Source of the DNA: Parachlamydiales bacterium
Lineage (GTDB): Bacteria; Chlamydiota; Chlamydiia; Chlamydiales; JAJFMK01
Length of the DNA: 64,000 bases
NCBI GenBank assembly: GCA_963704365.1
Contig: OY969899.1
Location: 872,421-936,420, forward strand
Direction of reading: 5' to 3'
Below the pieces are notes generated by a model. That model searched no databases and was not told where the DNA came from. It worked only from the letters and a program-made list of their open reading frames with translations. Below, piece by piece: positions 1-64,000 of the stretch (position 1 is the first letter of the stretch; every line of letters starts with the position of its first letter). The translations under genes were made by a program, and so were the position numbers.

Positions 1-1522
1 GAAGGAAATCGTCTCGTGTCTCTTCAGGGCCGATCAGATTCGTTATCTCTTGCATCAATTCTTTTTCTTTGGCCATCATCCCACCGTTCAAGTCTCGGAA
101 ATTGCCTAGAACAAGTTTTAACTCCTTCACTAAACGGCCGCGTGCTTTGTAAAGGTCAACCGACAGATCTTTACGCAAAAACTGCTCTTTAGGTAACCGT
201 GCACGTAAATAGCAGACCTCTTTAGGAAATTTTTTCTTGACCACACCCATCTTTTTGACCGACTCGATTTTGAAGCTGGCCATCGGAGCACCCTCTTCAA
301 AAATATCGTAAAAAGAGCGCCCTTTAGCTCCAGATATTTTTGCGATCAGCACATCGTAAAGGAGTTCTTCTTGCGTTTGCTCTTGGAAAGAGAGAAGCAC
401 GTGGGGAAGATCGCTGACATTTCGGACCTCTGCAGCTACCTGCAACATATTTCGCATCATCTCCTCTTCATTTTTTGGCATGAAGACAGGAGGTATCAGT
501 TTTTCTACCCTGTCATTAAGATCTGAAGGCAGCTCTTTCCTTAAAAGGCTTAAATCGGCCTGGGAAAAAGGATCTTGGCAAGCTTTTTCCACTTCCAGGT
601 ACAAAAATTGGAGCCTTGACGCCTCCTTACGAGAAGTAAAAAAAGAGCCGGGGACCAATCTGGCTTCTGGAAGGTAATATTGAATAGCTTTAAGGAGGTG
701 ACGCTCTTCCAAAAATTCCCTTTGATCAAGAAAATTTACACCCACTGCTACTGCTAGGACCGGCTTTTTCTTATCTTTTACTCCAAGTTTTACATGAAAA
801 AGGTTGACCTTGAGAACTCGCTTATCTTTAGTGCCAAATATTTCCTCTTCAATTTGCTTTTTGAAAAGGTAACTGACGGTCACCATCCGGATCAGATGGG
901 CAGGAACCCTAGCCTCTTTAAAAGTGTCTGGCATCCCCATCAGGGCATAATTCATCTCTTGAAAAAACGATTCATCAAAATAATTAGGAAAACGTTTGAT
1001 GATCTGGTGGACATAGCCATTGATCGTCACACTTTTCTGATCGAGCGAAATCCCGTTTGTTTCCAAAAGTTTTCTTGCAAACCAAGGGGATCCGGAACCA
1101 AGTGCAATCTGTCCTTTCAAATAGGATAAATTTTTTATAGCCTCTTCCCGTGCTTCTACCGACTCAAACCGAGCCAACATCTCGCAAAAGGTCAACTTAA
1201 GGCCAAAGTCAGGAAGGGCAAAGTCGACTGTAAAAAGAAGGGGCGCCCCAATTGTTTGATAAGGAAGCAACCACTGGCACAAAATAGTATGGAAAAATTT
1301 AAATAGATGGGCCCGTTCAATAGATACAAGGGAAAGGGCCAAAGTAGGAGGGACATCTCCCCCAACTTCCGCCGAAATAATCGGAAGTTGTTTGATCAAT
1401 TCGTCTGACTTTGCGAGAACTGTCTGCAATTTCTTTTCTAAAAAAAGAGTATGCAACTCTTCATAAGGATGCCCCTTAAAAGAAAAAGGAAATTCGATGT
1501 TAAAAGATCGACCCTTTTTCAA
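1..1522 (-). CDS. Hypothetical protein, 3' end cut by window edge (>=507 aa)
   Basis: Absent from the supplied ORF track because it runs off the left edge. Manual reverse-complement translation stays open from a TTG at 1522..1520 (MKKGRSFNIEFPFSFKGHPYEELH...) down to position 1. The TTG overlaps the TGA of the upstream gene (TTGA). The + strand ORFs 480..677 and 794..1129 are antisense to it. No family recognised. Confidence 0.5.
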   Translation of the reverse strand, partial: MKKGRSFNIEFPFSFKGHPYEELHTLFLEKKLQTVLAKSDELIKQLPIISAEVGGDVPPTLALSLVSIERAHLFKFFHTILCQWLLPYQTIGAPLLFTVDFALPDFGLKLTFCEMLARFESVEAREEAIKNLSYLKGQIALGSGSPWFARKLLETNGISLDQKSVTINGYVHQIIKRFPNYFDESFFQEMNYALMGMPDTFKEARVPAHLIRMVTVSYLFKKQIEEEIFGTKDKRVLKVNLFHVKLGVKDKKKPVLAVAVGVNFLDQREFLEERHLLKAIQYYLPEARLVPGSFFTSRKEASRLQFLYLEVEKACQDPFSQADLSLLRKELPSDLNDRVEKLIPPVFMPKNEEEMMRNMLQVAAEVRNVSDLPHVLLSFQEQTQEELLYDVLIAKISGAKGRSFYDIFEEGAPMASFKIESVKKMGVVKKKFPKEVCYLRARLPKEQFLRKDLSVDLYKARGRLVKELKLVLGNFRDLNGGMMAKEKELMQEITNLIGPEETRDDFL

Positions 1523-2280
1523 ATTACAACCTCTTCTTCAAAGATTTTTTCTGTTTTAACATTTTCTTTTGATGCGATTCGTGTTCCACCCTCTTCAGAA
1601 AGAAAGCTTCTAACATAAAGTGGCATTCCATTGGCTTTTGCCAAAAGTAATGAACGTTCGTGCAGCACTTTTGCACCACCGCGGACAATTTCTAATGCTT
1701 TATCATAATCTAGTTCAAGAAAATGGTGCGCGTTAGGGCAAGCTTTGGGATCGGCTTCGTATATTCCCTTCACATCCTTATAGAATTCGATCAGATCAGC
1801 CCCAATAGCTACACCCAATGCAACGGCCGATGTGTCAGATCCGCCTCTGCCTAACGTAGTAATCTCCCCTTTAGAGCTCACACCTTGAAAGCCTGCCACT
1901 ATCACCACTTTGCCTTGGCTTAAATTTTCTAAAATTCTTTTGGGTCGGATGTCTAAAATTTTAGCTTCGGAATGGTTACAACAGGTGATGATTCCCGATT
2001 GACTTCCAGTGAAGCTCACAGCTTCGCACCCTTTTAATGAGAGCGCCATGGCCATCAGGGACATGCTAATCCGTTCACCGACGGTGATCATCATGTCGTA
2101 CTCTCTTTTTGGAGGTGAAGGATGGACCTTTTTAGCCAGTGCAATCAGCTCGTCTGTCATTTTGCCCATGGCGCTTACAACAATAACGATTTGATCGTAA
2201 ATTTTTTTCTTTTCTAGAACAAGAGTGGCTACTTCTTGAAAACGTTCAGGGAGAGACAGCGCTGCTCCACCGAATTTCAT
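1519..2280 (-). CDS. lysC: Aspartokinase-like amino-acid kinase, catalytic domain only (~253 aa, no ACT domains)
   Basis: ORF 1519..2352 trimmed to ATG 2280..2278, giving MKFGGAAL, the canonical kinase N-terminus. VVSAMG, GFQG, LGRGGSD and GAKVLHERS motifs match the aspartokinase catalytic domain. The protein ends shortly after the point where ACT domains normally begin. Confidence 0.75.
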   Translation of the reverse strand: MKFGGAALSLPERFQEVATLVLEKKKIYDQIVIVVSAMGKMTDELIALAKKVHPSPPKREYDMMITVGERISMSLMAMALSLKGCEAVSFTGSQSGIITCCNHSEAKILDIRPKRILENLSQGKVVIVAGFQGVSSKGEITTLGRGGSDTSAVALGVAIGADLIEFYKDVKGIYEADPKACPNAHHFLELDYDKALEIVRGGAKVLHERSLLLAKANGMPLYVRSFLSEEGGTRIASKENVKTEKIFEEEVVI

Positions 2281-2520
2281 AACGAGAGTACGTTGATTAA
2301 TTTTATTCACCCTGATAAACTCTTTCCCGTGAAGCTTAATTTTAGCTCTCACTCCTTACTGGTTCGAATCCCCCCTGAGCACACCTGGGAAAATCGAGGT
2401 GATACCTTTATAGCGGTTTCATCCAATTCCCTCTAGTAGGAGTTCAATCTGTTGTCCTCATTTTTTGAGGAAATGTGTCCTTCCCTGGGAAGTGGTTAAA
2501 AAATTTAAAAAAACACATAC

Positions 2521-4281
2521 ATGTCCAAACATTCTAAAAAATCTCAAGAGAGCAACATCCTCGACGACTCAAGTTTCCGTCAGCAAGACAGAGACCAATT
2601 TGCAGCCTTTATGGGCCAAACCAGTTCAATTGGCGTCGACCAAACAACCCCCTCTCCTGGCACCCTTCTAAAAGGGCGTATCGTTGAAATCACAAAAGAC
2701 CATGTTGTGGTCGACGTCGGATTAAAATCAGAAGGTTTGGTACCTATTGAAGAGTTTTCAGATCCATCAATGGTCGAACTCGACGGTGAAATTGAAGTTT
2801 ACCTCGATCAACCAGAAGATGAACACGGACAGATCGTCTTATCACGTGAAAAAGCAGAACGGCAAAGACAGTGGGAATTCATCCTAGAACATTGCGTTGA
2901 AGGTTCGATCGTTAAAGGTAAAGTCCTCCGTAAAGTCAAAGGTGGATTGATGGTCGATATCGGGATGGAAGCTTTCCTGCCTGGTTCCCAAATCGACAAC
3001 AAGCGTATTAAAAATCTTGATGAGTATATCGGTCATACATACGAATTCAAAATACTCAAAATCAATGCTGACAGGAAAAACGTCGTTGTTTCTCGCCGCG
3101 AACTTCTTGAAGCTGAAAGAATGACAAAGAAGACTGAACTTCTAGAAACAATTGAAGTGGGTGAAGTCCGTGTTGGTATCGCTAAAAACATTACCGACTT
3201 TGGTGTTTTCCTTGATCTAGATGGCATTGATGGTCTTCTCCATATCACCGATATGACTTGGAAGCGTATTAAACACCCTTCAGAGATGGTAAATGTTGGC
3301 GACGAATTAGAAGTTGTCATCCTCTCTATCGACAAAGAAAAAGGGCGTGTAGCTCTTGGCCTAAAACAAAAAGAGGCTAATCCTTGGGAACATATCGAAG
3401 AAAAATATCCTCCTGGCACACTTGTCCATGGAAAGATTGTTAATCTTCTCCCCTACGGTGCTTTCATTGAACTAGAACCAGGCATTGAAGGTCTGATCCA
3501 CGTTTCAGAAATGTCATGGGTCAAAAACGTTACCGATCCAAACGAAGTCGTTCAAAAAGGCGATGAAGTCGACGCAATTGTTCTTTCTATCCAAAAAGAC
3601 GAAGGGAAAATCTCACTCGGTATCAAGCAAACAGAACACAATCCTTGGGACAGCGTAGCAAATAAATATGCCCCAGGCACCAATGTTAAAGCAGAAATTA
3701 AAAGCTTAACCAACTACGGTGCTTTTGTTGAGCTGGAGCCAGGTGTTGAAGGTTTGATTCACATTTCAGATATCAGCTGGATCAAAAAAGTCTCACACCC
3801 ATCAGAGATTTTCAACAAAGGTGACATTGTCGACGCTTGCGTCCTATCTGTTGATACAGAAAGCAAGAAAATCACACTTGGTATCAAACAGCTAGCAGAC
3901 AACCCATGGCACTCGATTGAGAAAAAATTGCCAGTCGGCTCTATCGTTCACGGTATTGTAACAAAGATCACCGCTTTTGGTGCCTTTGTTGAACTCGACG
4001 GTGGCATCGAAGGGCTCATCCACGTAACAGAACTTTCTGACCAAGCGTTTGGTAAAGTTGAAGATGTGGTGGAAAAAGGATCTGAAGTTACAGCCAAAGT
4101 GATCAAGATCGACCCAGAGCACAAAAAAATCTCCCTTTCGATCAAAGAAGTTGCGTCACAAAAAGGGCCAACTACTTATGATGATATCGTCGTAAAACCG
4201 AAGAAGAAGGGCGATAAGAAGAAAAAAGATGCTGAAGAAGAAAGTCCCGAAGAAGAATCTGAACAAGGTTCAGAAGGATAA
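2521..4281 (+). CDS. rpsA: 30S ribosomal protein S1
   Basis: 586-aa ORF with six S1/OB repeats (recurring G.V..I..FGAFVEL..G.EGLIH.SE pattern). Lys/Glu-rich tail. Conserved position upstream of nusA. Confidence 0.95.
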
Positions 4282-4316
4282 TTCTCTTCTCATCTACTGA
4301 CTGCTTGATAAAAAAC

Positions 4317-4336
4317 GGCCTCTTTTGCGAGAGGCC
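4317..4336 (+). terminator. Short hairpin after rpsA (possible terminator or attenuator)
   Basis: GGCCTCT (4317..4323) pairs with AGAGGCC (4330..4336) around a 6-nt loop, 36 nt after the rpsA stop. The trailing sequence is A/T-rich but has no clean T-run. Confidence 0.4.
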
Positions 4337-4365
4337 AATAAATTTAATATTTATTCCGGTGCTTC

Positions 4366-5655
4366 ATGAATAAAGATCTAATAGCCATCTTTGAGTATCT
4401 CGAAAGAGAAAAAGGGATCAAACGGGAGATTGTGTTGGCTGCCATCCAAGAATCTCTTGAAGCTGCTGCTATGAAAAGCGTCCACGGCGCCTCCAATGTT
4501 ACCGTGAAAATTAACCCTAAAACAGGCGACATCGACGTCTTTTCTGAAAAAGAAATTGTAGACGAAGTGGAAGTCCCTGCCCAAGAAATTTCGATCGAAA
4601 ATGCTCGTGAAATTGACCCAGATGCAGAACTTGGGCAGTTTATCGACATTATGGTAACCCCTAAAGATTTTGGTCGTATCGCTGCACAAAAAGCTCGTAG
4701 CGTTATTTCACAAAAACTCCGTAGTGCCGAAAGAGATGTGATCTATGAAGAATACCGTCACCGTATTAACGAGATCGTGTCTGGTACTGTTAAACGGTTT
4801 GTCAAAGGTGCTAACCTGATCGTTGATCTAGGAAAAGTAGAAGCCATTTTGCCTATGAGGAATTATCCTAAGACAGAAAAATGGCATGTGGGTGACAAGG
4901 TCATGGCTCTCTTATCCCATGTGGAAGACACCGAAAATGGTGGGGCTCAGGTCGTTCTCTCTAGAAGCGATCCTGAATTTGTCCGTCAACTTTTTATCCG
5001 TGAAGTTCCAGAAATTCATGATGGTCAAATCATCGTTGAAAGAATTGTAAGAGATGCAGGATACAGAACTAAGCTGGCTGTCCGATCAAATGATCCCAAA
5101 ATTGACCCAGTTGGCGCTTGTGTCGGCATGCGTGGAATGAGGGTGAAAAACGTCGTCAGAGAATTGAATAATGAGAAGATCGACATCATCCCATTCTCTC
5201 AAGACCCGATCGAATTGCTGCAAAACGCGCTATCTCCAATTGAGATCCGAAAAATTAACGTATCTGATGAAGATCGGGTCATATCCATCGTTATTGATGA
5301 TGACCAATTTGCAACAGTTGTTGGTAAACGACACTCCAATCAAAGATTGAATGGAGATCTAATTGGTTATACACTTGAAGTGCATGGAATGACCGATTAC
5401 AATCAATCACAAGTTCAAGAGCAAAGTGCATATCTCTCATCTCTTTCAGAAGGACACCTCGATAAGCCGATCGAAGCTATTGAAGGGGTCAATCAAATGA
5501 TTGTCGACCAACTGAAAGAACATGGATTTGAGAAGGTAAAAGATCTACTCATGACTACACCTCAACTGCTTTCAAAAGTCCCAGGGATTAGCCTTGAAAG
5601 CGCTGAAAAGATTATAGACTCGGTCAAAAAACAGGGGAAAGCCTCACTTGACTAA
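4366..5655 (+). CDS. nusA: Transcription termination/antitermination factor NusA
   Basis: 429-aa ORF with NusA N-terminal, S1 and KH regions (e.g. DPVGACVGMRGMRV). Lies between rpsA and infB. Confidence 0.95.
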   Translation: MNKDLIAIFEYLEREKGIKREIVLAAIQESLEAAAMKSVHGASNVTVKINPKTGDIDVFSEKEIVDEVEVPAQEISIENAREIDPDAELGQFIDIMVTPKDFGRIAAQKARSVISQKLRSAERDVIYEEYRHRINEIVSGTVKRFVKGANLIVDLGKVEAILPMRNYPKTEKWHVGDKVMALLSHVEDTENGGAQVVLSRSDPEFVRQLFIREVPEIHDGQIIVERIVRDAGYRTKLAVRSNDPKIDPVGACVGMRGMRVKNVVRELNNEKIDIIPFSQDPIELLQNALSPIEIRKINVSDEDRVISIVIDDDQFATVVGKRHSNQRLNGDLIGYTLEVHGMTDYNQSQVQEQSAYLSSLSEGHLDKPIEAIEGVNQMIVDQLKEHGFEKVKDLLMTTPQLLSKVPGISLESAEKIIDSVKKQGKASLD

Positions 5656-8483
5656 ACAATTTAAAATTAACATCAAAAATGCTCAATTAGCAGAAGCTAT
5701 CCATCTTGGAGATCTCAAAAAGAAGATTTCCCTTAAGAAGGAAAAGAAGGCGGAGGAGAATGCTCCGAAGCCAACAGAAGAGCTTTTAGAAAAGTCCGCT
5801 CCAGAAAAGCAGGCAAAAGTAGAGCCACCACCTGCAGAGGCTCATATTCCTCAGCATGCTGGAGAAGAGTCTTTGGCGGAAGCGCCTAAGGCGAAAGCTC
5901 GTTCGCGCTCTGCTTTTGCTGGCGGGACAAAGCCCCCAGCCGAAGAGGCTGCAAAGGAAGAAGAGGTTGTTATCCCTCAACCGACCGTTGCAAAAACTCC
6001 TTTGGAGTTAGCAGAAGAAAAACTTTCCTTTGTAGAAGAACCGCCTGCCGTAAAAGAAGAGCTAGAAATCAAGCCTGTCGCCCCTCCCATATCTCCCCTC
6101 CCTGCTCCTAGAGAGCAACCTAAGACACCAGCTCCTCCTTTACCAAGAGCTCCTCTTTTCCGTCCTGCTCGTCGTGATGGAGACCAGAGAACACCTTCCC
6201 CTCTACCTCCACGTGAGCACAGAGCTGGGACTGGAGCTGGAGCCGGAACCGGAGCACCACTAAGGCCTCCTTTTAAACAACACAAAGAGTATGTAAGCCC
6301 TTTTTCTGTTCAGAAGAAAGCCTCACCAGAGGGTCTTGCCAAATTACAAGCCTCTCAAAAAGAGCGTCTAGGTCCTACTGGAAGACATATTAGCGATTTC
6401 GTTAAGCCACCTGAGCCTCCACGTAGGGGACCTCCTCCCGCTGCCGGTGCTGGTACAGCTGCTGCTGACAAATCAAAAGTCAGACGGCCTGCAACGGAAT
6501 CTGCCGCAGATGCCAAGAAAGTTGGCTTGAGACCTGCTAAGTCAAAAGACTTTAAAGATTTCAAACCAGTAAAGAAAACATTGACTGCTGCAACCGGATC
6601 TTTCGATTCTCGGGATAGGCAAGGGCTACGTGTTTCTGGAGATGAAGACAGTCGCCGTCGTCGTAAACCTAAATCGAAGTTTTCTCCTCGTGACGATGCA
6701 CAAACTGTCCGTCCAACGACATTGAAAATTCGTCCTCCTATATCGATCAAAGATTTTGCAAGCGAACTTAAGCTTAAAGCCTCAGAGCTTATTGCCAAGT
6801 TGTTTTTGCAAGGGACAGTTGTCACATTAAACGACATGCTCGAAGATGAAACAACCCTTCAACTGTTGGGTCATGAATTCGGCTGTGAAGTGACAATTGA
6901 CACTTCAGAAGAGCAAAGAATACGGATCACAAGCAGCACTATCAAGGATGAGATCAAAAATGAGCCATCTGATGTCCTTATTCTTCGACCTCCAGTTGTC
7001 ACCTTTATGGGTCACGTCGACCATGGTAAAACTAGTTTGATTGACTACATCAGAAAAACAAATCGAGTTAGCCAAGAAGCAGGCGCAATCACGCAGCACA
7101 TCGGTGCCTTTAAATGCTCGACCGCTGTTGGGGAAATCACGGTTTTGGATACTCCAGGTCACGAAGCTTTCTCAGCTATGAGAGCTCGGGGAGCTGAGGT
7201 AACTGATATTGTTGTCTTGGTTGTAGCTGGTGATGAAGGGATGAAACAACAGACTCTTGAAGCGTTACAACACGCTAAAAGTGCTGGCGTCACCATCGTT
7301 GTGGCCATCAACAAATGTGATAAACCAAACTTCAATGCCGAAACAGTCTACCGACAACTTTCAGAAAACGATCTTCTACCTGAAGCATGGGGTGGACAAA
7401 CCATTACTGTGAATTGCTCTGCAGTGACTGGAGAAGGGATACCTCAACTTTTGGAAATGCTTGCACTGCAAGCTGAAGTTTTGGAATTGAGAGCTAATCC
7501 TCACTCTCGTGCTCGTGGTTCTGTTATTGAATCTGAGATGCATAAAGGGATGGGTGTTGTTGCAACCATTTTGGTCCAAAACGGAACACTCAAGAAAGGC
7601 GATGCAGTCGTCTTTGATACCGAGTGGGCACGTATTAAAACAATGAAGGACGAATTAGGTAAAGAATTAGTCGAAGCTCCCCCTTCAACTCCTGTATTAA
7701 TCACAGGTCTTTCCGGACTTCCACAAGCTGGCCAAGAATTTATCGTTGTTAAAGACGAAAAAGAGGCCCGTGAAATTGCTGAAACCCGTTCGATTGAAAA
7801 GAGGACTAAGAGCCATCTATTGAGCAAACGGTCGATGGATTCGTTCCTACAGCAAGGTGGTGCTGGTAAGAAAATGCTCCGCTTGGTACTCCGTGCAGAC
7901 GTACAGGGTTCATTGGAAGCGTTGAAGTCAGCCTTATTGAAAATCACTTCGGCAAAAGTGGATATCGATATTGTATTCACTGGTGTAGGCGAAATTTCAG
8001 AGTCTGATGTTCAGACTGGCTGCTGCTTCAAAAGCTGTGATTATCGGATTCCATAATTCGATCGAATCGCATGCTGAAAATCTTGCAAAAGAGATGGGCG
8101 TCGAGATCAGAATTCACGATGTGATCTACCACGCGATCGATGACGTAAAAGTCTTGATGGCTGGACAACTAGAAAAACTGGCTCAGGAAATAACCAGAGG
8201 TTCTGCTGTTGTTCTGCAAACTTTCAAATCATCCCATGTTGGTGTGATTGCAGGTTGCATGGTCACAGAGGGTACTGTTCACAGAAACTACAAAGCCGTC
8301 CTCAAGCGCAAAGGTCAACAGATCTGGCGTGGTGGTCTTGCCTCTCTCAAAAGGCTCAAAGAAGATGTGCGTGAAGTACAGAAAGGCTTTGAATGCGGGA
8401 TTGTGTTAGATGGTTTCACCGATGTGCAGCCAGATGATGTGATTGAATTCATCGAAATCATCTACATTACTCAGGAGCTATAA
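5648..8483 (+). CDS. infB: Translation initiation factor IF-2, reading frame interrupted by a 1-nt shift near 8015
   Basis: ORFs 5648..8056 and 8007..8483 together are colinear with IF-2. G-domain motifs are [17 protein letters not shown] and NKCD. The junction reads ...GEISESDVQ | [13 protein letters not shown]..., matching the E. coli ...[20 protein letters not shown]... region if one base (cag-a-ctg, about 8015) is removed. The TTG start at 5648 overlaps the nusA stop. Long Pro/Ala-rich N-terminal region. Confidence 0.9.
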
Positions 8484-8489
8484 CAAGGC

Positions 8490-8933
8490 ATGAGTACACG
8501 AAGAATTGAGCGGATTAACTCGCTTCTGCGTGAGGTGATTTCAGAGGTAATCAGGGAGGATGTTAAAAATCCTCACCTGAAAACTATTTGGACCATCACC
8601 GCTGTAGAGACAACCAAAGATTTGAGACATGCAAAAGTTTTTGTTAGCGTGATAGGCACTGAAGCAGAGAAGGGGGAAACGCTTCGTGCTCTAGAGTCAG
8701 CTCGTGGTTTCATCGCAGTTTCTGCATCCAAAAAAATTGTCATCCGTTTTTTCCCTGAGCTCCATTTTATTCTTGATGAAGGTGCCTCTCACCAGGCCAG
8801 GATCGAAGAGATTCTAACTAAAATTAGAAATGAGAAAGAGCAGAAGGACCTTGATAATCCCGAAACGGAAGAGCAAGAAACTGAGGATGAGCAGGAGGAG
8901 GAGGTAACCGATGGAGGGAATCCTTCTCATTGA
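8490..8933 (+). CDS. rbfA: Ribosome-binding factor A with acidic C-terminal tail
   Basis: 147-aa ORF with an RbfA-like core (RINSLLREVISEVI..., AKVFVSV). Conserved position after infB. Confidence 0.85.
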   Translation: MSTRRIERINSLLREVISEVIREDVKNPHLKTIWTITAVETTKDLRHAKVFVSVIGTEAEKGETLRALESARGFIAVSASKKIVIRFFPELHFILDEGASHQARIEEILTKIRNEKEQKDLDNPETEEQETEDEQEEEVTDGGNPSH

Positions 8934-9564
8934 TAAGCCAAAAGGGATGAATGCCTTCCGACTTGTCTCGATTTTGCGAAAACGGACCAACGTCAAAAAA
9001 GTTGGCCATGCAGGGACACTTGACCCATTAGCTTCTGGATTAATGGTTCTCTTAGTTGGGAAAAAATTTACGCAGCAGTCTGATTCTTTTTTAACTAAAA
9101 ACAAAGAATATCAAGCGACCATCTTTCTCGGCACCTCTACAACTACATATGATCAGGAAGGTCCAGTTACAGCTGCATCTGACTATATCCCCTCTCAAGA
9201 AGAAGTTCTCGAAGTCATCGCCTCTTTCCAAGGTGAGCAGCTGCAAATACCCCCTATGTTTTCTGCAAAGAAAATCGGAGGGAAAAAACTGTGCGATTTA
9301 GCAAGGAAAGGGATTGAGATTGAGCGTCCTCCTCAAAAAGTAGAAATGGAGATCACTTTAGTTGACTATTCCTACCCTTATCTAAAAATCGATGTTAAAT
9401 GTTCCAAAGGGACCTATATCCGTTCTCTTGCCCACGATTTAGGGGCAAAGTTAAAGTCTTATGGCCACCTATTTGACCTCAGAAGGACCCGTTCCGGTGA
9501 ATTTTCTCTGGAAAACGCCCACTCCCTAGAGCGCATCAGTGTTGACCCTCTCCCCTTCCTCTAA
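8911..9564 (+). CDS. truB: tRNA pseudouridine(55) synthase TruB
   Basis: GILLIDKPKGMNAF...VGHAGTLDPLASGLMVLLVG, the TruB catalytic Asp motif. Overlaps the rbfA end by 23 nt. Confidence 0.9.
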   Translation: MEGILLIDKPKGMNAFRLVSILRKRTNVKKVGHAGTLDPLASGLMVLLVGKKFTQQSDSFLTKNKEYQATIFLGTSTTTYDQEGPVTAASDYIPSQEEVLEVIASFQGEQLQIPPMFSAKKIGGKKLCDLARKGIEIERPPQKVEMEITLVDYSYPYLKIDVKCSKGTYIRSLAHDLGAKLKSYGHLFDLRRTRSGEFSLENAHSLERISVDPLPFL

Positions 9565-10384
9565 CATTGCAATTGGCGTATTCGATGGGGTACATCTTGG
9601 GCATCAGGCCTTACTGCAAGCTTTAGCGCAATATGGGAAAGGGGTTGTGATCACCTTCTCTACCCACCCACGATCGTTACCCTTACTCTGTACGATTGAA
9701 CACCGTATAACCTTGATCAAAGCCTTCGGGCATGATGTGGCACAAGTCACATTTGATTCGATCAAAGACAAGACAGCTGAACAGTTTTTGGACGAGTTGA
9801 CCTTAAATGGACTTCAACATTTTATCTTGGGCTATGATAACCACATTGGCAAAGGACGAGCCGGAACACCTGCTTTCATTAAAGACTATCTCGAGAAAAA
9901 AGGGGTACTCGTCAATGAGGTTCCCGCCATCTTAGAAGATGGGCTACCCATTTCCAGCGGCAGAATCAGAAAACTCATCGAAGCAGGTGATTTAGAAGGG
10001 GCAAAATCACTTTTAGGCAGGCCTTGGGGCCTACTTGGATCACCTACTAGAGGCGACGGAATAGGGAAAAAAATGGGGACTCCGACCCTTAATTTTTCTT
10101 TAGAGGGACTAGTCACGCCTCCATTTGGGGTTTATACAGCCCTACTAAAGACATCAACTGGGACGTTCAAGGGGGTAGCCAATATTGGCATATCACCCAC
10201 TTTAAAAAGGACGACCACTCCCCTTTTCGAGATTTATCTTTTTACTATGGAGAATCTTCCTCCACCACCTTACGAAGTCATACCCATAACATTCTTGCGA
10301 CCAGAACAGGTTTTTGCATCAGAAACCGAACTTAAGAAAGCCATCGAAAAAGACAAAGAGCAAGCCTTCAAGTTGCTAAATTAA
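9539..10384 (+). CDS. ribF: Bifunctional riboflavin kinase / FAD synthetase
   Basis: GVFDGVHLGHQ nucleotidyltransferase motif and a C-terminal riboflavin-kinase-like region (GIGKKMGTPTLN...FEIYLF). The GTG start at 9539 is uncertain. Confidence 0.85.
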   Translation: MLTLSPSSNIAIGVFDGVHLGHQALLQALAQYGKGVVITFSTHPRSLPLLCTIEHRITLIKAFGHDVAQVTFDSIKDKTAEQFLDELTLNGLQHFILGYDNHIGKGRAGTPAFIKDYLEKKGVLVNEVPAILEDGLPISSGRIRKLIEAGDLEGAKSLLGRPWGLLGSPTRGDGIGKKMGTPTLNFSLEGLVTPPFGVYTALLKTSTGTFKGVANIGISPTLKRTTTPLFEIYLFTMENLPPPPYEVIPITFLRPEQVFASETELKKAIEKDKEQAFKLLN

Positions 10385-10460
10385 AAATAATAACAGGATG
10401 AGAGGATAAGAAAGGATGGGCTGTTGCTAAGCCTTTAGAACCCATCTATAGAAAGATCTA

Positions 10461-26640: not shown

Positions 26641-26910
26641 ATCAAAGAGGAGAAAACCATTTTACAGCCGAAGGTAGTAAATAATTGGACGCCCGAAGGG
26701 GCTGCAGGGAGCCAAATTTGGGAAAACGAAGACCTCGGCTCTACTGCGTAGGTCGATGGTCCGCCTCTAGGCGCTTGTTCGCTTTATCCAAAGTTGGCCT
26801 CTGCAGTCCCCCCTCGGTTACCCTACTCAAGCTTAGTCGCCCCTTAACAGCATCTTTTTATTATTTCCTGTTTAGGTTGCTATCATGATAATGGGGTAGT
26901 AGGAGAGGCT

Positions 26911-27981
26911 ATGGGCGAAAAAACCGAGAAAGCGACACCAAAGAAGCTGCAAGATGCCCGAAAAAAGGGGCAAGTTGCTAAGGCTCAAGACCTTCCATCG
27001 GCATGGACGTTTTTAGCCTCATTTGGCGCTACTATTGTTTTGACAAATTACTTGTACCACCGAGTGGGTGACTTCCTACAAGGGCTGTTCGGTGCCATCA
27101 ATAATGGGAATTTGGACACGACGGTCGCAAGTGGCTTTTTGCAATCGATTTATCTCATTTTCATAGCTTCCATCCCTATAGCTGCCTTTACCACTTTTGT
27201 CGGTGTTATCGTTACATTCCTCATCACAGGTCCTGTTTTCACCTTTGAAGTTTTCAAGCTGGAAATGAAGAAGTTCAACCCTGTCGAGAACTTGAAGCAG
27301 AAATTCAAGATGAAAACCTTGATCGAGCTGATCAAATCCCTCTTAAAAATTGGTATTGCTACCTACATCGTCTACGACATTGTTTACAAAAGCTTACCGG
27401 TTTTGATCACAACAGTTAAGATGCCTATCACAAGCTCGCTGCTTGTATTCAACCACTTCCTTATTGAAGCTGTTGCTAAATTGTGGTTCCTTTTCATCGT
27501 GATTGCCGTTATGGATTTCATCTACCAAATCCAAGACTTCCAAAAACAAATGAAAATGGAAAAATTTGAGGTTAAGCAGGAATATAAAAATACCGAAGGC
27601 GACCCCCAAATCAAGAGTAAGCGGAAACAAATCGCCCAGGAAATCGCTTACCAAGAAGGACCTGCGGGTGCCGTAAGAAAAGCGCAGGCCGTTGTCACTA
27701 ACCCTACCCACCTGGCAATTGTACTGGCTTACGACCAGACAGTCGATGCTGCTCCCTATATTTTGTATATGGGGAAAGACAAAATGGCCGAACAAGTGGT
27801 AAAACTAGCTCAGGAGTATAATGTTCCTGTAATGCGTAATGTGAGCCTAGCACGAGACCTTTGGGAAAGGGGTGAAATTTACCAATATGTTCCTGAAGAT
27901 ACGTATGAAGCTATTGCTGAAGTTATCCGATGGGTCCGTTCGCTTAATGATGAATATCTTACCACCTCCTCGGAGAATTGA
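26911..27981 (+). CDS. sctU: Type III secretion export switch protein SctU (CdsU/YscU)
   Basis: 356 aa. N-terminal MGEKTEKATPKKLQDARKKGQV, four TM segments, and the autocleavage motif NPTH (VVTNPTHLAIVLAY). Confidence 0.95.
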   Translation: MGEKTEKATPKKLQDARKKGQVAKAQDLPSAWTFLASFGATIVLTNYLYHRVGDFLQGLFGAINNGNLDTTVASGFLQSIYLIFIASIPIAAFTTFVGVIVTFLITGPVFTFEVFKLEMKKFNPVENLKQKFKMKTLIELIKSLLKIGIATYIVYDIVYKSLPVLITTVKMPITSSLLVFNHFLIEAVAKLWFLFIVIAVMDFIYQIQDFQKQMKMEKFEVKQEYKNTEGDPQIKSKRKQIAQEIAYQEGPAGAVRKAQAVVTNPTHLAIVLAYDQTVDAAPYILYMGKDKMAEQVVKLAQEYNVPVMRNVSLARDLWERGEIYQYVPEDTYEAIAEVIRWVRSLNDEYLTTSSEN

Positions 27982-27988
27982 ATTGTAA

Positions 27989-30143
27989 ATGAGTTTAATA
28001 AGAGACGTACTCAACGGAATCACGGCCCGCCTAGGAGGCGAAGCTTCATACGAACGGATTGGGAGAAGTGCAGATATTGTTCTGATTTTGGTCATTATCG
28101 CCATTTTGGCCATGATCATTGTTCCGCTAAATCCCCACGTCATCGACTTCCTCATTGCTATTAACCTCACCATTTCAATGGCCTTGTTGATGGTGGCAGT
28201 CTATATCAATAGTGCACTACAACTATCCATCTTCCCCTCTCTGCTTCTGATTACTACTCTGTATCGATTAGGGCTTAACATTGCCTCCACTCGTCAGATT
28301 CTACTGCACGCCAACGCTGGAGAGATCATTTTCTCCTTCGGTAATTTCGTCGTCGGGGGAAACTTCGTTGTTGGAGGTGTTATCTTTTTAATCATCACCT
28401 TGGTTCAGTTTATCGTCATCACCAAGGGTGCTGAACGGGTCGCTGAGGTTGCAGCCCGCTTTACTTTGGACGCGATGCCTGGTAAGCAGATGAGTATCGA
28501 TGCCGACATGAGAGCCGGTATCATGGATGCCAACCAAGCCCGTGAAAAACGTCTGCTCATTCAGAAAGAAAGCCAGCTTTATGGTGCGATGGACGGTGCG
28601 ATGAAGTTCGTTAAAGGGGATGCCATTGCAGGTATTGTCATCACCCTGATTAACGTTGTCGGAGGACTGATCATTGGGGTATCGATGAATGGGATGTCGG
28701 CCATTCAGGCAGCCCAAGTTTACTCCCTTCTGTCCATTGGTGACGGTCTTGTCTCCCAAATTCCTGCTCTTTTGATTTCCATCACTGCAGGTATTGTGAC
28801 CACACGGGTTTCTTCAGAAAAAGCTGAAATGAACTTAGGCCGTGAAATTTCTGGCCAGATTTTGAACCAACCAAAAGCGTTGATGGTATCCGCCGGCATT
28901 TTGTTGATCATGGCTGCAATTCCTGGCTTCCCTCCTGCTCCTTTCATGATTCTGTCATCTGCGCTGGGGCTTTTAGGCTATTCGCTTTGGTCTCAAGAGC
29001 AAAAAAAGGCCTTCTCGAGCTTCCGGCAGCGGCGCCACAATGGAATCGGCCACGGTCGACACCCCAATTAAGGGTCATAAAGTCATTTCTGGTGGTGGCG
29101 TCGATAGCTATGCACTCACTTTGCCAGTCATTTTGGAAACGGGTAGTTGGCTCACCAAAGAGATCCAAGACGGCCAAAGAGGCGCAAGCTTTATTGACCA
29201 GATGATTCCGAAAATGAGGCAGGCCCTCTATTCAGATTTAGGCGTCCGATTCCCTGGGGTTCACGTCAGGACCGATTCCCCCTCTCTTGAAGAAGATGAA
29301 TATTCGATCCACCTCAATGAAGTGCCAATTGTCCGAGGGAAAGTTTTGAAAGGACATCTTTTAACCAATGAATCTGAAGAAAATTTAAAAAGATACAACC
29401 TCCCCTATACTACTTATAAAAACGCCCTTGGGTTGCCCTCTCTCTGGGTTGAAGATAAATACCAAGAGCTGATGAAAAAGGCTGGCATACGATACTGGAA
29501 CCAGCTAGAAGTGATGATTCTTCACCTCTCCTATTTTTTCCGCCATTACGCCAATGAATTTGTCGGAATCCAAGAAGTCAAATCAATGGTCGAATTCATG
29601 GAAAAATCGTATCCTGACTTGATCAAAGAGGTGACTCGGCTCATCCCTCTCCAAAAAATGACCGATATCTTCAAGCGACTGATCCAAGAGCAAGTTTCTG
29701 TGAAAGACTTACGGACTATTTTGGAAGCTTTAGCAGAATGGGCTCAAACAGAGAAAGATACAGTTCTTTTGACCGAATATGTCCGTTCATCTCTCAAGCG
29801 TTATGTCAGTTATAAATACTCTCAAGGGCAATCGGTTCTTTCAGTTTACATTCTGGATCCTGAAATCGAGGATATGGTCCGGGGTGCTATTAAACAAACA
29901 TCGGCAGGTTCCTATTTAGCCCTCGACCCCGATTCTGTCCAACTTATCTTACAAGCCATGCGAAGCACTGTCACACCGCCTCCTCCTGGTGGACAACCAC
30001 CCGTTCTCCTGACCGCTATTGACGTCCGCCGCTTTGTGAGAAAACTGATCGAAATGGAATTTACTGATATTTCTGTCGTCTCTTATCAAGAGATTATCCC
30101 TGAGATCAAAATTCAACCTCTAGGAAGGATACAGATAAGCTAA
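27989..30143 (+). CDS. sctV: Type III secretion export gate SctV (CdsV/YscV, FHIPEP family), frame interrupted at an A7 tract
   Basis: ORF 27989..29071 holds the FHIPEP TM domain (ARFTLDAMPGKQMSIDAD). ORF 29040..30143 holds the cytoplasmic domain. Removing one A from A7 (29001..29007) joins them in frame as ...WSQEQKRPSRASGSGATMESATVD..., giving a protein of about 718 aa. Confidence 0.9.
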
Positions 30144-30152
30144 TGGATATGT

Positions 30153-31313
30153 ATGGCTGATATTCCTAATGTTTCTTCTTCTATGGAGAGGATCATGCAA
30201 GCTGCCTCCACCACAAAAGAGGCAGAGACAGCCCAAAAGCTTGCCCAGACGGAATCAGAAGCCACTTTAGCAGAGACACTTAGCCCAACAGCCTCTCTTC
30301 GTCCGGGTCGTCAAATGGATATTAAATCCCGAAGCAAAGATGCTATAAAGGCTGAACTTGCCAAAGAAAAAGGGATGAATTTGCCGATCCAAGAGATTGA
30401 GAAAATGGCCGACGAGTTCAATCGGAAAAACCCAGAACTCGACACAAAAGTCCTCCTTCTTTTACGAGAGTTAATCAAAAAGGGAGATTCTCCAGAAAAG
30501 ATCCTAGAAACAATCCGGAAGTATTTTGAAGATGTCAGCCTGATGGATGAGGCGCTCGATTTCCTCCTCGCTACTTGTAAGGATGAGCTTAGAGAAGAAC
30601 TTTTAGAGGCAAAACGTTCTTTAAATCAATATTTTGGCCGAGAAATTGCAGCAGGTAAGAATGTCCAAGATGCGGCACTTGAAGCTTCTCGAGAAGGGCT
30701 GGATACCCCTGCCAGCCTCCGCGATCTTTACAGGAATATCACCGGTACACCAAGAGAAACAACAACCTTATTTGAAGAGCTAGCCAATAAATACTCCTAT
30801 AAGAAATTGCGCGAAGTCATCAGGTACCTTCTACACTCTGTGGGAAGTGATTTGAAATCGAAAGGTCCTTCGATTCCTAAAGGGTTGTTGCATAACCTAC
30901 TCAAAGAGGTTCGCGGCTTACAAGCCATCTTAGGGCTCTATAATTTTTTCAAAGGAAGGATGCCCCTTTTGAAGAAGCTGCTCGATAAAGAAAAAATTCC
31001 AGTCCCTTCAGAGCTCACTTTTGAGGCACTTGCCAAACAGTTCATGGGCCTTGTCGATGACCGGTATCCAAGCCCAGAAAAGATTTTGCAAAGTGCAGCT
31101 AAACTTGGTATTGACAAATCAATCATAGCGAAAATTTACACCTTCTCTCAAGAACGGGATGCTGTAAGAGAAGTGGCATTCAATCTTATTTATCGTTCAT
31201 TAGACCATAGAGAATCTGTCAGTAAAGCGCTGATCGGGGCTTTAGAGTCTTTAGAAGATGAGTTAGATGATCTGATCGCAAAACAAGAAGAAGAAGCTGA
31301 GGATGATTTTTAA
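30153..31313 (+). CDS. copN: T3SS gatekeeper CopN (SctW, YopN/InvE/MxiC family)
   Basis: 386 aa with a HrpJ-like region (LRDLYRNITG...FEELANKYSYKKLREVIRYLLHSVGSDLKSKGPSI...LLKEVRGLQAIL). Follows sctV, as copN does in Chlamydia. Confidence 0.8.
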   Translation: MADIPNVSSSMERIMQAASTTKEAETAQKLAQTESEATLAETLSPTASLRPGRQMDIKSRSKDAIKAELAKEKGMNLPIQEIEKMADEFNRKNPELDTKVLLLLRELIKKGDSPEKILETIRKYFEDVSLMDEALDFLLATCKDELREELLEAKRSLNQYFGREIAAGKNVQDAALEASREGLDTPASLRDLYRNITGTPRETTTLFEELANKYSYKKLREVIRYLLHSVGSDLKSKGPSIPKGLLHNLLKEVRGLQAILGLYNFFKGRMPLLKKLLDKEKIPVPSELTFEALAKQFMGLVDDRYPSPEKILQSAAKLGIDKSIIAKIYTFSQERDAVREVAFNLIYRSLDHRESVSKALIGALESLEDELDDLIAKQEEEAEDDF

Positions 31314-31771
31314 TGGAAAGTCCATTTGATGGCCTGATGGATGAATTAGGCAAAATTTTAGAGACAAAACTCCATCCTGATCACCTCAATGTCTGTCGCA
31401 TGCAATATCCTGACGGACTGATTGTTCAAATGGAAGTCGATCGAGATGAATCAAGGCTATTACTGGGAAGTAAAATAGGGACACTCCCCCCAGGTCGTTT
31501 TAGACAAGATTTTCTCGAGCAAACTTTAAAAGGCCATACACTCGACTTCCGTGTTGGCACCTTTGGTTATGCGAAAAAAAGTGGTGATCTCTATCTGTAT
31601 GCCTATTTGCCCATGAAGAATATCAGTGCAAAGCAGGTGGCCGACTTCCTCGGGCCGTTCATCGAAAAAGCAAGGCTTTGGTCCAGTTCTTTAGCTGCAA
31701 ACAGGATACCGACTCTGGATACTTCAGACACCTCTAAAAAGTCATCTGGGATGTTCGGTCTTGCTTCCTAA
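31313..31771 (+). CDS. scc1: Class I type III secretion chaperone (Scc1/SycE/CesT-like)
   Basis: 152-aa protein with the CesT-like pattern (LMDELGKILETKL..D..NVCRM.....IVQMEVD.....LLLGSKIGTLP). ATG overlaps the copN stop. Syntenic with scc1 of Chlamydia. Confidence 0.7.
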   Translation: MESPFDGLMDELGKILETKLHPDHLNVCRMQYPDGLIVQMEVDRDESRLLLGSKIGTLPPGRFRQDFLEQTLKGHTLDFRVGTFGYAKKSGDLYLYAYLPMKNISAKQVADFLGPFIEKARLWSSSLAANRIPTLDTSDTSKKSSGMFGLAS

Positions 31772-33236
31772 CCGGCACGGGATTGCCCTTCCTATCACCT
31801 GTTTACACTCTAAAGATAGCTGTGGGAACGGCGAAATCCTTGATTTATTGCCCATTCTTGACTGGATGAAACAGGTAGGGTTCGACACTCTACAGCTCCT
31901 CCCCTTGACCGATTCTGGAGCCGATTCAAGCCCCTACAGTGCCATTTCAACAACTGCCATACACCCGATACTTCTTTCTCTTCATGCCCTTCCCAATAGA
32001 AAAGAAGAGTTACCAAAATTTGAAAAGTCCCCAAGATTTAACTATGGACAAATCAGAGAGGCCAAGCTGGCTTGGATTAAAAGGTATATCCTCACCCACG
32101 AACATGCCTTGCGCCATGAAGAAGCCTACACCGAATTTCTAGAATCGACCCCGTGGATCTATCCTTATGGCAAATATGTCGCGCTGAAAGAGAAAAATGA
32201 AAATAAGCCCTGGTGGGACTGGACAAGCTTTGAGGTAGCAGAAGAGGAGATCCGGCACCACATTCTTGTCCAATATCTCCTTCATCAGCAGTTAAAAAAA
32301 GTGGCTGATGCTGCAAAGGAAAAAGGGATCTTATTGATGGGCGACAGCCCTCTTCTCCTTTCCAGAGATAGCGTTAAATACTATGAATATAAGCACCTCT
32401 TTGTAGAGGGGGCGACTGTTGGTGTGCCACCCGATTATTATAATGCAGAGGGGCAATCGTGGGGATTCCCCCCCATTAACTGGCCAGAGATCCACAAAGC
32501 CAACTACCCTATTTTCACTGAAAGGCTCGCAGCGGCACAACGTTATTTTAGCCTATTTCGGATCGACCATATCATCGGATTTTTTCGTCTCTGGTATATC
32601 CCTGATGGGAAAACCCCAAGAGAGGGACATTTTGTCCCAGGAGACTTCCAAGAAGCTTTGAAGCAAGGCGAATATCTAATCCGCTGGATGATCGACCACA
32701 CTCACATGAAAATGATGGGAGAAGATTTAGGGATCATCCCTCCTGAAGTACGTTCTGTGATGCATCAACTAAACGTTCCCGGTGTCCGGATCATGCGCTG
32801 GGAAAGACGCTATTACTACGAGGGGCACCCCTTTATTTTAGCCGATGATTACGACACCATCAGCATGACAAGTTTAAGCACCCACGATTCGGAGTCACTG
32901 GCTGAGTGGTGGGAACAATTTCCTCATGACGCCAAACTTTTTGCCCACACCTTTGGTATTCCCTACCATGAAAAGGTTTCGCTACATATGCGGGAAATGA
33001 TCCTTAAACTCAGCCATCACACATCGAGCCAGTACCACGTCAATCCCCTTCAAGAATATCTCGATTTAGAACCTAAATGGTCGTTTGAGAATCCTTCACA
33101 AGAGCGGATCAACATCCCAGGCACCATCTCCCCCTTCAATTGGACCTTTCAGGTCATTCCCCCTGTCGAAGAGTGGACCCAAGATGCCCACTTTGCCGAA
33201 AAAGTTAAGCACCTTTTACCCTTACCTTCTCTTTGA
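31761..33236 (+). CDS. malQ: 4-alpha-glucanotransferase (amylomaltase)
   Basis: GH77 motifs: GIALPITCLHS, QLLPL, FRIDHIIGFFRLW, MGEDLG, STHDS. TTG start is uncertain. Confidence 0.9.
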   Translation: MLPNRHGIALPITCLHSKDSCGNGEILDLLPILDWMKQVGFDTLQLLPLTDSGADSSPYSAISTTAIHPILLSLHALPNRKEELPKFEKSPRFNYGQIREAKLAWIKRYILTHEHALRHEEAYTEFLESTPWIYPYGKYVALKEKNENKPWWDWTSFEVAEEEIRHHILVQYLLHQQLKKVADAAKEKGILLMGDSPLLLSRDSVKYYEYKHLFVEGATVGVPPDYYNAEGQSWGFPPINWPEIHKANYPIFTERLAAAQRYFSLFRIDHIIGFFRLWYIPDGKTPREGHFVPGDFQEALKQGEYLIRWMIDHTHMKMMGEDLGIIPPEVRSVMHQLNVPGVRIMRWERRYYYEGHPFILADDYDTISMTSLSTHDSESLAEWWEQFPHDAKLFAHTFGIPYHEKVSLHMREMILKLSHHTSSQYHVNPLQEYLDLEPKWSFENPSQERINIPGTISPFNWTFQVIPPVEEWTQDAHFAEKVKHLLPLPSL

Positions 33237-33328
33237 TATTCAATGGTTTAATGGGGATTTTTAACTCCTTTAACCCTCTTAATAACCTCTTGATTTGAGC
33301 TCACTAACCTGGAAATGAGGTAAAAGTT

Positions 33329-35452
33329 ATGTCTGACATATCTACTTCTAGAGTATCCGGTGACTTCCAACCCCCCCTAAAAAGGGAGGTTGAACTGCAA
33401 ATCCATCAGCTTAAAGAGGCCGGCAAAGCACGCGACATCGAAAAAATAAAGCAGCAAATTGAGCAAGCTAAAAAAATTAACACCAGCGTAATTCAAGCCA
33501 TTGGTTCTTCAGAAAGTACAGAGAGAGCGGAACTTCTAACTTCAGCAAAAGAGCTTATTAGAGAAATAAAAGCTTTAGAAGGTTTTCAACTAGATTTGGA
33601 ACCAAAGAGAAGCGAAATTTGGGTGGGCAAAATTATCACACGGCTCCTTTTTATCGCCGCAAAACTTGTTTCCCCTTCAAAAGGTCAAAAGCAACTCGCG
33701 CATGCTATAGAAGCGGCTGAAAAAGCCCTCTCCAATCCAAATGAGACAATTGAACATCTAAAAAGCCATCTAGAGTCAATAACGGAGCTTCGAAAGCAAA
33801 TATCTTCTAAGAAGGGTGGAGGAGGAGTGATTTTCGACCTCTCCGCGCTGTGCCTGAATCGACTAACTTTTCATATTGGCTATGCTGAAGGGGAAAATCC
33901 TTACCTTAAATTAAGTAAGGCGGAACAGGCAGAGTTGTTGCTTCAAGAAGGTAAAAGCCCTCAAACGATTGACGATGTAAGGTTAGCCGATTTTAGAAAA
34001 GAGGCAAAAAGTCAACTTAAACCCTCTGACATTCAAATAGGGAGGGATACTACTATAGACACCATTGTCGATGAGCTCGGCGCTGCCCTCGCTCAAGAAG
34101 ATGACCTGTTCCTCGAAAGTTTAATCAGTCAGTTTAAAAATTTTCCCCACACCCTTGATTCTGTAGAATTAGCAATCCATAAATACCCCCTCATTGAAGC
34201 TAGACTTATAAAACTCCCTTCCTGGCAAACAGCGATCGAGTATCGCAAACTCTCAAAAGTTGGAATCCCTGAGTCAAGCTTAGATCAGTGGAAACAGCTC
34301 ATGCAACTAGCCACTCCCATCGACAAACGATTTTGGGAACAGTTAAAAACATTGAGTGATGCGGAAAGAGAGTTGATCCTAGAATTTTTTCCTAATAAGA
34401 AGGCTGAAATACTCAGAGAGGCCAATCGTCTAGCAGAACTTCCTCCTTCAGAAGAGACCCATCTATTAGCTACTGCCCTGCCAACGGTAGAAAAGCTTCT
34501 CGAAGAAGAAGAAGGATCTTTGACTGATCCATTTGTCACTTTATTTTCCGATGCAAAAGCTGCAGATTGGAGAAACAATCGATCTATTCATGAGATCGCC
34601 CCTGATAAAATTTTTGAGAATCCATTAGAACAGGCTATCCATCTAAAGGCCCTAGATAGATTAAGCCAACACATTGTTGATGATTTCAAAACAAGTCTAA
34701 CGGAACTCAAAAACAAGCAATCACCTGGTAGTTGGTATTCAAAGGCCAATGGAATGCTGAAGAATGATTTGCCACTCCTACAAGCAATTCAAAAGACTTT
34801 AGGAATCAAAGGGGTGGATTCCCTTATCTCCACCTATCAAACCCTTGTCGATGATCTAAAAGTTTTCTCTCAACTTTCCGAGGCATCGATAGGAGCTGAA
34901 GTCAAAGCTTTTGAGGGGAGGCTAGCCGGAGTGAAAACTTACAATGACTTACTAGCACTTGAAAAAGATATTCTCAAAGTCGACCAGAAAGCTTTAGAAG
35001 ATGAAATCACCCGGTTAAGGGAGAGCAACCCAGATCTTGCTCAAACTTTAAAGAGCACATTAAACCATGGAGCCGCTATACGAGAAAGATTAACCAAAAG
35101 CCTTTTAGGTGAGATTCGCAAGCAGAAAGAGGCTATCAGCTCTATTGCTATGGTTTCAAAAAACTTGAGCGCATCTACTTTAAAGTCCCCAGGATTAAGC
35201 AGTATCAAAAAAGGGTATGAAGGATTGTTAAAAGAAATAGACCCCAGAACAATTCTTGAGAGGGGTATACAACTTGAAAGAGAATCCAAAGCCTATTTAG
35301 CCCAAAATAAAGGGGATAAAAATTTTGAGAGTCTGCGAGATCAAGCTCGTCTGACGATCACTAATGCAGCGAACTCTCTGATGAGAACAGCTAAATTACA
35401 AGAATCTCAGGACCAAGTCTTAAAACTCATTCAAGATCTCCGCTGGAAATAG
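33329..35452 (+). CDS. Hypothetical coiled-coil-rich protein (707 aa)
   Basis: Long ORF with an AGG-containing Shine-Dalgarno-like sequence (AATGAGGTAAAAGTTATG). Highly charged helical sequence. No recognised domain. Confidence 0.6.
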   Translation: MSDISTSRVSGDFQPPLKREVELQIHQLKEAGKARDIEKIKQQIEQAKKINTSVIQAIGSSESTERAELLTSAKELIREIKALEGFQLDLEPKRSEIWVGKIITRLLFIAAKLVSPSKGQKQLAHAIEAAEKALSNPNETIEHLKSHLESITELRKQISSKKGGGGVIFDLSALCLNRLTFHIGYAEGENPYLKLSKAEQAELLLQEGKSPQTIDDVRLADFRKEAKSQLKPSDIQIGRDTTIDTIVDELGAALAQEDDLFLESLISQFKNFPHTLDSVELAIHKYPLIEARLIKLPSWQTAIEYRKLSKVGIPESSLDQWKQLMQLATPIDKRFWEQLKTLSDAERELILEFFPNKKAEILREANRLAELPPSEETHLLATALPTVEKLLEEEEGSLTDPFVTLFSDAKAADWRNNRSIHEIAPDKIFENPLEQAIHLKALDRLSQHIVDDFKTSLTELKNKQSPGSWYSKANGMLKNDLPLLQAIQKTLGIKGVDSLISTYQTLVDDLKVFSQLSEASIGAEVKAFEGRLAGVKTYNDLLALEKDILKVDQKALEDEITRLRESNPDLAQTLKSTLNHGAAIRERLTKSLLGEIRKQKEAISSIAMVSKNLSASTLKSPGLSSIKKGYEGLLKEIDPRTILERGIQLERESKAYLAQNKGDKNFESLRDQARLTITNAANSLMRTAKLQESQDQVLKLIQDLRWK

Positions 35453-35660
35453 CCAAAAGCACTCTTTGAATAAAACGATTTTATTAGGATTGACCATCAT
35501 TTCTTTAAGTATACCGGGATCATTCTCAAGAGAAATTGCAAAGTTTGCAGCTCCTAATCTATTCACATTGTCAAAGCAATTGTTCCAGACTTGCAAATTA
35601 GGATCATTGAGGTCTAACTTCTTTAATAGCCGAAGGCTATCCATTCCATCCTACTCATCC

Positions 35661-35982
35661 CATACGCATCAACCTAAGCCTAGAGGTAGATGCTAAGCTA
35701 ATTAACCACAAATAGATGGAATAAAAAAAGAGTAGAATATCAGAGTCGATTATTCTAGAAGGGGCAATTCAAAATCCTCTCTCTGTGCTCTCTGTGAGCT
35801 CTGTGGTAAAAAATAAAAAAAAGATCACCACAGAGCTCACGGAGAGCACAGAGAGTAATCTTGGGCCTTTCTTCGAAGATTTAAGCCGTTTTTGACTAAA
35901 TTGTTTTCTAAACGGTTCTTTGTAAGTAATTTGCTTTTAACAGATTGTTGAGAAATTGATGTTCCTTAAGTTGATGCGTATG
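35661..35982 (+). mobile_element. MITE-like non-coding repeat, copy 1 (322 bp)
   Basis: Terminal inverted repeats CATACGCATCAACCTAAG (35661..35678) and CTTAAGTTGATGCGTATG (35965..35982). An internal 29-bp-arm hairpin (about 35778..35855) has one mismatch. No ORF. Repeated at 39725..40074 and 55536..55828. Confidence 0.8.
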
Positions 35983-35990
35983 CGCTTCTA

Positions 35991-37292
35991 TTACATGGCT
36001 TGGATGATATTTGCCAACCTTTGCTGAACTTCTTGCAATGAAGGACGCGCCTTGGGATTTTCGCTGGTCATTTCTACTAACAAATTGGACAAAGTCAAGT
36101 TTTGCCCTTCAGGAATTACCGTGTCGATATATTCACGTATAGAATCAGGTATAGGAAATTCGAATTTGCTGTTCTCTTTTTCTTCTTCCCAAAACATGTC
36201 GACACTGCCACCGGTGACCATTTCAGCAATCAAACATCCCATCTGGAAGATTTGTATCTGTTTTACGATAGACGCAGCTTGCTCTGAAAGTTGGATGATT
36301 TCATCACGTGAAGGTGGAGGATTCCTTTTCCGCAAGGCATCAAATATTGACGACAATTTCTCAACTTCCGCTTGAGAGGTGTATTGAGGGGTAAATTCGG
36401 GGTCATAGGGTTTTCCATTCACATCATTTAGAGCTCTGTCGAAATGAGCTAGAAGCTCTTCATGTGACCTTGTATCACCTGTCCGTGGGAGGTTAAAGAC
36501 CCCATCAAAGTCGGCAATAACAAAACAGGGCTTAACCCCCATCTTAGCTAAAAAATTTTGAATCTTTAAGTCAATGTGGACAACACTCTCTTTTTGCAGC
36601 ACCTCTAGCCCTTTAAGGGAAGATAAAAAACCTTCTAAAATTTCCTTTCGTGTTGGCGGAGGATCGATCGTCTCTTCCCAATGTGCTAGATGCCCTGCAT
36701 AAGCGGCCCCATAGGCAGTTCGACTCTTTGCATCGATCGACTCAAACGGCTTAACCAGCCCCTCGAGCTCCTTTCCGTTGCCATACTTATCAAGGAGAAG
36801 CTGAACAAGCTTGTTTCCCTGTATAAGCTTATCAAATTGCTCGTCGCTGTGTGAGATCTTCCTAACCAGTTGCGTTGTTTTGTGTTTGTTCGTTTGCTCT
36901 AGTTGGAGAACTTCGACCTCTCCTCTTTCAACCTTCCCGGCTTTTCCACGTCCAATTGAAACAAAGGTCTCTTTAAAAACTATTGTAACCTTAGTAGCTG
37001 TGTGTTCCCATACCTTGATATGTTCATCTTCATAACCTCCCTCTTGCCTCGCAAGAAAAAGAGCAGCAAAAAACCTTATCCCAGGTATTACATGCGGACT
37101 TGGACTTTCTCTTAAAAGATTAGCCACCTGACTTGGGACAACATCAATATGTCCAATTTGGCCAAGGTCGGAGGCTATCATCTCTTTTACAGTCTCCCCA
37201 TGCCAAGTCCCTTTGTTCTCAGCCGGTGTAGACCAACCAAGGCGTCCAGGCTCCGGCCCTAAGGGTATATGATCAAAACCAACCTCTGTCAT
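35991..37292 (-). CDS. Eukaryotic-like (Hanks-type) protein kinase
   Basis: Gly loop IGRGKAGKV, Lys in LVRKI, catalytic loop VHIDLKIQNF (HxDLKxxN), DFD in place of DFG (IADFDG), TPQYTSQAE (APE-like), C-terminal ...NPKARPSLQEV. Confidence 0.75.
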   Translation of the reverse strand: MTEVGFDHIPLGPEPGRLGWSTPAENKGTWHGETVKEMIASDLGQIGHIDVVPSQVANLLRESPSPHVIPGIRFFAALFLARQEGGYEDEHIKVWEHTATKVTIVFKETFVSIGRGKAGKVERGEVEVLQLEQTNKHKTTQLVRKISHSDEQFDKLIQGNKLVQLLLDKYGNGKELEGLVKPFESIDAKSRTAYGAAYAGHLAHWEETIDPPPTRKEILEGFLSSLKGLEVLQKESVVHIDLKIQNFLAKMGVKPCFVIADFDGVFNLPRTGDTRSHEELLAHFDRALNDVNGKPYDPEFTPQYTSQAEVEKLSSIFDALRKRNPPPSRDEIIQLSEQAASIVKQIQIFQMGCLIAEMVTGGSVDMFWEEEKENSKFEFPIPDSIREYIDTVIPEGQNLTLSNLLVEMTSENPKARPSLQEVQQRLANIIQAM

Positions 37293-37500
37293 ACCTTCAG
37301 AATGACCTAATTATATTAATCAAATTGAAAGATTTGGAGTGTCATAAAACTGTCTAATGCACTGATATTCTGAAGCTTGAAATTTATTAAGACTTTTTAA
37401 AGTCAATCAAACGAGCGAAATTTCCAATCGACAAGAGACAGCTCTTCATGAATGGAAGGTAACTTCTCAAATAAGAAGGAAATAGGGCATCATCCCTATA

Positions 37501-38085
37501 ATGTTTTCAGGAATTGTAGAGGCTGTTGGCCATGTAGTTGTGGTAGAGGATCGGGGTGAAATCCGTTCTATTGAGATAATTGTCCCTTTTGCTGAGCTGG
37601 CTTTGGGAGAGTCGATTGCAGTAGACGGCTGCTGCCTGACCTGCAGAAAAATCGAAGGGAATAAAGTTGTATTTGACCTCATCCCAGAAACTTTAGAAAA
37701 ATCTACGTTAAAACAATTGAAAGTGGGATCGAGAGTTAATCTAGAACGGGTATTAACTTTGCAGAAGGGGATCAGCGGCCATTTAGTCACTGGTCATGTG
37801 GATGCCACAGGAACCGTTGCTAAAATGGAAGCTATTCCGGGTGGGGGCTGGCTTGTTGAGGTCAGTGCCCCGAAAAAGGTGACTGAGCTTTTAGTTGAAA
37901 AAGGTTCGATTGCCGTTGATGGGGTCAGTCTAACTGTGATTGAGGTTAACAACAGCTTCTTTTCTTTTTCCTTAATACCACACACATCCACCGAAACCAC
38001 TTTGGGGTCTAAAAAGGTTGGCGACAGCGTAAACCTAGAGTCTGATATGTTTGCAAAAATGATCAGGAAGTTACACCATGGATAG
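37501..38085 (+). CDS. ribE: Riboflavin synthase (alpha chain)
   Basis: MFSGIVEAVG..., two lumazine-binding repeats (GESIAVDGCCLT / KGSIAVDGVSLTV), VNLE motifs. Confidence 0.9.
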   Translation: MFSGIVEAVGHVVVVEDRGEIRSIEIIVPFAELALGESIAVDGCCLTCRKIEGNKVVFDLIPETLEKSTLKQLKVGSRVNLERVLTLQKGISGHLVTGHVDATGTVAKMEAIPGGGWLVEVSAPKKVTELLVEKGSIAVDGVSLTVIEVNNSFFSFSLIPHTSTETTLGSKKVGDSVNLESDMFAKMIRKLHHG

Positions 38086-39271
38086 AGTAAGAACAGCCAT
38101 TGATGCCATCCGACGGGGCGATTTTGTCATTGTCGTCGACCATTTAGACCGGGAGAATGAGGGAGATCTCATACTGGCAGCCGAAAAGGCGACTCCTGAA
38201 AAATTGGGTTTCATGATACGCCACACCAGCGGCATCATCTGCGCCTCGTTAAGTTCCTCCAGGCTTCAAGAATTGGGCATCGAGCAGATGGTGCACAACA
38301 ATACGGATCGGTTTAAAACAGCTTTTACAGTCTCTGTCGACCACAAATTCAAGACCACAACAGGCATTTCTAGCAGCGATAGAGCCCATACCCTTACGGC
38401 GCTTGTAGACCCAGAGACAAAACCAAGCGACTTCAGACGTCCTGGGCACATCTTCCCTCTGAGGGCAACGCAAGGGGGCGTTGTTCAACGTCCAGGCCAC
38501 ACAGAAGCTGCACTCGACCTATCCATCTTAGCCGGATTAAAAGAAGGCGGCGTCCTTGCAGAGGTAATGAACGACGATGGAACTGTGGCAAAAGGGGAAG
38601 AGCTAACCGCTTTTGCCCACCGTTTTAGCATACCGATGGTGTCGATCGACGAGTTGATCCATTACAGGCTATCTACTGAAAAATGGGTTGAAATTATATC
38701 TAAAGCCCGTTTACCTACAAAGTCAGGCCTGTTTCAGGTTGTCGCTTTCCGATCCAAACTTGATGGGATCGAACACTTAGCTTTGATTAGAGGTAACTTA
38801 TCAACAGAGACTTCTCCCCTCCTCCGAATCCACTCGGAATGTTTGACTGGCGACGTGTTTGGTTCGTTGAGATGTGATTGCGGAATACAACTAGAGTCTG
38901 CGCAAGAGATGATCCAAAAGGAAGAAGCTGGATTGATCATTTATTTACGCGGACAAGAAGGAAGAGGCATTGGTATTGCGAACAAGATTGCTGCCTATAG
39001 CTTACAGGATGCCGGGCATGACACGGTTGATGCCAATCTTCACTTAGGATTTCCTGCCGATGGACGCAATTACCATATAGCTGCTCAAATTTTGGATGCA
39101 CTCGGAGTGACAAGCGTTAGGCTTCTGACTAACAACCCGAGAAAAGAAGAAAGTTTGAACCGTTTTGGAATCGAAGTGACAGAGAGAATACCGCTCATCT
39201 CACCTATCACCAAAGAAAATGAACAGTACTTAGCTACAAAAAGAGATAAACTAGGCCATGCATTTGTCTAA
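38078..39271 (+). CDS. ribBA: Bifunctional 3,4-dihydroxy-2-butanone-4-phosphate synthase / GTP cyclohydrolase II
   Basis: DRENEGDLI (DHBP synthase) and RIHSECLTGDVFGSLRCDCG (GTP cyclohydrolase II zinc motif). Confidence 0.9.
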   Translation: MDRVRTAIDAIRRGDFVIVVDHLDRENEGDLILAAEKATPEKLGFMIRHTSGIICASLSSSRLQELGIEQMVHNNTDRFKTAFTVSVDHKFKTTTGISSSDRAHTLTALVDPETKPSDFRRPGHIFPLRATQGGVVQRPGHTEAALDLSILAGLKEGGVLAEVMNDDGTVAKGEELTAFAHRFSIPMVSIDELIHYRLSTEKWVEIISKARLPTKSGLFQVVAFRSKLDGIEHLALIRGNLSTETSPLLRIHSECLTGDVFGSLRCDCGIQLESAQEMIQKEEAGLIIYLRGQEGRGIGIANKIAAYSLQDAGHDTVDANLHLGFPADGRNYHIAAQILDALGVTSVRLLTNNPRKEESLNRFGIEVTERIPLISPITKENEQYLATKRDKLGHAFV

Positions 39272-39689
39272 AGTTGCCGTTATTGTCAGTCGATTCAACC
39301 CAGAAGTAACAAATGGACTGCTTGATTCCTTCATATTCACTATGCTTGCTAATGGGTGGAAAGAAGAGCAAATCGAGGTGGTCTTTGTGCCCGGCGCTTT
39401 TGAAATTCCCTTTTTTGCACAAAAAATGGCCCGACAAGGATGCTTCGATGCGATTGTCACCTTTGGCTGCGTAATCAAAGGAGAAACGGCCCATTTCGAA
39501 TACATTTCTGATTCTGTGGCCCATGCGCTGCAGCGTGTTGCTTTGGATGAATCATTACCCGTTCTTTTCGGTGTCCTAACAACCTACACAGAAGAACAGG
39601 CATTGGCCAGAATGGGCAAAGGGGCCGAAATTGGAGAAGCCTTGCTAGATTTGCTTGCAACAGAAACTCATACAAAAATAACGGGATAG
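39258..39689 (+). CDS. ribH: 6,7-dimethyl-8-ribityllumazine synthase
   Basis: VAVIVSRFNPEVTNGLL..., VPGAFEIP, GCVIKGETAHFEYI motifs. Confidence 0.85.
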   Translation: MHLSKVAVIVSRFNPEVTNGLLDSFIFTMLANGWKEEQIEVVFVPGAFEIPFFAQKMARQGCFDAIVTFGCVIKGETAHFEYISDSVAHALQRVALDESLPVLFGVLTTYTEEQALARMGKGAEIGEALLDLLATETHTKITG

Positions 39690-39724
39690 GCAGGCATACA
39701 CTATCTAAAGGAATAAAGAAAAAA

Positions 39725-40074
39725 ACAGGATGAACAGGCATACGCATCAACTTAAGGAACACCAATTTCTCAACAATCTGTTAAAAGCAAATTACTTACA
39801 AAGAACTGTTTAGAAATCAATTTAGTCAAAAACGGCTTAAATCTTCGAAGAAAGGCCCAAGATTACTCTCTGTGCTCTCTGTGAGCTCTGTGGTGATCTT
39901 TTTTTTATTTTTTACCACAGAGCTCACAGAGAGCACAGAGAGAGGATTTTGAATTGCCCCTTCTAGAATAATCGACTCTGATATTCTACTCTTTTTTTAT
40001 TCCATCTATTTGTGGTTAATTAGCTTAGCATCTACCTCTAGGCTTAGGTTGATGCGTATGCCTGATCATCCTGT
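39725..40074 (-). mobile_element. MITE-like repeat, copy 2 (350 bp, inverted relative to copy 1, longest TIRs)
   Basis: Reverse complement of copy 1. Here the terminal inverted repeats extend to about 33 bp (ACAGGATGAACAGGCATACGCATCAACTTAAG ... CTTAGGTTGATGCGTATGCCTGATCATCCTGT). Confidence 0.8.
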
Positions 40075-40170
40075 TATTTTTTTTGATTTGCCTACCCTCT
40101 CTTGCCCCTGTTCTTTGTGTGATTCTCCCATTTCGGGTAAACTTTCCTTCTCGGAAATTGAGATGATGCG

Positions 40171-41565
40171 ATGCAAAAACTAAAAGAGTGGCTATTGCCC
40201 ATTAGAAGTGGTGAATGGGTTCCTGTTTCTCTCATGTTTTTGATCACCTGTCTGATCAACATCAACTACACCGTACTTAGAAGCGCAAGAAATGCGGTCG
40301 TTGTGGTCGACAAAGCTGGCAGTGCCAGCCTGATCCCTTGGTTTGAGCTTTTTGGAACTCTCCCTGCAGCGATCTTGATGACTTGGGGTCTGACCAAGCT
40401 GCTGAAACGGTACTCGATCGCCTCTGTTTTCTATACCACCACCATCGCCTTCCTCACCTTTTTTCTCTTTTACTGCTTTGTAATACACCCCCTACATTTC
40501 TTTGAAACGACCCCCTTCCTGCAACACATCCCTTCCCTTCTATTCTTTGTAGCCTCCGAATTGTGGAAAGTGATCCTGTTAAGTGTTTTATTTTGGGGAT
40601 TTCTCAATCGACACCTGTTGCTCCATGAAGCCAAAAGGTTTTACCCCCCATTAATGCTGGGCGGCAGCATCGGTGCTGTCCTTGCAGGTCCCCTCACGAC
40701 ACTTTGCACTTCCAAAAATATTTGGGCTCTCTATCCCCTCGCTTCTGACCACTGGCAGCATGTTCTGATTGCAATGACCCTGAATCTTTTTGTCATTGGA
40801 GTGGCAGCCCTTTTACTATTTTCAAAACTGGTCAAATGCTTAGAGGGCAGAGAACCATCTGAAGAGAAAGGAAAAAGCGAGCCCCTAACCCTTGGCTCTG
40901 CGTGGAACTACTTTAGAAAATCGCCCCATCTTTGGTACTTAGGGGCTACGGTTTGGGCTGAGTATATTGCTTATTGCCTTGGCGAACTTTTCTTTCTCGA
41001 TAAACTAAAAGTCTTCTACCCCCAACCTGCAGATTATTTTAACTATATGGGCCAGCTAAACCTCTGGTGCGGAGTGTTAACTGCATTGGGATCGATTATC
41101 ATCGCTCCAGCAACTTTGCAACGGTCTAAATGGGTTGTAGCAGCTTTAGTGACGCCTCTTTGCGCTCTAGTAACAGGCTTTGGCTTCTTTGGAGCACTCT
41201 GTTTCCCTTTTTCTTTTGCAGGATTTTCACCTCTTGAGATTCTGATCTTCTTTGGCAGTCTCCATTATTGCCTCTGCCGGTCGGCAAAATATGCCTTCTC
41301 AGATTCTTCAAAAGAGCTTGCCTTTATGGCCCTCCCCCCCGAAGCGCAAGTGAAGGGAAAATTGATCATCGATGGGATTGGTTCTAGGTTTGGAAGGGGG
41401 GCCTCTTCTCTTCTGAGCATCACCCTGATTGCGGTTTGCGGCTCTCTTGCAAAAAGCAGTTGGCCTGCTGGTATCCTTGCCCTATTTTTTACCTTTGTTT
41501 GGGTCCGCGCCTCACAAAAAGTGGGAGAAGGAATAGCCTTCAGGAAAGAGCTAGAAAATTATTGA
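40171..41565 (+). CDS. Nucleotide transport protein (NTT/TLC ATP:ADP antiporter family)
   Basis: 464-aa polytopic membrane protein. The N-terminus (...EWVPVSLMFLITCLININYTVLRSARNAVVV...SLIPWFELFGTLPAAILM) fits the TLC-family pattern typical of Chlamydiae and Rickettsiae. Confidence 0.75.
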   Translation: MQKLKEWLLPIRSGEWVPVSLMFLITCLININYTVLRSARNAVVVVDKAGSASLIPWFELFGTLPAAILMTWGLTKLLKRYSIASVFYTTTIAFLTFFLFYCFVIHPLHFFETTPFLQHIPSLLFFVASELWKVILLSVLFWGFLNRHLLLHEAKRFYPPLMLGGSIGAVLAGPLTTLCTSKNIWALYPLASDHWQHVLIAMTLNLFVIGVAALLLFSKLVKCLEGREPSEEKGKSEPLTLGSAWNYFRKSPHLWYLGATVWAEYIAYCLGELFFLDKLKVFYPQPADYFNYMGQLNLWCGVLTALGSIIIAPATLQRSKWVVAALVTPLCALVTGFGFFGALCFPFSFAGFSPLEILIFFGSLHYCLCRSAKYAFSDSSKELAFMALPPEAQVKGKLIIDGIGSRFGRGASSLLSITLIAVCGSLAKSSWPAGILALFFTFVWVRASQKVGEGIAFRKELENY

Positions 41566-41683
41566 ACCATTCTCTCTCTAGTATTCCTCGACGATCGGCG
41601 AGGAGGCTTACTAAAAGATCTGGTTTTTCAGGACCATTCTCCTCTATACTCTCTGGTTAAAAGTTTTCCCTATTGGACATAAT

Positions 41684-42604
41684 ATGAAATTCTGGACCTC
41701 TCTTTTCTCTATTTTAACACTCCCCTTGATGGCAGCAAACTTGCCAGCCTTGGATGACACCCCTTCATTTAATGATGTGCTAGAAACCCCACTAGAGCCC
41801 CCTTTTGTTACACCGGCTTTTTTCCAAGTGGATGGACGGGGCGATTGGATCCAACCTTCTACTTTGCAAGTCGCTCGGGCCACAACAGAGCGACTGGGAT
41901 ATGCCGAAACAGATGCAAGGGCAGGTTATGTTTTTCCTTGTGGTAGCGGGATGTATTCTGTAGCAGCAGGTTATCAAAAAACTTGGATCACGCTAGAAAA
42001 TGTTTCTCTTTTTGATCGAACTGACTTCCAAAACGCGTATGTCACATTAGGAAGCAAAATTTTTGATGGGGAATGGACCTACCAAGGAGAGTTTCAATTC
42101 AATGCTGACTTAGATTTAGGCTGGAAAAGATGCTATCTCTATTTTTATGGCGGTTGGGCAACCTATGCCTACCTTCCTTGCTTCACAACCTCAGTCGGCT
42201 TTATTGGCCGCTCTGGCCTCCGCCAAGACAAGTTTTGGCCAGTTCTTGGTTTTGAATGGAACATCAATGAACAGTGGGAAATCCATGCTGTTTATCCAGT
42301 TAATATCTCTTTCATCTATCGACCTATTAAACCCCTTGCCATTGCTTTAACAACCCGGTTTATTAATTCAAGACACCGATTAAAAGAAGAAGACATCATC
42401 CCATCAGGGATTTTAGAGTATCGAAATGCTGGAGAAGAATTAGGTATCACCTATACGATGGGGCCTTTTTTAAGTATCAATGCCCATGCAGGTTACATGT
42501 TTAAAGGAGACTTGCAAGTCTCCAACACATATGGAGATGTGCTAACAGACCTTAAGTCTGAAGGCAGCTTCTATGCTGGCGGCAGTGTTCTTATTAGATT
42601 TTAG
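41684..42604 (+). CDS. Putative outer-membrane beta-barrel protein
   Basis: Signal peptide MKFWTSLFSILTLPLMAANLPA. Alternating aromatic/hydrophilic pattern. Terminal ...GGSVLIRF with C-terminal Phe. Confidence 0.5.
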   Translation: MKFWTSLFSILTLPLMAANLPALDDTPSFNDVLETPLEPPFVTPAFFQVDGRGDWIQPSTLQVARATTERLGYAETDARAGYVFPCGSGMYSVAAGYQKTWITLENVSLFDRTDFQNAYVTLGSKIFDGEWTYQGEFQFNADLDLGWKRCYLYFYGGWATYAYLPCFTTSVGFIGRSGLRQDKFWPVLGFEWNINEQWEIHAVYPVNISFIYRPIKPLAIALTTRFINSRHRLKEEDIIPSGILEYRNAGEELGITYTMGPFLSINAHAGYMFKGDLQVSNTYGDVLTDLKSEGSFYAGGSVLIRF

Positions 42605-42633
42605 AGTTTTTAAAGGCATTTGAAATGTGAAAC

Positions 42634-42671
42634 GCCTGCTTACCTCTATTTTAAAACATAGGCAAGCAGGC
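42634..42671 (+). terminator. Hairpin after the OMP gene
   Basis: GCCTGCTTACC (42634..42644) pairs with GGCAAGCAGGC (42661..42671), 10/11 bp, 16-nt A/T loop. Confidence 0.4.
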
Positions 42672-42760
42672 ATTCTGCCCCCAAAAACTCCCAAAATAAT
42701 AATTAACAAAAAAATCCACTTTATTTATAATAATTTTAATTAAAAATAAAACATAAACTA

Positions 42761-42766
42761 TATAAT
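42761..42766 (+). promoter_or_regulatory. TATAAT box 6 nt upstream of the TPR paralog 1 ATG
   Basis: AACTATATAATAGTATCATG. No Shine-Dalgarno sequence. Confidence 0.35.
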
Positions 42767-42772
42767 AGTATC

Positions 42773-44767
42773 ATGTCTTTTCCATCTATTCCTAACGGCT
42801 CCCCAATTAAGGAGCAATTAGCCACTTCCCCTTCTCGATCTCCAAATAAACGTCCACGTTATGGCACGTTAGCAGATAATATCACCGCTTTAGGGCAAGA
42901 AAGAATGGCCAATCTAGGCAATCAACCAACAAGAATTGATCTTCCAAAAGCAACTACATCATCTCCTCTCCAAAATACAGACATTCAAGATGTTACAGAA
43001 GAAAATTTATCGCCTTTTTCAGACAACCAATTCGAAAGGACCCTAAACGCTGCAGAACATTTTTTTCGTTTAGCAAATGAAAACCTTGATTCACAAAACG
43101 AGGAAGCTGCCATCCGCTGTTTATTAGAATGTAGAAATTATTATCAGCAACTTACAGATACAGACAACCAAATAATAGCCTGCAACAGTTATATATCAGA
43201 AATCTATTTAAGCATTGCGCACAACTTCTTAAATGGAGAAAACTACCAAGAGGCAATCATCAAATACACAAAGTCTCTTGAATTCAAAACACTTGAATAC
43301 CAACAATCCATCGCCTATCTCCATCCTGAAGACTATCCAGACGGCAACTTACGGGAATATATTGGCCTTATTTATCATCAATTAGGCGTCTGTCATTTAG
43401 AGCTAGAATCCTTTGAAGAGGCATTCCATCATTTCAACAAAGCATTGGGACATTTAGAAGAAGCGCTTACCCTTCTTCTAAATACCCCTGAAGGCAACCT
43501 GCACAACATCGATGTAGCCAGGGTTGCAATTAGCAACACTCACCTAAGAATAGGTGACTGGTTCTTAAAGCAGCGAAATTTCAAACAGACTCTTGAACAA
43601 TATGAAAAAGCATTGAAGATAGAAAATGAAAGAGACCCAGCGGACCCTAGACGACTCAGCGCTTGTCTATTATCAATAACAGACGCTCATGTGGAATTGG
43701 CAAATATTTGTGAGAAAAATCATGACATTTCTGGGCTCATTCACCACACCGAACGATTACATTCACTTATTCGTAATTTATGTGATGAAACTGGCGAGAC
43801 AAAAGAAAATTTGATCAATATAGCCAATATTTATCAAAAATTGGGAATAGCCTACGGTAGAAAAGATGATTTTTTGGAGTCTGTTAAGCACCTCGAGAAA
43901 GCTTTGGTTTTGCGACATAAGTTATTCGAAATGTCAAATGGATCTGAAGAATCCGCCGCTTCTCTAAACAAAAGTAAAGTGTTGCTGGCTGAAGTCCTCT
44001 GCAATAATACCTATGTTCTCTTAGAAAACGGGGACTTTGACCAAGCCCTCGTCCGCTCTAAAAACGCACTGGAGGTGTTAACTGATAAACAACCTTACGA
44101 TCCTAATCAAATCAATAAATGCTCTCAATTTTTGAAACATACCTATTTCAAGTTAGCTAACAGGTGTTTTGAAAATAACGATTATTTTAGAGGTATTACA
44201 TACTTGAAGGAAGAACTTTCGATCGCAACCTTCTTAAGCAACCTCCTTGGCCAGAACAGAGAGATTAGCATCTGGGTTGCAGATATCCACGAAGCACTAG
44301 GATATGCCTTTTCTAGAACTAAGGACTTTCCCCATGCTATTGAATACTTTGAGCAGGTGCTAGTTTTAAGGAAAAATATTTTCGGATTAGAAGAGCAAAT
44401 TATTAAAGATACTATGCTCAAAGTTGCCGAATTCCATGCTGCTCAAGCAAAAAGTTTAATAGCCATTTACGAAAGCAGTCGTCAAAGTGCAATAAGGGAA
44501 AGTGATCAACGTTTGCAACGTATTAAAAATAATAGACATATCCTCCACAAAGAAAGAAGACCTCTTATAGCCAAACAAAATGAGGAAAGAGTGAGAAATT
44601 TTAACAGGTTGATAAGCGAACACAATAGGGCTGCTTTTCAAAGCACTAAGCTTAAAGTCGGCCAACATAGGATTCGCGCTCTTGAGATGCTTGCTCTCGT
44701 TAAGCCAATCGAGGATCCTCAAGTTCAAGAAATGCTTAGACTTGTTGCGCAGAACTTAGCTGCTTAA
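42773..44767 (+). CDS. TPR-repeat protein, paralog 1 (664 aa)
   Basis: Ser/Pro-rich N-terminus followed by kinesin-light-chain-like TPRs (NIANIYQKLGIAYGRKDDFLESVKHLEKALVLRHKLF...). C-terminal motif KPIEDPQVQEM. Confidence 0.8.
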   Translation: MSFPSIPNGSPIKEQLATSPSRSPNKRPRYGTLADNITALGQERMANLGNQPTRIDLPKATTSSPLQNTDIQDVTEENLSPFSDNQFERTLNAAEHFFRLANENLDSQNEEAAIRCLLECRNYYQQLTDTDNQIIACNSYISEIYLSIAHNFLNGENYQEAIIKYTKSLEFKTLEYQQSIAYLHPEDYPDGNLREYIGLIYHQLGVCHLELESFEEAFHHFNKALGHLEEALTLLLNTPEGNLHNIDVARVAISNTHLRIGDWFLKQRNFKQTLEQYEKALKIENERDPADPRRLSACLLSITDAHVELANICEKNHDISGLIHHTERLHSLIRNLCDETGETKENLINIANIYQKLGIAYGRKDDFLESVKHLEKALVLRHKLFEMSNGSEESAASLNKSKVLLAEVLCNNTYVLLENGDFDQALVRSKNALEVLTDKQPYDPNQINKCSQFLKHTYFKLANRCFENNDYFRGITYLKEELSIATFLSNLLGQNREISIWVADIHEALGYAFSRTKDFPHAIEYFEQVLVLRKNIFGLEEQIIKDTMLKVAEFHAAQAKSLIAIYESSRQSAIRESDQRLQRIKNNRHILHKERRPLIAKQNEERVRNFNRLISEHNRAAFQSTKLKVGQHRIRALEMLALVKPIEDPQVQEMLRLVAQNLAA

Positions 44768-44853
44768 ATAGAAACAAAGTATTGACCGATGTAATTAACA
44801 GGTTAATTGCGACACTACTAAACATAAATATTTATTTTAACAATAATTATATA

Positions 44854-44859
44854 TATAAT
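44854..44859 (+). promoter_or_regulatory. TATAAT box 7 nt upstream of the TPR paralog 2 ATG
   Basis: TTATATATATAATCATTACTATG. No Shine-Dalgarno sequence. Confidence 0.35.
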
Positions 44860-44866
44860 CATTACT

Positions 44867-64000: not shown

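Follow-up and report, generated by a model that had tools for sequence, protein, structure and literature searches.

Correia elements of Neisseria, ERIC, RUP and BOX are small, non-coding elements bounded by terminal inverted repeats (TIRs) and found in multiple copies in intergenic DNA near genes. When co-transcribed, they yield long RNA hairpins that can serve as RNase III substrates or affect mRNA stability and termination. Correia elements make TA duplications, their hairpin is formed by the TIRs themselves and, to our knowledge, no IS4-type parent exists for them. Other mobile elements insert into palindromes: IS1397 and ISKpn1 into REP/BIME and IS621 into REP, the families involved being IS3 and IS110. 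The target consensus of IS231 is GGG(N)5CCC, and MIC231 elements are non-autonomous IS231 derivatives mobilised through the same ends. Target specificity has been reported for IS231, and the IS231 subgroup is marked by the end signature CAT-------AA--TAA, by direct repeats of 10-12 bp (7-13 bp are tabulated across the IS4 family) and by many transposase pairs with >50% identity (PMC2266710, Table 1). GTAG-tagged REPs have also been described (PMC3733652).

The element described here occurs three times in the window, the 64,000-nucleotide stretch of Parachlamydiales DNA that was analyzed, and is very probably a MITE from the IS4 family with IS231-type ends that homes to foldback repeats after genes. 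Copy 1 (35661..35982, forward strand) is complete, 322 bp long and of the short form ending at CAT/ATG, with its left TIR at 35661..35678 (+, CATACGCATCAACCTAAG) and its right TIR at 35965..35982 (-, CATACGCATCAACTTAAG). Copy 2 (39739..40060, reverse strand), also complete with 322 bp, is 99% identical to copy 1, while copy 3 (55527..55814, forward strand) is 96-97% identical, is without the first 34 nt including the left TIR, and has 2 mismatches in its right TIR. The repeat finder paired 35661-35983 with 39738-40060 as a 323-nt inverted repeat (99% complementary) and 35695-35981 with 55527-55813 as a 287-nt direct repeat (97% identical). The same genome has a fourth copy, 98% identical, about 5 kb upstream of the window (L121 2207-2529), within the 10 kb fetched beyond each window end, so that the window and its 10-kb margins hold four copies in about 85 kb, in different gene contexts. 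The 18-bp TIR CATACGCATCAACYTAAG stands at both ends of copies 1, 2 and 4. In the window, this TIR core has 5 matches against 0.05 expected, and the hairpin arm 6 against 0.06. Alignment of the copies with their flanks gives an element size of 322-323 bp, the homology breaking off sharply at CAT and ATG. The longest open reading frames inside the element (26-48 aa) are not conserved between copies as reading frames, and an exact look-up of the 48-aa one called in copy 3 returned copy 3 alone.

Each copy in the window carries a central hairpin, at 35779..35855 in copy 1 (with one G-U/C-A position), at 39866..39942 in copy 2 (perfect, 29/29 paired) and at 55611..55687 in copy 3. Its arms, of 29 nt, consist of three 9-mers (NNCTCTGTG) plus GT and enclose a 19-nt A-rich loop. 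The first-pass annotation, made from the letters of the window, had proposed a discrete multi-copy MITE with TIRs, three copies, a hairpin with 29-bp arms and no coding capacity. This picture was upheld: the copy 1 coordinates were exact, the copies are 96-99% identical, each has the hairpin, and no reading frame exceeds 48 aa. The element is thus well below the MITE size limit of about 600 bp and non-coding, has TIRs and, at copy 4, a target-site duplication (TSD), and is present in multiple dispersed copies. Copies beyond the first three, which the annotation had thought worth counting, are represented by the fourth copy just outside the window and by six short-read contig termini that fall 25-50 nt inside MITE ends, since a multi-copy repeat breaks de Bruijn assemblies.

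Three further repeats of the window are of other kinds. Four to five tandem 23-bp units (TTTACTCGACTTTCGTG...), 67-76% alike, occupy 26527-26641; tandem TPR-protein paralogues, 74-79% identical, lie at 44847-47035 and 47168-49372; and a 300-bp repeat, 97% identical, recurs at 60779-61078 and 62636-62935, 1.9 kb apart, inside two minus-strand reading frames.

The ends of the element match the IS231 signature, with CAT at positions 1-3, AA at 11-12 and TAA at 15-17. An IS4-family element of a Bacillus thuringiensis plasmid (1657 bp) ends with CATGCCCATCAACTTAAG, which matches the chlamydial ends at 16 of 18 positions. In a scan for the exact 18-mer, covering one genome per species, the matches listed come from many phyla and number more than 109 stretches, with the 18-mer often close to the end of a contig. 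In three of these (L077, L086 and L089) two inverted 18-mers lie 1.42-1.47 kb apart around a single reading frame, whose product passes the cut-offs of both NF033592 (IS4 family transposase) and PF01609. Among the plasmid homologues of one such transposase, 697 of 812 records are from the Bacillus cereus group, with 26-31% identity. Judged by its ends, the element is therefore a MITE that groups with the IS231-type derivatives of the IS4 family. The transposases related to these ends would form a subgroup of their own apart from Bacillus IS231, because their identity to the Bacillus proteins is only 26-31%, below the >50% of many IS231-subgroup pairs. The earlier description of the element as undescribed-looking needs correcting, given the IS231-subgroup signature, the 16/18 match to B. 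thuringiensis and the existence of autonomous IS4-family elements with identical ends. Three other classifications were considered and rejected: a REP/REPIN, which would be a palindrome of 20-40 bp tagged with GTAG or CGTC and linked to a RAYT transposase (there is no GTAG tag, the size is 322 bp and the TIRs are of IS4 type), a MIC231-type cassette (there is no gene inside the element) and an IS200/IS605-type hairpin element.

When metagenomes were scanned for the terminus with CAGG in front of it, 14 loci were obtained. The element at L140 spans 1537 bp with both termini and encodes a 481-aa transposase, which matches NF033592 at 223 bits and aligns with a B. thuringiensis protein over 420 aa (28% identity, E 6e-44), including the YREK motif; the latter is seen in the stretch YRVRWQIELLFKCWK (Y(2)R(3)E(6)K). 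The DDE/Y(2)R(3)E(6)K signature belongs to the autonomous relatives alone. Homologues of the L140 transposase on longer contigs gave two further complete elements, L141 with the TSD GGATATGCAGG and L145 with the TSD CCTGTTTATCC. The genes next to L141, among them one for a SWIB-domain protein, suggest that this contig comes from a chlamydia; for L140 and L145, the one pointer to a probable chlamydial origin is the flank repeats they share. Autonomous elements with the same TIRs, whose existence the first-pass annotation had raised, are hence found in other genomes. The host gave none: the window contains no IS4-family transposase, and the 120 best homologues of the chlamydia-type enzyme are all located elsewhere than on the 2.6-Mb host contig. 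No transposase was found in the chlamydial MAG loci of the 18-mer scan either. With no partner for them found in the host by these searches, the copies may have become stranded.

Copy 4 defines the boundaries of the mobile unit, as a perfect 11-bp TSD, CCTGCTCATCC, abuts its CAT and ATG. No other copy has an intact direct TSD, the duplication being absent or rearranged in copies 1-3. The same TSD motif recurs at related MITEs of Parachlamydiales MAGs and metagenomes, with perfect 11-bp duplications CCTGCCCATCC in L018 and CCTGTATATCC in both L135 and L137. The flanks show that the preferred target is the 11-mer CCTGNNNATCC. It is also recognizable beside the other copies of the window: the left flank of copy 1 (35623..35660, +), half of a target foldback repeat, has the target 11-mer CCTACTCATCC at its end, with no counterpart duplicated on the right; and the right flank of copy 3 (55815..55828, +), CCTGCTCATCCTGT, contains the motif. 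Direct repeats of about one helical turn, 11 bp each, flank copy 4, L018, L135, L137, L141 and L145.

In non-chlamydial phyla, IS4-family elements and MITEs with the same terminus lie between direct repeats of 18-21 bp that are perfect or nearly so (L077 6006-7470, L033 3487-3661, L048 5222-5410, L064 3267-3501, L006 1210-1334, L063 5605-5843, and L025, L022, L100 and L104), often in the form of REP-like GTAG-GGG...CCC hairpins. Spanning two helical turns, such duplications exceed the 7-13 bp listed for the IS4 family. Other elements with this terminus have repeats of 10-11 bp instead (L037, L089, L023).

What kind of sequence is the target? When the MITE and one duplication are removed from copy 4, the empty site consists of an A8-run, CAGGATRRR 9-mer arms and a T8-run. 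In the predicted fold of this reconstructed site, the arms enclose two small hairpins, with -68 and -75 kcal/mol on the two strands; modelled in this way, the stretch between accC and the gene that follows resembles a foldback of the bidirectional terminator type. At copy 2, the left flank (39715..39738, +) comprises an A-run and ACAGGATGAACAGG, the outer arm of a terminator-like foldback, and the right flank (40061..40084, +) comprises CCTGATCATCCTGT and TATTTTTTTT, the other arm with the T-run. Joined without the MITE, these flanks give a 14-bp stem with A-run and T-run. The succession of A-run, stem and T-run around copies 2 and 4 therefore belongs to the target and not to the MITE. The right flank of copy 2 is nearly identical to that of copy 4, with 25 nt in common on that side, and copies 1 and 4 share about 38 nt of flank on the other, lying at the same position in paralogous flanks with the MITE in opposite orientation. 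The autonomous element at L140 sits in the arm of a GAACAGGAT foldback, and the same foldback makes up the inside of the L052 MITE from a Parachlamydiales MAG.

Apart from the occupied sites, the only other members found of the flanking 9-mer repeat are MITE-free and decayed. One, at 5785-5895 of L121, is a paralogue of the copy 4 target, and the other is at 10372-10480 of the window. Both have an A-rich run followed by (C)AGGATRRR 9-mers, at 5790-5880 on the minus strand of L121 and, directly past a stop codon, at 10383-10420 of the window. Neither folds better than shuffled sequences. Another MITE-free foldback, at 59867-59956, has 40-nt arms that are 93% complementary (-67.7 kcal/mol), followed by a U-run. 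It lies 5 nt past the gene for a 638-aa GTPase, between convergent genes, and is terminator-like; with the target repeat it shares only the arm-end motif ATCCTGTTA.

The apparent extension of the TIRs in copies 2 and 3 bears on where the element ends. The first-pass annotation had given copy 2 TIRs of about 33 bp. The strongest alternative reading goes further and takes a long form of about 350 bp, with TIRs of 33-42 bp (ACAGGATGAWCAGG followed by CATACGC...), as the mobile unit and copy 1 as a trimmed derivative. The 14-mer ACAGGATGAWCAGG, allowing at most one mismatch, indeed occurs in the window solely beside MITE ends, and inverted flanks recur in copy 2, L052, L139, L128 and L073, the opposite arrangement never being seen. 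However, the 14-nt extensions (ACAGGATGAWCAGG in one form and CCTGMTCATCCTGT in the other) equal the target motif plus three bases, and the extension is therefore flanking target sequence outside the element. Copies 1 and 4 end at CAT/ATG, and in copy 4 the direct 11-mer duplication surrounds the unit with these ends, as it does in L018, L135, L137, L141 and L145. Moreover, the flank shared by copies 1 and 4 is in opposite orientation relative to the MITE interior, and L052 and L106, from one MAG, have different interiors with the same 25-nt flank, so that the flank is independent of the element. A long mobile form is thus improbable, and the 33-bp TIRs resolve into an 18-bp end and a foldback arm.

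In copy 2, as in L052, L139, L128 and L073, the target motif stands inverted on the two sides, a pattern that a single insertion with an 11-bp stagger cannot produce. It is possible that both arms of the foldback were hit and that a deletion between the two MITEs followed, a course of events from which only the polarity actually seen would be expected. A 1.9-kb stretch at L128 (1398-3279) has inverted TIR bounds and 30-nt flanks that are near-identical (29/30) but contains no transposase; its inner ends are nearly identical too, and it may represent a long palindrome or else have arisen in assembly.

All four copies lie 7-49 nt after stop codons, in agreement with the earlier placement at gene 3' ends. 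The end of copy 1 is 7 nt away from a kinase stop codon, copy 2 starts 49 nt past the ribH stop, copy 3 lies 16 nt past a 193-aa gene, with 22 nt between it and the stop codon of a 263-aa gene, and copy 4 is 26 nt downstream of the accC stop codon. The genes beside the copies (kinase, ribH, a methyltransferase-like gene and accC) are mutually unrelated, and the wider neighborhood in the window includes genes for a T3SS CopN/HrpJ-type protein, an ATP/ADP translocase, riboflavin synthesis and a protein kinase. Together with a 2.6-Mb contig that encodes the same proteins, this gene set points to an environmental chlamydia as host. An empty site after ribH was sought in the closest relative (L115, 95% RibBA), which is without the MITE there, but its intergenic DNA and gene order could not be aligned and no orthologous empty site was found. 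In L115 (5790-6020 and 860-1140), a different palindromic repeat of about 230 bp with inverted GGTCCGGAGGACCGAAATATGAAAGCCCAG ends follows ribH, and long (CCCTTG)n tracts are present as well; a CCCAG...CTGGG repeat like that of L115 is nested in an element of the MAG K940_chlam_7 (L105). The 193-aa gene beside copy 3 is split in the ENA strain by an IS66-family transposase (L123 15220-17100 / L125 576-2249). The copy 3 region is about 100 kb from ribH in that strain, compared with 16 kb in the window, which means that a rearrangement separates the strains at this place.

Together, these observations lead to the conclusion that the elements home to foldback repeats downstream of genes, and such homing would explain why every one of the four copies sits at a gene 3' end. 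By analogy with the chemistry of the IS4 family, a DDE transposase of that family acting in trans would bind the functional ends of the 322-323-bp non-autonomous transposon, the 18-20-bp inverted repeats CATACGCATCAACYTAAG, cut at the terminal CAT and insert the element through an 11-bp staggered cut. In this chlamydia, the target 11-mer lies in the arms of a second repeat family, the CAGGATRRR 9-mer foldbacks bracketed by A-run and T-run, which resemble bidirectional intrinsic terminators downstream of genes. Such targeting would put copies from a few to 50 nt past stop codons, and insertion in the foldback arms explains why copy 2 seems to have 33-bp TIRs. The central hairpin with its 29-bp stem is a separate foldback module of CTCTGTG 9-mers, carried as cargo.

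This central hairpin is very stable in prediction (-57.9 kcal/mol, z = -13; the whole element gives z = -13 to -16). The first-pass annotation had suggested that the copies may double as transcription terminators. For the central hairpin, a canonical intrinsic terminator was rejected, since the loop has 19 nt, the stem is followed by AGGAUUUUGA or UAAUCUUGGG and not by a U-tract, and the terminator scan did not call it; the sequence features that would suit a terminator, A-run, stem and T-run, belong to the target repeat. A search of the window against Rfam 15 gave no match at the gathering score, only generic hairpin matches to eukaryotic miRNA precursors below threshold, and the literature searched held nothing relevant on the hairpin sequence. 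MITEs of other Parachlamydiales (L018, L106) have hairpins of the same design at their centre. Such hairpins also stand alone directly after a gene at L043 7648-7692, and have counterparts in lone foldbacks at L129 8542-8617 and L137 2432-2512, 4281-4354 and 9606-9680. In MITEs of Gemmataceae and Chlamydiota that share the TIR, the same 9-mers (CTCTGTG / CACAGAG) are arranged as inverted subterminal arrays (foldbacks or arrays at L022, L074, L104 and L039 3386-3483), which suggests a 9-mer module common to PVC bacteria. Across nine such hairpins, 87.6% of cells pair and 10 pairs are changed on both sides, a covariation score that none of 500 shuffles reaches. This shows that the palindrome is maintained, be it at the level of DNA or of RNA.

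Could the repeats be host-selected RNA elements of 3' UTRs, terminators or mRNA stabilizers with the hairpin as core and transposon-like ends that are incidental? The distance of at most 50 nt from a stop codon in all four copies, the stability of the hairpin, the compensatory changes and the lone hairpin after a gene at L043 would all fit. Compensatory changes are, however, equally expected for a DNA palindrome and so make no distinction between DNA and RNA; the position after genes is explained by the target foldback together with selection against insertions elsewhere; and the missing U-tract, the long loop, the negative terminator scan and the empty Rfam result do not favor the idea. With TIRs, a TSD and autonomous relatives showing transposition, this reading is very improbable. 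For the transposed element, the effect of the hairpin is most likely that of a stable RNA/DNA hairpin placed in 3' UTRs rather than that of a canonical terminator. By analogy with Correia elements, it is plausible that the 29-bp RNA stem, co-transcribed with the upstream gene, serves as an RNase III substrate or blocks 3' exonucleases.

A broader proposition is that PVC bacteria possess, in their IS231-like elements and the MITEs derived from these, a homing system for terminator-like 3'-end foldbacks, and for REP-like hairpins in other phyla, where duplications of 18-21 bp sometimes result; these elements would carry a 9-mer-built hairpin of their own, conserved through compensatory changes between Chlamydiae and Gemmataceae. 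It is rather unlikely in this full form. If true, it would mean an unrecognized class of structured repeats in environmental chlamydiae, and if the hairpin is functional, in 3'-end processing or stability or as a DNA hairpin aiding transposition or target choice, 3' UTRs would be remodelled genome-wide.

That the copies came from segmental duplication or gene conversion, for which their 96-99% similarity and clustering within about 85 kb might speak, is scarcely credible, because homology stops sharply at the element ends, the neighboring genes are unrelated, an 11-bp TSD is present and the same element type occurs in other genomes. Beyond the element and the short target repeat the flanks are unrelated, and the initial view of discrete elements holds.

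The element is of an ordinary kind in an under-studied host, and nothing about it overturns the current understanding of MITEs. It shows that environmental chlamydiae carry recently active miniature transposons of IS4/IS231 type, which interrupt short-read assemblies and point to places where the genome may rearrange. By-products are a precise target motif, CCTGNNNATCC, inside terminator-like foldbacks, a plausible mechanistic reason for placement after stop codons and a family of 9-mer-built hairpins common to MITEs across PVC bacteria. The literature searched contains no description of such elements, or of MITEs, in Chlamydiae.

Among known systems, the element is closest to IS231 and MIC231 of the B. 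cereus group, with which it has in common ends that start with CAT and fit the signature, TIRs matching at 16 of 18 positions, an 11-bp duplication within the 10-12 bp range and a sequence-specific choice of target. It differs from them in its chlamydial host, in the target CCTGNNNATCC, in having no passenger gene and in its central hairpin built of 9-mers, and the transposases related to it are only 26-31% identical to those of Bacillus. Unlike Correia elements, the chlamydial MITE has its hairpin as an internal module and its parent family is identified. With IS1397, ISKpn1 and IS621 it shares insertion aimed at extragenic palindromes and not at random DNA, and elements with the same terminus in other phyla sit in GTAG-GGG...CCC hairpins that resemble the GTAG-tagged REPs. 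The chlamydial element, in contrast to these palindrome-homing insertion sequences, belongs to the IS4 family, and its target repeats are AT-flanked foldbacks of 9-mers.
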